Source: an uncultured Clostridia bacterium
GTDB taxonomy: Bacteria; Bacillota; Clostridia; Christensenellales; UBA1242
Length of the DNA stretch: 64,000 bases
Direction: 5' to 3'
Assembly: GCA_944383385.1 (NCBI GenBank)
Contig: CALWPI010000001.1
Span: 10,170 to 74,169, forward strand
Shown: piece after piece, positions 1-64,000 of the stretch
How the letters are laid out: the number at the start of each line of letters is the position of its first letter
How positions within the stretch are numbered: the stretch's first letter is position 1
The notes under the pieces: generated by a model
Databases searched by the model: none
The model's input: only the letters and a program-made list of their open reading frames with translations
Told to the model about the DNA's origin: nothing
Program-made: the position numbers and the translations under genes

Positions 1-1470
1 AACGTCAATGATGACATAAAATACAAAATTGATAAGGCATACAAATTACTTGCCGAATTTCGAGATTATGTGGCAAAAAATAGTGTGAGTCAACTAATAG
101 AGTATATTGTTGACTCGTTTGATATTGAGAATTTGTGTAAAACATTGCCAAACGGTGCGATTAGTTTTGACAACGTGCAACAACTTATCAAGTTTATAAA
201 AACTGGTAACGACAAAAATATTTTCAAGACATTGTCATATCTTGATATTTTGAAAGACGGAGAAAAAATTTCAACGACTATTACTACTGCACCAGATGCT
301 GTGCAAGTCATAACAATGCATGGCAGCAAAGGACTTGAATGGCCTGTTGTCATAGTGCCATTTTTGACGACAAAAAAGAAAGAAGATGATGAGTCAAAAG
401 TACTGTTGACAGATGAGTTTGGAATAGGACTAAAATATCGTAATTTTGAAGAAAAAACAATAATCAATTCGCTAGCATATGGAGCAAGTAAAATGCAGAA
501 AAATATTACTGAATATGCTGAGAGTATTAGACTATTGTATGTCGCGTTGACTCGTGCTAAAAATTTCTTGTATCTTATTGGCAGTTACAAAGTAGAAAAT
601 ATTTGGAAGGATGTGACAAAACCTACATATCAATACAAAGATTATTTAACTATGATTTTGTCAACTATGGATAGCAAAGTTTTGAAAAATCTATCAAGTA
701 GAATTGGCTGTACAATCAAATATCAACATGCGACATTGAATATCAATATTGATGATTGTGATAATGCAGAAAACGAAAGTAAAGCGCCTACTTTTGAAGA
801 AAAATATGACGAAAAAGTTGTAGACAAAATAATAAAAGTACAAAATTTTGCTTATCCATATAGCGATGAACAAAATATTACTATCAAAAATTCCGTTACA
901 AGCATCTTAAAAGAAAATGAAGATTATGAAAATGTACTTTATGTACCAAAGACTTTTGATATCAAAAATGGACAACAAGATAGGGTAGACGCAAGCACCT
1001 TTGGTACTGCATATCACAAAGTTATGCAACTCGCATTAAATAATCCTGACGAAAGCATAGAAAACATATTAGAAAAGGCCAAAAAAGATAAAAATATCAA
1101 AGAAGTCGTTGGACAATTAGATATAAATAATATCGAAAAAACCAAACGGGATATTATGGCAATAGTTGGTAATAATCAAGTAATAAGTGAAGCGCAATTT
1201 ATGATGAAAGCACGCCACTGTGATATTGCGCCTAATAGCACAAGCGATGCAAAAATTTTGGTGCAAGGTGTAGTTGACTTGATTGTTTTGAGTCCACAAG
1301 GAGCAATCATTGTTGACTACAAAACCAATAAAAAATCAATTGAACAATTAAAAAAAATGTATAAGTTGCAATTAGATTTATATGCAAAGGCCGTCCAAGA
1401 CGGATTAAAAGTGCCAGTTGTCAAAAAATATCTTTACTCGACATACAATAGTAAACTTGTAGAATTGTAA
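1..1470 (+). CDS. addA: AddA/RexA-type ATP-dependent helicase-nuclease subunit A, C-terminal part (5' end lies upstream of the window)
   Basis: Frame 1 is open from nt 1; the ORF track only starts at the first Met (nt 70). UvrD-family C-terminal motifs VITMHGSKGLEWPVV and RLLYVALTRAK are followed by RecB-type PD-(D/E)XK nuclease motifs GTAYHKVMQ, VVDLIV, DYKTNK and QLDLYAKA. Confidence 0.85.
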   Translation, partial: NVNDDIKYKIDKAYKLLAEFRDYVAKNSVSQLIEYIVDSFDIENLCKTLPNGAISFDNVQQLIKFIKTGNDKNIFKTLSYLDILKDGEKISTTITTAPDAVQVITMHGSKGLEWPVVIVPFLTTKKKEDDESKVLLTDEFGIGLKYRNFEEKTIINSLAYGASKMQKNITEYAESIRLLYVALTRAKNFLYLIGSYKVENIWKDVTKPTYQYKDYLTMILSTMDSKVLKNLSSRIGCTIKYQHATLNINIDDCDNAENESKAPTFEEKYDEKVVDKIIKVQNFAYPYSDEQNITIKNSVTSILKENEDYENVLYVPKTFDIKNGQQDRVDASTFGTAYHKVMQLALNNPDESIENILEKAKKDKNIKEVVGQLDINNIEKTKRDIMAIVGNNQVISEAQFMMKARHCDIAPNSTSDAKILVQGVVDLIVLSPQGAIIVDYKTNKKSIEQLKKMYKLQLDLYAKAVQDGLKVPVVKKYLYSTYNSKLVEL

Positions 1471-1567
1471 AAAATTGTGCCAATTTGTTAGTAATATAAA
1501 TGCTTTTGTGTTATACTACAATTAATCTTATAGGTAGAATAAAAGGTAAATAAAAGGGGAGAGAATA

Positions 1568-3733
1568 ATGAATGTTATTGAAGCCTTAATCACGTTTTTT
1601 AAGCAAATGGGCGAAAAATCTTGGGAGTATCAATTGTATGCTGCTGCTGGCATTTTGGTGCTCTTGTTACTTATCAGTCTCATTAGGTCTAACAGTTCTT
1701 ACGAAGTGAGATTGTTAAGGTCTGTTAATAGATTAAATAGGTTCTTTGCGAAGAATCCTAATGTTACAGCAGATAACTTGGTCGAACTAAACAATATGAT
1801 GAAAAGTGTTCCTAGTACGCTTCGTTATTGTTGGCAAGAATATTTGCTAAATCGTGACAAATTGCCAAGCGAATATATGAGTGCAAGAGAATGTGTTGAC
1901 CAACCTAGCAAAACTAGTAGTTATATGAACGCAACTAGTCATCTAAAATTATTCACAGTGGTTTCTAGTTTGCTATTATCACTTTTGAGTTTTGGTGCAG
2001 TTGCAGCAAAGGGGACAAGCACATTTGAGATTATGATTTCTGGCATTACTGTTCCTGCACTGCTTCTTGTATTTGGGTTGTTGTTTGTTGCCTTCATGGA
2101 GTCTAGACATACTGCCTTGATTGCTGATTTGTACTATTCTTATCATGAGTTTGAAAGAAATATAAACAAAGCATGTGGCACTTTGCCAGAATATATTGAT
2201 TATGAAATTCTCTTTACTAAGAAAGAAATCAAGCAAGGCATACCAGTCCTTCAAGAATATTTGGAAAAAATGGCTCTTCTCGAACAAAAGAAAAAGGAAG
2301 AAGAGGCATATACTTCATACGAATATGAACAATATGATTTTGAAAAATTGGGAGTTGACAATTCCTTACTTCTTGACCGTGCAATGCTTGAAAGCGAAAA
2401 ATATATTAATGTCAAAAGAAATCTAACTGACCGTATAAAAGCAAAAGAAGAAGAAAAAGCAAATTATCAAAAACAATTTGATGAAGTCACAAGAGAGTAT
2501 GAGAAAAAGACTCAAACAAGTAAGGAAACACTCAATCAGTTGTCAGAGCAAATGAGTAATACAACTGTCAAAATTGAGGCAAATTTCTTACGAAACAAAT
2601 ATGATACAGAACATCAAAAATTGCAACAATTGACTCGTGACTACGAAATGGCTCAATCACGTTTCCAACAAGAACAAGACCAATTCCAAGCAGAGATTGA
2701 TAGATACAATCAAGATATTGCAAAGAGAAAGGCAGCCGTTGAAGAGGCAATGATTGCAGAGTGCAAAAATTATGTCAACAAAGTTTACGGCAAGGTGACA
2801 GAAACCGTCGTTAGAGAGACAGAACCAGTCATGAAAGAACTTGAAGACAAAAAGATTGCACTAGAAGAAACTGTTGCAAAACTAGAAACAGATGTCGCAG
2901 ATAAGACTGCACAACAAGCACAAGCGCAAGAAAAACTTGAAACTCTTGAAAAAGAATATCAAACAAAAGTCGCAGAAATTGAAGGACTCAAACAAGTACG
3001 TGAATATTTCACATCATCTGAATTTATTAGTGCTGTCAAAGCAGGTAGAAAAGAAAAGGGTGAAGTTGTTGTCGATAGTAGTGCGAATAGTATGTCTGTT
3101 GAAGATAATGAAAAACTAATTGCTGCCATGAAACAACACGAAGAACTTGTACTAGAAAACGAAAAATTGAAGACAATGAATAATGAACTCAGCGAAGCAA
3201 ATGAAAAATTGTCAAATAGAAGTAGAGAGTTGTCTACCGAAATCAATAGTATGTATAAGACACAAAGTGAGTTGCAAGAAGAAAACAACAAGCTACAAAA
3301 AGAATATGCAAGCCTGTCGGAATCAATTTCTGACACAATTTCTGCATTAGCAGAAGGACAAGAAAAATTGGTTGCTATTACCGAGGCGCAAGTCGAAGCA
3401 GAAAATAAGGCTAAAACAACTGCTAAAAAGAGCACTGCAACCAAGAGTACAAAAACTAATAAGACGCCAAACACAGAAGTAAAAGAAGAACTAAAAGATA
3501 ATGCTATGAATGCGTACAACGAAGTTGATTCATTGAAAAAGTCATTGTCAAAACTCAAAAACACTGTTGATAAAGTAAAAGCGAATACATCAAGTCCTTT
3601 GACAGTTACAAGAAAAGCACGTGTCAAAGTGCAAACAAAAGCAAGCGCGCGTGAAAATCAAAATGAAGAAATTGACAAGAAACTAAAAAACATCGTGGCA
3701 AACAAAAACGGCGTTGATACAGAAAATAAATAA
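1568..3733 (+). CDS. Membrane protein of unknown function: three N-terminal TM helices, about 540 aa of coiled coil, and a K/T-rich tail
   Basis: GGGGAG SD before ATG 1568. Hydrophobic segments are AAAGILVLLLLISLI, LFTVVSSLLLSLLSFGAVAA and ITVPALLLVFGLLFVAFM. A long E/K/Q-rich heptad-like sequence follows, then AKTTAKKSTATKSTKTNKT near the C-terminus. An intrinsic terminator lies downstream. Confidence 0.7.
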   Translation: MNVIEALITFFKQMGEKSWEYQLYAAAGILVLLLLISLIRSNSSYEVRLLRSVNRLNRFFAKNPNVTADNLVELNNMMKSVPSTLRYCWQEYLLNRDKLPSEYMSARECVDQPSKTSSYMNATSHLKLFTVVSSLLLSLLSFGAVAAKGTSTFEIMISGITVPALLLVFGLLFVAFMESRHTALIADLYYSYHEFERNINKACGTLPEYIDYEILFTKKEIKQGIPVLQEYLEKMALLEQKKKEEEAYTSYEYEQYDFEKLGVDNSLLLDRAMLESEKYINVKRNLTDRIKAKEEEKANYQKQFDEVTREYEKKTQTSKETLNQLSEQMSNTTVKIEANFLRNKYDTEHQKLQQLTRDYEMAQSRFQQEQDQFQAEIDRYNQDIAKRKAAVEEAMIAECKNYVNKVYGKVTETVVRETEPVMKELEDKKIALEETVAKLETDVADKTAQQAQAQEKLETLEKEYQTKVAEIEGLKQVREYFTSSEFISAVKAGRKEKGEVVVDSSANSMSVEDNEKLIAAMKQHEELVLENEKLKTMNNELSEANEKLSNRSRELSTEINSMYKTQSELQEENNKLQKEYASLSESISDTISALAEGQEKLVAITEAQVEAENKAKTTAKKSTATKSTKTNKTPNTEVKEELKDNAMNAYNEVDSLKKSLSKLKNTVDKVKANTSSPLTVTRKARVKVQTKASARENQNEEIDKKLKNIVANKNGVDTENK

Positions 3734-3743
3734 ATTTTGTAAA

Positions 3744-3775
3744 GAAAAAAACTACACGTTTGTGTAGTTTTTTTG
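3744..3775. terminator. Bidirectional intrinsic terminator between convergent genes
   Basis: The hairpin actacac-gttt-gtgtagt has an A-run on its 5' side and a T-run on its 3' side. Confidence 0.75.
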
Positions 3776-3791
3776 TGTATAACGATTAATT

Positions 3792-4982
3792 TTATTTGGT
3801 GGTTTCTTTTCTTTTTTCTAATATCTCTTCATACAATTTAGCAACATTTTTACCATAATTTTCAATGCTATATTTATCAACAGAATTTTCTGCATTTTTC
3901 TTTAATGTAGTCATAAGTTGTTTATCTGTTAGCATTTTTGTTAGTTTTTGGTCAAAGTCTTCTGCATTTTCATAAAAATATCCGTTATAACCGTCAATTA
4001 TTGTTTGGTCCAAATTATAGTCATACCTTGCAAGGACAGGCACTGAACTAGCAAGTGCTTCTATAAATGTTAGTCCTTGTGTCTCAGATTGAGATGCATT
4101 TACAAATACATCAGCAATTTGATAGTATTTGTTGACCATATCCCATGGCCTTGAACCTGCAAAGATGACTTTGTCTTTGATATTCAATTTTTGTGTTAAA
4201 TTTTCAAGTTCTTTTTGTGCTGGACCTTCACCAACTAATACAAATACAATGTTTGAATTGTCACGCATTTTAGCAAAATTTTCAAGCAATAAATCTATTG
4301 ATTTCTCTTTACAAAGTCTACCTAAAAACAATATTATTTTTTTATCTTTGACTCCTAGTTCTTCTTTTAATTTGTCAATATCTTTTTTGTCAAAATTTGT
4401 TCTTTTGAAACGTGACAAATCAAGCCCCGTTGGAATTATTGTAAGGGAACGAGTGACATTATGATGGTCAAACATACTTTGCACCTTTTTGTGTGGGATA
4501 ATTACTGCGTCAGCATTGTCACTGAATTTATGTAAATTATGGCGCACAAATGCATTATAAGGCGTTCTAAATAGCCATTGTGCGTGTTTGAATACGTGAT
4601 GCATAAATTCATCATACATAGAGTGCATGGTGTACACATATGGAATATGTAGTTTTTTTGCCATTTTTAGTCCTAAATTCCCAACAGCAAATTCTGTATG
4701 AATATGTATTATATCAAGGTTCAAACTCTTTATTATTTTTTGATAACTGCCGTCAAACACAAACCATTTGTAATCAGTTAGTGATGGTATAGGGTAGGTG
4801 TGTCCAGCTAGTCTAATAACATTATGTTCAGGCAAAGGATGTTTGTCATATTTTTCGCTCTCCATAGTAATAACAAACACTTCGTGTCCTAATTTTTCTA
4901 ATCCATCTTTTAGCATAGCAACGCTAGTAGCAACACCATTTACATGAGGCAAATATGGGTCGCTAAATAATCCAATTCTCAT
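3792..4982 (-). CDS. GT4-family glycosyltransferase, resembling glucosyl-diacylglycerol synthases
   Basis: The N-terminus MRIGLFSDPYLPHVNGVATSV is typical of GT4 lipid glycosyltransferases. The C-terminal half carries the E-x7-E-like region SQSETQGLTFIEALASSVPV. Confidence 0.75.
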   Translation of the reverse strand: MRIGLFSDPYLPHVNGVATSVAMLKDGLEKLGHEVFVITMESEKYDKHPLPEHNVIRLAGHTYPIPSLTDYKWFVFDGSYQKIIKSLNLDIIHIHTEFAVGNLGLKMAKKLHIPYVYTMHSMYDEFMHHVFKHAQWLFRTPYNAFVRHNLHKFSDNADAVIIPHKKVQSMFDHHNVTRSLTIIPTGLDLSRFKRTNFDKKDIDKLKEELGVKDKKIILFLGRLCKEKSIDLLLENFAKMRDNSNIVFVLVGEGPAQKELENLTQKLNIKDKVIFAGSRPWDMVNKYYQIADVFVNASQSETQGLTFIEALASSVPVLARYDYNLDQTIIDGYNGYFYENAEDFDQKLTKMLTDKQLMTTLKKNAENSVDKYSIENYGKNVAKLYEEILEKRKETTK

Positions 4983-5060
4983 AAAAACTCCTTAGTACCC
5001 AATTAGTTTAGCATACTAATATTTTTATTCAAACTAAAAGTTATTATCTTTGCAAATTAA

Positions 5061-5792
5061 TTATGATTTGACGCTATATTCGGTCAGTTCTTTTAATTTG
5101 CCGTACATACGTGCAGTTTTGATGATATTTTGTGTTATTCGTTGATTTTGTCTGGCAATTATTTCGCCGTTTTGAGTTGTTATATTTTTTGTAATCAATC
5201 TATCTAGCAATATATTGCTGTTTATTATTGCTTTGTTTGGAGTTTTTGTAATAGGCAATGGGTTTACGGGTTGGATTGCAATTTTTTGTGGTATTTGGAC
5301 AACAATATCACTTTGTGGGGTTTCAATCTTTTTAGGTGGACTAAATTTTGCTAATGTTTCCTTGCCGTTTTTTAAGAGCAACAAATGTGCGTTGAAACAC
5401 ACAATATTTGATTTATCAAAAGTAGAGTTTTTGCTGACATAATACTCTACATTAAATTTGTCATCTAACAATATGTCATTCAACACACCAAAATGACTGC
5501 CCGTGGTATCAAATATCTCGTCACAAATAGGATTGTAATATCCAAGTAGTTCAAGCTCCATTTCGTCTTTTAGTCTAATGCATGTGTCGTTTTTGATACA
5601 TAATGCGTTTGATATATTGTATACATATTTTAGATTGATTACTTTTTCTACAAAGTCTTCTTCGTTTTGCAGTATTAAGTATTTTGCTCTTTGTCTTTTG
5701 CTATCAAACAAAATATTCGTAATTGTTCCTTCGAATTTCAAATTGTATAATGATATTACTTTTTTGCCAATTAGTTCGGATAATTGTATCAT
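5061..5792 (-). CDS. PRC-barrel domain protein (two PRC-like units), function unknown
   Basis: The N-terminus LSELIGKKVISLYNLKFEGTITNILFDSKRQRAKYLIL matches the PRC-barrel pattern. A second similar unit lies around FDTTGSHFGVLNDILLDD. Confidence 0.45.
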   Translation of the reverse strand: MIQLSELIGKKVISLYNLKFEGTITNILFDSKRQRAKYLILQNEEDFVEKVINLKYVYNISNALCIKNDTCIRLKDEMELELLGYYNPICDEIFDTTGSHFGVLNDILLDDKFNVEYYVSKNSTFDKSNIVCFNAHLLLLKNGKETLAKFSPPKKIETPQSDIVVQIPQKIAIQPVNPLPITKTPNKAIINSNILLDRLITKNITTQNGEIIARQNQRITQNIIKTARMYGKLKELTEYSVKS

Positions 5793-5965
5793 ATCTGCCT
5801 CCGTGTCTAGTCTATGTATATGAAAAAATATTCTTCATTAGTCTAATATGACTAAAAATTTTTAATATTTTTTTGTATATAATTGACATTTTACAATAAT
5901 TTTGTTTGTTTGATATTATTTGCTAATTATTTTTATGTTATGATATACTTAAATTAGGAGCAATT

Positions 5966-7045
5966 ATGGGATTTTTTGCAAAGATTAAGAATATGTTTTT
6001 GTCAACTATCACAGTTTCGCCTAAAATGACTGACGAATTTATTTTTGCTCACACTTATAAAAAAACGAAATATAAAGTCAACAAACACATCGAAGTGCCT
6101 GTTGATTGGTGTGCAGTCTTTGTATGTGGGGAGAGAGCGTGTGACATTTTGGAGACTGGCTCACATATTTTGAATTTTAATACCATTCCAAACACATTCA
6201 ATAAAAACAAAATGGACAAAGTTGGTAAAAATGGCAAAACAAAGAAAAAATTTTCGGCAGATATATACTTTGTCAATATGAAAAAATTTCGAAATATTGA
6301 ATTTATTACTGGAAGAAAATTTGTTATCAAGACTATGCAATTTGGCAAGGTAAAGGGTTATGTTGAAGGGTGCCTTACAATGCGCATGCTTGATATTGAG
6401 ACATTTTTTAGACTGATTTTGATGGAAGTGCCATATATAAAAAACGGTTATGCACAAAGATTTGTTATGGGTCTTGTTGGGGAGACAATCAATACATTTA
6501 TGACAGTCTCCAAAATGGATTTTGGTGATATGCTTGTAAAACACAGAGAGTTTGTCCAAACTCTTAGTGAATATGTTGCCCCACGTCTTGAAGAATGTGG
6601 TATTGAGATATCTAATCTTGATATTACAAGCATTGATTTGCCAAAAAAGACGCAATTATTAGTCAACGACTATATTACAAAATACAAAGAAAGTGATGTT
6701 GCTATGACAGAATTTGATTTGCTAATACCTGCTCAACATGATGTGGTACAACAATTAGATGAAAATATTGCTTCAAGTATTGAAAATTATAGCAGTGACG
6801 AGGTTATAAACCAACCGTCATTTGAAAAAGAAAATGAAGATACGGGAGCAGATGACATAGTATTAAGAAGACGTGGTGCTAGTGTCGATACAGTTCAAGT
6901 CGACAACAAATATAATGTGAGCAAAGTTGATGTTGGTCAAGCATTTAGTAGCACAGAAAATCAAAAGAAACAGTGCAAATATTGTGACCAAATGATACCC
7001 GTTGAGAGTAAATTTTGTCCATATTGCGGATTTAGACAGGAGTAA
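5966..7045 (+). CDS. SPFH/band-7 family protein with C-terminal zinc ribbon (YdjI-like, COG4260-type)
   Basis: AGGAG SD. The N-terminus MGFFAKIKNMF and the motif IYFVNMKKFRN resemble B. subtilis YdjI. The C-terminal ribbon is CKYCDQMIPVESKFCPYCG. Confidence 0.6.
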   Translation: MGFFAKIKNMFLSTITVSPKMTDEFIFAHTYKKTKYKVNKHIEVPVDWCAVFVCGERACDILETGSHILNFNTIPNTFNKNKMDKVGKNGKTKKKFSADIYFVNMKKFRNIEFITGRKFVIKTMQFGKVKGYVEGCLTMRMLDIETFFRLILMEVPYIKNGYAQRFVMGLVGETINTFMTVSKMDFGDMLVKHREFVQTLSEYVAPRLEECGIEISNLDITSIDLPKKTQLLVNDYITKYKESDVAMTEFDLLIPAQHDVVQQLDENIASSIENYSSDEVINQPSFEKENEDTGADDIVLRRRGASVDTVQVDNKYNVSKVDVGQAFSSTENQKKQCKYCDQMIPVESKFCPYCGFRQE

Positions 7046-7050
7046 TTATT

Positions 7051-7290
7051 ATGAAGAAAAAAGAAGTAAAACTTGCAAATAACAAAATATATAAAACTAT
7101 TACTAAAAATATGACGCTTGGTGAAGTATTGAAATTGTCACCAAAAACACAAAATGTATTTATAGGATTTGGAATGCATTGTTTTTCTTGTCCATTGAGT
7201 CAAATGGAAACATTAGAAGAGGCAAGCTATGTGCACCAAATTGATTTAGATTTGTTATTGCAAAAATTAAATGAAGCAATAAAAAAATAA
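7051..7290 (+). CDS. DUF1858-type small redox-disulfide protein (family associated with hybrid-cluster proteins)
   Basis: MTLGEVLKLSPKTQNVFIGFGMHCFSCPLSQMETLEEA carries the CxxC-type motif typical of DUF1858. The gene starts 5 nt after the previous stop, behind an AGGAG SD. Confidence 0.6.
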   Translation: MKKKEVKLANNKIYKTITKNMTLGEVLKLSPKTQNVFIGFGMHCFSCPLSQMETLEEASYVHQIDLDLLLQKLNEAIKK

Positions 7291-7316
7291 AAGGGGGAGG
7301 GCCCCTCTTTTATTTG
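7291..7316 (+). terminator. Intrinsic terminator of the SPFH-DUF1858 unit
   Basis: GC-rich hairpin ggggg-aggg-cccct followed by cttttattt. Confidence 0.65.
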
Positions 7317-7352
7317 TGTGTACGCGCGCTCGTGTGTACATGCGTGCGCGTA
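7315..7352. repeat. GC-rich alternating purine-pyrimidine (TG/CG) tract
   Basis: tgtgtgtacgcgcgc t cgtgtgtacatgcgtgcgcgta gives 15 nt plus 22 nt of strict Y-R alternation with one phase break. It contains gtgtgtac twice. Confidence 0.9.
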
Positions 7353-7382
7353 ACAATAATAATATTGCAAAGATTGCAAAAT

Positions 7383-7425
7383 TTTGTCAAAAAAATATTT
7401 TGAAATTTGTCAAAAAAATTATTTT
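7383..7425. repeat. Tandem direct repeat tttgtcaaaaaaat(t)atttt x2 (23-bp period), upstream of the S10 promoter
   Basis: Direct reading: unit 1 is 7383-7401 and unit 2 is 7406-7425. A second tandem pair, attgcaaa(g/a), lies just upstream at 7365-7380. Confidence 0.85.
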
Positions 7426-7455
7426 CAAATAAAATAAAAAACGCACAAAAATGTA

Positions 7456-7484
7456 TTGACAAAGACTTTTTTTTTAGATAAAAT
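7456..7484 (+). promoter_or_regulatory. Sigma-A-type promoter of the S10 operon
   Basis: TTGACA (7456-7461), a 17-nt spacer containing T9, then TAAAAT (7479-7484). Confidence 0.6.
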
Positions 7485-7698
7485 ATAAGTGCTGTAATAT
7501 GGGGTGATAGGCAAAGTTGCCTTAATTAAGCCAAAAATTGAGGGTAATTTGTCTTGACAAGAGTCCATACAAAGAGCGTGGACGACCTAAAACATTGCAT
7601 ATTTTTTTTGAATTACAGCGCGAACACACGGCTACGTGTACTTATATATAGTAATATGCAACATTGTTTTAGAGAAAAGTTTGTAAAAGGAGAAACTA

Positions 7699-8006
7699 TG
7701 GCAACACAAAAAATCAGAGTAAAGTTAACCGCTTACGATCACAACTTGATCGATTTAGCAAGCAAGAGAATTGTGGACACTGCTATCAAATTTGGAGCAA
7801 AGGTCAGTGGTCCAATACCTCTACCAACAGACAAAGAGGTTGTAACAATTCTAAGAGCAGTTCACAAAGACAAAGACAGTCGTGAACAGTTCGAACAAAG
7901 AACACACAAGAGATTGATTGACATTTATAGCCCAAGTGCAAAAGCTGTGGACGCTCTAACAAAATTAGAGTTACCAGCAGGTGTCAGTATCAACATCAAA
8001 TTGTAA
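7699..8006 (+). CDS. rpsJ: 30S ribosomal protein S10 (uS10)
   Basis: The track ORF 7554..8006 is over-extended. An aaaggaga SD precedes ATG 7699, and the product begins [15 protein letters not shown]. Confidence 0.95.
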
Positions 8007-8024
8007 TAGGGAAAGGAGAAAAAT

Positions 8025-8657
8025 ATGAAGAAGGCAATATTAGGTAAAAAACTCGGTATGACTCAAGTCTTCACAAATGAAGGATTGGTTGTCCCTGTTA
8101 CTGTTATTGAAGCAGGTCCTTGCTATGTAGCACAAGTCAAGACTGCTGAAAAAGATGGTTACAGTGCTGTTCAACTAGCATTTGGTGAAATAAGACAGTC
8201 ATTACTAAACAATGCAAAACTTGGTTTATTCAAAAAAACCAATATCGAACCAAAGAAATACGTTCGTGAATTTAGACTCGACAATGCAGAATCTTACAAT
8301 GTTGGCGATAAAGTAGAATGTTCTGTATTTGAAGAGGGCGATGTAGTCGATATTACAGGTACATCAAAAGGCCACGGTACAAGTGGTACAATCAAAAAAT
8401 GGAATTTCCAAAGACACAGAATGAGTCACGGTAATGGTCCAAATCATAGACATCCAGGTTCTATCGGTGCAAATACATTCCCAGCAAAAGTATTCAAGGG
8501 AAAGAAAATGTACGGTAGATGGGGTAATGAAACCGTTACTATGCAAAATCTAAAAGTTATCAAAGTTGATTTAGATAGGAATTTGATTTTGGTCAAGGGT
8601 GCTGTCCCAGGAGCAAAAGGTTCATTAGTTCTTATCAAAGATGCAGTCAAGGCATAG
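8025..8657 (+). CDS. rplC: 50S ribosomal protein L3
   Basis: MKKAILGKKLGMTQVFTNEGLVVPVTVIE; canonical operon position. Confidence 0.97.
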   Translation: MKKAILGKKLGMTQVFTNEGLVVPVTVIEAGPCYVAQVKTAEKDGYSAVQLAFGEIRQSLLNNAKLGLFKKTNIEPKKYVREFRLDNAESYNVGDKVECSVFEEGDVVDITGTSKGHGTSGTIKKWNFQRHRMSHGNGPNHRHPGSIGANTFPAKVFKGKKMYGRWGNETVTMQNLKVIKVDLDRNLILVKGAVPGAKGSLVLIKDAVKA

Positions 8658-8678
8658 GAATAGGAGGAAATCATTGTT

Positions 8679-9302
8679 ATGGCAACAGTAAAAGTATATA
8701 ACCAAAACGGCGAAGCTACTGGTAGCTTGAAACTAAATGACAAAGTATTCGGTGTTGAATACAACGAGCCTTTGATTCACGAAGTTATAGTTGCTCAACT
8801 AGCAAACGCACGTCAAGGAACAAAGAGTGCTCTAACACGTTCAGAAGTTAGAGGACACGCAAAGAAACCTTGGAGACAAAAACATACTGGTCGTGCTCGT
8901 CATGGTTCTACAAAAGGACCACAATGGAGAGGTGGTGGTATCGTATTTGCACCAAAACCAAGAGATTTCTCAAAGAAAGTAAATAAGGAAGCAAAGAGAG
9001 TGGCTTTCCGTTCAGCAATTAGCGCAAAACTAAAAGACAAGAATTTGGTTGTTGTTGACGAACTAACAGTTGAGCCAAAGACCAAAGCTATGGTGAAGGT
9101 TATGGACGCATTGAAGCTAGATAAAACCGCACTATTTGTAACAAATGGTCAAAACGAAAATGTTATTCGTGCAACAGGCAATATTCCTAATGCTGATGTG
9201 GTTACTAGTGATTTACTAAACGTGTATGACGTTGTCGTATGCGACAAACTAGTGCTCACAAAAGACGCTGTCAAATCTATCGAGGAGGCATATAAAGAAT
9301 AA
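8679..9302 (+). CDS. rplD: 50S ribosomal protein L4
   Basis: [33 protein letters not shown] motif. Confidence 0.97.
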
Positions 9303-9592
9303 TGGAACATTTTGATATTATTATTCGTCCAATCCTTACAGAAAAAACATACAACGATATTGCAAACAAAAGATATGTTTTTGAAGTAAAGTTGGATGCT
9401 AACAAAATAGAAATCAAAAACGCAATCGAAAAGATTTTTGGCGTTAAAGTAAAAAAGGTCAACACTGTTAGAGTAAATGGTAAATTCAAACAACAAGGCA
9501 GAACAAGTGGATATACCTCTGACTACAAAAAGGCAATCGTTACACTAACAAGTGACAGCAAAGCAATCGAATTTTTCGAGAGTTTAGCATAA
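9302..9592 (+). CDS. rplW: 50S ribosomal protein L23
   Basis: [11 protein letters not shown]-terminus; operon order. Confidence 0.95.
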
Positions 9593-9612
9593 AGATAAGG
9601 AGATAAGATATA

Positions 9613-10443
9613 ATGGCTATTAAAACATATAATCCAACATCACCTTCTCGTCGTTTCTATACAACAATTCAAACTGGTGAGATTACAAAAAAATCTCCAG
9701 AAAAGTCACTTTTGGTAGAAAAGAAAAAGAGTGCTGGTAGAAACAATCAAGGTAAAATTACCGTTAGACACATTGGTGGTGGAAATAGAGTAAAGTATAG
9801 GGTTATTGATTTCAAGAGAAACAAAGACAATATCCCTGCAAAAGTAGTTGGTATTGAGTATGACCCAAATCGTACAGCAAATATCGCACTATTAAATTAT
9901 GCCGATGGAGAAAAAAGATATATTCTTGCACCTATGGGACTCAATGTAGGTGACACTGTTATGAGTGGTAAAGAAAATGTTGAGATAAAAGCAGGTAACT
10001 GCTTGCCTCTCAGCGAAATGCCTGTCGGTATCGTTATCCACAATATTGAATTAAATCCTGGCAAGGGTGGACAATTGGTCCGTTCTGCTGGTATGGAAGC
10101 TCGTTTGATGGCAAAAGAAGGCAAATATGCTACTATCAAAATGCCTAGTGGCGAGATGAGAATGGTACTTGGCACATGCCGTGCTACCGTTGGACAAGTA
10201 GGAAACCTAGAACACGAACTTATGACACTTGGTAAAGCTGGTCGTAAACGTCATATGGGAGTTCGCCCAACAACTCGTGGTGCTGTTATGAACCCTGTTG
10301 ATCACCCACATGGTGGTGGTGAAGGTAAGAACCCTGTCGGTCGTAAGTCACCAATGACACCTTGGGGTAAACCTGCTCTTGGTCTAAAAACTAGAAATAG
10401 TAAAAAGCATAGTAACAGATTGATTGTTACTCGTGCAAAGTAG
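9613..10443 (+). CDS. rplB: 50S ribosomal protein L2
   Basis: [14 protein letters not shown] ... [15 protein letters not shown]. Confidence 0.98.
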
Positions 10444-10453
10444 GAGTTGAACT

Positions 10454-10735
10454 ATGAGTAGATCATTGAAGAAAAAGCCTTTTGTTGAAGAAAGACTATT
10501 TAATAGAATAAAAGAAATGAATGCTAGTGGTAAAAAACAAGTTGTAAAAACTTGGTCCAGAGCATCAACAATTTATCCAGAATTTGTTGGTCACACCATT
10601 GCTGTACATAACGGAATCAAACACATTCCAGTATATTGCACAACAGAAATGATTGGTCACAAATTAGGCGAATTTGCTCCAACCAGAACATTCAAAGGAC
10701 ACGCAGGAGACAAAGTTGCAAAAGCAACAAAATAA
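10454..10735 (+). CDS. rpsS: 30S ribosomal protein S19
   Basis: [11 protein letters not shown] ... [11 protein letters not shown]. Confidence 0.97.
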
Positions 10736-10748
10736 TTAGGAGGGGAAT

Positions 10749-11135
10749 ATGGCTAAAAGAGTAAGAGAAAAAACTGCAAATAGACAAGCAAACAAAGACA
10801 CCCGTCCTAAAGCAACTGCAATGTATGTTAGAATGGGTTCTAGCAAAGCAAAGAGAATTCTTGACACAATTCGTGGAAAGAAATATTTAGAAGCTGTCGC
10901 TATTGTTGAAAATAGCACAAGTAGCAATGCTGATGCAGTACTAAAAGTACTAAATAGTGCAGCAGCAAACGCAGAACACAATCTTGGTATGAACAAAGAC
11001 AATTTGTTTGTAGCAGAATGTTATGCAAATCAAGGTCCATCTTTCAAAAGAGCAATCTTTAGAGCAAAAGGTGGAGTTGACACAATTATTAAAAGGACTT
11101 GTCACATCACAATTATTCTTGATGTGGTCAAATAA
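10749..11135 (+). CDS. rplV: 50S ribosomal protein L22 (short basic N-terminal extension)
   Basis: SSKAKRILDTIRGK ... core uL22 sequence; operon order. Confidence 0.95.
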   Translation: MAKRVREKTANRQANKDTRPKATAMYVRMGSSKAKRILDTIRGKKYLEAVAIVENSTSSNADAVLKVLNSAAANAEHNLGMNKDNLFVAECYANQGPSFKRAIFRAKGGVDTIIKRTCHITIILDVVK

Positions 11136-11153
11136 AGTAAAGGAGAGTATCTA

Positions 11154-11837
11154 ATGGGACAAAAAGTTAGTCCACACGGACTTAGAGTTGGTGTGAATAA
11201 GGAATGGAGTTCTTCTTGGATTGCTAACAAGAAAGATACTTCCAAGTTTCTTATTGAAGACCACAAAATAAGAGAATCATTGAGAAAGAAATACGCATCA
11301 TGTGGCATTTCTAAAATCACTATCGAAAGAACAGACAATCGTTTGATAGTAGATATCTTCACAAGCCGTCCAGGTGTCCTAATTGGACAAAAGGGTGCTG
11401 GCATTGAAGACATCAAAAAGGTAATTGCAAAAAATACCGAACAAAAGAATGTAAGCGTCAACATCAAAGAGGTCAAAAAACCTGATTTAGATGCTGAATT
11501 GGTTGCTCAAAGTGTTGCTAGCCAACTCGAAAAGAGAATGAGTTTTAGAAGAGCAATGAAACAAGCAATGCAAAGAGTGATGAAGTCGGGTGCAAAAGGT
11601 TGCAAAATCATGGTTAGTGGTAGATTAGACGGAGCAGAAATTGCTCGTAGTGAACACTATCTTGAAGGTTGCCTACCTTTAACTACACTTAGAAGCGATA
11701 TTGACTATGCAGCAGTTAATGCTCACACCACATTTGGTGTTATTGGAGTCAAGGTATGGATTTGCAAAGGTGAAATACTAGGCAAAAAAGCAAATGCTAA
11801 CGTTCCTAGTCAATCTGAGCAAGGAGGTAACAACTAA
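11154..11837 (+). CDS. rpsC: 30S ribosomal protein S3
   Basis: [13 protein letters not shown], followed by a KH domain. Confidence 0.97.
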
Positions 11838-11839
11838 TT

Positions 11840-12280
11840 ATGTTAATGCCTAAAAGAGTTAAAAGGAGAAAGCAATTCCGTGGTCGTATGACAGGACGTG
11901 CAACTCGTGGTAACAAAATTGCTTATGGCGATTTTGCATTAGTTGCAACTGAACCATGTTGGATGACTGGTAACCAAATCGAAGCTGCCAGAGTTGCAAT
12001 ATCTCGTTATACAAAAAGAGGGGGCAAGATGTGGATAAACGTCTTCCCAGACAAACCAGTTTCTAAAAAGCCTATCGGAACTCGTATGGGTAAAGGTAAA
12101 GGCGCACCAGAATACTGGGTAGCAGTGGTAAAGCCAGATAGAGTACTATTTGAAATTGCAGGAGTAACAGAAAGTGCTGCTCGTGAAGCACTAAGACTCG
12201 CAAGTCACAAGTTGCCATGCAAGACAAAGATAGTTGCAAAGGCCGACCTTGCAAATAATGCAGAAGGTGGTAACGAATAA
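11840..12280 (+). CDS. rplP: 50S ribosomal protein L16
   Basis: [17 protein letters not shown]. The start may be ATG 11840 or ATG 11846. Confidence 0.96.
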
Positions 12281-12486
12281 TGAAAATAAAAGAATTAAGA
12301 GATATGACTAACGAAGAGTTGTCATCAAAGTTAAAAGCATTGAAACAAGAACTTTTGAATCTTCGTTTTTCAAATGCTACTGGTCAATTAGCTAACCCAA
12401 TGCAAATAAACGTTTGCAAAAAAGATATCGCTAGGGTAAAAACTATTCTTACCGAGCGTGAAATGAAGAACAAAGGAAGGGCATAA
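12280..12486 (+). CDS. rpmC: 50S ribosomal protein L29
   Basis: [30 protein letters not shown]. Confidence 0.95.
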
Positions 12487-12488
12487 TT

Positions 12489-12752
12489 ATGGAAAAAATC
12501 GAAAGAAATGACCGTCGTACTATGATAGGTACAGTTGTGTCCGACAAAATGGACAAAACAATTGTTGTTGCAAAGGTATCTAACAAAAGACACCCTGTCT
12601 ATGGCAAAGTTTATAAGTCCACAAAAAAATACAAAGCCCATGACGAAAATAACGAATGCCATGTCGGTGATACTGTTGAACTAATGGAAACTAGACATCT
12701 AAGCAAAGACAAATATTACAGAGTAGTTCGTATTATCGAAAGAGCAAAATAA
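12489..12752 (+). CDS. rpsQ: 30S ribosomal protein S17
   Basis: [19 protein letters not shown] ... KYKAHDENN. Confidence 0.95.
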
Positions 12753-12763
12753 GGAGTAAAAAT

Positions 12764-13132
12764 ATGATACAACCACAAACAATTCTAAAAGTTGCTGATA
12801 ACAGTGGTGCAAAGACCATTATGTGTATTAGAGTACTTGGTGGTTCATTTAGAAGAAGCGGTAATATTGGTGATGTTATTGTTGCATCAGTCAAGACTGC
12901 TACTCCTGGTGGCACTGTTAAAAAAGGCGATGTAGTCAAAGCAGTTATTGTTCGTAGTGTTAGAGGAGTGTCCCGTCCAGACGGTTCAACACTTCGTTTT
13001 GACGAAAATGCTGCAGTTATTATTGATAATCAAAAACAACCAAAAGGTACAAGAATATTTGGACCTGTTGCAAGAGAACTTCGTGACAAAGGATTTATGA
13101 AGATTATTTCTCTTGCCCCAGAAGTATTATAA
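12764..13132 (+). CDS. rplN: 50S ribosomal protein L14
   Basis: [17 protein letters not shown]. Confidence 0.98.
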
Positions 13133-13145
13133 GGAGGAATAGACA

Positions 13146-13661
13146 ATGAAATTACATGTTAGAAAAGGCGATACAGTTGTTGTTATTGCTGGTAAAGACA
13201 AAGGCAAAACAGGTAAAGTTCTTACTGCTATTCCAAGTGATAATGCTGTTGTGGTCGAGGGAGTTAATATCATTTCTCGTCACAAGAAACCTAGAAATGC
13301 ACAAGACAAAGGTGGCATTATGAAAGCAGAGGGCAAGATTAGTGCAAGCAATGTACAAATCATCTGTCCAGTCTGTGGAAAAGCAACAAGAGTTGCAAAT
13401 ACCATTATTGACAGCAAGAAAACTCGTACTTGTAAAAAATGTGGTGCAAGTTTGGACGTAGCAACTAAAAAGGCTACAAAGAAAACTGCTACAAAAACCG
13501 TAAAAACAGAAAAAGCAGAAAAGACAGAAAAACCTGCAAAAACAACAGCAAAGACAACTACAAAGAAGACTGCTGTCAAAGATACAACAAAAACAAAAAA
13601 AGCAGCTACAAAAACAACAAGTGTAGCAAAATCAACTAGGAGGGTAGCAAGCAATGGCTAA
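13146..13661 (+). CDS. rplX: 50S ribosomal protein L24 (Cys4 zinc-ribbon form) with an approximately 67-aa K/T/A-rich C-terminal extension
   Basis: KOW motif [18 protein letters not shown] and ribbon CPVCG...CKKCG, then [36 protein letters not shown]. The ORF overlaps the rplE start by 8 nt. Confidence 0.9.
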
Positions 13662-14205
13662 GAAAGATAATAGACTATATATCCATTATGTCAATGATGT
13701 TGTCCCTGCTATGATGAAACAATATGGATACAAAAACAAAATGCAAGTCCCACAAATTGAAAAAATTGTTGTCAATCGTGGACTTGGCGACTGCAAAGGA
13801 AATTCACAATCATTCAACAAGGCTGTGGACGAATTAGCAGCAATCACTGGTCAAAAACCATTAGTTACAACTGCAAAAAAATCTATCGCTAACTTCAAAC
13901 TAAGAGATGGCGAAAAAATCGGCGCAAAAGTAACTTTACGTGGTGAGACAATGTACGAATTTTTGGACAAACTCATCAATATAGCTTTGCCACGTACACG
14001 TGACTTCCAAGGTATTAGTCCAAAGTCATTTGACGGCAGAGGAAACTATGCTTTGGGACTAAAAGAGCAATTGATGTTCCCAGAAATTTCTTATGAAAAA
14101 ATTGAAAAAATTCGTGGTATGGATGTCATTATCGTTACCACTGCAAAAACTGATGAGGAAGCTAGAACTATGCTTGATTTGCTAGGTCTACCTTTCAAGA
14201 AGTAA
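13654..14205 (+). CDS. rplE: 50S ribosomal protein L5
   Basis: Canonical uL5 sequence ... [14 protein letters not shown] ... [16 protein letters not shown]. Confidence 0.96.
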
Positions 14206-14215
14206 GGGGGCATGT

Positions 14216-14401
14216 ATGGCACGTACAGCGTTAAAAGTTAAACAACAAAGAAAACAAAAATTTTCTACCAGAGAATACACACGTTGCAAGATTTGTGGAC
14301 GTCCACATAGCGTTCTCAAAAAATATGGCATTTGCCGTATATGTTTTAGAGAACTAGCATACAAAGGTGAAATCCCTGGTGTTAGAAAGTCAAGTTGGTA
14401 A
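14216..14401 (+). CDS. rpsN: 30S ribosomal protein S14, zinc-binding type Z (61 aa)
   Basis: [38 protein letters not shown]. Confidence 0.96.
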
Positions 14402-14415
14402 GAGGAGGTATTATA

Positions 14416-14814
14416 ATGTTTGTTACAGATCCAATAGCAGATATGCTTACAAGGATGCGAAATGCTCTAACAGCAAAGCACGAAAATGTTACCATACCTG
14501 CTTCTAAAATGAAAATCGCTATTGCTGAACTACTTAAAAATGAAGGCTATATTGCTGAATATACAGTAGAAGGCGAAAGCACAAAACAAAATATTGTTGT
14601 CACATTCAAATTTGGTGAGAACAATGAAAAAGTCATTAATGGACTAAAAAGAATCAGCAAACCAGGACTAAGAATTTATGCTGGTTATGAAGATTTACCA
14701 AAAGTATTAAATGGATTAGGTATTGCTATTATTTCAACAAGCAAGGGCCTAATGACAGATAAGCAAGCTCGCGAAAATAAAATCGGTGGCGAAGTCCTTG
14801 CTTATGTGTGGTAG
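14416..14814 (+). CDS. rpsH: 30S ribosomal protein S8
   Basis: A GAGGAGG SD precedes ATG 14416 (the track ORF starts earlier, at 14395). The product begins [17 protein letters not shown]. Confidence 0.95.
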
Positions 14815-14824
14815 GAGGTGTCAT

Positions 14825-15355
14825 ATGTCAAGAATTGGAAGACAACCTATCGCTATACCAAATGGTGTAAATGTGAGTTGTGTTGACCAAGTAGTTACAG
14901 TTACTGGACCACTTGGAACACTAACAAGAAAGATTGATAATCACATTAAATGTGAAGTAAAAGATGGTCATGTTTATTTGACTCGTGATAACGATAATTA
15001 TAAAGCATACCACGGACTATATCGTCAATTGGTCAACAATATGATTATTGGTGTTACAAAGGGATATACAAAGAAATTGAACATAAACGGTATCGGTTAC
15101 AAACTTGTTCAACAAGGTAACGATATTTCAATGTCAGTTGGTTTCTCACATCCAGTTGTAGTCAAAGCAGTCGATGGAATCAAATTGACTTGCGACAAAA
15201 CCGAAATTGTTGTATCAGGAATCGATAAAGAACTTGTTGGCAAGTTCGCATCAAATATCAGAGATATCAGACCTGTCGAACCTTATCATGGATATGGCAT
15301 TAGTTATGCTGATGAAGTCGTCTATAGAAAAGAAGTCAAGTCAGGTAAGAAATAA
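14825..15355 (+). CDS. rplF: 50S ribosomal protein L6
   Basis: An AGGAGG SD precedes ATG 14825. The product begins MSRIGRQPIAIPNGV. Confidence 0.95.
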   Translation: MSRIGRQPIAIPNGVNVSCVDQVVTVTGPLGTLTRKIDNHIKCEVKDGHVYLTRDNDNYKAYHGLYRQLVNNMIIGVTKGYTKKLNINGIGYKLVQQGNDISMSVGFSHPVVVKAVDGIKLTCDKTEIVVSGIDKELVGKFASNIRDIRPVEPYHGYGISYADEVVYRKEVKSGKK

Positions 15356-15367
15356 GGGGTATAAATT

Positions 15368-15736
15368 ATGATTAAGAAGGAAAATAAGAATTTGTCTAGA
15401 AAAGGCCGTTCTATTAGAGTTAGAAGAAAGGTCTCTGGAACAGCTGACAGACCTAGACTCAATGTATATCGTAGTCTAAACAACATTTATGCTCAACTTA
15501 TTGATGATGTAAATGGTGTTACCCTTGCAAGCGCTTCTACACTTGATAAAGATGTAGTCGCTAATATTGAAGGAAAAAATAAAAAAGAGGCTGCTTTTGT
15601 GGTTGGTGAAACAATTGCAAAACTTGCAAAGAAAAAGGGTATCAAATCTGTTGTTTTTGACAGAGCAGGATATCTATACACAGGAAGAGTACAATCTTTA
15701 GCTGACGGTGCAAGAAAAGCAGGCTTGGAATTTTAA
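15368..15736 (+). CDS. rplR: 50S ribosomal protein L18
   Basis: [20 protein letters not shown] ... [20 protein letters not shown]. Confidence 0.96.
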
Positions 15737-15746
15737 GGGGTGAAAG

Positions 15747-16307
15747 ATGCAAAATACTGAAAATAGAAAACCTGAGAATAAAAAAGCAGAAAATAGAAAA
15801 CCAAGATTCGAAAAAAGACCAGCAAAAGTTGATGATGGTCTTGATAAGAAACTTGTAGAAGTCAACCGTGTTACAAAGGTTGTTAAAGGTGGTCGTACAA
15901 TGAGATTTGCTGCTCTTGTCGTTGTTGGTGATAGACATGGCAAGATTGGTATGGGAACAGGTAAGGCTGCAGAAGTACCAAGCGCAATCGAAAAGGCTAC
16001 ACAAGCTGCAAAGAAAAATATGATTACTGTCGCTCTTGATGGACAAACAATTCCACACGACATTATTGGTCGTTACGGCAAAAGTAGTGTCAAACTACTT
16101 CCATCAACAGAAGGTTCAGGAGTCATTGCAGGAGGTTCTGTCCGTCCTGTTGTTGAACTTTGCGGAATCAAAGATATAACAGCAAAAGTGTATGGTTCTA
16201 GAAGCAAAATCAATTGCGTAAGAGCAACTTTTGATGGATTATCAAAACTACAAACTGCTGAAACAATCGCAAAATTGCGTGGAAAAACAGTAGAGGAAAT
16301 TAGATAA
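15747..16307 (+). CDS. rpsE: 30S ribosomal protein S5 (about 15-aa repeat-containing N-terminal extension)
   Basis: [23 protein letters not shown] core sequence. The N-terminus is [15 protein letters not shown]. Confidence 0.95.
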
Positions 16308-16317
16308 GGGGTGCATT

Positions 16318-16752
16318 ATGGCAGAAACAAAGAAAACAACAAAAACAACTGCAACTTCTAAAAATACTAGCACCAAAGCAACTGCAACAAAGACAACAAA
16401 GTCAACAGCTGCAAAATCAACAACTGCTAAAAAGACAACAGCAAAGGCAGTTGCACCAAAAGCAGTAGAAAATACTGCTACTAAAACTGTTGCAAAAGCA
16501 ACAACTACCAAAAAAGCAACAACAGTTGCTCCAAAGGAAAGCGTTGCTCCTGCAAAAGCAAAGGCTGAACCTAAGAAGACAATTCGTGTTACTCTAATCA
16601 AGAGTACTATTGGTTTCAACAAGAATCAAGCCAAAGTTGTAAGGTCACTAGGACTAAATAAATTACATTCTACTAACGTAATTGCTGACAATGCATGTAC
16701 TCGTGGTATGATTGCAAAAATCAGTCATTTGCTAAAAGTAGAAGAGATGTAG
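16318..16752 (+). CDS. rpmD: 50S ribosomal protein L30 fused to an approximately 86-aa K/T/A-rich N-terminal extension
   Basis: Only the last ~58 aa (KTIRVTLIKSTIGFNKNQAKVVRSLGL...) are canonical uL30. An AAGGGGTG SD precedes ATG 16318, and there is no ATG/GTG/TTG near the canonical N-terminus. Confidence 0.88.
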   Translation: MAETKKTTKTTATSKNTSTKATATKTTKSTAAKSTTAKKTTAKAVAPKAVENTATKTVAKATTTKKATTVAPKESVAPAKAKAEPKKTIRVTLIKSTIGFNKNQAKVVRSLGLNKLHSTNVIADNACTRGMIAKISHLLKVEEM

Positions 16753-16761
16753 GAGAATAAT

Positions 16762-17208
16762 ATGAAATTACATGAATTAACTCCAGCAAAGAACAGCAAG
16801 CGTCCTGCTAAAAGACTTGGCAGAGGCATTGGCTCTGGTCTTGGCAAAACAAGTGGTAAAGGTATGAAAGGTCAAAACGCTCGTAGTGGTGGTGGCGTTC
16901 GTATCGGTTTTGAGGGAGGACAAATGCCTCTTGACCGTAGACTACCAAAAAGAGGTTTTAACAATTACAATTTTAGAAAAGAATATAACGTAGTAAATGT
17001 AGGTGATCTTAGCATATTCAACAATAACACTGTTGTTACAGTTGAACTACTAAAAGAGAAAAATATGATAAGCAAGATTGCTCCATATGGACTAAAAGTG
17101 CTAGGAAACGGCACATTAGATAAAACTCTAACAGTAAAGGCTGCTAAGTTCTCTGACTCTGCTATCAAGAAGATAAATGAGGCTGGTGGCAAAGTAGAGG
17201 TGCTATAA
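16762..17208 (+). CDS. rplO: 50S ribosomal protein L15
   Basis: [34 protein letters not shown]. Confidence 0.96.
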
Positions 17209-18506
17209 TGTTTAAGACACTTATAGAGGCTTTCAAGATAAAAGATTTAAGGAAAAAGATTTTTCTTACCCTTGGTCTTTTGCTTGTTTATAGATTAGGA
17301 TGTTGGATACCTTGTCCAGGACTAAATATCGAATCATTTAGTCAAATATCAAGTGATGGATTTATGGGACTGCTCAGTTCTATATCAGGTGGAGCACTTG
17401 CAAACGGCTCTATCCTTGCACTTGGTATATCTCCATATATTAGTGCGACAATTATTGTTCAATTGCTCACTATTGCAATTCCAAGTTGGGAAAGACTAGC
17501 GCGTGATGGTGGAGATGAAGGAAGAAAAAGAATAGCATTATACAACAAAATATGTGCACTCATTCTTTCAATCATTCAAGCTGTTGCAATTGTGCTGTCA
17601 TTCCAAAATGTGCTTAACACACATATGTTTGGATTTAGTGCACCAGAATGGGTAGTTGGTATGTTTGTCGTCATTATCCTTGTTGCAGGTTCAATGTTCA
17701 CATATTGGATTGGTGACAAGATAACACAAATTGGTGTTAGCCAAGGTGTGTCACTACTAATATTTGTTGGTATCCTATCAACAGCAAGCAATTCCATTTT
17801 GGAAACAATCGTTGATATATTCAATGGTAATATTGATGGGGTGTGGACATTACTCATATTCCTTGCTGCACTTCTTGTCGTGTTTGCATTTATTGTTTGG
17901 ATTGACCTTGCAGAACGCAAAGTTCCAGTACAATATGCAAAACAAATCAAAGGCAGAAAGATGTATGGTGGTCAAAACACACATATTCCTATCAAAATCA
18001 ATGCAACAGGTGTTATGCCAATCATATTTGCAACAACTATTTTGAGTTTCCCACAACTTATTATGAGTATGTTCTGGCCAAATAGTGGTGCATATGAATG
18101 GTACTCACAATATATGGGTGCTGGTAGTTGGGCATATCTATGTGTTGCAGCACTTCTAATTTTGTTCTTCTCATATTTCTGGGCACAAGTGCAATTCAAC
18201 CCAGATGATGTTTCAAGAAATATTCAACAAAATGGTGGATTCATTCCAGGTATTCGTCCAGGAAAACCTACAAGTGATTATCTCAAAAAGATATCCAATC
18301 GTATGACACTATTTGGAGCAATATTCTTGACATTTGTGTTCATCGTACCAAGTTTGGTATTCAAGGGCGTGGGTAGCAGTGATAGTTTGGTCAATGCATT
18401 CAGCACTACTGGACTATTGATTGTTGTCAGTGTAGCAATAGAAATTGATAAACAACTAAATGCTCAAATGATGATGAGAAGTTACAAAGGTTTCTTAAAT
18501 AAATAG
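17208..18506 (+). CDS. secY: Preprotein translocase subunit SecY
   Basis: Ten-TM protein starting ...IKDLRKKIFLTLGLLLVYRLG; canonical position after rplO. Confidence 0.96.
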   Translation: MFKTLIEAFKIKDLRKKIFLTLGLLLVYRLGCWIPCPGLNIESFSQISSDGFMGLLSSISGGALANGSILALGISPYISATIIVQLLTIAIPSWERLARDGGDEGRKRIALYNKICALILSIIQAVAIVLSFQNVLNTHMFGFSAPEWVVGMFVVIILVAGSMFTYWIGDKITQIGVSQGVSLLIFVGILSTASNSILETIVDIFNGNIDGVWTLLIFLAALLVVFAFIVWIDLAERKVPVQYAKQIKGRKMYGGQNTHIPIKINATGVMPIIFATTILSFPQLIMSMFWPNSGAYEWYSQYMGAGSWAYLCVAALLILFFSYFWAQVQFNPDDVSRNIQQNGGFIPGIRPGKPTSDYLKKISNRMTLFGAIFLTFVFIVPSLVFKGVGSSDSLVNAFSTTGLLIVVSVAIEIDKQLNAQMMMRSYKGFLNK

Positions 18507-18577
18507 TATCGTATAATTGCAAAATATCGCTAAATATTGTATAATATTAGGTGATATTAGGTGAAAATCGAGGTTAA

Positions 18578-19198
18578 ATGAAAATTGTATTGTTAGGTGC
18601 ACCAGGGTGCGGTAAAGGTACACAATCTGCTATTATTAGCAAAGATTATGGTATTCCACAAATATCGACGGGAGATTTGTTCCGTAACGCTATGAGTAAT
18701 AAAACTGCTCTTGGTGTGCTTGCAAAACAATATATTGACAAAGGTCAATTAGTTCCAGATGACGTTACAATCAATCTTGTAAAAGATAGGCTAAATAATA
18801 GTGATTGTAAAAATGGATTTATTTTAGACGGGTTTCCTCGAACAATCAACCAGGCGCGAGAACTTGATAAGATTGCAAATATAGACAAAGTAATTTATTT
18901 TGATATAGATTACAAAATATTAGAAAAACGAATCGAATCTAGATTAGTGTGTAAGGATTGTAAGTTTACAACAACTAATAATCACTCTGTGTGTCCAAGA
19001 TGTGGGGGCGAACTCACAAAAAGGGCAGATGATAATGTTGATGTGCTTCGAGCAAGACTTGTTGCATATGACAAAGAGACATTACCACTAAAAGATTATT
19101 ATAAAAAACAAAACAAATTATTTGTTGTCAATGCGTCAAATAGTGTACAAGAAGTAAATTCTGCTATTTGTAACATTATAGGTGATATTGATGATTAA
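18578..19198 (+). CDS. adk: Adenylate kinase (zinc-lid type)
   Basis: P-loop GAPGCGKGTQ; lid CKDC...CPRCG. Confidence 0.96.
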   Translation: MKIVLLGAPGCGKGTQSAIISKDYGIPQISTGDLFRNAMSNKTALGVLAKQYIDKGQLVPDDVTINLVKDRLNNSDCKNGFILDGFPRTINQARELDKIANIDKVIYFDIDYKILEKRIESRLVCKDCKFTTTNNHSVCPRCGGELTKRADDNVDVLRARLVAYDKETLPLKDYYKKQNKLFVVNASNSVQEVNSAICNIIGDIDD

Positions 19199-19937
19199 AC
19201 CAAAAACAGAAAAAGAAATTGAGATTATACGACAAGCATGCCGTATAACAAAAGATACGCTAGACGAGATAGAAAAACATATCAAAGTCGGTGTTAGTAC
19301 AAAAGAACTAGACAAAATTGCTCATGATTATATAATTAGTCGTGGTGCAAGACCATCGTGTCTAGGATATTGTGGATTTCCTGCAAGTATTTGTGCAAGT
19401 ATCAATGATGAGATTGTGCATGGAATACCAAAAGCAAACAGGAGATTAAAAGATGGTGATATCATTAGTGTAGACTTGGTTGTTGAATACCATGGATACA
19501 ATGGTGATGCTGCAAGGACATTTCTTGTAGGAAATGTAAGCGCAGAAGTAAGACAGTTGGTAGAAGTAACAAAACAAAGTTTCTTCGAAGGCATAAAGAA
19601 TATCAAGGGTGGCTCTTTTGTAGGTGATATTTCACATCAAGTACAAACTTATGTGGAGAAACACGGATATTCGATAGTTAGAGAACTTGTAGGCCACGGT
19701 ATTGGTAGAGAAATGCATGAAGACCCAGAAGTGCCAAATTTTGGAGCAATGGGGGCTGGACCAAAACTAAAATCTGGTATGACAATATGTGTAGAACCTA
19801 TGGTAAACATGGGTGATAAACATGTAAAGTTTATGGCAGATGGCTGGACATGTTGTACTCGTGACGGTTTGCCTGCTGCCCATTATGAAAACACCATACT
19901 AATCAAAGATGATGGTGTAGAAATATTAACAATGTGA
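19191..19937 (+). CDS. map: Methionine aminopeptidase type I
   Basis: The track ORF starts at GTG 19182; ATG 19191 is the more likely start. Metal-ligand context: DIISVDLVVEYHGYNGDAA, HGIGREMHE, CVEPM. Confidence 0.93.
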   Translation: MIKPKTEKEIEIIRQACRITKDTLDEIEKHIKVGVSTKELDKIAHDYIISRGARPSCLGYCGFPASICASINDEIVHGIPKANRRLKDGDIISVDLVVEYHGYNGDAARTFLVGNVSAEVRQLVEVTKQSFFEGIKNIKGGSFVGDISHQVQTYVEKHGYSIVRELVGHGIGREMHEDPEVPNFGAMGAGPKLKSGMTICVEPMVNMGDKHVKFMADGWTCCTRDGLPAAHYENTILIKDDGVEILTM

Positions 19938-19943
19938 GAGATT

Positions 19944-20207
19944 ATGGAGTATAAAGCAGGTGATATTGTGATATCAGTAGCAGGTCATGATGCTGGTAGA
20001 CACTATGTTGTGGTAAATAAAACTACGAGTAGGGTATTGCTTTGTGACGGACGATATAGTAAAATATCTCATAGTAAAGCAAAAAATCCAAAACATATTA
20101 GATTTGTGTATCATAACGAACAAATAGAAAAATATATCGCAAACAATCAATTATATGATTGTCACATTAGAAATGCTTTATCTAATGTATCACATTTAGG
20201 AGGATAA
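19944..20207 (+). CDS. KOW-domain small RNA-binding protein, the gene conserved between map and infA in Clostridia-type operons
   Basis: YKAGDIVISVAGHDAGRHYVVV is KOW-like; the position between map and infA agrees. Confidence 0.6.
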   Translation: MEYKAGDIVISVAGHDAGRHYVVVNKTTSRVLLCDGRYSKISHSKAKNPKHIRFVYHNEQIEKYIANNQLYDCHIRNALSNVSHLGG

Positions 20208-20210
20208 TCT

Positions 20211-20432
20211 GTGTCAAAACAAGATGTTATCGAAACAGAAGGCGAAGTCGTAGAAGTACTAAGAAATGCGAATTTCAAAGTCAAACTGACAAATGGGTTT
20301 GTTATTACTGCGTACATTAGTGGAAAATTGTATATGAATAATATCAAAATTCTAGTAGGTGATGCAGTCAAAGTTGAAATGTCGCCCTATGATTTAACAA
20401 AAGGCCGTATTATATGGCGTATAAAAAAATAA
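20211..20432 (+). CDS. infA: Translation initiation factor IF-1
   Basis: GTG start 6 nt after an AGGAGGA SD. The product reads [25 protein letters not shown]. Confidence 0.95.
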
Positions 20433-20447
20433 AACAGGAGAGTAGAT

Positions 20448-20564
20448 ATGAAAGTTAGACCATCAGTAAAGAAAATGTGTGACAATTGCAAGATTGTCAA
20501 GAGAAACGGTACAGTTATGGTTATCTGTTCCAAATACCCTAAACACAAACAAAGACAAGGTTAG
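20448..20564 (+). CDS. rpmJ: 50S ribosomal protein L36 (38 aa; below the ORF-track size cutoff)
   Basis: My own translation is [47 protein letters not shown] lies upstream. Confidence 0.93.
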
Positions 20565-20718
20565 TCATATTGCCTGTGGCTAATCATATTACATATGTGC
20601 ATATGCACAATTAAGTAAAAAATAATCACTTCTAGGGCGGCTGTGTGAGAAATCACATCCTAGTGAGTGTTTATATAAATACAATAATTAGTTAAAAAAC
20701 TTTAATGGAGGAAAATCA

Positions 20719-21099
20719 ATGGCTCGTATTGCTGGTATAGATTTACCAAGAGAGAAAAGAGTAGAAATAGGACTAACCTATATCTATGGTATTGGAAGAG
20801 AAACTTCCAACAAAATTCTTGCAGCAACCAAAGTCAATCCTGACACTCGTGTCAAAGATTTGACAGAAGAAGAAATTAGTGCAATCTCTTCATATATTCA
20901 AAAGAATTGTGTTGTTGAGGGTGATTTGCAAAGAGAAGTTGCTCTAAATATCAAAAGACTACAAGAAATAGGCTGTTATAGAGGTGTTCGTCATCGTAAA
21001 AATTTGCCTGTTCGTGGTCAAAATACAAAGAGAAACGCAAGAACAAGAAAAGGTCCAAAGAAGACCGTTGCAAAATCTAAAAAAAATGCAAATAAATAA
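20719..21099 (+). CDS. rpsM: 30S ribosomal protein S13
   Basis: [26 protein letters not shown]. Confidence 0.97.
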
Positions 21100-21115
21100 T
21101 TGAAGGAGATAAAAC

Positions 21116-21511
21116 ATGGCTGTTCAAAAGAAAGCTACAACAAAAAAGAGAAAATCCACTCGTAGTTTGAATAAAGGTGAAGCTCATATCCACGCATCAT
21201 TTAACAATACTATTGTCACCATCACTGACGACGCAGGAAATACAGTTTCTTGGTCAAGTGCTGGTAGTCTTGGTTTGAGCGGTTCTAGAAAGAGCACTCC
21301 TTATGCAGCACAACAAGCAGCAGAAATTGCAGCAAAAAGTGCAGTAGAACAAGGACTAAAGAGTGTGGATGTTTATGTAAAAGGTCCAGGTAATGGCAGA
21401 GAAACTGCTATTCGTGCATTGCAAGCAGCTGGATTGCAGGTAACAATGATTAGTGATGTATCACCAATACCTCACAATGGTTGTCGCCCACCAAAACGTA
21501 GAAGAATATAA
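21116..21511 (+). CDS. rpsK: 30S ribosomal protein S11
   Basis: [22 protein letters not shown] ... [12 protein letters not shown]. Confidence 0.97.
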
Positions 21512-21529
21512 TAAGGAGAAAAAAAGATA

Positions 21530-22150
21530 ATGGCAAAATATACAGGTGCAGATTGCAAATTGTGTCGTCGTGAAGGATGCAAATTGTTCCTAAAAGGCGA
21601 AAGATGTCTTTCAAAGAAATGTGCTATGGAAAGAAGAGCAGTTGCTCCAGGTGTCCACGGTGCAGCAAAGAAGAAAAATTCTGAATATGGTTTGCAATTG
21701 AGAGAAAAACAAAAGGTCAAAAGAGCCTATGGACTTCTTGAAAAACAATTCCACAAATATTATGTCGAAGCAAATCGTATGAAAGGTGTTGTCGGTGACA
21801 ACATGCTATCATTGATTGAAAGAAGACTTGACAACGTAGTATTCCGTATGGGTATTGGTTCTTCAAGAGCAGAATGTAGACAAATAGTCAATCACGGACA
21901 TATCACTGTCAATGGCAAGAATGTAAACATTCCTTCTTACCAAGTAAAAGTTGGCGATGTTATTGCTATCAAAGAAAACAAGAAAAACAAAGAAATGTTC
22001 AAAGAACTCAAAGATGTCAAGGTTGTTATGCCTAAATGGTTAGAATTTGATGCAGAGAAATTGTCAGGCAAGATTATTGCTCTACCTCAAAGAGATGATA
22101 TTGATATGAATATCCAAGAGCATCTCATTATAGAGTTGTACTCAAAATAA
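21530..22150 (+). CDS. rpsD: 30S ribosomal protein S4
   Basis: MAKYTGADCKLCRREGCKLFLKGERC, followed by an S4 domain. Confidence 0.96.
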   Translation: MAKYTGADCKLCRREGCKLFLKGERCLSKKCAMERRAVAPGVHGAAKKKNSEYGLQLREKQKVKRAYGLLEKQFHKYYVEANRMKGVVGDNMLSLIERRLDNVVFRMGIGSSRAECRQIVNHGHITVNGKNVNIPSYQVKVGDVIAIKENKKNKEMFKELKDVKVVMPKWLEFDAEKLSGKIIALPQRDDIDMNIQEHLIIELYSK

Positions 22151-22182
22151 TAAAATCCAATGTATAAGGAAGGAAATTTGGT

Positions 22183-23136
22183 ATGATGGAAATCGAAAAA
22201 CCAAGAATTATTTGCGAAGAAGCCAACAATGGTTGTTTTGCAAGATTTGTTGTAGAACCATTAGACAGAGGTTTTGGTCTAACTATTGGCAACTGTTTGA
22301 GGAGAGTATTGTTATCTGCTCTACCAGGCGCTGCTGCTATTGGTATCAAAATCAGAGGTGTACAACATGAATTTAGTACAATCAAAGGAGTCGTAGAAGA
22401 TGTCGTTGATATTGTTTTGAATATCAAGAGTCTTGCAATCAAGACAACAGATACTTCTAGTGACTTCAAAACTATTATTCGTATTAATAAATACGGTGCA
22501 GGCGAAGTGACTGCTGCTGACTTTGAACCAAATGACCAAGTACAAATTATGAACCCAGATTTACATATTTGTACTCTTGATGAGGGTGCAAGTTTTGAAA
22601 TGGAAGTTTACGTTGGTCGTGGTCGCGGATATGTTCCAGCAGAAAATAACAAGAGTGAAAACGACCCTATTGGATACATTGCAGTAGACAGTATATTCAC
22701 TCCTGTAAAAAAGGTAAATTACTTTGTTGAGAGTACTCGTGTTGGACAAAGTATCAATTATGACAAATTGACTATCGAAGTAGATACAAATGGCACGCTA
22801 TCAAGCCGTGAAGTCATAAGTCTATCAGCAAAATTAGTACAAGACCATATGGGATTGTTTGTCGAACTTGTTGAGAACATGAGCAAAATGGAATTGCTTG
22901 TAAGTCGTGAAGAAGACAAACAAACAAAAGTACTAGAAATGACGATTGATGATATGGATTTGTCAGTTAGAAGTTATAACTGCCTTAAAAGAGCAGGAAT
23001 ATTCACTATTGAAGATTTGATTAAAAAATCTGAAAGTGATTTAGCAAAAGTAAAGAATCTTGGTAAGACATCTCTTGCTGAGGTTGTGTCAAAACTCGAA
23101 TCTTATGGATTGAGTTTGAGAAATGATGAAGAATAA
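22183..23136 (+). CDS. rpoA: DNA-directed RNA polymerase subunit alpha
   Basis: GFGLTIGNCLRRVLLSALPGAA; C-terminal domain DDMDLSVRSYNCLKRAGI. Confidence 0.97.
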   Translation: MMEIEKPRIICEEANNGCFARFVVEPLDRGFGLTIGNCLRRVLLSALPGAAAIGIKIRGVQHEFSTIKGVVEDVVDIVLNIKSLAIKTTDTSSDFKTIIRINKYGAGEVTAADFEPNDQVQIMNPDLHICTLDEGASFEMEVYVGRGRGYVPAENNKSENDPIGYIAVDSIFTPVKKVNYFVESTRVGQSINYDKLTIEVDTNGTLSSREVISLSAKLVQDHMGLFVELVENMSKMELLVSREEDKQTKVLEMTIDDMDLSVRSYNCLKRAGIFTIEDLIKKSESDLAKVKNLGKTSLAEVVSKLESYGLSLRNDEE

Positions 23137-23149
23137 GTAAGGAGTTATT

Positions 23150-23653
23150 ATGAAGAAGTTGAAAAGAGCAACAGACAAGAGATTAGCACTTGTTCGTGGA
23201 CTAGCAACTAGCCTTCTATGGTACGGTGAGATTGAAACTACAAAAGACAAAGCAAAAGCTGTTCAATCAGTTGCAGAAAAATTGTTGACAAAAGCAATTG
23301 CAACTCACAAAGATACCAAAAAGGTCACAAAGACTGTCGTTGATGACAAAGGCGTATCAGCACAAAAAGAAGTCATTGTTGACGGACCAAAGAAATTGGC
23401 TGCTAGACGTGCAATTATGGCTAAACTTTATGATATCCAAGAAGTAAGAGCAAACAAAGAGAGCAAAGATGACTTTGTTGCACGTACAAAAGATATCAAA
23501 CATCCATTGATTGAAAAAATATTCAATGAGTATGCTCCAAAATATGAAAATAGAGCAAACGAACTTGGAATTGGTGGGGGATATACAAGAATATTGAACC
23601 TAGGACCAAGAAAAGGCGACAATGCTCAAATGGTAAAAATTCAATTATTGTAG
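23150..23653 (+). CDS. rplQ: 50S ribosomal protein L17 (long form, 167 aa)
   Basis: [21 protein letters not shown] ... [25 protein letters not shown]. Confidence 0.93.
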
Positions 23654-23687
23654 AAAAAAATGCAGTTTTACTCTGCATTTTTTTATT
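23654..23687 (+). terminator. Intrinsic terminator ending the alpha operon
   Basis: Hairpin atgcag-ttttact-ctgcat followed by T7. Confidence 0.8.
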
Positions 23688-23725
23688 TTGTAAAAAAGTA
23701 CTAAATTTATATATTATTTACAAAA

Positions 23726-23755
23726 AATGCTTGTTACATTAATGCAACAAGCATT
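23726..23755 (+). promoter_or_regulatory. Perfect 10-bp inverted repeat (candidate operator or 5'-UTR hairpin) upstream of the lipoprotein gene
   Basis: aatgcttgtt - 10 nt - aacaagcatt. It lies just downstream of a TTGTAA-18 nt-TATTAT promoter-like sequence (23688-23717). Confidence 0.5.
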
Positions 23756-23783
23756 ACTAATTTTTATACTACAAAGGACAAAT

Positions 23784-26700
23784 ATGATAAAAAGAGTTTT
23801 AGGTGTTGTTGTAACCTTAATCTTATCATTTTTCTTATTTGCTTGTGATGAAGTGAATAATGATGAAACGTTTTCATTATCTTTTGAAAATGACAATGTT
23901 ATTGTAGACTTGAATACAAACTATGATTTAGATGCTTTGAATAATATTATAATAAGTTCTGGTTATTCCAATTATATATTAAATTATAGCGTATCCAATA
24001 CAAATATTGCTGAAATTATTGATAATACCTTTTATCCAAAAGCAGTCGGTAGAGTAGATGTCACAGTAAATTGCGATTTTCAAGGCGAAATGTACGAAGA
24101 TATATGTCATGTAGAAATACAAGATAATTCAATCAATAATTGTTACTTTGAACAAAAATCATTAGATGTAAATGTTTCTAACATGACAGTAGATGACACT
24201 ATTTCAATATATAATCGATTTGTTATTGAAAGCGACAAAGACAAACACACAATACAAACGGTATATAAAAATGATAATGGTGAGTTTTTATATGATAATG
24301 ATTATGTTTCATACAATTATGATACGGGTGAAATAAGGTTAATAAAAATTGATAAAAACATTACTCAAATTGAGATAGGTGTATATGTGTACACTTCTTT
24401 TGATGAACACGAATTTTATTCATTTGTGCTAAAATTTGAATATGATGTATATTCGACTATGTTGGGCGTTTCACATACGGAAATTCATAGTAAAATAAAT
24501 GAGCCACAAACATTCAAGATTTTGTTTGATAAGGGAACAACAATGTTGCCAAGTATTAGTTTAGACGACAACATATCTTATAAACTACTTGAAACTGGTA
24601 ATGATTATCAAACTTATGAAATCATATCTAGTATTAGTGGTGAATATACAATAAGTGTTGACATACCAAGTAAAAACAATCTAAAACAAACAATCAAATA
24701 TTTTGTACAAGATAAGGCAATGCTCAATAATTTGTCAATAAATTATAATGAAGCAATATTTACTAATCAAAAATATATTTTATCTTTTGACTCAAATATT
24801 GATTTGGATACATCTAAAATAACTATAAAAGATTATTGGACATTTGATGACAACGCAATATCTAGTAACATTGGTACATTTGTGAGTAAGAATGATTTGT
24901 CATATTCATACTCAATAAGTTGTTCAAATGCAGGTAGTCATAAAATAGTTGTTGAATATTTGGATGAGTATGGAAACTATTCTAATGCTATATCATTAGA
25001 AATAGAATTTGAAGTTTATGAACTTGCGACAAACATCAATACACAAATTTATAATCAATCTAATACACTTGTAGACACGCAAGAAATTACTTTGACGCTA
25101 ATTGATAACACAAGAGAAGAAAATATTGAACTTGCAACAGCAGACAATCTAAACACAAGTTGTTATGTTGTTGCTCAAAGTGATGTTGCTCATCCTTTTG
25201 GAAATATTACTTATAGTCAAGTAGGGCAAAGTATTAGCGTAAGTAGTATTGACAACAAATATGTTGTAGAACCAATCAGTGTTGGGACAAGCACAATAAC
25301 TTTTATGATAAACAATGTTGTTAAAACTATAACAATCAATGTCGATATGAGCAAATATACAAATGTTCATCTTGACAAACAAGAATATGAATTATTACCA
25401 AATAGTTCACAAACAATAGTTGTGGAGTATTTACCACAATATGCCTATGACAAATCAAGTAGTATTTACATTGAAGATACATCAATTGCAGTTTTAGAAG
25501 AAAATATATTGCATTATGTATCAAGTGGTAATACAAATATTATATTTGAAAATAGAGTAGTTGCTGCGATAAATTGTGTGGCAATTATTGATGATGTAGT
25601 ATTTGACAAAGGTAATCAAAGTATTGAAGCAATACCAGGTAAACAAATAGAGATAAATTGTAGATTTTTCTGTCAAGGCAATGCAGTTGTTGTGCCAATT
25701 GATATAGTGTCTAATGGGGTTGTAATAAGTACGTCAAAATATCTTGATAACATTTTCCAATTGATATTCTATGTGTCCAGTCAAGAAACGTCTTATATCA
25801 CATTAGTCAATAAAGATACAAATAGTGACATAATCACAATAGATATTGTCACAAAACCCGAAATAATTACAAATCTTGATGTGACATATGAAGATGTGTT
25901 GATATATCAAGAAGGACTTATTTTTGAACCACAAGTGACTGTTACTTCAAACTATGGCGTAGTCGACAGCAGTCGAGTTACAATGACGGAAAAGAACGGC
26001 AAATGCACAATAAATGATTTGCAAGCAAAGATTGAAGATGTGGGCATTTATAACTTTGTGTTTACTATTGATGATTTTATAAAAGAAATTGAGATAATGG
26101 TCATTCCACAAGATATAGAACAAAATGCGATTGTAAGAACAAGTGCAGAATTTGTGTATGCACTTGAAAATAATTTGCCAGTGTATCTAGCGAACGATAT
26201 TATCTTGGACAACGAAAATGTGATAACTAGTTCATACTCAAACACTATTTCTAGTTTGGGTAGTACTCTATGTACTATTACATTAAATTCAACTCTTATT
26301 GAAACATTACAAAACGAAGCAAAGATAAGTAATGTCAACATTTTGTTGCCAAATACTATTGATGTACAAGGGTATATAGCAAAAAACAATTTTGGTATAA
26401 TTGAAAATATTAATATCACAAATGAAGCAGTCGACTTGTCAAATGACGCAACTCTAATTTGTTGTAACAACTATGGAACAATATCAGGAATTTCTACAAA
26501 ACTTGATATACAAGCGTACAATTTTGATTTTGCAACTATTTGCTATATGAACCAAGGATTGATTAAAAAATGTACTTTGGACTTGAATATATCAGGCTCG
26601 TCCAATATTTCTGGTGTCACATATATGAGTGACATTTCAAATAAGGAAATCTTCCCAACAATTGACGATATGGTTATTGATATTGTAATAAATTATAGTG

Positions 26701-26987
26701 GCAATGATTCCAATTATAGTGCATGTGGCATACTTTGTTCTGCTGGTGGGAGAGTGTCGAGTAGTACAAGCCACACAATATTGTCCAATATTACTTTGAA
26801 TTTTTCCTACAATTCCAGCAATGTATCAAATATATATGTTGTAGCAAAGACAATGAGTTCTTCTCATGAAATGCACGATTGTAATATATTTGTAAATGAG
26901 AGAGATAATGTACTAAATATTATCCAAACATTAAAATATTTGTCTTCTTCATATCAGACAGACAATAAACTTACATTTTTACAATAA
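23784..26987 (+). CDS. Large surface lipoprotein (1067 aa) with Big_2-like Ig repeats and a GLUG/beta-helix-like C-terminal module
   Basis: The track ORF starts at 23727, but ATG 23784 gives the lipoprotein signal MIKRVLGVVVTLILSFFLFA|C. Big_2-like signatures include VSNTNIAEIIDNTFYPKAVGRVDVTV, IDNKYVVEPISVGTSTITF and IEDTSIAVLEENILHYVSSGNTNIIF. The C-terminus reads IVRTSAEFVYALENNLPVYLANDIIL ... IAKNNFGIIENINIT ... CCNNYGTISG ... ICYMNQGLIKKC. Confidence 0.75.
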   Translation: MIKRVLGVVVTLILSFFLFACDEVNNDETFSLSFENDNVIVDLNTNYDLDALNNIIISSGYSNYILNYSVSNTNIAEIIDNTFYPKAVGRVDVTVNCDFQGEMYEDICHVEIQDNSINNCYFEQKSLDVNVSNMTVDDTISIYNRFVIESDKDKHTIQTVYKNDNGEFLYDNDYVSYNYDTGEIRLIKIDKNITQIEIGVYVYTSFDEHEFYSFVLKFEYDVYSTMLGVSHTEIHSKINEPQTFKILFDKGTTMLPSISLDDNISYKLLETGNDYQTYEIISSISGEYTISVDIPSKNNLKQTIKYFVQDKAMLNNLSINYNEAIFTNQKYILSFDSNIDLDTSKITIKDYWTFDDNAISSNIGTFVSKNDLSYSYSISCSNAGSHKIVVEYLDEYGNYSNAISLEIEFEVYELATNINTQIYNQSNTLVDTQEITLTLIDNTREENIELATADNLNTSCYVVAQSDVAHPFGNITYSQVGQSISVSSIDNKYVVEPISVGTSTITFMINNVVKTITINVDMSKYTNVHLDKQEYELLPNSSQTIVVEYLPQYAYDKSSSIYIEDTSIAVLEENILHYVSSGNTNIIFENRVVAAINCVAIIDDVVFDKGNQSIEAIPGKQIEINCRFFCQGNAVVVPIDIVSNGVVISTSKYLDNIFQLIFYVSSQETSYITLVNKDTNSDIITIDIVTKPEIITNLDVTYEDVLIYQEGLIFEPQVTVTSNYGVVDSSRVTMTEKNGKCTINDLQAKIEDVGIYNFVFTIDDFIKEIEIMVIPQDIEQNAIVRTSAEFVYALENNLPVYLANDIILDNENVITSSYSNTISSLGSTLCTITLNSTLIETLQNEAKISNVNILLPNTIDVQGYIAKNNFGIIENINITNEAVDLSNDATLICCNNYGTISGISTKLDIQAYNFDFATICYMNQGLIKKCTLDLNISGSSNISGVTYMSDISNKEIFPTIDDMVIDIVINYSGNDSNYSACGILCSAGGRVSSSTSHTILSNITLNFSYNSSNVSNIYVVAKTMSSSHEMHDCNIFVNERDNVLNIIQTLKYLSSSYQTDNKLTFLQ

Positions 26988-26992
26988 TTATT

Positions 26993-27015
26993 AAAAGGTC
27001 TTATAGACCTTTTTT
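26993..27015 (+). terminator. Intrinsic terminator
   Basis: aggtc-ttata-gacct followed by T5. Confidence 0.75.
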
Positions 27016-27063
27016 CTTGTCGCAAAACGTAAAAATATGTCGCAGTGGGTTCGCGCTATTTGT

Positions 27064-27092
27064 TTGACACAAAAAAATTATATATATATAAT
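27064..27092 (+). promoter_or_regulatory. Consensus sigma-A promoter of the 2412-aa gene
   Basis: TTGACA (27064-27069), 17-nt spacer, TATAAT (27087-27092). A second extended -10, TGgTATACT, lies at 27109-27117. Confidence 0.6.
27079..27090. repeat. (TA)6 dinucleotide repeat spanning the spacer and -10 of that promoter; core of the 18-bp palindrome aattatatatatataatt
   Basis: Direct reading. Confidence 0.95.
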
Positions 27093-27145
27093 TAAAATAG
27101 TTAATATTTGGTATACTACTTTTGTAGGCTCAAATAGGAGTAAAA

Positions 27146-30100
27146 ATGGGAAAAATTTTTAAGGTATTAGGATATGTCTTTTTAGGGTTATTCATACTCG
27201 CACTTGGAGTAGTTGGGTTTCTCTATTTTAGTGGGGCATTCAATGATAATAAGATTGAATTGGACACTATTGCTTTTGAAATTGACGCAGACAATATGGA
27301 AAACATTGAGTCAATGCTTATTGGTGGGCAAGAGACTTTGATTGTCACAGACGATATTCAAATGACGATAGGTTACACTCCATCAAATGCGACAAGCAAA
27401 ACTATCAATTTGAGAGTAAAAGCAGGACAAGATTTTATAAGTGTTCCAAGTCAAGTCATTGCAGGAGAACCATTTACTATACATATTGATAAAGAAAATG
27501 AAAATTATGGTGGAACAGTCATCATATCTGCCGCCGATGTTAAAGGACAAACAAAGGTAGACAAAGACTTGATATTTGTTGTTGACCGTCCAGTAGAAGA
27601 TTTGACATTATTCAATTTTGCAAATGAGGTTGGTGTGAGTGATAGTGGACCAATAATTGCTTTTTCAAAAGAATTGTTGCCATTTCAATTAGAGAGCACA
27701 CCACTCAATGCACTCAATCCAAACTTGGCATCTAGTGAATTTGATACAAGCAAGTTTTTCAAAAATATCAAAGTTGAGTCACAAGACGCCTCAATAGTTG
27801 AAGTGGTAAAAAATGAAACAAATCCAACAGAAATAAATATTGCTAATAATAGTGTTTTACTCAATTATTATTTGCGTACTGTCAATAAAGGTACGGCAGA
27901 TGTTGTCGCAACAATGTTCCCAACATATATAATGGATGCTGACTATACTGCTACGAATTTTGAAAAATTTTTGGCAAGCGACCCACAATACATAATGTTT
28001 AGTACAATTGCAAACGATTGTGCAAAGTTTGTGACCAAATACAAAGATTATATTTTGAGTATTGAAGAACAAATTTATATGCCTTCTTTGGGTAAGTCAA
28101 TGAATGGGGAAGAACTCATCAATGAATTGACCAATAATGGAACGGTAGAAATATCTTTTACAACAGACAACCGTGGGGCAGACGTGTTCCAAGATGTATT
28201 ACAATTTATGCAAATAAAAGCGCAATACAGTGTGTCCGTTGTCATGGGAGAAGTAGATTCTATTTCCGTTGACACAAATAGCATTGATTGGATACTACAC
28301 AAAGATAATTCTGCACAACCATATACAATTGATTCTTTGGTAAGCACTTTTGGACTGACTATCAATCCAGAAAATGACAATAATAACCTTGATTCATTGC
28401 TATCAAGCATCAAAATAAATGCATTACTTGTAGATACGACTAATCACACATTTACATTTGAAAATTATGAAGACGACGCAACACTACAATCAATTATTGA
28501 TTTGTTAAATAATCCAGAAACAAATAGGTCAACCGGTATTGAGGGAAGAAGTAGTTTGTTCCCAGACTTTAAGGTAACTAATGACCCAGAAAATTATTTC
28601 ATAGACGGATATATGCATTATGAAAAGGCTGAATTTGTAGGCAACCATAGTGAGATACTTACAAATGGCATCTTTGGTGTCAAAGAAGAAATGCGTGGAG
28701 AAGAAAAAGTGTGGGTCATGACCTCATACAACCAAATTCCAGACGGAATGGAATTGTATTTACACTTCTCACTCGAAACAATAATGGCACATGAAGACCA
28801 AAATATCAATGTCATATATGAAACCATTGTTAAGGTAAATATATCTACCAATACTATTCCAGTTGATTCAAACATTTTGATACAAGGCTCAATACCTAGC
28901 GTACTTGTTACAAACGAAAGTGGTGTGTATTATAATGGCGTTATGGCCTATAATACTTACTCATCCGACATAGATTATGCAACACTATCAACTAGCGAAG
29001 GTATATCCGAATTTTCATATACAACTATGAGATATTTGGTCAAACAAAGCGAAGTCCAAAAAATTGAGACAAATGGAGAAACCCCTTGTATTGATGTAGT
29101 AAGAGACGGTCAAGGCAATATTGTTGCACACAGATTGAGCGACGGCGAGATATATTATGAAGTAAACAATAGTCGTAATGGCGTCCTAAATTTGAGAGCA
29201 ACAAACATTTCTCCATACGAAGTAGAACCAAGCAAAGTATATACAAATGCACATATATATTCTGTTATTATAAAAACTGACAGAGAAGGCAATCCAATCT
29301 ATGAAGAAGACGGTTCGTATATTGTCATTGCTAAAAAGATGTCCAATGATACTTTTGTTGTTCGAAGTTTTATTGATAATTTGTATTATTATTCTGCCAT
29401 CACAACACAAGAAGGACAAACAGACAAAACAACTTATGTTTTGAGAAATTACAATATTCCAGGGGACAGATTGGTCAATTATCCAATGGGAACAGGTGAT
29501 GACGTTACAAATGCACTTGTTTTACTAAATGATACCACACATACTGCAACATTATTTGACAGCGACCAAAGTAGTGGTGACCTAAATTATGATGAGATTG
29601 TGGCATATGTTGAGGCAAATCAAGGTAGTGTAGTCATAACGATAGACAAAAACGTTAATCCTATCATTAATGAAGAAATGAATTTTATAGTTCTCAACTA
29701 TATTATTGATTCTAATGGTAATATGTATTTGACTGATGACAACATGAGAGAAACTGAGGTTGTCAAATATAAGAGTGCACTTGATGATGAATATCCATAC
29801 CTTACATTCCAACCAGGTGTGGGAGAAGTCAGTCAAGAAGACATTGGTTCATATGTCCAAACAATTGTGTCAAAAGAAACAAGTGAAACGGGGAATATCA
29901 AATCATTTATCAGTCTAAAAGTCATTGCACTTCAAGACGACCAAATCGATATTAGATGTGTTGGCACAACAAATAATGTAGAAGATAGTTTGTTTATGTA
30001 TCCATTCTATATTGATTATGACAAGAGTGACACTGCACAAAATCTATTTGGATTCCAACATGCGCAAGCAACAGAAGAAGAGTATTACACATATGCATAT

Positions 30101-33100
30101 AGTGACAACTATGTCAGTGGAAATTTAGGCGAAGGCATTCAAAATATGCTAAAACTTCAAGCAAATAGTAATGGTCAAAATATTATTTGGCTTGTAAAAG
30201 ATAGCGCTGTGGATACAACAAATCTCACAAGTTCTATGGACTTTATTATATATGGACAAGATACAGATAGCACATATTATGGTCCTATACTATATCAATT
30301 AGACACATCAAAGGTAGATATTTCTCAACAAGGAAATGTTGAAAATTATTTACAAAATTTTGCACAAAGCACAGTTAGTGAATGGCAGATTAGTTATTAT
30401 GTCTCACAAACGGATGATATTGCTGATTTGAATAGTCTGGCATGGCAATCAACTTCGGTTGAGAATAACCCATACCTTACAATATCAAAAGATGTCAACC
30501 AAAATTATCATATGAATATTTTGCAAGGCACTCAACATGGCGTGTATATCAAACTGACAGTTACACTTTATAACTATGAACTGCCAAATGGCGTGACAAG
30601 CGATTATACATTTGATGGCATTAGTTATCAAATTGCAAAGAGATTCACTACATACATTGTCTTGTATCAAGACGAACCAGTAATCACACTGTATAGTCGT
30701 TTTGACGGAGAAGGTGATGGGGTTTTGAATGGTGGTACAGCTGATGAAGGCGAGTATCGCAATGTTACAGCAGGAGATACAGTGTCTCTTGTGGGTAGCC
30801 AAAACGAAAGTGATTATATTGTAGTAACCTTGTCCAACAAATCAATTATTTCTTCTGCCTATATGAACATAAATCTTGCTGATAGGTCAAAGATGATATT
30901 CTTAGCATACTATGGGGCAGGTAATAATGACAACCCAACCAGGACTTATGAAATAGACGGTACAAAACTTTTGAACAAGTTGGAACTAGAAATATTTGAC
31001 TCTGGCATTGATTCATCTGCCACCTTTACTGTAAGTGTTGCAGGCAAAACATCAATATACTATTTATCAATTACTAAAAACGTCAATATAACTATAAACG
31101 AGATGTCAGCAAATACAACAGGAAATTACAATGTTGAACAAGATAACAATGATTATTATGTTCTAAATGTCGAAGATACTGGGACAAAATCCACCCCAGT
31201 AAGATACGCTTTGAGTGAAATATTCTCAATGACAAAAATAAACGACGGGCAAAATGTTGATATTACGTTTGGCTTTGTCGACCAAGAAGATAGTGCAAAT
31301 GATTATTACAAAATACATACACTAAACGGTATACAATACTTGTATATTGGCAGAGTATTCAACACAATGACTTTTGATATAAATATTTCTTATAAATTGT
31401 CTAGTGAAGACACAGTCACGAGCACATATTATAAGACTATAAGGGTCAAGGTCAATCCAACAATTGCTGTAAGCATTGAAGGAGACTACAATAGTTCAAA
31501 TCCTTTGGATGTAGTGACCGGCGAAAATTATAATATTTACGAAAATGATACATATTATATTCACGGCACATATAACAACGCAGAAATGGACGTTGCAACC
31601 TTACTAAATTATGTAAATGTCAGTGTTGACAGAAATAGTATCAGTGCAGAAGATTTGGTTGCACTTGGTGGACTAAATATGTCCAGTGACAAAAAATCGA
31701 TTACATCAACATTTACAATCAAAAATGTCAACAATGTAAGATTTATTATTCAACTAGCACAAGCAACTGTTTCTATAAACGCTGATAGTATTAGTTTGAG
31801 TGCAAATTCTTATATCATGACAGATATGTCAATGTACTTTAATTTCAAACCAAATGTATCTTTTGTCGCAACGAACGGACAAGATAATAATAGTCAAGAA
31901 AATCCATACATTTTGCAAGATACTCAAATTGCAAGTACGGGCACACAAGGTGAGTTTGTATTGTTTGGAGAAGAAAATGATTTGATAAAATTTGTTGCAA
32001 CATATGGTGGACAACAAACTGATATTACCTTAAATGTAATTTCTTCAATTAGTTTAAGCAAAAAAGTGCTAAACGAAGACGGTTTGACATATAGTTGGGT
32101 AGCACTTGAAGACGGATATATTCAAGTTGTAGTAGACGACAACAAAGTCGTTATAAACAAATTGACTAGCGTAAATCAAGATATAGATATTAGAATCAAT
32201 TTTGAAAATCAATTTGGTGTAAATGCATATTATTATGTCACACTAAAAAGTGATGTGTTAATTAGAGCGCATTATCCAATTCTAGCAAATGGCGAAAATG
32301 TGGCAGTTGGTACAAGCATTGATTTGAACCAAGGCTATGCGCTATCCAACAATAGATTAGAAATCTATTTTAGTGACGGCACAACTCCAATTACTTATGC
32401 CTTTGACAAAACTTATCAACTATTTGCAGACCAAACACTTGCAAATACTATTGATACAAACGTTGCTGAAATATCTGCACAAGGCAAATTGTACGTAAAA
32501 CAAAGCATTAGTGATATTTATATTAAGGTGACATTGTCTTGTGGTTCTTATGCTATATATCATATTATTGTTGTGCCAGAAGGATTTAGTAGTGGTATTT
32601 CAAACACTACTCAAATCGTTAAGGCAAATCACGAATATACACTTGATGAATTGCTTGGCAATGCAAAATATGCTGCACTAAAAACTGCTGATGGCAAAGA
32701 AATAATAAGCCAAAGCACTTATACATTTGAAGAAACATATTCAGCAACCAAATACGAAGTCCAATTCTATGTCTACAATGATGATAGTTTGCAAAGCGAA
32801 GGGGAGAAGATTTATACATTCCAAGTAGAAAGGAATATAACAATCGTATCAAATACTGATTATAGCGAAATTGCTGCAAACAATGAATATCAATTGTATT
32901 ATACTAATGAAAGTGGCGAAAACTATATTTTGGCATTGACCAAAGATGACGGAACAAACGAGTATTTAGATGCATCAATGTTTACATATTCAACAAACAA
33001 TGAAAACATTGTTATCGCAGGAAATACTATAAAGTATAATGGCAATGTAAATAGCAATCAAAAAGTAACCATTACAGTAGAATATGAAGATTATATTATT

Positions 33101-34384
33101 GGGACAGTCAATGTTACAATTGTGCCAAATATCAAAAATTTGATAAAAGAAGACCTTTACAACTATACAGCACTTGCTAGTTATAATGTTATAAGTCCAG
33201 CCAGTGGTACAGGTACAATTTTGGTTAGTGAGTATAGTTCACCAACTAATTATATTGGTGAAGATATTGATGGAACACTTACTTACTCTATTGATAATTT
33301 ACCACAAGGAGTATCAATTAGTGGAGATGGTAATATTACATATCCAATAGTCAACAAAACAATCTCATTTGTTGTCACAGCAACAATTACTTGGAGAGAC
33401 GTTTCATATAGCGAAAAAGTGACAATATATGTTCAAAATAACCTTGACACAAATACTATCAAGACACCAACTATTAGTGTTGATGCTGGACAAGTGATAC
33501 CACTTGATGTTACTAGAACAGGAAACACCATTTCATTGGAAGGCAATGCATTATTTAGCCTAAGAAATGAAGGGGAGACAAACATTGTTTTAAGATTTGA
33601 TGAAATTGAAACAAGTGATTATAGTATAGTTAAAGATAGTGATGGAACATATAGTTTGTATGTCTACAATTCAAATAATACTAATGCAATTAAAATTAGT
33701 TACTATATTGATTTTATTGGAACAACAAGTGTTGATGAATGTTACAAAGACAACCTGACGTACTTCTATATTCAATTGAATACTGCAAGTGTTGTTGATG
33801 AAATTGCAATTAAAGACGGCAACGATAATGCAATTACGCTAGATACAAATGCTATACTACTAAATGACATTCTAAATATTGGTGATAATAATTCTTCAAT
33901 TTGGTATCATAGTGTTTATGCAAGTGACTCAAATGGTAATACTGACGGACACAAGATTGTTCAAAATGGCAACGAAACATATCTAGTATTTGCTTGTACA
34001 ACGGAAGAACAAGAGGTCGATATTAGATTGTATCCATATAGTGGAGCGACAAACTTTGTTACTATTACATTTACCGTTCCAGCATCTAATGCATTAGAAA
34101 ATGTTAATATTGACCTACAATATACCGGCAGTCCAATTGTACACGATTTAGAAAATGATTTTGTATTTATGGACAGTACAGGAACAACAGAATTTGACAA
34201 GTCAATATTTGATTATACTATTGAAAATGTTGCACCAGTAGGACAGATAACAGATTCTAACTTGAACGGAAGTATTCTAACTATTGACACATTGACGGCG
34301 ACAACTACGCTTGTTATAAATGTGACAGATGGTATAAACACATTTAGAATAATTATCAATATTACAGTAGCAACTACTGAATGA
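27146..34384 (+). CDS. Giant surface protein (2412 aa) with a single N-terminal membrane anchor and many Ig-like units; function unknown
   Basis: An AGGAG SD precedes ATG 27146. The N-terminal hydrophobic segment is VLGYVFLGLFILALGVVGFLYF. The protein is N/T/Y/I/D-rich, with recurring Ig-domain-end strands such as VTITVEYEDYIIGTVNVTIVPN, FVVTATITWRDVSYSEKVTIYVQNN, ATFTVSVAGKTSIYYLSITKNVNITI and TTLVINVTDGINTFRIIINITVA. I found no LPXTG or SLH motif. Confidence 0.8.
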   Translation: MGKIFKVLGYVFLGLFILALGVVGFLYFSGAFNDNKIELDTIAFEIDADNMENIESMLIGGQETLIVTDDIQMTIGYTPSNATSKTINLRVKAGQDFISVPSQVIAGEPFTIHIDKENENYGGTVIISAADVKGQTKVDKDLIFVVDRPVEDLTLFNFANEVGVSDSGPIIAFSKELLPFQLESTPLNALNPNLASSEFDTSKFFKNIKVESQDASIVEVVKNETNPTEINIANNSVLLNYYLRTVNKGTADVVATMFPTYIMDADYTATNFEKFLASDPQYIMFSTIANDCAKFVTKYKDYILSIEEQIYMPSLGKSMNGEELINELTNNGTVEISFTTDNRGADVFQDVLQFMQIKAQYSVSVVMGEVDSISVDTNSIDWILHKDNSAQPYTIDSLVSTFGLTINPENDNNNLDSLLSSIKINALLVDTTNHTFTFENYEDDATLQSIIDLLNNPETNRSTGIEGRSSLFPDFKVTNDPENYFIDGYMHYEKAEFVGNHSEILTNGIFGVKEEMRGEEKVWVMTSYNQIPDGMELYLHFSLETIMAHEDQNINVIYETIVKVNISTNTIPVDSNILIQGSIPSVLVTNESGVYYNGVMAYNTYSSDIDYATLSTSEGISEFSYTTMRYLVKQSEVQKIETNGETPCIDVVRDGQGNIVAHRLSDGEIYYEVNNSRNGVLNLRATNISPYEVEPSKVYTNAHIYSVIIKTDREGNPIYEEDGSYIVIAKKMSNDTFVVRSFIDNLYYYSAITTQEGQTDKTTYVLRNYNIPGDRLVNYPMGTGDDVTNALVLLNDTTHTATLFDSDQSSGDLNYDEIVAYVEANQGSVVITIDKNVNPIINEEMNFIVLNYIIDSNGNMYLTDDNMRETEVVKYKSALDDEYPYLTFQPGVGEVSQEDIGSYVQTIVSKETSETGNIKSFISLKVIALQDDQIDIRCVGTTNNVEDSLFMYPFYIDYDKSDTAQNLFGFQHAQATEEEYYTYAYSDNYVSGNLGEGIQNMLKLQANSNGQNIIWLVKDSAVDTTNLTSSMDFIIYGQDTDSTYYGPILYQLDTSKVDISQQGNVENYLQNFAQSTVSEWQISYYVSQTDDIADLNSLAWQSTSVENNPYLTISKDVNQNYHMNILQGTQHGVYIKLTVTLYNYELPNGVTSDYTFDGISYQIAKRFTTYIVLYQDEPVITLYSRFDGEGDGVLNGGTADEGEYRNVTAGDTVSLVGSQNESDYIVVTLSNKSIISSAYMNINLADRSKMIFLAYYGAGNNDNPTRTYEIDGTKLLNKLELEIFDSGIDSSATFTVSVAGKTSIYYLSITKNVNITINEMSANTTGNYNVEQDNNDYYVLNVEDTGTKSTPVRYALSEIFSMTKINDGQNVDITFGFVDQEDSANDYYKIHTLNGIQYLYIGRVFNTMTFDINISYKLSSEDTVTSTYYKTIRVKVNPTIAVSIEGDYNSSNPLDVVTGENYNIYENDTYYIHGTYNNAEMDVATLLNYVNVSVDRNSISAEDLVALGGLNMSSDKKSITSTFTIKNVNNVRFIIQLAQATVSINADSISLSANSYIMTDMSMYFNFKPNVSFVATNGQDNNSQENPYILQDTQIASTGTQGEFVLFGEENDLIKFVATYGGQQTDITLNVISSISLSKKVLNEDGLTYSWVALEDGYIQVVVDDNKVVINKLTSVNQDIDIRINFENQFGVNAYYYVTLKSDVLIRAHYPILANGENVAVGTSIDLNQGYALSNNRLEIYFSDGTTPITYAFDKTYQLFADQTLANTIDTNVAEISAQGKLYVKQSISDIYIKVTLSCGSYAIYHIIVVPEGFSSGISNTTQIVKANHEYTLDELLGNAKYAALKTADGKEIISQSTYTFEETYSATKYEVQFYVYNDDSLQSEGEKIYTFQVERNITIVSNTDYSEIAANNEYQLYYTNESGENYILALTKDDGTNEYLDASMFTYSTNNENIVIAGNTIKYNGNVNSNQKVTITVEYEDYIIGTVNVTIVPNIKNLIKEDLYNYTALASYNVISPASGTGTILVSEYSSPTNYIGEDIDGTLTYSIDNLPQGVSISGDGNITYPIVNKTISFVVTATITWRDVSYSEKVTIYVQNNLDTNTIKTPTISVDAGQVIPLDVTRTGNTISLEGNALFSLRNEGETNIVLRFDEIETSDYSIVKDSDGTYSLYVYNSNNTNAIKISYYIDFIGTTSVDECYKDNLTYFYIQLNTASVVDEIAIKDGNDNAITLDTNAILLNDILNIGDNNSSIWYHSVYASDSNGNTDGHKIVQNGNETYLVFACTTEEQEVDIRLYPYSGATNFVTITFTVPASNALENVNIDLQYTGSPIVHDLENDFVFMDSTGTTEFDKSIFDYTIENVAPVGQITDSNLNGSILTIDTLTATTTLVINVTDGINTFRIIINITVATTE

Positions 34385-34394
34385 TAATGAGACG

Positions 34395-34420
34395 AAAAGA
34401 AGGGGAAACCCTTCTTTTTA
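34395..34420 (+). terminator. Intrinsic terminator
   Basis: gaaggg-gaaa-cccttc (GNRA loop) followed by T5. Confidence 0.8.
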
Positions 34421-34496
34421 TGTGCTATATATAAAATAATAAAAAGTAGTATTTTATAGAAATAATATAAAAATGTAAAATATTAGCAAATATCAA

Positions 34497-34526
34497 GAAT
34501 ATTCCTTACTTTTTTTTAGCAAACTA
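34497..34526 (+). promoter_or_regulatory. Candidate forespore (sigma-G/F-type) promoter of spoVT
   Basis: GAATA - 18 nt - CAAACTA resembles the GHATR / CATxHTA pattern and sits about 20 nt upstream of the spoVT SD. Confidence 0.3.
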
Positions 34527-34545
34527 AAATAGTAAGGAGAAAAGT

Positions 34546-35094
34546 ATGAAAGACAGTGGCATTGTAAGAAAAATTGATGATTTGGGACGTATAGTTGTGC
34601 CAAAAGAATTGAGAAAGACACTAAAAATAGGAATAGGCACACCTATTGAAATTTGTATGGTTGATGGCAAAATTGTGCTCACAAAATATTCAAGAGCAAA
34701 TGATATTTTAGAAGTGGGCAAACAATTATGTTCAAGTCTGTCAAAAATGCTTGATTGTGGTGTTATTTTATGTGATGATGACAAAATTCAAATTGTGTCA
34801 AATGCGAGCAAAAAACAATATCATAATATAGAGATATCATCTCAATTACATAAATATTTTGAGTCTAAAACACCAGTTATTTTGCGAAAAGTAGACGGCT
34901 CATATATGATACCTATTTATAATGGGGACAAGAATGAGTATACCAGTCAAATCGTTTATCCTTTAATAAATAATGGCGAGATTATAAGTGTGCTAGTATT
35001 ATTTACAACACAGGACCGTCTATTAGAATATGGCGAAATGGCTATTTGTAAATACATAAATTTTTATATAAACGAAGTAATGGATGTTGAATAA
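34546..35094 (+). CDS. spoVT: Stage V sporulation protein T (AbrB-type N-terminal domain plus GAF-like C-terminal domain)
   Basis: SGIVRKIDDLGRIVVPKELRKTLKIGIGTPIEI is a SpoVT-AbrB domain. The 182-aa length fits SpoVT rather than AbrB. Confidence 0.85.
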   Translation: MKDSGIVRKIDDLGRIVVPKELRKTLKIGIGTPIEICMVDGKIVLTKYSRANDILEVGKQLCSSLSKMLDCGVILCDDDKIQIVSNASKKQYHNIEISSQLHKYFESKTPVILRKVDGSYMIPIYNGDKNEYTSQIVYPLINNGEIISVLVLFTTQDRLLEYGEMAICKYINFYINEVMDVE

Positions 35095-36689
35095 TGAAAA
35101 AAAAGTCATTTATATATGGTGCAGTTATTCTTTCATTTGCAGGCATTATTGCCAAAGGTATGGGTGCTTTTTATAAAATACCACTCACCAACATATTGGG
35201 TTCGCAAGGTATTGGAATATACTATTTGATATTTCCAATATACTCTATTTTGCTCGTTTTGTGTAGCAGTGGGATAAGTGTGGCTGTTAGTCGATTTGTT
35301 GCAGTAGAACGCAGTCGTGGCAATGTCGAAGGCGAGAAACGTGTTCTAAAAATTGGGCTGGTTTATAGTACAATATTGTCATTAATATGTGCGACTTTGC
35401 TCGTAGTTTTGGCTTCATATATTGCAGAGTGGCAGGGCAATATAAATTCTAGACTTGGACTTGTTGCTATCGCACCTGCAATCATATTTGCATCACTAGT
35501 AGCTGTTTTTCGTGGATATTTTCAAGGACTAGAAAACATGATACCAACATCAGCATCCAATATTATTGAACAAGGTGTCAAGATTGGATTTGGACTTTAT
35601 TTTGCAAATTTATTTTTGTATAAAGGCGTTTCATTTGCTGTATTGGGAGCGACGCTCAGCGTATCACTTTGTGAGTTGGTTGCCTTGTTTATAATCTATA
35701 TCAATTATTTGTTTGATAGAAGAAAATCGTCTTTTGAACCAGATAAAAATGTGCAAAGCACGTATAGACCACTTGTTGTACAAATGGGCAAATATTCCTT
35801 TTTTGCAACAATATCATGCCTTATTATGCCATTATGTGGATTGTTTGATAGTTTTGTTATTATCAACATTTTGTTAGATAGTGGATTTTCTATGGCAGAT
35901 GCAACAAGTTTGTATGGTATTAGTTGTGGTGTTGTATCAACTATTATTAGTATTCCAGTCATATTTACTATGGCAATTACCACTGTGCTTGTTCCAAACG
36001 TTAGTGGGATTGATGAAGACAGTTTGATTGCAACAAGATGTGCCTTTCTCACTAAAATATCCTGGCTATTGTCATTGTTTTGTTTTATTATAATATTAGT
36101 ATTAGGACAAGACATCATTAGAGCACTGTTTGGACACGGACTAACTGTAAGTAATGTAGATGAGTTGGAGTTTGCTACAAAATTATTGCAGGTCAGTAGT
36201 GCAAGTGTTATATATTATTCGTTTGTGCAGATTTTTAGTGGAATATTGCAAGCAATCAACAAACCACAATACAATTCTCTTGCCATGGGCATATCTTTTG
36301 TTGTGCGTTGTGCTTTGATATATTTATTGGTGTCAATAAAAGAAATCAATATTTTTGGTCAGGTAATAGGACAGTCAGTGTTTTTGATTATATCATGTAT
36401 GATTCAACTATACTTTATCAAAAAGTATATGATGTTTAGAATAGAATTTAATACTTTTGTAACAAAACCAATATTAGTTGCATTAATTGTTGGTGCAGCA
36501 GTCTATGGTCTTGATAAAGTATTGTATGGTACAAATGTATGGGTTAGTTTAGTTTTGTGTGGTATGACGGCAATAATCCTATACACATTATTGATATGGA
36601 AAACCAAAGTATTCAATGTTGTGGAGCAAAATTATTTCCCCAAAATATCATTTAGAAAGAAAAAAATATCTTCTTCAAATGAAAAATAA
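35094..36689 (+). CDS. MOP-superfamily flippase (SpoVB/YabM/MurJ-like polysaccharide or lipid II flippase)
   Basis: 531-aa polytopic protein starting KSFIYGAVILSFAGIIAKGMGAFYKIPLTNILG. It is adjacent to spoVT, as yabM is in B. subtilis. Confidence 0.8.
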   Translation: MKKKSFIYGAVILSFAGIIAKGMGAFYKIPLTNILGSQGIGIYYLIFPIYSILLVLCSSGISVAVSRFVAVERSRGNVEGEKRVLKIGLVYSTILSLICATLLVVLASYIAEWQGNINSRLGLVAIAPAIIFASLVAVFRGYFQGLENMIPTSASNIIEQGVKIGFGLYFANLFLYKGVSFAVLGATLSVSLCELVALFIIYINYLFDRRKSSFEPDKNVQSTYRPLVVQMGKYSFFATISCLIMPLCGLFDSFVIINILLDSGFSMADATSLYGISCGVVSTIISIPVIFTMAITTVLVPNVSGIDEDSLIATRCAFLTKISWLLSLFCFIIILVLGQDIIRALFGHGLTVSNVDELEFATKLLQVSSASVIYYSFVQIFSGILQAINKPQYNSLAMGISFVVRCALIYLLVSIKEINIFGQVIGQSVFLIISCMIQLYFIKKYMMFRIEFNTFVTKPILVALIVGAAVYGLDKVLYGTNVWVSLVLCGMTAIILYTLLIWKTKVFNVVEQNYFPKISFRKKKISSSNEK

Positions 36690-36963
36690 TTATATAATAA
36701 AAAATAAAAAAGTGGTCAATATTATATAAAATGCCTATATTTAGTCATTTACAAAATTTAGAGTACTGATTGACCCAAAAGACGGAATAAAGCCATTTTT
36801 TTATAATGAAAAATATTCAAAAATTCTAAAAATATGGCTATATTTACGGCTTTTTATGATATTTTTGCATTTTATAAAAAAATGAAAAAATATGTAATTT
36901 CGTTTGGAGATATCGCAAATTATGGTATAATACAGTATAACCTAGTTATAAAGGAGAATATTT

Positions 36964-37239
36964 ATGAACAAAGTTGAATTAACAAGAGTTGTTGCTGAAA
37001 AAACAGAACTAACTCTAAAAGATGCTACAGAAGTAGTTGATGCTGTTCTAGGAACAGTTGTAGACGCTCTAGCACATGGCGAAGAAGTATCAATCGCAGG
37101 TTTTGGTAAATTCGTCGTAAAAAGAAGAGCTGCTCGTGAAAGCATCAATCCAAGAACAAAGGAAGTTGTAAAAGTTCCAGCATCAAAAGCTCCAGTATTC
37201 AAAGCTGGTAAAGCATTGAAGGAAGTAGTTAATAAATAA
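36964..37239 (+). CDS. hup: DNA-binding protein HU
   Basis: MNKVELTRVVAEKTELTLKDA ... GFGKFVVKRRAARESINPRTKE. Confidence 0.96.
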   Translation: MNKVELTRVVAEKTELTLKDATEVVDAVLGTVVDALAHGEEVSIAGFGKFVVKRRAARESINPRTKEVVKVPASKAPVFKAGKALKEVVNK

Positions 37240-37248
37240 ATTCCTTGA

Positions 37249-37275
37249 AAGTTCGCCTATGGCGGACTTTTTTTT
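37249..37275 (+). terminator. Intrinsic terminator of hup
   Basis: agttcgcc-tat-ggcggact followed by T9. Confidence 0.85.
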
Positions 37276-37403
37276 ATTAAAACTAGAATTTTTTATATAC
37301 ATCATATTATTTTTGTTCTGCCACCTGACTACAAATTGAGATATATTATCAATATGACTAATGTTTATTTTACAAATGTATATTATAATGATAAAATTAT
37401 TGT

Positions 37404-38330
37404 ATGAATATAGGCAAATTTAAGTTAAAAAACAACCTTATATTGGCACCCATGGCAGGCGTTAGCGACGTAGGATTTCGTGCTGTTTGTATCATGTGTG
37501 GTGCAGATTATGGCGTGTGCGAAATGGTAAGTGCCAAAGCACTTATTCATAATAGTAAAAAGACAATTGATTTGCTGACTACATCAAAATATGACAAAAT
37601 CAAAGTAGCACAGATTTTTGGTAACGAACCTGATGTTATGGCAAAGGCTGTGCAACACCCAGCATTAGCCAAATTTGATATTATTGATATCAACATGGGT
37701 TGTCCAGCACCAAAAATTGTCAATAATGGTCAAGGGAGCGCATTGCTAAAAGATATTGCACTTGCTGAACAAATTATTCGTGCATGTGTGCTCGTGACAG
37801 ACAAACCAATTACTGTCAAATTGAGAGTGGGATATAATAATGGCGAGAATGTTGCAGTCGAATTTGCAAAAATGTGTGAAAGGGCAGGCGCAAAGGCAAT
37901 AACTATTCATGGCAGGACAAAAGAACAGGGCTACAGTGGACAAGTCGATTATGACACAATAACAAAGGTCAAACAAGCAGTACACATTCCCGTCATTGGT
38001 AATGGTGACGTGACTGACGCAGATAGTTACGAAAAGATGCTCAAATGTGGTGTTGATGCTGTTATGATTGGACGAGGTGCATTTGGTCATCCACAAATAT
38101 TTGCAGATTTACGAAATAAAAAGAGTAAAAAAACAATATATTATGTAAAGAAACATATACAGATTGATAGAAAATATTTTGAAGATAAAACAATACAAAA
38201 AGAATTAATCAAACATTTCTTGTGGTATGCAAAAGGTTGCAAAAGCACAGCCAAATTGAGAGTGGAAATTGCAAAGCAAAACAATATTGATGACACAATC
38301 AATTTGTTAGAGAAGAATTTGGAGAGGTAG
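37404..38330 (+). CDS. dusB: tRNA-dihydrouridine synthase
   Basis: LAPMAGVSDVGFR ... DINMGCPAPKIV ... ITIHGRT. Confidence 0.9.
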   Translation: MNIGKFKLKNNLILAPMAGVSDVGFRAVCIMCGADYGVCEMVSAKALIHNSKKTIDLLTTSKYDKIKVAQIFGNEPDVMAKAVQHPALAKFDIIDINMGCPAPKIVNNGQGSALLKDIALAEQIIRACVLVTDKPITVKLRVGYNNGENVAVEFAKMCERAGAKAITIHGRTKEQGYSGQVDYDTITKVKQAVHIPVIGNGDVTDADSYEKMLKCGVDAVMIGRGAFGHPQIFADLRNKKSKKTIYYVKKHIQIDRKYFEDKTIQKELIKHFLWYAKGCKSTAKLRVEIAKQNNIDDTINLLEKNLER

Positions 38331-38332
38331 AT

Positions 38333-39508
38333 ATGAAGACAACAATAAAAGATTTAGACGTTAGTGGCAAAAAAGTATTAGTAAGAGTGGACTATAATGT
38401 TCCAATGAAAGACGGTGTAATCACAGATGACACTCGCATCAAGGAGTCTATACCAACTCTAATGTATTTGTTGGACCATGGGGCAAAACTCATTCTTATG
38501 AGTCATTTAGGTAGACCTGAGGGGGTAGACAAAAAATATAGCCTTGCACCAGTTGCAAAAAGATTAAAAGATTTGTTGAATGTAAAAGTTGTCATGAGTA
38601 AAGATGTTGTAGGGCCAGACACACAAGCCAAAGTACAAAAACTTGATAAAGGAATCCTTTTGCTTGAAAACTTACGTTTTGAAAAAGGCGAAGAAACTAA
38701 TGACCCAAAATTTGTTAATAAACTTGCAAAATTAGGAGATATTTATGTAAATGACGCCTTTGGTACTGCACATAGAAAACATGCATCGACATATGGAGTT
38801 GCAGAGAAATTGCCAAATGCTATTGGATTTCTAATGGAAAAAGAAGTCAGCAGTATCAATCGTGCATTCAATCACGCTGAAAGACCATTTACTGCGATAT
38901 TAGGTGGGGCAAAAGTAAGTGATAAATTAAAAATAATTTATTGTTTGCTAGAAAGAGTCGACAATATCATAATTGGTGGAGCTATGGCATATACCTTCTT
39001 GAAAGCCAAGGGGTATAGTGTAGCAAATTCCAAGGTCGAAGATGATATGGTTCAAGATGCTGCAAATATTTTAGCAATTGCTGATGACAAAAAAGTCAAA
39101 GTATATTTGCCATGCGACCATATTGTGACAACTAAAATAGATGATTATTCTAATGTCGAGTATATTAAGACAGCAAACATTCCAGAAGGATATATTGGTA
39201 TGGACATTGGCAAGAAAACAATAAAACAATATTCCAAAGTAATCAAAAAGTCAAAAACAATACTTTGGAACGGACCAATGGGGATGTTTGAAGTCGACAA
39301 ATTTGCTAATGGCACAAAACAAATATGCAAGGCAGTGGCAAAGAGCAAAGGATATTCTATCGTTGGTGGTGGAGACAGTGCGAGCGCAGTAGTCAAATTT
39401 GGTTACAAAAACAAAATTAGCCACATAAGTACTGGTGGTGGTGCAAGCCTAAAAATGTTTGAAGGTAAGGAACTGCCTGCATTGCAAGTAATAACTGACA
39501 AAAACTAA
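38333..39508 (+). CDS. pgk: Phosphoglycerate kinase
   Basis: VLVRVDYNVP ... SHLGRPEG ... STGGGASL. Confidence 0.97.
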   Translation: MKTTIKDLDVSGKKVLVRVDYNVPMKDGVITDDTRIKESIPTLMYLLDHGAKLILMSHLGRPEGVDKKYSLAPVAKRLKDLLNVKVVMSKDVVGPDTQAKVQKLDKGILLLENLRFEKGEETNDPKFVNKLAKLGDIYVNDAFGTAHRKHASTYGVAEKLPNAIGFLMEKEVSSINRAFNHAERPFTAILGGAKVSDKLKIIYCLLERVDNIIIGGAMAYTFLKAKGYSVANSKVEDDMVQDAANILAIADDKKVKVYLPCDHIVTTKIDDYSNVEYIKTANIPEGYIGMDIGKKTIKQYSKVIKKSKTILWNGPMGMFEVDKFANGTKQICKAVAKSKGYSIVGGGDSASAVVKFGYKNKISHISTGGGASLKMFEGKELPALQVITDKN

Positions 39509-39518
39509 TTGGAGAGAT

Positions 39519-40253
39519 ATGAGACACAAAATAATAATTGCCAATCACAAAATGAATATGACAGAAGAAAAGTACAAAAAATTTTTTCAAACTCTTTGTG
39601 ATATGGACATCAAGTCTTCAAATAATAAATGTATAGTTTTTGTGCCTTATCCATATTTGTTTACTAAACATAAATACAATCCACCATGTCTAATAGGTGC
39701 TCAAAATATTAGCAAACACATATCGGGTGCTCATACAGGCCAAGTAAGTATTGGCATGCTCAAAGATATGGATTGTGATGCGATTTTGTTGGGACATAGA
39801 GATGTTCGAAGATGTGGCGATACTGATAGTGATATCAATGCAAAAATAAAATTAACAAAAAATAGTGGCATGTTTGTAGTGCTTTGTGTTGGTGAGACCA
39901 AAGAACAAAAAAATGCAGGGCAGACATTATCTGCTATTAGGGAACAATTATCTATTGCTCTTGATGGATTGGATAAGCGAGACAAACTTGTGCACGCTAT
40001 TGCATATGAGCCAATTTGGACAAACGAAGAAAAAGTAACACCGACACAAAATGAAATAGAAAAAATGTGTTTGTATATAAAAAGTCTTGTAAAAAAACTG
40101 ACAGGTCAAGATGTTTATGTGTTGTATGGTGGCAATATTGATGACAAAAATGCAAAAGAAATATTAGACTTGCCACACGTTGATGGCGTTCTAATTGGTG
40201 CAAACAGTCTGGATGCAAAAAAATTAGCGTCAATAGTAAAGGGAGAATTATGA
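39519..40253 (+). CDS. tpiA: Triosephosphate isomerase
   Basis: IIANHKMN ... GHRDVRR (divergent from the usual GHSERR) ... AYEPIWT ... YGGN. Sits between pgk and gpmI. Confidence 0.9.
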   Translation: MRHKIIIANHKMNMTEEKYKKFFQTLCDMDIKSSNNKCIVFVPYPYLFTKHKYNPPCLIGAQNISKHISGAHTGQVSIGMLKDMDCDAILLGHRDVRRCGDTDSDINAKIKLTKNSGMFVVLCVGETKEQKNAGQTLSAIREQLSIALDGLDKRDKLVHAIAYEPIWTNEEKVTPTQNEIEKMCLYIKSLVKKLTGQDVYVLYGGNIDDKNAKEILDLPHVDGVLIGANSLDAKKLASIVKGEL

Positions 40254-41764
40254 AGTTTGTAGGACTTATTATTCTTGATGGATTTGGACTGAGAAAATCA
40301 AAACGTGGCAATGCAGTAAAAATTGCAAATCCAAAGAATATAAAAAAATATTTTAAGAATTATAGTTTTACCACACTAAAAGCGAGTGGGGTTAGTGTAG
40401 GTTTGCCTGCTGGACAAATTGGCAATAGCGAAGTAGGCCACTTGAATATTGGTGCAGGTAGAGTTGTGTATCAACCATTGCTGCAAATAAATAAAGACAT
40501 TGAAAGTGGTGTGTTTCAACAAAACAAAGAATTATTAGCTAGCCTACAATATGCAGAACAAAACAAAAAGAGCGTGCATATTATGGGACTGCTTTCTAAT
40601 GGTGGAGTGCATAGTCACATCAATCATTTGATTGCGATTTGTAAAGTCATAAAAAATTATGATGTCAAAGCCTATGTGCATATCATAACTGACGGTCGTG
40701 ACACATACCGTGACAGTGCAAATCAATACATTAAAACATTACTTGAAAATATAGAACACACAAATATATCAATTGCAACCATTTGTGGCAGATATTATGC
40801 AATGGATAGAGAAGATAATTATGATAGAGTAGAACAAGCATACTTGAATATGACAAAACACACAGGACACAAACTAGAAAGCATAGGTCAAATTGAAAAT
40901 TATCTCAATCAAAGTTATCAAAATGGAACATATGACGAATTTATCGAACCAGCATACATTGACGACAAAAATAATTTATCAAATGGTGATGTTGTCATAT
41001 TCTATAATTATCGTGAAGACCGAGCAAGAGAGATAACTCGTGCACTTGTTGAAGATAATTTTGATAAATTTAATAGAGTGGTCAAAGACATATATATGGT
41101 ATGTATGACACAGTATGATGACAATTTTACACACACTCATGTAATGTACGACAAAGTGCATATTGATGACAATTTGAGTAGTGTGATAAGCAAAAATAAT
41201 TTATCTCAATTCAAAGTTTCAGAAACAACCAAATATGCACACGTTACATTTTTCCTAAATGGTGGCATTGAAAAACCATATCCAAATGAAGACAGATTTT
41301 TGATTGAAACAATCAAGGCAAAGAGTTTTGATATGTATCCAAAAATGCGTGTAAAAGAAATTACAGACACAGCCATTGAGAAGATATTGTCACAAAAGTA
41401 TAGTTTTATGGCATTAAATTATAGTAATTGTGATATGTTGGGACATACAGGCAATTTAGAAGCCACTGTTGAAGCAATCAAATATATCGATTGTGAACTA
41501 GATAGATTAGTCAAGACTATTTTGAGTATTGGGGGTGTGGCAGTAATATGTGCTGACCATGGCAACTGCGAAGAAATGATTGATAGACATGGTCGCGTTC
41601 TTACTGACCACACGACAAACGTTGTACCATTTTGTATTGTTGATAGCAAAAAATATAAATTGCAAAAAGGAGCACTTTGCAATGTTGCTCCAACTATTCT
41701 TGATTTGCTGGGCATTCAAAAACCCGAAACATATACAGCACAATCGTTAATAAAACATAGATGA
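40250..41764 (+). CDS. gpmI: 2,3-bisphosphoglycerate-independent phosphoglycerate mutase
   Basis: LIILDGFGL ... GNSEVGHLNIGAGR ... ITDGRD ... ADHGN. ATGA overlap with the tpiA stop. Confidence 0.96.
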   Translation: MKFVGLIILDGFGLRKSKRGNAVKIANPKNIKKYFKNYSFTTLKASGVSVGLPAGQIGNSEVGHLNIGAGRVVYQPLLQINKDIESGVFQQNKELLASLQYAEQNKKSVHIMGLLSNGGVHSHINHLIAICKVIKNYDVKAYVHIITDGRDTYRDSANQYIKTLLENIEHTNISIATICGRYYAMDREDNYDRVEQAYLNMTKHTGHKLESIGQIENYLNQSYQNGTYDEFIEPAYIDDKNNLSNGDVVIFYNYREDRAREITRALVEDNFDKFNRVVKDIYMVCMTQYDDNFTHTHVMYDKVHIDDNLSSVISKNNLSQFKVSETTKYAHVTFFLNGGIEKPYPNEDRFLIETIKAKSFDMYPKMRVKEITDTAIEKILSQKYSFMALNYSNCDMLGHTGNLEATVEAIKYIDCELDRLVKTILSIGGVAVICADHGNCEEMIDRHGRVLTDHTTNVVPFCIVDSKKYKLQKGALCNVAPTILDLLGIQKPETYTAQSLIKHR

Positions 41765-41856
41765 TTTTATAAATTAAATGCAACTGAATGTTTACTATAA
41801 AATATTGACTACAAAATAATATTCGTGTAAAATAAAAGAGTAATGAGGATAAAATT

Positions 41857-42078
41857 ATGTTAAGAGAATATTGGGAAAAGTTTTATAACTTCTTTATCAG
41901 GGAAGTCTCAACTACGACAAAGGCAATCACGCTTTGTGTGCTTATTGGACTTTCATTTCTATTCCTTGTGCTTTCGTTTAGAGGCAAGGGAAGTGGTATT
42001 GTAAACACTTACATATTCTTCTTTTTATCGATAATTTGTGCTGGTCTTGCTGTTGCTTATTCAATTATGACCAATTAG
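41857..42078 (+). CDS. Small two-TM membrane protein, function unknown
   Basis: 73-aa ORF behind a TTGACT-17 nt-TAAAAT promoter and a GAGGA SD. Two hydrophobic segments; terminator downstream. Confidence 0.45.
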   Translation: MLREYWEKFYNFFIREVSTTTKAITLCVLIGLSFLFLVLSFRGKGSGIVNTYIFFFLSIICAGLAVAYSIMTN

Positions 42079-42107
42079 CAAATTTTACATGTTTTAAGAG
42101 AAAAATG

Positions 42108-42140
42108 AGAAAATTTTGAGTTTGTACTCAAAATTTTTTT
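42108..42140 (+). terminator. Intrinsic terminator
   Basis: aaaattttgagt-ttgt-actcaaaatttt followed by a T-run. Confidence 0.75.
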
Positions 42141-42199
42141 AGACATTTGTTTGATATATATAAAAAATATGATATACTTATTGAAGTATTGGAGGAGAT

Positions 42200-42517
42200 A
42201 TGAACCTATTTAGTATGTTAAATGCTGATAAACCAGTTGCAGAATGGGTTAGCACAGCTATACCTATTATTCAAACAATATTTCTTATATTGATTGTTTT
42301 ATTTTCAATAGCAATTATTGTGTCCGTTTTGTTTTCGCCAAGCGATATGGATAACGGAAATGCAATAACAGGTTATAACGATAGTTTTTATAGTCATAAC
42401 AAAGGTTTTACCCGTGAAGGAAGATTGAAAAGAGTAATTATAGTATCTGCTATTTGCATTTTGGTATTATCATTATTGTATTTCTTATCGTTCTTTATTT
42501 ACAAGGGTGCATTATAA
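42200..42517 (+). CDS. secG: Preprotein translocase subunit SecG (long form)
   Basis: Two TM helices flank a G/N-rich loop (GNAITGYNDSFYSHNKGFTREGRLKR). Lies just upstream of rnr-smpB, a position secG occupies in many Firmicutes. Confidence 0.55.
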   Translation: MNLFSMLNADKPVAEWVSTAIPIIQTIFLILIVLFSIAIIVSVLFSPSDMDNGNAITGYNDSFYSHNKGFTREGRLKRVIIVSAICILVLSLLYFLSFFIYKGAL

Positions 42518-42524
42518 GAATATG

Positions 42525-42549
42525 ATGGCTCATCACGAGCCATTTTTTG
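42525..42549 (+). terminator. Intrinsic terminator
   Basis: atggctc-atcac-gagccat followed by T6. Confidence 0.8.
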
Positions 42550-42563
42550 ATTTTTGAGGTAAT

Positions 42564-44777
42564 ATGGAAAAGAAAATTTTAGAACAAATAAAAATAAACA
42601 AATTAGACCAATTAGAATATGGATTTATGATAGCGCAACTTTGCGTTCTCAATAATGAACCATATGAGCAAATGAGTGCAGTTGTTAAAAAATTAGTTGA
42701 TAGTGGCAAACTAAAATTAAAGAGTAAACAAAAGACACAAACGGATAAAATTGACAAAGCTACTGTTCGCGAGGCTAGACGTCAAAAAAATAGTAGTGAT
42801 GATGAGTTGGTTGAACAAGCCATGAAAATGCTATATCCTGACCCAAGGAATAAGAAAAAATTGAGTACCAGAGTGGTAGGCAAAATTAGTGCAACATCTC
42901 ATGACTATGCATTTTTGGTGCCAAATGATATAACTATGGAAGATGTCTTTATCGGTGCGCGTGATTTGCACGGAGCAATGAATAATGATATTGTTGAGGC
43001 CGAAGTCGAATATCGTAGCAGTGGTAAGTCGCACGGTCGTGTGCTAAAAATCATTGAAAGGGCCAATATAAAGGTTGTAGGACAAATCAAATTGACAAGA
43101 AAAGGAGCCATTGTCGAACCTGATGATGTCAAATTTGGTAAAGATATTCATGTTGCGCTCAAAGATACAATGGGGGCAAATGATGGGGACAAAGTTGTTT
43201 GTCACATTACCCAATTTTTCGAAGGTAAAAGGAGTCCAATTGGCAAAGTAACCGAAGTCCTTGGCAAACCAAGTGAGATTGGTACAGAAGTGCTTGCTAT
43301 TATGAGGAGTTATAATCTCTATGATGATTTTCCTAAAAATGTAAAAGAAGTTGCTGAAAGCATGCCTCAAATGGTTGATAAGACAAAATATAAAAATAGA
43401 AAAGATTTGACAAGACAACTCATATTTACTATCGACGGAGAAGATACAAGAGATATTGATGATGCTGTATCACTAACAAAAAATAAAAATGGCACATACA
43501 CTCTTGGCGTTCATATTGCTGACGTAGGAGAATATGTCAAACAAAATAGTATAATTGATAACGAAGCATTCAAACGTGCAACATCTGTTTATTTTCCTGA
43601 CCGAGTTTTGCCAATGCTACCAAGAGAGTTGAGTAATGGTATTTGTTCGTTAAATGAGAGGGAAGATAGACTGGCTCTTTCATGTGTTATGGATATTGAC
43701 AGCAAAGGCATTGTCAAAAAATATGATATATTTGAGAGCATTATAAATAGCAAAAAAAGATTCACTTATACGCAAGTGCAAGGCATTTTGGACGGAGATG
43801 CAAAATTGTGCCAAGAATTTGCGCAATTTAGACAAACATTGCTTGATATGAATGAATTATCACATATCTTGATAAAAATGCGTGAAAATCGTGGAGCAAT
43901 TGACTTTAATTTTCCAGAAGTAGCAATTACCTTAAATGATTTAGGAGACGTATTAGAAGTAAAAGAAAAAGAAAGAAAAGATGCACATAGACTCATTGAA
44001 TCATTTATGATAGCTGCAAACGAATGCATAGCAGAACACTTCTTGAAAGCAAAAGTGCCATTTGTATATCGTATTCACGAGACACCAAGTGAAGAAAAAA
44101 TGAGCAGTTTCTTAAATTTAGTTACTAATTTTGGCATTGAAACAAAGGCAAATCCAGCCAAAGTAAAACCTATTGAACTACAAAAAATTCTCAAAAAGGC
44201 AAGCACACTAGATGCAAAAGATATGATAAGTCAAATTTGTTTGCGCAGTTTGAGAAAGGCAAAATACAGTCAAGAGTGTCTAGGTCACTTTGGACTTGCA
44301 AGTACATATTATTGTCATTTCACTTCTCCAATTAGAAGATATCCTGACCTTACTATTCATAGAATAATAAAAGATGTTTTGCATGGTGACATGAAAGGAC
44401 AAAAATTGTCTAATACCAAAAACTTTGTAATTGTCAGTTCTGCACAATCGTCAGAAAGGGAAGTGCTGGCAGAAAATGTAGAACGTGACGTAGATGATTT
44501 ATACAGAGTGTTCTATATGTCTCACCATATTGGCGAAGAGTTTACGGGCAAAGTGTCAGGAGTGACCAACTTTGGTGTATTTGTCGAACTTGACAACACT
44601 TGTGAAGGGCTTGTGAGTATGGAAGACTTGCCAAAAGACAATTATGAATATAGAGACGACAAGTATGCGCTTGTTGGCAAAAATAATACTTATTATATTG
44701 GCAAACCAGTCAAAGTAAAAGTCATAAGAGCCGACATATTGTCACGTGAAATTGATATGATTTTAGTTCAAGAATAA
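42564..44777 (+). CDS. rnr: Ribonuclease R
   Basis: RNB domain motifs FTIDGEDTRDIDDAVS and YFPDRVLPMLP; C-terminal S1 domain FTGKVSGVTNFGVFVEL. Confidence 0.95.
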   Translation: MEKKILEQIKINKLDQLEYGFMIAQLCVLNNEPYEQMSAVVKKLVDSGKLKLKSKQKTQTDKIDKATVREARRQKNSSDDELVEQAMKMLYPDPRNKKKLSTRVVGKISATSHDYAFLVPNDITMEDVFIGARDLHGAMNNDIVEAEVEYRSSGKSHGRVLKIIERANIKVVGQIKLTRKGAIVEPDDVKFGKDIHVALKDTMGANDGDKVVCHITQFFEGKRSPIGKVTEVLGKPSEIGTEVLAIMRSYNLYDDFPKNVKEVAESMPQMVDKTKYKNRKDLTRQLIFTIDGEDTRDIDDAVSLTKNKNGTYTLGVHIADVGEYVKQNSIIDNEAFKRATSVYFPDRVLPMLPRELSNGICSLNEREDRLALSCVMDIDSKGIVKKYDIFESIINSKKRFTYTQVQGILDGDAKLCQEFAQFRQTLLDMNELSHILIKMRENRGAIDFNFPEVAITLNDLGDVLEVKEKERKDAHRLIESFMIAANECIAEHFLKAKVPFVYRIHETPSEEKMSSFLNLVTNFGIETKANPAKVKPIELQKILKKASTLDAKDMISQICLRSLRKAKYSQECLGHFGLASTYYCHFTSPIRRYPDLTIHRIIKDVLHGDMKGQKLSNTKNFVIVSSAQSSEREVLAENVERDVDDLYRVFYMSHHIGEEFTGKVSGVTNFGVFVELDNTCEGLVSMEDLPKDNYEYRDDKYALVGKNNTYYIGKPVKVKVIRADILSREIDMILVQE

Positions 44778-44856
44778 TAAAAATTACCTAAAAATAAGAA
44801 AAATATAAGTTTACTATTGAAAAAAAATAAAAATGTGTTATAATAGGAGTGTGGCA

Positions 44857-45306
44857 ATGAAAGTGATTGCAACGAACAAAAAAGCATATTTTGACTATTT
44901 TGTCATTAAGTCCTACCTTTGTGGCATAAAACTGGCAGGTAGTGAGGTAAAAAGCATTCGAAAGGGTGATTGTAACCTCAAAGACAGTTTTGTCGTAATT
45001 GATAGGAAGGGCGAAGTGTACGTCAAAAATATGTACATCAAGCCATATGAAAAATCGACATCTTATGCTTGTGACCCACGTGCAAGTCGAAAATTATTGC
45101 TACATCGTAGCGAAATTGACAAACTAAACTCACAGGTCAAAGAGAAGGGATTGACTATTGTGCCATTACAACTTGGCATGGAAGGAAATCTTGTAAAGTT
45201 GGAGATAGGGCTTGTTAGAGGAAAGCATACTTTTGACAAAAAAAGAGTGCTTGCCGAAAAGGACCAAAATAGAGACTTGGAAAGACAACTTAAATTTGTT
45301 CGCTAA
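44857..45306 (+). CDS. smpB: SsrA-binding protein SmpB
   Basis: AGGAGT SD before ATG 44857 (track ORF starts at 44833). The product reads MKVIATNKKAYFDY ... LLLHRSEIDKL. Confidence 0.95.
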   Translation: MKVIATNKKAYFDYFVIKSYLCGIKLAGSEVKSIRKGDCNLKDSFVVIDRKGEVYVKNMYIKPYEKSTSYACDPRASRKLLLHRSEIDKLNSQVKEKGLTIVPLQLGMEGNLVKLEIGLVRGKHTFDKKRVLAEKDQNRDLERQLKFVR

Positions 45307-45316
45307 CACATTTTGT

Positions 45317-45667
45317 GGGGGCGACTGGTTTCGACGGGTCAAGATAGTTTGGTTTAGCACGAGGTAGGCTCGACTACCATAAAACGGAAATTAAATTTAA
45401 TTGCAGATTACAATTCTGTACCAGTTGCTGCTTAATTTAGCGTAATGCAACTTGTCTACATTCTGGACCGACGACAGATTGTGGGCATTAGTTAGTCGGC
45501 ACCTGTTGTGTATGATTTCTATAATATGCAATGGATTTTATAGGACGAATATGTGTGAGTTTGTATGCACTGCAACATATATTTGAAAAATAAGTGTGTA
45601 CTAATCGTGTAGAAGGACTGAGTGATTCTTTTCTCGGACGCGGGTTCAATTCCCGCCGCTTCCACCA
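45317..45667 (+). ncRNA. ssrA: tmRNA (SsrA)
   Basis: The 5' end is GGGGGCGACTGGTTTCGACGGG. The 3' end is GGACGCGGGTTCAATTCCCGCCGCTTCCACCA. The tag ORF ends ...GCA GAT TAC AAT TCT GTA CCA GTT GCT GCT TAA (45403-45435), giving a likely tag of ADYNSVPVAA; the resume codon is uncertain. Confidence 0.92.
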
Positions 45668-45709
45668 ATTAATTAAACGTGGAAATATTATCAAATCTAG
45701 GGGGATGGT

Positions 45710-46918
45710 ATGGAAATATTTTTAGATATTCTTGGAGTATTGGCAATTGTTGGTATAGGTAGTTTGGTTGTTATATTGATTGCTGAGTTTTTGATTTCAT
45801 TATTCGATAAACACCAAGGCGTTTTCTTCAATCGTGCAAAGAAAGAAAAAAAAGTTGTTGAAGAAGTGCCAAATGATAATGTGAATATGGCAACAACATC
45901 AGCATACATACCTTATACTTATGAAGAACCAAAGGCAGAAGTCGTTGACACAACTGTTAACGAACAAAAAGCAAAAGAAGAGGAAAAACTTCTCGCTGAA
46001 CAGGACGATTTTGATGAGGATGAGGACGAAGAAGACCCAGAGTTTTTGGCACTTATGGACAGCATCCATAGTGAAGCACTCGCTCAAAAGACAGAGGAGC
46101 CAGTCAAAGTAGAACCTGTTGTTGAAGAAAAGGTTGAAGAAAAAGTAGAGCCAATTGAGCCAAAGGTCATTGTTGTAAAACAAGAAGTGAGAAAAGATGA
46201 CAGTGCCGAAGTCAAAAGATTACGTGAATTGCGCACATCTATTCTAACCAAGAAAAAAGCATCACAAGACCTTGAAAAAGCAAATAACGAAGAACTTGCA
46301 AAGAGAATGCAAGAACTAAACGAACTCAAAGCATATAAGATTCAATCTCGACAAAATATTATTAAACTCAAAGCTGAAACACTAGAAGAAATCCAAAAAC
46401 AACAAGACGAAAATGATGAATTGCGTAAAGAAGTTGCAAAACTCAAAAAACAAACTTCATCAAAACCTTATTTTACACGCGAATATTACGAAGAAAAGAA
46501 AGTAAAAATCGAAGCAGATATTGCCGAAGCAGAAAAAGAACTCAAAGTAAATAAGAGAGAATATTTGCCATTAAAGAGAGTGCAAAGAGCATACGAAAGA
46601 GATAGTGAAAAACTACGCAAAAAAGAGATTTCTGTTGCAAAACAAAAAATCAGTTTGTATGGTGTAGGTTCTGCAAAAGCAGTTGATGCCGAAAAGAAAC
46701 AAAAACTTGATGATGAAGTCAAATTGTTGAACGAATTGAAAGACAGTGTATTTAGTTGTGAACAAGTATTGAAAACAAATAAAGATAGACTATCAGCACT
46801 TGAAAAGACAAACAAAGTCTTGACAAGACAACTAGACAAACTCAACGCAGACTATACATCAGTCAAAGAAGCAATTGCTTGGTATGACAAAAACGCTTCT
46901 GGTAATGATAAGAAATAA
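45710..46918 (+). CDS. Single-pass membrane protein with an acidic linker and a long K/E-rich coiled coil; function unknown
   Basis: GGGGGA SD. The N-terminal TM is MEIFLDILGVLAIVGIGSLVVILIAEFLI, followed by the acidic run EQDDFDEDEDEEDPEF and then heptad-like K/E sequence to the end. Confidence 0.7.
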   Translation: MEIFLDILGVLAIVGIGSLVVILIAEFLISLFDKHQGVFFNRAKKEKKVVEEVPNDNVNMATTSAYIPYTYEEPKAEVVDTTVNEQKAKEEEKLLAEQDDFDEDEDEEDPEFLALMDSIHSEALAQKTEEPVKVEPVVEEKVEEKVEPIEPKVIVVKQEVRKDDSAEVKRLRELRTSILTKKKASQDLEKANNEELAKRMQELNELKAYKIQSRQNIIKLKAETLEEIQKQQDENDELRKEVAKLKKQTSSKPYFTREYYEEKKVKIEADIAEAEKELKVNKREYLPLKRVQRAYERDSEKLRKKEISVAKQKISLYGVGSAKAVDAEKKQKLDDEVKLLNELKDSVFSCEQVLKTNKDRLSALEKTNKVLTRQLDKLNADYTSVKEAIAWYDKNASGNDKK

Positions 46919-46920
46919 TA

Positions 46921-46949
46921 AAAAAGCAAGAAATTTTCTTGCTTTTTTT
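46921..46949 (+). terminator. Intrinsic terminator
   Basis: aaaaagcaagaaa-ttt-tcttgcttttttt. Confidence 0.85.
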
Positions 46950-47133
46950 GTGTTGATTTACAAAACGTGTTATATTATCATATAAATATTGTATAATAAA
47001 TAAGAAGAAAACAATAATATTTAGGTTTATAATATCGCCTAGAACAGCAATTATTGTGTATAATTATTACGTATAACAATGATTATCTCTATGGTGATTT
47101 TGATATATATTTTGTTTGAAATTTGAGGTGACA

Positions 47134-47925
47134 ATGAGTTTTTTTAGAAAAAAGAAATTGAAAATAGGACTTGCATTTTCCGGTGGTGGAGCAAGGGGAG
47201 TAGCCTATATTGGTGTTATAAAAGCCTTAAAAGAATGTAATGTCAAAATTGATTTTGTTGCTGGTACTTCTGCGGGGGCATTGGGTGCAGTTCTTTTTGC
47301 AAGCGATATGGACATTAATGAATTGGAGAAGAAAGCAATAGAATTAAATACAAAAGACATTAGGGCAAGCAAAATACCTTTTTTGCCAACATCAACAGAC
47401 AAATTGCAAGCACTTATCAAAGAAACAATTAGATACAAAAATCTAGAAGATTTGCCTATACCTTGCTGTGTAGTTGCATGTGATATGATAAAAGCAGAAG
47501 AAGTCGATTTTACAAAAGGCGATATATCAAAAGTAGTTGCTGGGTCATGTTGTGCGCCAGGATTTTTTACACCTGTTGAATATAAAGATTATCATTTGAT
47601 GGATGGTGGACTTATTAACAACATTCCTGCAAATATTTGTCGTCAACATGGTTGTGATATTGTGATTGCTGTTGATGCAAATAGCACTCGTGGATATGGC
47701 ACAGAAAGTTTGAAAACAATCGATTGCTTGCTTGCAGCAATGCGCATACTTATGAAAAACAATAGTGTGTCTGGATATGAAAATGCTGACATTGTCATTC
47801 AACCAAATCTAAAACAGTACAAGATAACAAAGCTTGAAAACACGCAGTCAGTTATTGATGAAGGATATAGAGCTACAATGCTCAAAATGATGGAAATTGA
47901 GAAATTAATTGCCAATAAAAAGTGA
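47134..47925 (+). CDS. Patatin-like phospholipase
   Basis: GAGGTG SD before ATG 47134. Oxyanion motif FSGGGARG, nucleophile elbow GTSAG, and catalytic Asp motif MDGGLINNIP. Confidence 0.88.
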   Translation: MSFFRKKKLKIGLAFSGGGARGVAYIGVIKALKECNVKIDFVAGTSAGALGAVLFASDMDINELEKKAIELNTKDIRASKIPFLPTSTDKLQALIKETIRYKNLEDLPIPCCVVACDMIKAEEVDFTKGDISKVVAGSCCAPGFFTPVEYKDYHLMDGGLINNIPANICRQHGCDIVIAVDANSTRGYGTESLKTIDCLLAAMRILMKNNSVSGYENADIVIQPNLKQYKITKLENTQSVIDEGYRATMLKMMEIEKLIANKK

Positions 47926-48053
47926 TTTTAGTCACAAAATATTGTAGTAAATACATAAAAGTATTTACAACACTAGTTTATTTTGATATAATTATCATTG
48001 TAATAAATGATGTGCAAATTGCACATACTATATATTTTTTAGGAGTATTTATT

Positions 48054-49427
48054 TTGAACCCGCTTTTATGTATGTTAGGAGCTTCTAACATAACAATTGA
48101 TATCGTATTGATATTAAGTATTATTGTTTTATTGCTGTTATCAGCATTTTTTTCGTCTTGTGAGACAGCGTTTAGTACGTTAAACATGTTGAGACTAAAA
48201 TCATATGTGGATAATGGAGTAAAGAGTGCAAAACGTACCGTGTACATAGTAGAAAATTTTGATAAGGCACTTGTTACTATTTTGGTTGGTAATAACCTTG
48301 TTAATATCGCAAGTACGACAATTTGTGCATACTTGTTTGCAAACTGGATACTAAATCCAACAGTTGCAAATGTGACGAACACTGTTGTTATGACAATTAT
48401 CGTTTTGACTTTTGGAGAGATTTTGCCAAAATGTCTTGCTAAACAAAATCCTGAAAAATTGGCTATGCGTTTTTCTGGCATTATGAGATTCTTTATGAGA
48501 GTGTTGTTTCCTGTTTCTTGGGTGTTTTATAATGTACAAAAAATACTTACAAGAAGGGTAAAGGCTGACGATTCTCCAACAGTTACTGAGGACGAACTTG
48601 AAAATATCATTGACACAATGGAAGAAGAGGGCGTTATCGAAAAAGATGATGCAGACATGATGCAAGGAGTGCTTGATATTCAAGATAAGACATCTTACGA
48701 CATTATGACTCCACGTGTTGATATGGTTGGTGCAAAGTGTGATAATAGTAAACAAAATATTGAACACATAAAAGATATATTCTTGCAATCACAATACAGT
48801 CGTATTCCTTTGTATGAGACGGATAAAGACCACGTCATTGGCATTTTGAACCAAAAAGACTTCTTTGGGGCATTATTAAAAGGTGAAAATATCGATTTGA
48901 CCAAAATGATGTCACAGCCAGTCTATGTCAGTGAACAATTGAAAGTTGACGACCTTATTAGACGTATGCAACAAGAAAAACAACATATGGCAATTGTTGT
49001 CGACGAACATGGTGGAACAAGTGGATTAGTTTCATTAGAAGATGCAATAGAAGAAATGGTTGGTGAAATATATGACGAACATGATGATTCTACCGACCAA
49101 AAGATAATGATATCTCAAATAGATGAAAACCATTATGAAGTTGATGGCGAAATGGGTCTTAAAGATTTGTTTGACTATTTGGGAATTGAACATGTACCAA
49201 ATACTGATTACAATTCTGTGGCTGGATTTTTATATGAATTGTCGGAAAACTTACCACAACTCAATAAAGAATTGTCCATTCAAACAATTGATGATGTTAT
49301 GCAACCAGATGGGACTTTTGTAGAAAAGAGAGTCGACTTGACCTTCAAGTTAATAGACTTGAAAGGAAAAAGAATAAAGAAAGCATTATTGACTGTTAAT
49401 AGAGAACCAAATAATGAAGAAAATTAA
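48054..49427 (+). CDS. HlyC/CorC-family (CNNM/DUF21-CBS-CorC) transporter
   Basis: The track ORF starts at 47922, but AGGAG (48041-48045) followed by TTG 48054 (or ATG 48072) fits better. The protein has a DUF21 TM region, a CBS pair, and a CorC_HlyC region containing HGGTSGLVSLEDAIEEMVGEI. Confidence 0.85.
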   Translation: MNPLLCMLGASNITIDIVLILSIIVLLLLSAFFSSCETAFSTLNMLRLKSYVDNGVKSAKRTVYIVENFDKALVTILVGNNLVNIASTTICAYLFANWILNPTVANVTNTVVMTIIVLTFGEILPKCLAKQNPEKLAMRFSGIMRFFMRVLFPVSWVFYNVQKILTRRVKADDSPTVTEDELENIIDTMEEEGVIEKDDADMMQGVLDIQDKTSYDIMTPRVDMVGAKCDNSKQNIEHIKDIFLQSQYSRIPLYETDKDHVIGILNQKDFFGALLKGENIDLTKMMSQPVYVSEQLKVDDLIRRMQQEKQHMAIVVDEHGGTSGLVSLEDAIEEMVGEIYDEHDDSTDQKIMISQIDENHYEVDGEMGLKDLFDYLGIEHVPNTDYNSVAGFLYELSENLPQLNKELSIQTIDDVMQPDGTFVEKRVDLTFKLIDLKGKRIKKALLTVNREPNNEEN

Positions 49428-49456
49428 AAGATGTATATAAGTACATCTTTTTTTAT
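49427..49456 (+). terminator. Intrinsic terminator
   Basis: agatgta-tataag-tacatct followed by T7. Confidence 0.8.
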
Positions 49457-49586
49457 TTTATAAAAAAATTTGTTCACAATTATTTATTTTTTGATTTAGA
49501 TGTGATATAATAAGCCGTTGTTTGTTTTCAAACAATCATTTTTTTCGTGTAAATTTCGTGATAATCAAAATATTTTGGAGAAGGTT

Positions 49587-51422
49587 ATGAAGAAAAATAT
49601 AAGAAATATAGCTATAATTGCACACGTTGACCATGGTAAGACATCACTTGTGAATGAGATGTTGAAGCAAGGTGGTGTTTTTAGAGAAAATCAAGAAGTT
49701 CAAGACCGTGTAATGGATAGTGGTGAGATTGAAAGAGAAAGAGGAATTACCATTTTATCAAAAAACACATCATGCATGTTTGAAGGAGTCAAAATAAATA
49801 TAATTGATACACCAGGACACGCAGATTTTGGTGGAGAAGTTGAAAGAATTTTGAAAATGGTAGACGGTGTTCTTTTGGTGGTCGACGCATTTGAAGGACC
49901 AATGCCACAGACTAGATTTGTTCTTGAAAAAGCATTAGCACTCAATCATAAAGTTATAGTAGTTGTAAATAAGATTGATAAAAAAGATGCTCGTTGTCAT
50001 GAAGTTATAGATGAAGTATTGGAGTTATTTCTCGACCTTGATGCCAATGACGAACAACTCAACAGCCCATTTATCTTTGCTTCTGCAAGATTAGGAGTGG
50101 CTAGTGATGACCCTGACACATTGGGCACTGATATGAAGCCTTTGTTTAGAAAAATAGTTGAATATATTGATGCACCAGAAGACAGAGACAATGAACCATT
50201 TCAAATGCTAGTAAGTAGCACAGAGCAAAACGATTATCTAGGCAAACTTGCAGTAGGCAAAATTGAGCGTGGCGTAGTCAAAATTGGAGACACAATTGCA
50301 ATAACAAATTATCATGATAATGATACCAAAAAATCTAATTTCAAAGTAGTCAATATTTTTCAATTTGATGGATTAAAAAGGACTCCTTACGACAGTGCAG
50401 ATAGTGGTAATATTGTTTGTATCGCAGGTAGCGAAGAAGTAACTATTGGGGATACATTGTGCGACAAAAACAATATAGAAGCTATTCCTTTTGTTAAAAT
50501 TAGCGAACCTAGTGTAGAAATGAGCTTTATGGTCAATAATAGCCCATTTGCAGGCAAAGAAGGCAAATATTGTACAAGTAGACACATTAGAGAAAGATTG
50601 TTTAAGGAAGCAGCCAAAGACCTTTCATTGCGTGTGTTTGAGACAGATAGTGCAGATACATTTAAGGTGCTTGGTAGAGGAGAAATGCATATTTCTATCT
50701 TGATTGAAAATATGCGTCGTGATGGATACGAATTCCAAGTCAGTATGCCAAAAGTCTTGATAAAAGAAATTGACGGTCAAAAGTGTGAACCAATAGATGA
50801 TTTGTTTATAGATGTACCAGTAGACTGTGTTGGGAATATCATAACAGCAATGGGAAATAGAAGAGGCGAATTAATCAACATGACTCCACATGGCAGTCGT
50901 ACAAAACTTGAATTTCACATTCCTGCACGTGGACTATTTGGATACAAGAGCGAATTTATGACATCCACTCGTGGTGAAGGAATAATGAATAGTATATTCT
51001 ATGAATACGAGCCATACAAGGGACATATTGATAGGAGAAATTATGGTGCGCTTATTGCATATGAAACAGGAGAGGCAGTTATATACGGACTCTACAACTC
51101 ACAAGAACGTGGTAAACTACTCATTACACCAGGCGAAAAAGTGTATGGTGGTATGATTGTTGGAATGAATCCAAAGGGAGGAGACATTGTTGTCAATGTA
51201 TGCAAGAAAAAGCAATTGACAAATATGCGTAGTAGCGCATCTGATGAGGCATTGAGACTCGAACCAGTCAAGAAATTGACACTTGAAGAATGTTTGGAGT
51301 TCCTTGATGATGATGAGCTTTTGGAAGTCACACCAACATCACTTCGACTTCGTAAAATCATACTCGACCACACTCAAAGAGGTCGTGCTGATTTTAGAAA
51401 GAAAAATAATATTGATTTATAA
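49587..51422 (+). CDS. typA: Translational GTPase TypA/BipA
   Basis: GGAGAAGG SD before ATG 49587 (track ORF starts at 49518). The product reads MKKNIRNIAIIAHVDHGKTSL ... DTPGHADFGGEVER ... NKIDK. Confidence 0.95.
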   Translation: MKKNIRNIAIIAHVDHGKTSLVNEMLKQGGVFRENQEVQDRVMDSGEIERERGITILSKNTSCMFEGVKINIIDTPGHADFGGEVERILKMVDGVLLVVDAFEGPMPQTRFVLEKALALNHKVIVVVNKIDKKDARCHEVIDEVLELFLDLDANDEQLNSPFIFASARLGVASDDPDTLGTDMKPLFRKIVEYIDAPEDRDNEPFQMLVSSTEQNDYLGKLAVGKIERGVVKIGDTIAITNYHDNDTKKSNFKVVNIFQFDGLKRTPYDSADSGNIVCIAGSEEVTIGDTLCDKNNIEAIPFVKISEPSVEMSFMVNNSPFAGKEGKYCTSRHIRERLFKEAAKDLSLRVFETDSADTFKVLGRGEMHISILIENMRRDGYEFQVSMPKVLIKEIDGQKCEPIDDLFIDVPVDCVGNIITAMGNRRGELINMTPHGSRTKLEFHIPARGLFGYKSEFMTSTRGEGIMNSIFYEYEPYKGHIDRRNYGALIAYETGEAVIYGLYNSQERGKLLITPGEKVYGGMIVGMNPKGGDIVVNVCKKKQLTNMRSSASDEALRLEPVKKLTLEECLEFLDDDELLEVTPTSLRLRKIILDHTQRGRADFRKKNNIDL

Positions 51423-51471
51423 AATATTCAGTAATTATTTAATAAAATATATATAATTTTAGATAAAAACA

Positions 51472-51500
51472 TTGACATTTAGTCATTATTATACTAGAAT
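51472..51500 (+). promoter_or_regulatory. Sigma-A-type promoter of rplM-rpsI
   Basis: TTGACA - 17 nt - TAGAAT. The hairpin atatgca-attagcccc-tgcatat in the ~60-nt leader could be an L13-leader-like element; this is untested. Confidence 0.5.
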
Positions 51501-51568
51501 TATAAAGCGAATATGCAATTAGCCCCTGCATATCAAATTGAAAAAATAAAACATTTTAGGAGAAATAT

Positions 51569-52012
51569 ATGAAAACAGTTATGACAAATGCTCAAACTGT
51601 GGAAAGAGAGTGGTTGTTAGTAGACGCTGCCAATATTCCACTAGGAAGAGTCGCTAGTCAAGTTGCTGCTATCCTTCGTGGAAAGCACAAACCTACATAC
51701 ACTCCACATTTTGATGCAGGAGATTATGTAATAGTAATTAATACAGACAAAATGGTCCTTACTGGAAACAAAATGGAAGAAAAATTGTATCGCCATTATT
51801 CAGGATATCCAGGTGGATTAAAAGAAATCTCATACAAAGACCTTATGGCAAATCGTAGTGATTTCGCACTAGAAGTTGCAGTAAAGGGAATGTTGCCAAA
51901 GAACTCATTGGGACGTCAAATGTTCACAAAACTACATTGCTACAAAGGTGCAACACATCCTCATACAGCACAAAAACCAAGAAAAATTGAAATCAAGGGG
52001 GAAGTTAGATAA
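51569..52012 (+). CDS. rplM: 50S ribosomal protein L13
   Basis: [36 protein letters not shown]. Confidence 0.97.
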
Positions 52013-52425
52013 TGGCAAAGGCAGTCAAAAATGTCAAGACAGTATCATTTGCAGGTACTGGTCGTAGAAAACAAAGTATTGCTCGTGTTAGACTTGTTCC
52101 TGGTCAAGGTCAATTTGTGGTCAATGGTAAAAATCTTGATGAATATTTTGGTCATGGTACACACAAGTCTGTTGCTAAACAACCTTTAACACTTACAAAG
52201 ACAGAAGAAAAATATGATGTTACTGTCAATGTCAATGGTGGTGGATTCACAGGTCAAGCTGGTGCTATCCGTCACGGTGTTGCTCGTGCACTATGCAAAG
52301 CAGACGAACAACTTCGTCCTGAACTCAAAAAAGCAGGTTACTTGTCTCGTGATGCAAGAGTCAAAGAGAGAAAGAAATATGGTCTCAAAAAGGCTCGTAA
52401 AGCACCACAATTTAGAAAGAGATAA
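52012..52425 (+). CDS. rpsI: 30S ribosomal protein S9
   Basis: [14 protein letters not shown] ... [14 protein letters not shown] ... APQFRKR. Confidence 0.97.
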
Positions 52426-52431
52426 TATTTT

Positions 52432-52461
52432 GAAGAGATACTTTGGTATCTCTTTTTTTTG
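52432..52461 (+). terminator. Intrinsic terminator
   Basis: gaagagatac-tttg-gtatctctt followed by T8. Confidence 0.85.
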
Positions 52462-52526
52462 TACATTTTGTCGCTGTTGACTAAACTATAAAATGTGTTG
52501 TATAATAATTATATATGGAGGCGTTT

Positions 52527-53423
52527 ATGTCCAAAAAAATAAGTGCTATATTTTCTAGTTTGTTTGTAGTTTTGATGATATTTAGTGTGTTTTTGTTGTC
52601 AGCATGTGGTGATACAAAATTTGTCACAGTGACCATTCATCAAGATACATTTGATAGATACATTATTGAAGATAACAAAACTGAATTGCGCATAAAAAGA
52701 GGCGATGACTTGACGCTTCATTATACAATTACTGACGGACTTGAATATGATGAGATACCAGTCTTTAATGTTACATCTAGTGACGGCACAGTTTTCAAGT
52801 ACGACTTTGTTGAAGGGCAAAATGCTTTTACTATAAAGAATATTACAAAAGATGTGACTGTTTCGTGGGCAAATCCACCTTCAAATTCATATAATGTACA
52901 GTTTTATAATGGCGATAGTTTGCTTGGGACATACAAAACAACTGCAAATCAGTTGGTTAATATGACTTGGCTTGACGAAATACAAGAGATGATGAAGGAT
53001 ACAGATACGCCATATTTAGTCGGCTTATATACTGACAGGGCACTAAACACATCTTTTGATGCAACTGCCACAGTTGGACATGATATAAATGTGTATACAA
53101 AATGGAATTATGCGCCATGTGTGTTTGTGACTCGCACTCCAAATGTAGATTTTGTATCACAATCTTCTAGTCTTTCAGACCTTACTGCTGTTCAAGAATG
53201 GAGCTATTTTGATTATAAAATATATGAACAACCAAATGAGGCTGGGTCAAAATGTTCTTTTATGGTGACTGGGACAAGTGAATTGCATATATACAATATG
53301 TTTGGTACAAAAGGAAATGATTTGAAAACAGATTTGATAACAGGCACTATTGCAGAAGGCGAAAGATATGTGTATACTCTTGATGCGACAAAAATAACGA
53401 GTTCAATCTTAATATCATTTTAG
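52527..53423 (+). CDS. Lipoprotein with a Listeria/Bacteroides-type (Flg_new) repeat
   Basis: GGAGG SD before ATG 52527. The signal is MSKKISAIFSSLFVVLMIFSVFLLSA|C. The repeat signature is YNVQFYNGDSLLGTY ... LVGLYTDRALNTSFDATATVGHDINVYTKW. Confidence 0.7.
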   Translation: MSKKISAIFSSLFVVLMIFSVFLLSACGDTKFVTVTIHQDTFDRYIIEDNKTELRIKRGDDLTLHYTITDGLEYDEIPVFNVTSSDGTVFKYDFVEGQNAFTIKNITKDVTVSWANPPSNSYNVQFYNGDSLLGTYKTTANQLVNMTWLDEIQEMMKDTDTPYLVGLYTDRALNTSFDATATVGHDINVYTKWNYAPCVFVTRTPNVDFVSQSSSLSDLTAVQEWSYFDYKIYEQPNEAGSKCSFMVTGTSELHIYNMFGTKGNDLKTDLITGTIAEGERYVYTLDATKITSSILISF

Positions 53424-53425
53424 TG

Positions 53426-53454
53426 AAAAAGACAAGTTTTGCTTGTCTTTTTTG
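53426..53454 (+). terminator. Intrinsic terminator
   Basis: agacaag-ttttg-cttgtct followed by T6. Confidence 0.8.
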
Positions 53455-53599
53455 TTGTAAAAAATAATATTATAGTATAAACTAAATTATATTTTGAAAA
53501 TATTGAGCAAAGGCAATATTTTTTATGGAATAATATATAAAAATATTATAATATTCTGTACATAATATTACTAAAAATTATAATAAAAAAGGAAGACAT

Positions 53600-54490
53600 A
53601 TGGAAAAATTTGATACAATTATTATTGGTGCTGGTCCTGCGGGATTGACTGCAAGTATATATTCAGTTCGTGCTGGTAAAAAAGTTTTGGTACTAGCTGG
53701 CGATATGATAGGAGGTCAGGCTAGCCTATCTAGTGTAGTTGAGAATTATCCTGGATTTGAAAAAATAACAGGTGTTGAACTCGCTATGAAAATGTATTCG
53801 CAGGCAAGCAATTTGGGTGCAACAATTGTATATGAAAAAGCAATAAACATCAAATATGATAATAAAATTTTTGAAGTAGCCACACCTAGTAGCACATTTT
53901 TTGCCCATAACATAATATTAAGTATGGGGGCAAAAGCAAGGCATTTAGGTATCCCAGCAGAAGAGAAGTTTGTAGGTCGTGGAGTGGGATATTGTGCAAT
54001 TTGCGATGGCGGGCTATACAAAGGCAAAGATGTGGTAATAGTTGGTGGTGGAGATAGTGCAGTCGAGGACACTATATACTTATCCAATCTAGTAAACAAA
54101 GTGACCATGATTGTTCGCAAAGGCGAATTGAAATGTCAACATTATTTGTTTGAGGAATTGATGCGTGCCAAAGAAAAGGGCAATATCGAAATAGTATACA
54201 ATGCAAATGTTGTTGATATTTTGGGAGACAATGTAGTAAGCAGTGTCAAACTAGACAATGGTCAAACGATAAGTTGTCAAGGTGTATTTATAGCAATAGG
54301 TAGGATACCAGATACTGATTTGGTCAAAGACTTGGTCGAGTTGGATAAAGGTTATATTGTATGCAACGAAAATATGCAGACATCTCATCCACACATTTTT
54401 GCTTGTGGTGACGTTCGAAAAAAAGAGGTTAGACAGATTATAACAGCATGTGCAGATGGTGCTGTTGCTGCAACTTTTGCTTCCAAGTAA
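53600..54490 (+). CDS. trxB: Thioredoxin-disulfide reductase
   Basis: FDTIIIGAGPAGLTAS; redox-active CAICDG; GGGDSAVED. Confidence 0.93.
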   Translation: MEKFDTIIIGAGPAGLTASIYSVRAGKKVLVLAGDMIGGQASLSSVVENYPGFEKITGVELAMKMYSQASNLGATIVYEKAINIKYDNKIFEVATPSSTFFAHNIILSMGAKARHLGIPAEEKFVGRGVGYCAICDGGLYKGKDVVIVGGGDSAVEDTIYLSNLVNKVTMIVRKGELKCQHYLFEELMRAKEKGNIEIVYNANVVDILGDNVVSSVKLDNGQTISCQGVFIAIGRIPDTDLVKDLVELDKGYIVCNENMQTSHPHIFACGDVRKKEVRQIITACADGAVAATFASK

Positions 54491-55832
54491 AATTGGAGGT
54501 GATATTATTAAATATTTTGGCACAGACGGTATAAGGGGACATATTGACAAAAATATTAATTCGCAAATTGCATACAATGTTGGCAAAGCAATTGCGTATG
54601 ATATTGTAAATAACAATTATCCAAAATGTGTGCTAATTGGCAAAGACACAAGAACTAGTGGCGACCTTTTGTCGTACTCTTTGGCAAGTGGGCTTATGGA
54701 TTATGGTATTGATGTGCATATCATAGGCATTATATCTACTGGTGGAGTTTCTTATTTGACAAGTATACTCAAAGTTGGATATGGCGTTATGATTACAGCA
54801 TCTCACAATCCGCCAGATATGAATGGCATAAAAATAATGGACAGATTGGGATATAAGATAAATGCAGATATTTGTTCTAGATTGGAAGAATATATGGACA
54901 AAGACATACCTACTTCATTGCAAAAGGGCAAATTATATTTTTCTAATGATTATGTTAAACTATACGAAAATGCACTAAAATCAATTGTTCGTGACATAAA
55001 TGGATACAATATTGTCATAGACACAAGTTTTGGCAGTATGGGCGAAATTGCACCAAAAGTCTTGAAATCACTTGGAGCGAACGTCATATGTATACATACT
55101 GATATAGACAAAGGCCATATAGTCAACAGTCAGTGTGGGGCGCTTTATCCACAAAAATTGCGTGAAGAAGTGCTTTTTCACAAATGTGACATTGGCATTG
55201 GATTTGACGGGGATGCAGATAGATTAGTTATTGTGTTGAATGACGGAACAATCTTGTCAGGTGACGAATTTTTGTATGTAATGGCTAAATATCTAAACAG
55301 TCATAATAAATTGAATGCAAAGTGTGTAGTTGGAACGATTATGACAAATATGGGGTTAGAAAAATCACTTGCAAAATATGATATCAAATTGATACGTACG
55401 CCAGTAGGTGATACAAATGTCATAGAAGAGATTAGAAACAACAATTTGTCACTTGGTGGTGAGAGCAGTGGACACATTTGTTTGCCAAAACTAAATACAA
55501 CGTGTGATGCATTTATGAACGCATTGTATTTGCTAAAAATACAAAAAGAAAATGACATAAAAGGATTTTTAATTGATTTTGTAAAGTATCCACAATTACT
55601 CAAATCCTTTCCTGTAAGTGAAAGGACAAAAAAAGTCATTAGAGAGGAGTGCTTTGTAAAATATATAGAAAATATGTCAAATCAATATGATATACGAATT
55701 GTTGTTCGACCTAGTGGCACAGAAAACTTGTTAAGAGTAATGGTAGAAGGCAATGACAACAAACTCATTGATGATGTACTAAAAAAGATAATAAAGAAGA
55801 TAAAGAAAATTGAAAAAGACGGCGTTATGTAA
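54450..55832 (+). CDS. glmM: Phosphoglucosamine mutase; the coordinates are the maximal ORF, and the true start is probably near 54504-54507
   Basis: KYFGTDGIRG N-terminal motif and active-site TASHNPPDMNGIK. GGAGGT (54495-54500) is followed only by ATT codons before the conserved motif. Confidence 0.9.
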   Translation: MQMVLLLQLLLPSKIGGDIIKYFGTDGIRGHIDKNINSQIAYNVGKAIAYDIVNNNYPKCVLIGKDTRTSGDLLSYSLASGLMDYGIDVHIIGIISTGGVSYLTSILKVGYGVMITASHNPPDMNGIKIMDRLGYKINADICSRLEEYMDKDIPTSLQKGKLYFSNDYVKLYENALKSIVRDINGYNIVIDTSFGSMGEIAPKVLKSLGANVICIHTDIDKGHIVNSQCGALYPQKLREEVLFHKCDIGIGFDGDADRLVIVLNDGTILSGDEFLYVMAKYLNSHNKLNAKCVVGTIMTNMGLEKSLAKYDIKLIRTPVGDTNVIEEIRNNNLSLGGESSGHICLPKLNTTCDAFMNALYLLKIQKENDIKGFLIDFVKYPQLLKSFPVSERTKKVIREECFVKYIENMSNQYDIRIVVRPSGTENLLRVMVEGNDNKLIDDVLKKIIKKIKKIEKDGVM

Positions 55833-55896
55833 TGTCGTCTTTCTTGCATTATATACAATATTTTGATAAAATTTATTTGTACATTAAGGAGAAAAA

Positions 55897-56574
55897 ATGT
55901 TTTTAATTGCCAAAAGTTGGTATGAGTTACTAAAAAATGATTTTGAGAGTAAAGAGTATCAAGATTTTACAAAATGGCTCAATTTAGAGTATCACAATTG
56001 CACAATCTATCCAGAACCAAAAAATGTTTTTAATGCACTCAATCTTGTGCCTTATGACAAAGTAAAGGTTGTAATAATTGGACAAGACCCATATCATGGT
56101 CCACATCAAGCGCATGGACTTTCATTTTCTGTTGAAGGAGATGTGGCAATACCTCCTAGTCTTCAAAATATTTTCAAAGAACTAAAAAACGACGTTGGGT
56201 GTTACATACCAAACAATGGTAATTTGACAAGTTGGGCAAAGCAAGGAGTGTTGCTTCTAAACAGCGTACTCACAGTAAGAGCAGGTTGTCCAAATAGTCA
56301 CAAGGGGAAATATTGGGAAAAACTCACAAGACACATTGTTCAATTACTAAACGATAGAGAAGACCCATGCGTGTTTTTGTTGTGGGGTGGAAATGCAAAA
56401 GCAATGGCAAAATACATTACCAATACTAGACACCTAGTACTTATGAGTGCACACCCATCTCCAATGAGTGCCAATCAAGGTGGTTGGTTTGGCAATCATC
56501 ATTTTTCAAAAACAAATGAGTTTTTGATTAGTTGTGGCAAAACGCCAATCAATTGGCAAATAGAAAACAAATAG
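55897..56574 (+). CDS. ung: Uracil-DNA glycosylase (family 1)
   Basis: VVIIGQDPYHGPHQAHGLSFSV ... HPSPMSA. Confidence 0.95.
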   Translation: MFLIAKSWYELLKNDFESKEYQDFTKWLNLEYHNCTIYPEPKNVFNALNLVPYDKVKVVIIGQDPYHGPHQAHGLSFSVEGDVAIPPSLQNIFKELKNDVGCYIPNNGNLTSWAKQGVLLLNSVLTVRAGCPNSHKGKYWEKLTRHIVQLLNDREDPCVFLLWGGNAKAMAKYITNTRHLVLMSAHPSPMSANQGGWFGNHHFSKTNEFLISCGKTPINWQIENK

Positions 56575-56591
56575 TTAGATAAGGAGATATT

Positions 56592-56993
56592 ATGAAAAAA
56601 GTTTTTAATTATTCAATAATTTTTGTTTTAGTTCTCATTTCGTCTTTTATGCTAATTGGTTGTGGCAGTCAAGTTTATGCAAAATACATTACAATGAGTG
56701 GTGGTAGTAATAGTGTCGAATTTAGAGTAGAATTGACCAATCAAACAAAAGAAACTATAATAGTTTCTCCTGATGATTTTTTCATATCATTAAATGGAAG
56801 TGAAATTATGAAAAAAACCGTTGTCAATTTCAATTCTTCAAGTGAAACAAATCCGTCTATTGGACCAAAAGAAAAAATTACTGTCAAAGTAAGTGCACCT
56901 TGTAAATTGCTTGTTGGCAATTATAATACTTTCGTACTAAAATATGACGGAAAGACGCTTACTCAACAAAAATTATATGTAAGACCAATGTAA
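56592..56993 (+). CDS. Small lipoprotein, function unknown (possibly an Ig-like, DUF4352-like fold)
   Basis: AAGGAGA SD. The signal is MKKVFNYSIIFVLVLISSFMLIG|C. Confidence 0.6.
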   Translation: MKKVFNYSIIFVLVLISSFMLIGCGSQVYAKYITMSGGSNSVEFRVELTNQTKETIIVSPDDFFISLNGSEIMKKTVVNFNSSSETNPSIGPKEKITVKVSAPCKLLVGNYNTFVLKYDGKTLTQQKLYVRPM

Positions 56994-57067
56994 TCATTGT
57001 CAAAAATCAAGTATTGCAAAGAAAGTGCGATTGTGATAAAATGTTTGTATAAAAAGGAATTGATGAT

Positions 57068-57631
57068 ATGGAGATTTTTTTAGATACTATTTTACCAATA
57101 ATTATTCTTTTGTTAGTTGTGGCACTGTCAATTATTTTGTATCTTTATATTAGAAAGAAAACAAAATTTAGCCAAGAAATGATTACGAAAAATATGCCAA
57201 AAAATATTTCTGTCAAACTAAATGAACACTATGTGTCAGAGAAGGAAATGTCATTTTTGTATGCTCTTGCAAAGGCGTTGCCAAATGAACTGATTGCTTT
57301 TCCTATGGTGGGGGTGGACAGATTAGTCGTACCTGAAAAAGATAAGTTGATTTTTAATGCAATTACATCAAAGTATGTAGACGTGTGTGTGTTTTTGCGT
57401 AAAGGCATGAAACCTGTACTTGTTATTGACTTGTATGAAGAAGGTGGCGTTAGTGAAAAACTAAAAACTATGGATGAAAATGTAGTCCGTGCCTTAAACA
57501 AAGTCAAAATACCTGTTATGAAATATGCAGTAAGAGTTGATTATGACATTGACGAAATGAAAATGAAAATAATCCAAAATCTTGATGATAGCATTGTTGC
57601 AATACTAAAAGATAACATAATTAATAAATAA
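57068..57631 (+). CDS. Membrane-anchored DUF2726-family protein (restriction-endonuclease-like fold family)
   Basis: The N-terminal TM is MEIFLDTILPIIILLLVVALSIILYLYI. Then YVSEKEMSFLYALAKALPNELIAFPMVGVDRLV ... SKYVDVCVFLRKGMKPVLVIDL fits the DUF2726 pattern. Confidence 0.6.
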   Translation: MEIFLDTILPIIILLLVVALSIILYLYIRKKTKFSQEMITKNMPKNISVKLNEHYVSEKEMSFLYALAKALPNELIAFPMVGVDRLVVPEKDKLIFNAITSKYVDVCVFLRKGMKPVLVIDLYEEGGVSEKLKTMDENVVRALNKVKIPVMKYAVRVDYDIDEMKMKIIQNLDDSIVAILKDNIINK

Positions 57632-57634
57632 TCT

Positions 57635-57662
57635 AGCGATAGACAATCTATCGCTTTTTTTT
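57635..57662 (+). terminator. Intrinsic terminator
   Basis: agcgatag-acaat-ctatcgct followed by T8. Confidence 0.85.
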
Positions 57663-57713
57663 GCAATTTTAGTAGATTTGTCGAAACCTAGATGACGAAT
57701 ATTAAAAAAAGAC

Positions 57714-57742
57714 TTGTACAAACAATTTGTTTCGGTTATAAT
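57714..57742 (+). promoter_or_regulatory. Promoter of the SRP RNA gene
   Basis: TTGTAC - 17 nt - TATAAT, ending about 8 nt before the RNA 5' end. Confidence 0.6.
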
Positions 57743-57749
57743 ATTTATA

Positions 57750-58015
57750 CCGTACTAGGCGGGGAGCTAGTAGTGCCCTGTATCCGAAATCTACTATAGC
57801 GGAGCCGAATGCCTATTGAGGGTGGTTAGTCGGTAATATTTTGCATATAATGTTGTCGTTGAGTTCAAGGTCTTATGCAATAATCTGCTATGAAACATGT
57901 CAGGTTCGGAAGAAAGCAGCATTAAGTAGATTTGGTTATGTGATGTAAGGTAACTTTGAAGGAGATAATTATTATGTGCGAATATTGCTGGACACGCACG
58001 AGATAGGATGTACGG
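57750..58015 (+). ncRNA. ffs: Signal recognition particle RNA, large Bacillus type with Alu domain (scRNA)
   Basis: ggcggggagctagtagtgccctgtatcc matches the B. subtilis scRNA Alu region. catgtcaggttcggaagaaagcagcattaagt matches the domain IV core. The 5' ccgtac pairs with the 3' gtacgg, and a T-run follows. Confidence 0.9.
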
Positions 58016-58060
58016 TTTTTTATTTTAATGATTATTTAAGCGCATTATTTGTTTTAATTG

Positions 58061-58089
58061 TTGACAATATATTTCTAGTAGATTACACT
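58061..58089 (+). promoter_or_regulatory. Promoter of the ileS leader
   Basis: TTGACA - 17 nt - TACACT. Confidence 0.5.
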
Positions 58090-58095
58090 ATATAT

Positions 58096-58370
58096 AGTCA
58101 TAATGCGATAATAGAGGACACGTCTATATACAAGATACGTTTTAGAGAGTAATCGGGTGGTGAAAGATTACAAGTGGTGTATATAGGTATCACCTCTTAG
58201 CAGAGTCCCAGAAATCATAGTAAGGGACTACGGCAACTTGTCCGATATTCAAGTCGTGTGTGTTGGCACATAGTATATTTTTATCAAAGGGATTTTGTGC
58301 TTTGATAAACATAGCTAATCTATGTAACACAGACTTGCATATTACCACAAGGCAATAGCAAGTTTTTTTA
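58096..58370 (+). promoter_or_regulatory. T-box leader (Ile; AUC specifier candidate) upstream of ileS
   Basis: Stem I elements: gcgataatagagga (GA/K-turn region), AGAGAG followed by GGTGGTGAAAG (AG bay and distal loop), and ATC-A at 58189-58192 just before the closing strand cctct that pairs with agagg. The terminator-like hairpin acttgc...gcaagt followed by T7 abuts the SD. I could not place the canonical T-box 14-mer by eye. Confidence 0.6.
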
Positions 58371-58382
58371 TTAGGAGAGATT

Positions 58383-61300
58383 ATGAGAAAAGAAAATGGT
58401 ATGCCAGATTTTGTTTTGGAAGAAGAAAAAACATTAAAATTTTGGGAAGATAACCACATTTTTGAAAAAATGCGAGCAAAGAATGAAGGCAAAACACCTT
58501 ATCGTTTTTTAGACGGTCCAATGACTGCAAATAACACCATGGGTGTGCACCATGCTTTTGGTCGAACGCTAAAAGATGTCTACATCAAGTATAAGGCCAT
58601 GAGTGGATTCCAACCAAAGTATCAAAATGGATTTGATGCTCACGGGTTGCCAGTTGAAACAGCAGTTGAAAAACAATTGGGCATGAAAAACAAAAAAGAT
58701 ATTTTGGCATACGGACTAGACAAATTTGTTGATAAATGTCTTGAAAGATGCGAAACATATGGCAATCTTATCACAAATGAGAGTAAGAAACTCGGTCAAT
58801 TTATGGACTGGGAGCATAGTTATTACACAAATAGTACAGAAAATATTACGTCAATTTGGTATTTTTTGAAAAAATGTCATGAAAATGGCTGGCTAGAAAC
58901 TGAACACAAACCAATGCAGTGGTGTCCACGTTGTGGTACGAGTTTGTCTGAACATGAAATGGTAGGTAGTTATAAGGACGTCACACATACGTCAGTTTAT
59001 TTCAAAGCACAACTCAAAGACAATAGATGTATTTTGGTTTGGACAACGACACCTTGGACACTATCTGCAAACGTAGCAGTGGCTGTCAATCCAGATAATG
59101 ATTATTTGGTATGTAAGGTCAAAAGTGACTCTCGTTTGCTCATAATAGGCAAGGAAGCAAAAAAAGTATTGCGTGACGACTTGGTCGAAGTCGTTGAAAT
59201 ATTAAAAGGTCAACAACTAGTGGGCGAAGAATATGAAACTCCATTTAATGAACTTGAAATGCAACAATTTGTTCACAAAATTGTGCCTTGGGAAGACGTT
59301 TCTGCCACCGATGGAACGGGTGCAGTTCATATCGCACCAGGTTGTGGAACAGAAGACTTTGAACTGGGTAGAAGACTTGGACTACCTGAAATATGTCCAA
59401 TTGACGAAAATGGAGTATTGTACAAAAACTTTGGCGTGCTTGCAGGATATTCTACAAGTGAAGTAAGAGATGTTGTGTTTGACGAACTCAAAAAGAGAAA
59501 TAAACTATATAAACTCGAAGAAATTGTGCATAGTTATCCAATTTGTTGGAGATGTAAAAACGAAGTTGTGTTTAGACTAATCGATGGCTGGTTCATTAGA
59601 GTTGACGAGATTCGTCCACAACTCATAAAAGCAATTGAAAATGTAGTTTTCGAACCAGATTATCTTAAAAAGAGAATGCTTGATTGGCTCAACAATATGG
59701 GGGATTGGAACATTTCAAGGAGTCGTTTCTATGGAGTACCACTACCAATCTATCCATGTTCATGTGGACATACCACCGTTGTGGGGTCATTAGAAGAACT
59801 TGCCAAATTATCAAGCAAAGAAGAGGTCGACAAATTACCACACTTGCATCGTCCATATATTGACAGTATTCAAATCACTTGTCCTCATTGTGGCAAGAAA
59901 GTATCAAGGATTCCAGAAGTTGGAGATTGTTGGCTAGATGCAGGAATTACACCATTTAGTACAAACGAATACTTCACAAACAAAGATTATTGGAAAACAC
60001 AATTCCCAAGTGAAGTTGCAATTGAAATGAGAGAACAAATTCGTTTATGGTTCTACTCACTATTATTTATGAGCGTGGTACTTGAAGGGCGTGCACCATA
60101 CGAAAAAATTATTGGTTATGAAGCAGTCACACAAGAAGACGGTAGCAAGTTTAGTAAATCAGGCTATATGATAACATTCTCTGATTATCAAAAGAGACTT
60201 GGTGCAGACACTGCAAGATACTTGTTTACAGGCACTGCACTTACAACACCTGTGAGATTTGGATACAATCTTGGAGAAGAAGCAAGAAGGAAGATGCTAG
60301 GTTATTTCAATGCTTATATGTTCTTTAATACTTATGCTTGTATTGACAATCCAGACATTGCAGAATTTACTCCAAAAGATAGTGAACTTACAATTATAGA
60401 TAAATGGCTTGTCCAACTAATTAACGATTTTGTAAAAACAAGCAAACAAAATTATGACAATAATCGTGCATATGATATCGTCCATGATTTTGAAGTGGTT
60501 ACTGACAAGATTACCAATTTCTATATTCGTACCAATCGCAGAAGATTCTGGAAAGGGGAGAATGGTATTGACAAAAAGGTCGCATACTGGTGTTTGTACA
60601 ATAGTCTAAAAGCAATCACACTTGTCATGGCACCAATTATACCATTTACTTGCGAATATATTTGGCAACATATGGTAAGAGAAGTCGAAAGTAATGCGTG
60701 CGAATCAGTATTTTTGCACGACTTTGCAACACCTATTTATGATAAAGATTATTCTAAATATTTGGTATATGCAGATATTGCGCAAAATGTTATTACATTA
60801 GGACAAAGATTGCGTAACGAAAATCAACTCAAAGTCAAACAACCATTATCCAAAGCATATATTGTTACAGACGACAAAGATGTCATAAAATCAGTTGAAC
60901 TATTTAATACGCTTATAAAAGAAGAGTTGAATATCAAAAATGTTGATATTTCAAACAATATAGAAGATTTCAACAACTATTATCTTGTTGTAAATTTCAA
61001 AGAAGCAGGCAGAGTGCTAAAAGGCGACGTACAAAAATTGAAATTGGCACTTGAAAATGCAAATGATAGTAAGATGCAAGAGTATGTAAAAGGATATGAC
61101 AAGGGTAGTGTCGAAGTATTGCCATTTGGCAGACTTGACAGTGCATTATTTGTAAAACACAGCCGTCCAAGAAGTGAGTTTATTCAAGCACAAGAGGGCA
61201 GTATCACAGTTGTTCTTGATATCACACTTGATGACGAACTAATTGCCGAAGGACTAAAAAGAGAGATAACACGTTGTGCACAACTTTTGAGAAAGGAAGC

Positions 61301-61502
61301 AGATTTTAGAATAGACCAAAGAGTGTTGTTAGAGATTACAAGCCAAGATAAGACACTTTGTGATGTTATCCAAAAATATTCAAGTGATATTCAAAGCGAA
61401 GTGCTTGCAAGTGAATTTAACAAAGGACATTTCACACCAGACATCAATCGCGAAATGGAAGTCGGCGATAGCACAGTCACTATCAGTATGAAGGGGATAT
61501 AA
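58383..61502 (+). CDS. ileS: Isoleucine--tRNA ligase, long type-2 form (1039 aa)
   Basis: HIGH-region variant MGVHHAFGRT, KMSKS variant KFSKSG, WCPRCGTSL, and editing-domain TTTPWTL. Confidence 0.95.
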   Translation: MRKENGMPDFVLEEEKTLKFWEDNHIFEKMRAKNEGKTPYRFLDGPMTANNTMGVHHAFGRTLKDVYIKYKAMSGFQPKYQNGFDAHGLPVETAVEKQLGMKNKKDILAYGLDKFVDKCLERCETYGNLITNESKKLGQFMDWEHSYYTNSTENITSIWYFLKKCHENGWLETEHKPMQWCPRCGTSLSEHEMVGSYKDVTHTSVYFKAQLKDNRCILVWTTTPWTLSANVAVAVNPDNDYLVCKVKSDSRLLIIGKEAKKVLRDDLVEVVEILKGQQLVGEEYETPFNELEMQQFVHKIVPWEDVSATDGTGAVHIAPGCGTEDFELGRRLGLPEICPIDENGVLYKNFGVLAGYSTSEVRDVVFDELKKRNKLYKLEEIVHSYPICWRCKNEVVFRLIDGWFIRVDEIRPQLIKAIENVVFEPDYLKKRMLDWLNNMGDWNISRSRFYGVPLPIYPCSCGHTTVVGSLEELAKLSSKEEVDKLPHLHRPYIDSIQITCPHCGKKVSRIPEVGDCWLDAGITPFSTNEYFTNKDYWKTQFPSEVAIEMREQIRLWFYSLLFMSVVLEGRAPYEKIIGYEAVTQEDGSKFSKSGYMITFSDYQKRLGADTARYLFTGTALTTPVRFGYNLGEEARRKMLGYFNAYMFFNTYACIDNPDIAEFTPKDSELTIIDKWLVQLINDFVKTSKQNYDNNRAYDIVHDFEVVTDKITNFYIRTNRRRFWKGENGIDKKVAYWCLYNSLKAITLVMAPIIPFTCEYIWQHMVREVESNACESVFLHDFATPIYDKDYSKYLVYADIAQNVITLGQRLRNENQLKVKQPLSKAYIVTDDKDVIKSVELFNTLIKEELNIKNVDISNNIEDFNNYYLVVNFKEAGRVLKGDVQKLKLALENANDSKMQEYVKGYDKGSVEVLPFGRLDSALFVKHSRPRSEFIQAQEGSITVVLDITLDDELIAEGLKREITRCAQLLRKEADFRIDQRVLLEITSQDKTLCDVIQKYSSDIQSEVLASEFNKGHFTPDINREMEVGDSTVTISMKGI

Positions 61503-61503
61503 T

Positions 61504-62190
61504 ATGTTAGATATTTTGTATGAAGACAATCATATTATTGTAGTCGTCAAACCACAAAATATTCCTACACAAGAAGACAGTTCTGGCGACCTTGATATGC
61601 TAACCATGGTAAAACAATATATCAAGGAAAAGTACAATAAACCTGGCAATGTATATGTGGGACTAGTGCATAGACTAGACAGACCAACCGGTGGGATACT
61701 TGTGTTTGCAAAAACAAGTAAAGCGGCGGCAAGACTTTCTGAGCAAATAAAAGACGGACAAATGAGCAAAAGTTATTTTGCAGTAACAACAATGGGGGAA
61801 ATGAAGAACAAAGACCACTTGGTTCATTACTTGAAAAAAGATATTAAAAACAATATCGTTCGTCTCGCACCTTCAAGTGTTGAGGGGAGCAAAAGATGCG
61901 AACTCAATTATAATGTTTTGCAGACTAATGGAGATTTGAATCTAGTTGACGTAGAATTGCTAACAGGTAGAACACATCAAATAAGAGTGCAAATGTCAGC
62001 AATAAAACATCCAATATATGCAGATGTCAAGTATGGGTGTGACACAAAATACAAAGGCAATCTTGCACTGTGGTCATATAGTCTAAAATTTTATCATCCA
62101 ACGACAAAAAAACTAATGTCATTTAGGGTGAGCCCACCAATGGATAAGACACCTTGGAATTTGTTTAGTAGTGCAAATTATAATAAATAA
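61504..62190 (+). CDS. RluA-family pseudouridine synthase (no S4 domain)
   Basis: HRLDRPTGGILVFAKT; GRTHQIRVQM. Confidence 0.88.
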   Translation: MLDILYEDNHIIVVVKPQNIPTQEDSSGDLDMLTMVKQYIKEKYNKPGNVYVGLVHRLDRPTGGILVFAKTSKAAARLSEQIKDGQMSKSYFAVTTMGEMKNKDHLVHYLKKDIKNNIVRLAPSSVEGSKRCELNYNVLQTNGDLNLVDVELLTGRTHQIRVQMSAIKHPIYADVKYGCDTKYKGNLALWSYSLKFYHPTTKKLMSFRVSPPMDKTPWNLFSSANYNK

Positions 62191-62213
62191 TTGCATAAAA
62201 ATTTTATATAACA

Positions 62214-62248
62214 TAAAAAAAGACAACTATAATTAGTTGTCTTTTTTG
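62214..62248. terminator. Bidirectional intrinsic terminator between the pseudouridine synthase gene and groEL
   Basis: aaaaaagacaact-ataatt-agttgtctttttt, with an A-run and a T-run on either side. Confidence 0.8.
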
Positions 62249-62344
62249 TGGTCAGTATTATGGCATTTTCAATACTATGCAAAACATATAATATGTCTAT
62301 ATCAAGCCTAAAAATTTATTTTGCATAGTACTCATTTTTTTATG

Positions 62345-63937
62345 TTATTTTGATATTGTTTGAGTTTCTTTTTCACACACAACTGCCGAAGTTGTGAGCA
62401 GCGTACTTGCTACACTACAAGCATTTTCGATTGCTGAACGGGTCACTTTTGTAGGGTCAATAATACCTTTTTCAAACATATCACAATATGTATTAGTGAG
62501 TGCGTCATATCCGTATGATGCGTTTTTATTATTTAGTATTTTGTCGATTACAACACTACCGTCTACGCCTGCATTTTCACATATTTTTTTAATAGGTTCA
62601 AATAGACTATTATATATGATTTGTGCACCAGTTTTTTCGTCTCCTTGCAAGGTATTAGATAGTGCCATTACATTTTGTGCAGTACGAAGCAGTGCAATGC
62701 CACCACCACATACAATGCCTTCGCTAATTGCAGATTTGGTTGCGCTGATTGCATCTTCTATTCGCAGTTTTTTCTCTTGCATTTCAATTTCTGTCATTGC
62801 TCCTACCATAATGACGGCGACGCCACCTGTCAGTTTTGCAAGTCGTTCTTCTAATTGTTTTTTATCAAAATCACTATTTGCAGATTTAATCTGTGCAAGA
62901 ATGATAGATACTCTTTTTGCTATCTCTTCTTTGCTACCTTGACCATTTGTGATTGTAGTATTGTCTTTTGTCACTTTTATATTTGCTTTGCCTAAAAATG
63001 TTGGAACAAAATCTTTTATTGTTGTGCCTGTTTTTTCGCTGACCAGTGTTGCACCGACTAGGGCAGAGATATCATCAAGATATGCCGATCTTTTGTCTCC
63101 ATATGCAGGTGCTTTTGTTACTACTACGTTTAGGTTGCCATGCATTTTATTTAGTACAATAGTTGTAAGTGGTTCGTTTTCTATATCGTCACAGACTATA
63201 AGCATAGGATTGCCACTCTTTGTCGCATATTCTAGTACAGGCAAAATGTCGTTGATTGTTGTGATTTTGTTGTCAGTTAGATAGATGTCGCAGTTGTTAT
63301 AATTTGCTTCCATTTTTTCCATATTGTTGCACATATAGATAGACAAATATCCTTTGTCATATTGCATACCTTCAACAAGTTTTAATGATGTTGTAGTTGT
63401 ATTGCTCTCTTCGACTGTGATGACACCTTCTTTGCCAACATTTTCAAATGCATTGGAAATAAGTTCTCCAATTTGTTCGTCTTGTGCGCTAATTGATGCT
63501 ACTTGAAAAATATCTCTACTGCTACTTATTTCTTTTGACATTTGTTTTAGTGTATCTACGACAACATCAACAGCCTTTGCCATACCTTTTCTCAAAATGA
63601 TAGGATTTGCACCTGCGATATAATTTCGCATACCGTTTTTTACAATGCTGTTGGCAAGCACACATGCTGTTGTTGTACCGTCACCTGCAACATCATTTGT
63701 TTTGATGCTTGCTTCTTTTATGATACTAGCACCCACGTTTTCAAATGTGTCTTCAAGTGTGATTTCTTTTGCGATTGTTACCCCGTCATTTGTGATTAGT
63801 GGGGAGGTGTACTTTCTTTCAAGTACAACGTTACGTCCTTTTGGTCCTAATGTGGAGGCAACAACACAAGTCAATTTTTCACAACCACTTTCAAGTGCTT
63901 TTATGGCTTCTAAATCTTTTAGTATTTGTTTTGGCAT
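62345..63937 (-). CDS. groEL: Chaperonin GroEL (no C-terminal GGM tail)
   Basis: [11 protein letters not shown] ... AGDGTTTA ... the protein ends [10 protein letters not shown]. Confidence 0.96.
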
Positions 63938-63940
63938 ATT

Positions 63941-64000
63941 TTACTCCTCAATAATTGCCAAGATATCGTCTTGACAAATGATAATATATTTTGTGTCTTC
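63941..64000 (-). CDS. groES: Co-chaperonin GroES, C-terminal end only (continues beyond the window)
   Basis: The reverse-strand translation is ...EDTKYIIICQDDILAIIEE*. The stop lies 3 nt upstream of the groEL ATG. Confidence 0.8.
   Translation of the reverse strand, partial: EDTKYIIICQDDILAIIEE

Follow-up and report, generated by a model that had tools for sequence, protein, structure and literature searches.

A long lysine-, threonine- and alanine-rich N-terminal tail on ribosomal protein uL30 in a clade of uncultured gut Clostridia

Long forms of the ribosomal protein uL30 have already been described in several bacteria. In the Borrelia burgdorferi ribosome, Sharma et al. (2023, PMC10618245) found that an N-terminal helical extension of uL30 fills the pocket of the mycobacterial protein bL37, which is formed by H39-H42 and H89 of the 23S rRNA together with the 5S rRNA and towards which the uL30 N-terminus opens; the authors also suggested that Borrelia is able to make a shorter uL30 too. 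Long uL30 proteins were tabulated for many phyla in the same work (Supplementary Fig. 7, PMC10618245), including, from Proteobacteria, Chloroflexi and Actinobacteria, Lys/Ala/Pro-rich (K/A/P-rich) extensions of low complexity that reach ~75 aa, and a Clostridial type that has the motif PLVNGRYVVEKQLP. Moreover, Xue et al. (2022, PMC9534751) reported that extensions of ribosomal proteins longer than 20 aa, most of which are predicted to be disordered, are common throughout bacteria. Such extensions are carried by 11 ribosomal proteins of M. pneumoniae, and their functions are elusive, yet their disruption can cost fitness in this species (PMC9534751).

The locus that we analysed lies in a window of 64 kb, i.e., the whole stretch of DNA under study (64,000 nucleotides from an uncultured Clostridia bacterium), in which the rpmD ORF (16318-16752, plus strand) encodes a uL30 of 144 aa. 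The Pfam family Ribosomal_L30 (PF00327) matched residues 89-138 (E 1.9e-16; 60.1 bits, cutoff 23) and the equivalog model TIGR01308 (rpmD_bact) matched residues 89-143 (65.9 bits, cutoff 44.65), while residues 1-86, when searched alone against Pfam, matched no family. A comparison with the PDB, in which 29 distinct uL30 sequences were matched, all of 55-65 aa except one engineered fusion, aligned residue 3 or 4 of the solved chains with residue 89 of the 144-aa protein. An extension of 88 aa thus precedes a domain of 56 aa, which confirmed the preliminary description of a long Lys/Thr/Ala-rich (K/T/A-rich) N-terminal extension that is longer than the protein itself. The gene occupies the usual place in the spc operon, with rpmD between rpsE (uS5, 15747-16307) and rplO (uL15, 16762-17208), and the order rpsE-rpmD-rplO was the same in all of the related loci. 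By the family models and the operon position, the protein is a bacterial uL30 that differs from the usual single-domain size of ~55-65 aa; judged by these matches, its length of 144 aa is a deviation in architecture and not in the membership of the uL30 domain family. The features of the locus and of the other ribosomal proteins that are discussed below are collected in Table 1.

Table 1. Features of the rpmD locus and extensions of other ribosomal proteins in the 64-kb window
Feature	Position	Strand	Basis or remark
uL22 basic N-terminal extension, ~21 residues	10749..10811	+	Pfam L22 domain from residue 22
uL24 K/T/A/E-rich C-terminal tail, ~residues 104-171	13455..13661	+	Pfam L24 match up to residue 102
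uS5 basic N/K/R/E-rich N-terminal extension, ~31 residues	15747..15839	+	Pfam S5 N domain from residue 32
Shine-Dalgarno site AAGGGGTG of rpmD	16306..16313	+	4 nt before ATG; overlaps rpsE stop TAA 16305-16307
Conserved N-terminal cap MAETKKTT, codons 1-8	16318..16341	+	120-homologue comparison
K/T/A-rich, Arg-free, predicted disordered uL30 N-terminal extension, 88 codons	16318..16581	+	Composition, repeats, AlphaFold2
Canonical uL30 globular domain, residues 89-144, and stop codon	16582..16752	+	Pfam, TIGR01308, PDB alignments, AlphaFold2

The start of translation was assigned to ATG 16318, which is located 10 nt past the rpsE stop and is the only in-frame ATG, GTG or TTG before residue 131. 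Its Shine-Dalgarno (SD) duplex with the anti-SD had an energy of -11.0 kcal/mol, which lies inside the range of -7.7 to -15.1 kcal/mol that was obtained for 26 other genes of the S10, spc and alpha operons. The same arrangement, an SD followed by an ATG 9-18 nt 3' of the rpsE stop, was found in all 17 genomes with the extension. Moreover, in all the GTDB loci that were retrieved with the domain motif and in which both genes were readable, extended or not, the rpmD frame began at most 28 nt from the rpsE stop, and a non-coding spacer between rpsE and rpmD was never seen. It had been stated earlier that no ATG, GTG or TTG exists in frame near the canonical N-terminus and that the extension must be translated; both statements held, although a near-cognate codon, ATT 16582 (residue 89), had been overlooked. 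This codon, the sole near-cognate one at the canonical N-terminus, has no SD (-3.1 kcal/mol compared to an in-gene background mean of -1.7 kcal/mol), and as the only candidate among the in-frame start and near-cognate codons considered it was rejected as an internal start. Because an SD and an ATG stand directly 3' of rpsE, no usable internal start is available, and the frame and the cap are conserved throughout the clade, the extension can be regarded as translated, and translation of uL30 from ATG 16318 as established as far as sequence analysis allows.

A short mature uL30 that arises from an internal start at ATT 16582 or from proteolytic removal of the extension would nevertheless agree with several observations. 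The NCBI record of the uL30 of one relative (P0121) is a 56-aa protein that begins with MRVTLIRS... and is identical to residues 79-134 of a 134-aa ORF (P0058); its start was called at an Ile (ATA) codon, to which ATT 16582 corresponds here. Borrelia, too, perhaps makes a shorter form (PMC10618245), and a Met at the canonical start is retained in 73 of the 120 homologues listed. These belong to another subfamily, in which a short isoform may be possible for the homologues that keep the internal Met. Against a short form in the window's species, in addition to the missing SD, the codon at the canonical start is not conserved as a start codon among the relatives: in the 16 other extended genomes it was ATT, ATA, GTT, CTT, TTA, TTG, GTA or ATC, with ATG in only two, and no SD was present upstream of it in any of them. 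A start at this position would also leave an untranslated gap of 274 nt, compared to ~10-20 nt for the remaining gaps of the operon, and the open frame, the cap and the SD were conserved in every genome. We therefore consider a short mature protein very unlikely.

The extension could also be a product of chance or of assembly. The probability that a frame of 88 codons stays open by chance was 6e-4 at the composition of the window and 0.012 at the local composition, and because this probability is low and the same arrangement was found in 17 species-level genomes, a chance origin of the open frame is unlikely. An assembly artefact was rejected, as an exact-sequence look-up found the identical 144-aa protein on at least 11 contigs, and the five contigs shown trace back to as many different samples, drawn from two collections (Logan and ENA). 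Furthermore, a 19-kb contig from another sample, with an identity of 99.3% across the entire operon, encoded a uL30 variant that differs at two residues.

The composition of the extension is strongly biased. Residues 1-88 comprise 26 Thr, 21 Lys, 20 Ala, five Ser, five Val, four Glu, four Pro, two Asn and one Met (Thr 30%, Lys 24%, Pro 5%), which gives a net charge of +17 or +0.19 per residue, and there is not a single Arg, aromatic or large hydrophobic (aliphatic) residue among them. Arg is used in the adjacent uL30 domain. A makes up 49% and C 23% of the underlying DNA, in which ACA, GCA, AAA, AAG and ACT codons predominate. A similar picture was obtained for the 120 extensions of the homologues, the mean composition of which was Lys 0.26, Thr 0.23, Ala 0.22, Glu 0.09, Val 0.08 and Pro 0.05, with Arg, Ile, Leu, Phe, Tyr, Trp, His and Cys at ~0. 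The net charge per residue ranged from +0.11 to +0.30 in these 120 extensions and from +0.14 to +0.27 in 16 genomes with K/T/A extensions, over a fivefold range of length. The AlphaFold2 prediction, which was based on an alignment of 62 sequences, had a pLDDT of 44-65 and no secondary structure at residues 1-87 and the uL30 fold with a pLDDT >94 at residues 88-143; a pattern like that of residues 1-87 is what intrinsically disordered regions typically show, low AlphaFold2 confidence being no proof of disorder on the ribosome. At the RNA level, no Rfam family matched in the rpmD tract and no rRNA gene was present in the 64-kb window. The fold of a 291-nt segment had a z of -2.5, with short GCAAC/GUUGC hairpins that originate from Ala, Thr and Val codons; it was judged to be a by-product, and an RNA-level role was rejected.

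The long uL30 of Borrelia resembles the protein studied here in that an N-terminal extension (~40+ residues) is attached to the same point of the globular domain, with rpmD in its normal position. The Borrelia extension, however, is a bent alpha-helix, rich in Arg, Lys and Asn, which adopts an ordered conformation in a specific pocket of the rRNA as a stable part of the 50S subunit, whereas the extension in the window has twice its length, is K/T/A-rich but devoid of Arg and is predicted to be disordered. Part of the tail might still fold into the bL37 pocket near the peptidyl-transferase centre: the Borrelia extension and the mycobacterial bL37 both occupy this pocket near the uL30 N-terminus (PMC10618245), the attachment point is the same, and the 10-15 residues proximal to the domain are somewhat more conserved and basic (Lys at -6/-7) than the rest. 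When the two proteins were compared, an N-terminal extension (88 residues here) was shared, but AlphaFold2 predicted no helix and BLASTP against the Borrelia uL30 sequence that is printed in the supplement gave no alignment at E <=100. Arg, Gly, His and aromatic residues are typical of extensions that penetrate the rRNA, and the tail has none of them. As its length and sequence are also hypervariable, docking of the Borrelia type is in our opinion highly improbable.

The low-complexity long uL30 proteins of Alpha-, Gamma- and Zetaproteobacteria, Chloroflexi and Actinobacteria (and also P0111) are closer in character; their extensions of 30-75 aa are Lys/Ala-rich and often start with MAE(E/T)K. 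They are K/A/P-rich, whereas those of the clade of the window are of the K/T/A type (Pro 5%, Thr 23-30%), a difference that may track the genomic G+C content, and reach 133 aa in one relative. No similarity was detected between a K/A/P-rich long uL30 of Rhodospirillales (Alphaproteobacteria) and the extension in the window, and because homology with the K/A/P extensions is not detectable, the K/T/A extension probably had an independent origin. The Clostridial K/T/A type is absent from the list in Supplementary Fig. 7 of PMC10618245. The Clostridial type that is listed there, an Oscillospiraceae-like type with the motif …PLY(I/V)NGRYVVEKQLP…KPY… (Coralococcus sp. CAG:1435, PMC10618245), was also found independently in Oscillospiraceae-like genomes of our GTDB scan. 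It likewise occurs in gut Clostridia in which uL24 and uS5 are lengthened too, but its extension is ~39 aa long, carries a well-conserved motif and is probably structured, and the uL30 of the window does not have this motif. As a side observation, both a low-complexity stretch and the Oscillospiraceae-type motif are present in a few proteins (L025, P0139 and P0255).

Compared to the extensions that were surveyed by Xue et al., the tail has ~85 more N-terminal residues than the solved uL30 chains, well over 20, and is predicted to be disordered by AlphaFold2 and by its composition. The M. pneumoniae extensions (PMC9534751) are similarly lineage-specific, longer than 20 aa and mostly predicted to be disordered; the composition and the clade differ, and the extensions of 88-133 aa in the clade of the window exceed the length of the host protein. 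The uL30 tail is thus clearly of the same kind as the known long uL30 proteins and the disordered extensions of ribosomal proteins, and since both have already been described (PMC10618245, PMC9534751), it is not new in kind.

The distribution of the trait was assessed in three ways. A search with the full protein gave 178 homologues, and the 120 listed were 79-183 aa long; the cap MAETKKTT was nearly invariant, with M1, A2, E3, T4, K5, K6, T7 and T8 each present in 100-120 of these 120 homologues. In a scan of loci, which used the conserved domain motif as the query against one genome per GTDB species and returned 80 loci, the extension was found in 17 species-level genomes, i.e., 16 GTDB representatives and the genome of the window. 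These genomes are labelled "uncultured Clostridia bacterium", "uncultured Christensenella sp." or similar, originate from the human or animal gut and have a GC content of 32-37%. The organisms nearest to that of the window as judged by SecY (56-71% identity) have K/T/A extensions of 21-133 aa, while two relatives (L046 and L039) have a uL30 of normal length. Of the 19 species-level genomes in which SecY was at least 56% identical to that of the window, 17 had the extension. Finally, an index-free search with the domain only, which is unbiased by the extension, revealed at least 20 extra N-terminal residues in 48 and at least 60 in 20 of the 125 representatives that could be classified among the best 150 matches, many of the extended ones being K/T/A- or K/A/P-rich. 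The long K/T/A-rich uL30 tail is inherited throughout a clade of uncultured gut Clostridia with a low GC content, and a well-delimited, abundant clade of gut bacteria hence joins those with an extended uL30.

Comparison with the relatives that have no extension points to the manner in which the tail originated. Their N-termini read MAEAKKTLRIT or MAETNKVKITY, whereas the extended proteins open with MAETKKT and resume with ...KKT-IRVTL, so that KKT stands at both borders of the extension. Because the non-extended N-termini match both borders and the rpsE-rpmD spacer is unchanged, the extension is best read as an internal expansion behind the ancestral N-terminus rather than upstream DNA that was recruited into the gene, and the cap MAETKKTT would then be the ancestral uL30 N-terminus itself. 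Between 16325 and 16431, Tandem Repeats Finder picked up weak repeats that are in frame and have periods of 9, 15 and 24 nt, and these micro-repeats fit an internal expansion.

The tail also turns over quickly. A comparison of two sister genomes (L004 and L006) gave identities of 91-95% for the proteins next to uL30 and of 89% for the uL30 domain, while the extension was only 48% identical, a value that is inflated by low complexity, and differed in length by nine residues. Within the species of the window, two synonymous and two non-synonymous substitutions were found on six contigs, which are too few for dN/dS. A search with residues 1-85 alone against 5.8 billion proteins gave only a near-identical protein (P0001) and nothing outside of its own species, and the idea that the extension is a conserved module that is also found on other proteins was rejected on this basis. 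Outside the cap, no sequence conservation was observed within the extension. In its composition, the tail remains constant, in contrast to its sequence and length, which change fast.

Extensions are also present on other ribosomal proteins of the window (Table 1), and the preliminary description of a lineage-specific set agreed with what was found in the relatives. In uL24, an insertion of the zinc-ribbon type (CxxC...CxxC at residues 74-101, with zinc-ribbon-type matches at 74-116) lies ahead of the tail. Both this insertion and the K/T/A/E-rich tail were present in every relative that has the uL30 extension, the uL24 of which is 157-189 aa long compared to ~101-113 aa in the ordinary Clostridia sampled. 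The uS5 proteins of the same relatives have 173-201 aa (most of them 177-186) compared to ~167-170 aa, and the uS5 extension in the window contains a 15-nt tandem repeat at 15757-15802. In the case of bL17 (167 aa), the extra length is internal and not K/T/A-rich, and it was rejected as a further carrier of a tail. The 64-kb window has only three K/T/A-rich segments, two of which are on ribosomal proteins (uL30 and uL24), and the third is a patch of 25 residues in an unrelated coiled-coil membrane protein of 721 aa (ORF 1568).

Whether these three segments are homologous at the DNA level, a check that had been suggested earlier, was examined by local alignment, and the scores did not rise above the shuffled controls, the pair of the patch and the uL30 extension being marginal. 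For the uL24 tail and the uL30 extension, the observed score was reached by 80 of 500 codon-shuffled controls and, at the protein level, by 157 of 500 residue-shuffled controls. The patch of ORF 1568 gave a marginal result against the uL30 extension (25 of 500 codon shuffles reached the score) and none against the uL24 tail (329 of 500). The likeness among the K/T/A segments is thus compositional only.

The tails had also been called H1-like. The uL30 tail has in common with histone H1 and with the K/A/P-rich tails of bacterial H1-like proteins that a Lys-rich, Arg-poor, disordered polycation is joined to a small globular domain that binds nucleic acids. It differs in its lower charge density, in having Thr instead of Pro, in its lack of homology to them and in a host protein that binds rRNA. 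The C-terminal domain of histone H1 has roughly twice the charge density of the +0.19 per residue found here, Thr is the commonest residue, and no motif of the S/TPKK type ([ST]P[KR][KR]) occurs in the extension; in place of the very high Lys content with Ala/Pro and S/TPKK motifs of H1 tails, the extension has 24% Lys, 5% Pro and 30% Thr. H1 is therefore only a loose analogy. One could imagine that the uL30 and uL24 tails moonlight in an H1-like manner and bind DNA of the nucleoid or an anionic membrane, or cluster ribosomes, with the charge being tuned by the phosphorylation of Thr. A Lys-rich, Arg-free tail that is predicted to be disordered, its co-occurrence with a uL24 tail at the tunnel exit or the membrane-facing side, and an unusual Thr content of 30% are in line with such a role. 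A charge density of about half that of H1 tails and the lack of S/TPKK motifs argue against it, and the Thr richness is explained simply by the ACA and ACT codons of a tract that is rich in A and C and prone to slippage, in a genome with 34% GC. Of all the readings that were weighed, this one was rated the least probable, and even when it is pooled with the short mature protein and with docking in the bL37 pocket, the three together remain unlikely.

As a whole, the observations are best explained by a genuine translated tail with an electrostatic role, an explanation that we favour somewhat over its negation. Slippage would have driven an in-frame expansion of codons of the AAA/ACA/GCA type, which separated the globular domain from the ancestral N-terminus (MAE-x-KK-T). 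The product would be an intrinsically disordered polycationic tail of 88 residues in which Lys is the sole basic residue. It would leave the 50S subunit near the back of the central protuberance, because the uL30 N-terminus faces the region of the 5S rRNA and H39-H42 (PMC10618245). There, the tail might act as a flexible cloud of cations that binds RNA weakly and non-specifically, and might thereby neutralise the phosphate charge of the rRNA, stabilise or chaperone the subunit, help its assembly, or space the ribosomes. A folded or specifically docked element would not be formed, and selection would act on the bulk charge and solubility and not on the sequence. A flexible cloud is favoured over a docked segment because the tail has no Arg, Gly or aromatic residues and is hypervariable. 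For the uL30 described here, the function of the tail is purely inferred, and its constant composition could reflect the slippage of A/C-rich codons in a genome with 34% GC together with the purging of hydrophobic residues rather than a positive function.

That the tail is translated and present on the ribosome but functionless is a possible, although less probable, explanation, according to which replication slippage of the AAA/ACA/GCA codons inflates a solvent-exposed terminus and selection purges only those variants that do harm by being hydrophobic, aggregation-prone or frame-breaking. It would account for the in-frame micro-repeats, the lengths of 21-133 aa among the relatives with their fast turnover, the two genomes inside the clade that have no extension (L046 and L039) and the lack of any conservation outside the cap, and the similar K/T/A stretches on uL24 and on an unrelated membrane protein hint at a mutational tendency of the whole genome. 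It accounts less well for the persistence of the trait down to a SecY identity of 56% (17 of 19 species-level genomes), for the narrow range of the charge per residue, for an Arg that is wholly absent from the tail and yet used in the adjacent domain, and for the number of such segments, only three in 64 kb with two of them on ribosomal proteins. Moreover, disrupting comparable extensions affects the fitness of M. pneumoniae (PMC9534751). The hypervariable length, the slippage repeats and the tail-less L046 and L039 fit a functional and a neutral tail equally well.

A more novel reading, in which the uL30 N-terminal and uL24 C-terminal tails cover the 50S subunit with a polyelectrolyte brush whose charge is tuned by selection, Thr-rich, with Lys as the sole basic residue and a constant charge of +0.2 per residue, and perhaps switched by a Ser/Thr kinase that phosphorylates the threonines, seems quite unlikely to us. 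Such a brush may control ribosome stability, spacing, hibernation, or association with the nucleoid or the membrane, composition being what speaks for it, and if it exists, bacteria would have a counterpart of regulated histone or ribosomal tails.

The tail also shows how such extensions evolve: it grew in frame behind the ancestral N-terminus, its composition and charge were kept while its sequence was not, and a similar tail on uL24 co-occurs with it. If the tails prove to be functional, this clade would offer a tractable case for the role of disordered extensions of ribosomal proteins in bacteria. It is also worth mentioning that start calling that is guided by family models can hide uL30 extensions in public protein sets, as in the relative with a record of 56 aa for an ORF of 134 aa, and because annotation of this kind can hide extensions, surveys that are based on such records under-count extended ribosomal proteins.

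The rpmD gene of a relative (locus L001, positions 6001-6405) encodes a uL30 of 134 aa (P0058) when the ORF is read from the SD-associated ATG. The same protein was deposited as a 56-aa sequence (MRVTLIRS...; P0121) in the NCBI records MCI5714324.1 and MDY5041644.1, which corresponds to a start placed on an ATA (Ile) codon of the gene. Judging from these records, the uL30 extension seems to be masked in public annotation by a start selection that is guided by the family model. At the RNA level, the mRNA region that covers the extension (window 16300-16590) was predicted to fold with an MFE of -62.2 kcal/mol (z = -2.5), which is more stable than its dinucleotide shuffles. The fold consists of short GCAAC/GUUGC hairpins that arise from Ala/Thr/Val codons, and no Rfam family matched this region.

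A different N-terminal extension of uL30, which is about 39 aa long and conserved in sequence (…KQPLYINGRYVVEKQLPAKPxKGxKPY…), was found in Oscillospiraceae-like MAGs. It had already been depicted in Supplementary Fig. 7 of PMC10618245. A low-complexity stretch sometimes precedes it, as in the uL30 of locus L025 (187 aa) and in the protein P0255 (188 aa), and the genomes that carry it have a uS5 of 206-257 aa and a uL24 of 131-149 aa. Among the matches of the search with the uL30 domain only, P0130 (1039 aa) aligned to residues 13-34 of the query in 18 separate stretches; its sequence is highly repetitive, with …VKIETTFSFIGFRNIFRSKKKYLEL… recurring, so that the match probably stems from the repeats and P0130 is unlikely to be a ribosomal protein. 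Three uL30 relatives from this search, P0186 (155 aa), P0202 (135 aa) and P0210 (78 aa), have a Lys/Ala-rich low-complexity tail that is C-terminal, not N-terminal.

In the uL24 of the window, residues 74-101 gave weak matches to zinc ribbons of the Lar/LysW type, the tail that follows comprises 68 residues, and the stop of rplX overlaps the rplE start (ATG at 13654) by 8 nt. The tandem repeat in uS5 is a further in-frame slippage product within a ribosomal protein.

Features of the window and loci with the motif-type uL30 extension
Feature	Position	Description
721-aa ORF	1568-3733	Hydrophobic segments N-terminal; long Glu/Lys/Gln-rich, coiled-coil-like region
uL24 (rplX)	13146-13661	CxxC...CxxC zinc-ribbon insertion (residues 74-101), then K/T/A/E tail
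uS5 N-terminal extension	15757-15802	15-nt tandem repeat, 3.1 copies
87-aa ORF	19944-20207	MEYKAGDIVISVAGHDAGRHYVVV…; between map and infA
1086-aa ORF	23727-26987	Very large; first of two directly 3' of rplQ
2412-aa ORF	27146-34384	Very large; second of two directly 3' of rplQ
tmRNA gene	45317-45667	Tag peptide ADYNSVPVAA
SRP RNA	57750-58015	Large bacterial type
Motif-type uL30 extension	About 4000 per locus	L029, L036, L047, L050, L052, L056, L060, L061, L079
Motif-type uL30 extension, further carriers		L025; P0139, P0159, P0255

No rRNA or tRNA genes were found within the 64-kb window. The two ORFs past rplQ had no Pfam match at E <= 0.001, and neither the 721-aa nor the 87-aa ORF matched Pfam. 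The third K/T/A patch of the window (…KAKTTAKKSTATKSTKTNKTP…, about nt 3401-3475) lies within the 721-aa ORF. On the near-identical contig L084, the counterpart of the 87-aa ORF was likewise called as a gene (13627-13890).

Follow-up and report, generated by a model that had tools for sequence, protein, structure and literature searches.

What kind of protein is encoded by one very long open reading frame in the genome of an uncultured Clostridium, and what might it do for the cell? The frame lies on the forward strand of the window (the whole stretch of 64,000 nucleotides analyzed here), opens with an ATG codon and encodes 2412 aa, as an earlier note based on the sequence alone had stated; the eight peptides quoted there and the C-terminus INITVATTE are all found in the translation (at aa 141, 249, 1292, 1410, 1791, 1974, 2075, 2387, and 2404). 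The encoded protein has a mass of ~265 kDa, is acidic (pI 4.2; 321 D+E versus 133 K+R) and contains six cysteines. The reading slightly favored here is that of a rapidly evolving surface fibre, anchored by its N-terminus, in which a conserved base carries a variable distal shaft; the organism is an uncultured Christensenellales-like Clostridium that probably lives in the gut. The features on which this reading draws are collected in Table 1.

Table 1. Features of the giant gene, its product and its immediate surroundings (window coordinates).
Feature	Position	Strand	Basis or remark
Upstream neighbor: 1067-aa lipoprotein, lipobox LFAC	23784..26987	+	Sequence; separate transcription unit
Terminator-like hairpin 3' of upstream lipoprotein gene	26993..27013	+	9-bp stem with 3 G-C pairs, then T run
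Sigma-70-type promoter TTGACA-17-TATAAT of giant gene	27064..27092	+	Consensus match 12/12
TATACTA box in 5' leader	27112..27118	+	CATACTA in most relatives
Ribosome-binding site AGGAG, 5 nt ahead of ATG	27136..27140	+	Sequence reading; kept in relatives
Coding sequence of 2412-aa protein, stop codon included	27146..34384	+	ORF reading, alleles, dN/dS
Single hydrophobic segment, aa 7-28	27164..27229	+	Hydropathy; putative uncleaved signal-anchor, N-terminus inside cell
Two membrane-proximal domains, aa 64-260	27335..27925	+	Superfamily alignment; hhalign, phmmer, BLAST
Conserved non-repetitive region, aa 261-880	27926..29785	+	Colinear in ~2500-aa relatives
Three tandem homologous units of ~85-105 aa each, aa 1813-2099	32582..33442	+	hhalign
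Strain-variable zone with mosaic blocks, aa 1901-2300	32846..34045	+	Polymorphism counts, dS
C-terminal end, aa 2301-2412	34046..34381	+	8 variable sites within species; no sorting signal
Terminator-like hairpin and T run beyond stop codon	34401..34413	+	Hairpin search

Exhaustive searching of 1.84 billion representatives with HMMER recovered 12 relatives, all of which were traced to uncultured Christensenellales-like Clostridia. The members share a homologous N-terminal helix followed by two domains (aa 1-230) and then 1400-2550 aa without known domains, and the relatives, too, are devoid of Pfam matches. A word-indexed homology search returned just the protein itself and one relative at 60% identity, and a profile of the N-terminal module retrieved one fragment only; relatives found by exhaustive HMMER had escaped the word-indexed search. 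Scans of GTDB species representatives and JGI metagenome contigs revealed no relatives, and a phage origin was rejected after tblastn found nothing in 50,697 phage records. The idea that the family might be restricted to a narrow clade is borne out by the HMMER, GTDB, and JGI searches: this is a rare, undescribed family of uncultured gut-type Clostridia, in which the kind of protein is ordinary and the family is new.

Sequence searches offer no ready-made domain assignment. No matches to the giant protein were obtained in Pfam, NCBIfam, or PDB sequence searches, which agrees with the previous description of a protein devoid of any known anchor, enzyme, or adhesin-tip domain; a confident match to a described family was also sought, and none was found. 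With the whole protein as query, Pfam yielded 0 families at E<=1, PF02368 included. When 123 overlapping 160-aa pieces from four family members were searched, 89 Pfam families appeared at E<=0.5, about as many as chance alone would give; Ig-type families occurred among them at most twice each (PKD_5 2, AgI_II_C2 2, Fn3_Dep-1 1), and no Big family recurred. Neither sequence nor profile searches of the PDB produced a significant match; the top scores were 2l0d (E 0.024) with the N-terminal module as query and a VHH domain (E 0.44) with the repeat unit. AlphaFold2 models of the two halves, computed from two-sequence alignments, reached mean pLDDT values of 28.8 and 35.4 and are unusable; the folds of all parts are accordingly given here as predictions. 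With the low-confidence model of the C-terminal half, Foldseek matched 218 PDB chains at E<=1e-3, those listed being almost all multi-Ig, cadherin, FN3, or S-layer proteins, and with the model of the N-terminal half it matched no PDB chain at E<=1e-3; since both models are of low confidence, these matches are suggestive only. Chou-Fasman and hydrophobic-moment profiles were tried for domain bounds and discarded as too crude.

The segment-wise comparison within the family is more informative on the architecture. The two domains at aa 64-260 form the portion conserved throughout the superfamily, the first of them bearing a P-x-N-A-T-(N/S)-K-T motif, and hhalign aligns aa 1-229 with a more distant family from metagenome-assembled genomes (MAG family; probability 95.6%, E 1e-8). 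Over aa 3-881, BLASTP and phmmer align the giant protein to P0003, P0004, and P0005 at ~25% identity, and the low-confidence AlphaFold2 model places about ten helices within ~aa 236-460. Toward the other end, three tandem units (aa 1813-1897, 1898-1996, and 1997-2099) each close with a strand pair of the "...V.V.I.PN" type; they were detected by hhalign self-comparison (E 6e-4 and 1e-3), and the second and third match each other at E 4e-5. Among 12 putative units, 30 of the 66 pairs score above the 95th percentile of a null made of column-shuffled controls, versus 4 of the 66 pairs in the null (Mann-Whitney P 1e-11), and weak similarity links segments of the C-terminal half with one another and with the first ectodomain. 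For aa 263-365, 675-777, and 881-1086, similarity to the units did not exceed that of shuffled controls. Searching with an HMM of the three tandem units brought up no additional clear copy, the best extra score being E 0.038 at ~aa 1278-1363 of P0005. No internal protein repeats were detected by self-BLASTP and no meaningful tandem or direct DNA repeats in the gene, as expected from the observation in the earlier note that long exact internal DNA repeats are missing.

The proposal that the whole protein consists of many Ig-like units, with perhaps 20 or more beta-sandwich domains, is thus retained in part: beta-rich repeats are supported for the two membrane-proximal domains and for ~aa 1290-2412, while the three stretches named above give no such signal. 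The repeated beta-rich units therefore appear confined to these two portions, and the three tandem units together with the similarity between units beyond shuffled controls lend support to a modular build. The patchy unit signal and the helices in the low-confidence model argue for a base and a modular shaft instead of a uniform Ig stalk. The architecture is better described as having two parts, a conserved base (membrane helix, two domains and a mixed alpha/beta region) and, beyond it, a modular shaft rich in beta-strands. In such a protein, the two domains would sit next to the membrane and lead into a mixed alpha/beta stretch reaching to ~aa 880, past which a long, mostly beta-strand shaft, made at least partly of divergent ~100-aa units, would extend.

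Arrays of Big_2-type domains occur in intimin/invasin and in phage tail or decoration proteins, and the putative units of the giant protein are like theirs in being ~90-105 aa long and ending in strand pairs. The pattern "P-x-N-A-T-N-K-T-L ... V-x-V-P ... A-G" of the first ectodomain resembles the Big_2 signature. Unlike true Big_2 arrays, however, the giant protein has no PF02368 match and no recurring Big family at the thresholds given above, and the resemblance is best treated as a lead and not as membership.

How the protein is held at the cell depends on its N-terminus. Kyte-Doolittle windows (19 aa) above 1.6 start only at residues 1-15, which delimits one hydrophobic segment at ~aa 7-28, and none lies beyond residue 33; the single N-terminal segment described previously, with no other after it, is therefore confirmed. 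With its length of ~22 residues and the positive charges K3 and K6 ahead of it, the segment has the layout of a type II signal-anchor. G24 never varies across 13 sequences at only 22-31% identity, and K6, G30, and F32 hardly do; the retention of G24, G30, and F32 across deep lineages favors an anchor that is kept. At the other end, neither an LPXTG-type motif nor a hydrophobic segment is present, so that the C-terminus lacks a sorting signal as had been noted; LPXTG-like strings are only internal chance matches (aa 456 and 2017), and a C-terminal motif of this type is missing from the relatives as well. No lipobox was found in the giant protein, and searches of Pfam and NCBIfam for wall-binding modules (SLH, CWB2, SH3b, LysM, GW, choline-binding) gave no match. 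The hydropathy of the segment and its conservation across lineages thus support the view that the protein is anchored by its N-terminus and lies almost wholly outside the cell. An uncleaved signal-anchor would bring it into the membrane via the Sec pathway, leaving its N-terminus inside and its free C-terminal end pointing away from the cell. That the C-terminus is the distal end, as proposed before, is supported by a fall in identity from N- to C-terminus and by the polymorphism within aa 1901-2300 described below.

The same segment might instead be a cleavable Sec signal peptide, in which case the mature protein, no longer tied to the membrane, would either leave the cell or be bound to the wall without a covalent link; it could then serve as a secreted fibre, a matrix protein or a coat resembling an S-layer. 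The n-h-c layout of the segment is that of Gram-positive signal peptides, S-G-A / F at aa 29-32 being a candidate cleavage site, and the strong promoter of the gene is typical for coat proteins; furthermore, the Giant1-5 proteins of Apilactobacillus kunkeei, which carry a Sec signal peptide, occur in the supernatant (PMC12863079). However, the hydrophobic stretch spans ~22 residues, G24, G30, and F32 are kept in very divergent lineages in which no A-x-A-type site is conserved, and no SLH, CWB2, SH3b, DUF5776, or other wall-binding domain was found. Cleavage and release are accordingly considered unlikely, and a retained anchor is assumed in the following.

Transcription signals surround the gene on both sides. 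A hairpin stands between it and the upstream lipoprotein gene, and it would form a single transcription unit under a near-consensus, housekeeping-type promoter. Promoter and leader are nearly identical in L001, the relative at 60% identity, and identical in two other strains, and TTGAC(A/T)-17/18-TATAAT is located 80-142 nt 5' of the start codon in eight of nine lineages. A (TA)n/A7 tract in the promoter spacer was evaluated as a phase-variation switch and rejected, its length being the same in four genomes. For the upstream lipoprotein, a family match was sought and none was found; it is lineage-specific, its sole homologue occurring in L001 at 40% identity, and comparison with the proteins which follow rplQ in other lineages showed them to be unrelated. 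The surrounding region is core chromosomal, and the giant gene has native codon usage and GC3. Its codon adaptation of 0.69, versus 0.69-0.83 for ribosomal proteins, is only average and gives no indication of high expression; the measure proved uninformative and was dropped as a proxy for expression.

Two features of this neighborhood have led us to consider a protein that is synthesized in the mother cell or the forespore and ends up in the spore envelope or in the space separating the two spore membranes. First, spoVT lies directly downstream of the giant gene in four lineages, with one small gene between the two in a fifth, although the upstream flank differs among these lineages. Second, the box in the leader is conserved as CATACTA 5' of the gene in L001, L083, L084, L085, L015, L010, and L014, a sequence which presumably corresponds to the -10 consensus of forespore sigma-G promoters. 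As a sigma-G promoter the box is nevertheless unsupported: the -35 element is not conserved, a match at the right spacing being found in just one box-bearing lineage, and in L015, L010, and L014 the box stands immediately before the ribosome-binding site, where a -10 element is implausible. The gene has, moreover, its own terminator and the consensus sigma-A-type promoter seen in eight of nine lineages, and in the MAG family the related gene comes after rplQ, spoVT being absent from the ~560 nt on hand downstream. The recombination among strains described next also fits exposure on vegetative cells better. A role in sporulation is hence regarded as improbable.

The giant protein evolves far faster than the neighboring genes: its identity to L001 is 60%, versus 97% for rpoA, 94% for L17, and 87% for a MurJ-like gene. 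Against the closest species, identity amounts to 70-79% at the N-terminus and declines to 38-50% toward the C-terminal end. Within the species, 74 of 114 polymorphic sites (counted without the chimeric allele P0025) fall in aa 1901-2412 (odds ratio 7.9, P 5e-25), of which 66 lie in aa 1901-2300 and 8 in the last 112 aa. In aa 1901-2300, dS amounts to 0.13-0.22 versus 0.02-0.035 elsewhere and dN/dS to 0.25-0.29 versus 0.10-0.17 elsewhere. The mosaic blocks and the raised dS point to recombination, and since dN/dS stays below 1 throughout the variable zone, positive selection is not demonstrated. An apparent hypervariability of the last 110 aa proved spurious, as it stemmed from the single chimeric allele P0025, which was removed. 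Purifying selection would thus act on the base, while recombination between strains would exchange the distal shaft (aa 1901-2300), which is what exposure to ligands, phages, or host immunity would lead one to expect.

A large surface protein which varies toward its C-terminus and has no annotatable domain might also be a contact-dependent or polymorphic toxin-delivery protein, or the carrier of an unrecognized tip enzyme. Yet within the species, variation in the distal region is lowest in the last 112 residues, the gene downstream is spoVT and not immunity-like, and no toxin, peptidase, or pre-toxin domain was found, which makes such a function very improbable. Finally, that the frame arose through faulty annotation or assembly, or is a pseudogene in decay, as its length without known domains and the aberrant end of one of the 13 alleles (P0025) might hint, is effectively already refuted by the other 12 full-length alleles from independent assemblies, dN/dS values of 0.1-0.25, colinear ~2500-aa homologues at 22-25% identity and a promoter, ribosome-binding site and terminators that are all in place. 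The alleles are 2411-2413 aa long and 97-100% identical, and dN/dS is 0.10-0.14 across aa 1-1900 (80% of the length); the ORF is therefore no chance feature. The gene is real and intact and encodes a very large cell-surface protein.

How does such a surface fibre compare with known systems? Sortase-anchored fibrillar adhesins (MSCRAMM, SasG/Aap, and serine-rich repeat proteins) share with the predicted structure long tandem beta-rich stalks whose distal part stands off the cell, and both are acidic, fast-evolving and strain-variable. These adhesins combine a cleaved N-terminal signal and a distal N-terminal binding domain with C-terminal LPXTG fixation to the wall (PMC12863079). The polarity of the giant protein appears to be the reverse, with N-terminal hydrophobic fixation, a free C-terminus and no LPXTG, and the adhesin repeat families G5, Big, SSURE, and Cna_B of Pfam are missing from it. 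The Giant1-5 proteins of A. kunkeei, 3000-8000 aa in length, lack a transmembrane segment; they have a Sec signal peptide that is cleaved off and an N-terminal beta-solenoid, and their C-terminal domains are of the wall-binding DUF5776/SH3b-like kind (PMC12863079). Their internal repeats are highly imperfect, and strains diversify by short intragenic recombination (PMC12863079), a pattern also seen in aa 1901-2300 here. Both are very large, orphan-like surface proteins of small Firmicute genomes; in contrast to Giant1-5, the giant protein has a hydrophobic N-terminal segment and no DUF5776 match, and no sequence similarity between the two was detected.

Bacillus anthracis S-layer proteins (Sap, EA1) are among the Foldseek matches (9g93_A, E 3e-7; 8opr_A, E 1e-5), obtained with a C-terminal-half model of pLDDT 35. 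They are expressed from strong promoters, as is likely for the giant gene, but attach through SLH domains and form lattices, whereas the giant protein has no detected SLH domain and is three times longer. The giants of Omnitrophota exceed 30,000 aa and contain many transmembrane regions as well as SecA-like, peptidase, and carbohydrate-active domains, which only became apparent through fragment-wise structure prediction (bioRxiv 10.1101/2023.11.21.568195). Like them, the giant protein is metagenome-derived, mostly extracellular and largely beyond HMM annotation; it differs in length and has neither their transmembrane regions nor the three types of domain.

As a kind, a giant modular surface protein is unsurprising; what is of interest is the novelty of the family, the reversed polarity of anchoring and the contrasting evolution of base and tip. 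The case also illustrates the limits of annotation, with 2412 residues lacking any HMM or PDB sequence match and homologues too few for AlphaFold. Christensenellales-type Clostridia are widespread gut bacteria, mostly uncultured, whose surface biology is almost unknown. The gene occupies 7.2 kb of a small low-GC genome, is intact across strains, and combines a near-perfect promoter with a recombining exposed end; these features make its product a likely principal contact point with hosts, phages, or partner microbes, where it would probably serve in attachment or spacing at the cell surface. A bolder and more tentative proposal is that it represents an undescribed type of Gram-positive surface fibre found only in this uncultured gut Christensenellales-like clade, in which a conserved base embedded in the membrane carries lineage-specific shafts of 1400-2500 aa with a distal part shuffled among strains. 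Such a fibre, perhaps regulated through the CATACTA box, could be the main determinant of attachment between cells or to the host, for example in aggregation with partners.

The giant gene is an independent transcription unit, with a promoter and ribosome-binding site of its own, and its 5' leader carries a heptamer that corresponds to a CATACTA box in relatives (see the table). The DNA between the -35 element and the ATG is near-identical in the relative with 60% identity and identical in two other strains, and TTGAC(A/T)-17/18-TATAAT is found 80-142 nt 5' of the homologous gene in eight of nine lineages. The promoter spacer (27070-27086), an A7 run plus a (TA)6 tract, resembles a phase-variation switch; its length is the same in four genomes of two species, so this reading was rejected, and the tract appears to be fixed at the optimal 17-nt spacing. 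The CATACTA box occurs in the leaders of seven of 11 deeply diverged lineages (loci L001, L083, L084, L085, L015, L010, and L014), immediately 5' of the ribosome-binding site in three lineages, and no conserved -35 element lies alongside it. The box resembles the sigma-G -10 consensus. Its presence in the leader and the adjacency of the giant gene to spoVT suggest a rival reading in which the product would be a sporulation-associated envelope protein. The gene lies directly 5' of spoVT, a murJ-like gene and hup in four lineages and one small gene away from them in a fifth (that of the relative P0039), while its upstream flank consists of rplQ and a lipoprotein gene in the window and elsewhere of lepA-hemN, in some cases joined by an ankyrin gene.

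Features of the giant gene and its surroundings in the window
Feature	Position	Strand	Remarks
721-aa ORF	1568-3733	+	N-terminal or internal hydrophobic segment(s), no Pfam match
1067-aa lipoprotein gene	23784-26987	+	Lipobox LFAC; directly upstream of giant gene
Hairpin terminator	26993-27013		Behind lipoprotein gene
Promoter of giant gene	27064-27092		Perfect TTGACA-17-TATAAT
TATACTA	27112-27118		Giant-gene 5' leader; CATACTA box in relatives
Ribosome-binding site			AGGAG, ahead of giant-gene ATG
Giant-protein ORF	27146-34384	+	2412 aa, ATG start
Hairpin and T run	34401-34413		3' of giant-gene stop codon
tmRNA	45317-45667		Adjoins smpB; well above Rfam gathering threshold
402-aa ORF	45710-46918	+	N-terminal or internal hydrophobic segment(s), no Pfam match
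SRP RNA, large (Bacillus-type)	57750-58015		Well above Rfam gathering threshold

All peptides quoted in the earlier note are present in the giant ORF in the order given there. The single N-terminal hydrophobic segment it described lies at about aa 7-28, with K3 and K6 ahead of it; windows of 19 residues are strongly hydrophobic only where they start at residues 1-15, and the other 2380 residues contain nothing comparable, as had been claimed. The protein likewise lacks a C-terminal sortase motif, in agreement with that description, and no lipobox was found. The ectodomain (~265 kDa) is acidic (pI 4.2; D+E 321 versus K+R 133), contains six cysteines and has a high content of N, T, I, S, V, D, and Y. 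Long exact DNA repeats had been reported as absent, and the gene indeed has no meaningful DNA repeats; self-BLASTP detected no internal repeats in the protein. The helix would be retained and the remainder would be located outside the cell; a rival reading is that the protein is cleaved and then becomes a secreted or coat protein.

The family is new, whereas the kind of protein is ordinary. No match to a described family, the possibility against which the earlier note had set its reading, was obtained in Pfam, NCBIfam or PDB sequence searches. A word-indexed homology search retrieved the giant protein itself and P0002, an orthologue at 60% identity, only, and an exhaustive HMMER search with aa 1-1200 against 1.84 billion representatives yielded 12 proteins; no relatives were found in phages, GTDB species representatives or JGI metagenome contigs. 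The relatives P0003, P0004, and P0005 (2492-2546 aa) align colinearly to the giant protein nearly end to end at 22-25% identity, P0039 (a separate lineage, 2075 aa) has only the first ~400 aa in common with it, and proteins encoded behind rplQ in related MAGs (at least 1400 aa) only the first ~230 aa. Distant relatives share just the N-terminal part, and the N-terminal module, a hydrophobic helix followed by two domains, is thus the conserved element of the superfamily. In the helix, G24 is invariant and K6, G30, and F32 are nearly so, and the first domain displays the motif P-x-N-A-T-N-K-T-L ... V-P ... A-G-x-x-F ... G-G, which resembles the Big_2 signature. No Pfam domain was found in any of these relatives. 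A further rival reading would make the giant protein a carrier of a toxin or enzyme. The P0003 lineage also harbors a second long ORF (L084, 21103-27312; at least 2070 aa), which lies downstream of two hup genes, begins with a signal-like N-terminal segment and runs off the contig; all-against-all phmmer comparison (E<=0.01) did not relate it to the giant protein.

The proposal of many Ig-like units is only partly supported. An hhalign self-comparison of a five-sequence profile revealed tandem units at aa 1813-1897, 1898-1996, and 1997-2099 (E 6e-4 and 1e-3; unit 2 versus unit 3, E 4e-5) and a weaker relative at about aa 1292-1442 (E 1e-3). Twelve putative units, comprising the two N-terminal domains and ten segments across aa 1292-2412, were compared pairwise: profile-profile scores averaged 14.3 as opposed to 10.3 in column-shuffled controls, and 30 of 66 pairs exceeded the null 95th percentile (4 of 66 null pairs; Mann-Whitney P 1e-11). 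The shuffling also destroys generic strand periodicity, and the scores therefore show that the units have a beta-rich, modular character in common, without proving homology. Windows over aa 263-1291 had only a slight excess over their own controls (11.6 versus 9.7), with none at aa 263-365, 675-777, and 881-1086, and no Ig-type Pfam family recurred in 123 overlapping 160-aa pieces from four members, hits being at chance level. AlphaFold2 models of the two halves were too poor to establish a fold (pLDDT 28.8 and 35.4), with about ten helices in aa 236-460 of the low-confidence model. Foldseek matched the low-confidence C-terminal half-model to 218 PDB chains at E<=1e-3, those listed being nearly all multi-Ig, cadherin, FN3 or S-layer, and the likewise low-confidence N-terminal half-model to none at this cut-off; considering model quality, these matches are no more than a hint. 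We conclude that a conserved, partly non-Ig base (the helix, the two domains and a mixed region to ~aa 880) carries a beta-rich modular shaft.

The giant ORF is a real gene, an artefact being excluded by a 90% cluster of 13 members from independent assemblies (2411-2413 aa, 97-100% identical), by low dN/dS against two other strains (0.10-0.14 in aa 1-1200, 0.10-0.17 in aa 1201-1900) and by P0002, whose gene order is that of the window. Codon usage and GC3 match the surrounding genes. Toward the C-terminus the protein diverges from P0002, with 70-79% identity in aa 1-800 and 38-50% in aa 2100-2412. Within the species, 74 of 114 polymorphic sites, counted without one chimeric allele, lie in aa 1901-2412 (odds ratio 7.9, P 5e-25), nearly all inside aa 1901-2300, a recombination hotspot with mosaic blocks common to subsets of strains. 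In this variable zone dS is 0.13-0.22 (0.02-0.035 elsewhere in the gene) and dN/dS 0.25-0.29 (0.10-0.17 elsewhere), which indicates recombinational import of divergent segments together with weaker constraint, rather than demonstrated positive selection. The allele P0025, on a 7.8-kb ENA contig, is unrelated to every other allele in its final ~90 residues; it is probably an assembly chimera at the contig end and, if kept, would have made the C-terminal tip look spuriously hypervariable. The giant protein evolves much faster than its neighbors' products: compared with L001 it has 60% identity, whereas rpoA has 97%, L17 94%, and the MurJ-like gene 87%.

The surrounding region is core chromosome. 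The S10/spc/alpha ribosomal operons with secY, adk, map, rpoA, and rplQ are followed by the lipoprotein gene, the giant gene, spoVT, a MurJ/SpoVB-like flippase gene, hup, dus, pgk, tpi, gpmI, secG, rnr, smpB, tmRNA, typA, rplM, glmM, SRP RNA, ileS, and groEL. In Bacillus, rplQ is followed by ecfA-ecfA'-ecfT-truA-rplM-rpsI, an order absent behind rplQ (23150-23653) in the window, where rplM (51569-52012) lies 28 kb downstream. In the clade (L006-L021, L084, and L085), the slot behind rplQ holds genes of fast-evolving surface proteins. The 1067-aa lipoprotein has no Pfam or NCBIfam match, and its sole detectable homologue is the syntenic L001 gene at 40% identity, so it changes even faster than the giant gene; many N-x-G-x-I/C-type repeats in its C-terminal third suggest a beta-helix. 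The window SecY reaches at most 65-67% identity among GTDB species representatives, and its top matches are MAGs from human (Hadza), sheep and other samples that carry the label uncultured Clostridia or Christensenella; this makes the organism an undescribed Christensenellales-like lineage, for which these relatives point to a probable gut habitat. Assemblies of P0018 and P0020 (this species) and of P0004 (the 23%-identity lineage) bear neighboring ENA accessions (ERZ16268183, ERZ16268218, and ERZ16268247), which suggests a shared study or habitat.

Among known systems, the giant protein would function as Gram-positive fibrillar adhesins do but lacks LPXTG, a known repeat family and a wall-binding module, and its polarity is opposite. 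Imperfect repeats and intragenic recombination are behaviors in common with the A. kunkeei Giant proteins, whereas their architecture is unlike that of the giant protein: they combine a signal peptide and an N-terminal beta-solenoid with DUF5776/SH3b-like domains at the C-terminus and have no transmembrane segment (PMC12863079). The Omnitrophota giant proteins belong to another class, being equipped with numerous transmembrane regions as well as SecA-like and enzymatic domains (10.1101/2023.11.21.568195). The protein is most likely an N-terminally anchored giant surface fibre whose base is conserved and whose distal shaft differs between strains; its domains would adopt a beta-sandwich fold in a fibre-shaped, possibly adhesive molecule, whose probable role is attachment or spacing.
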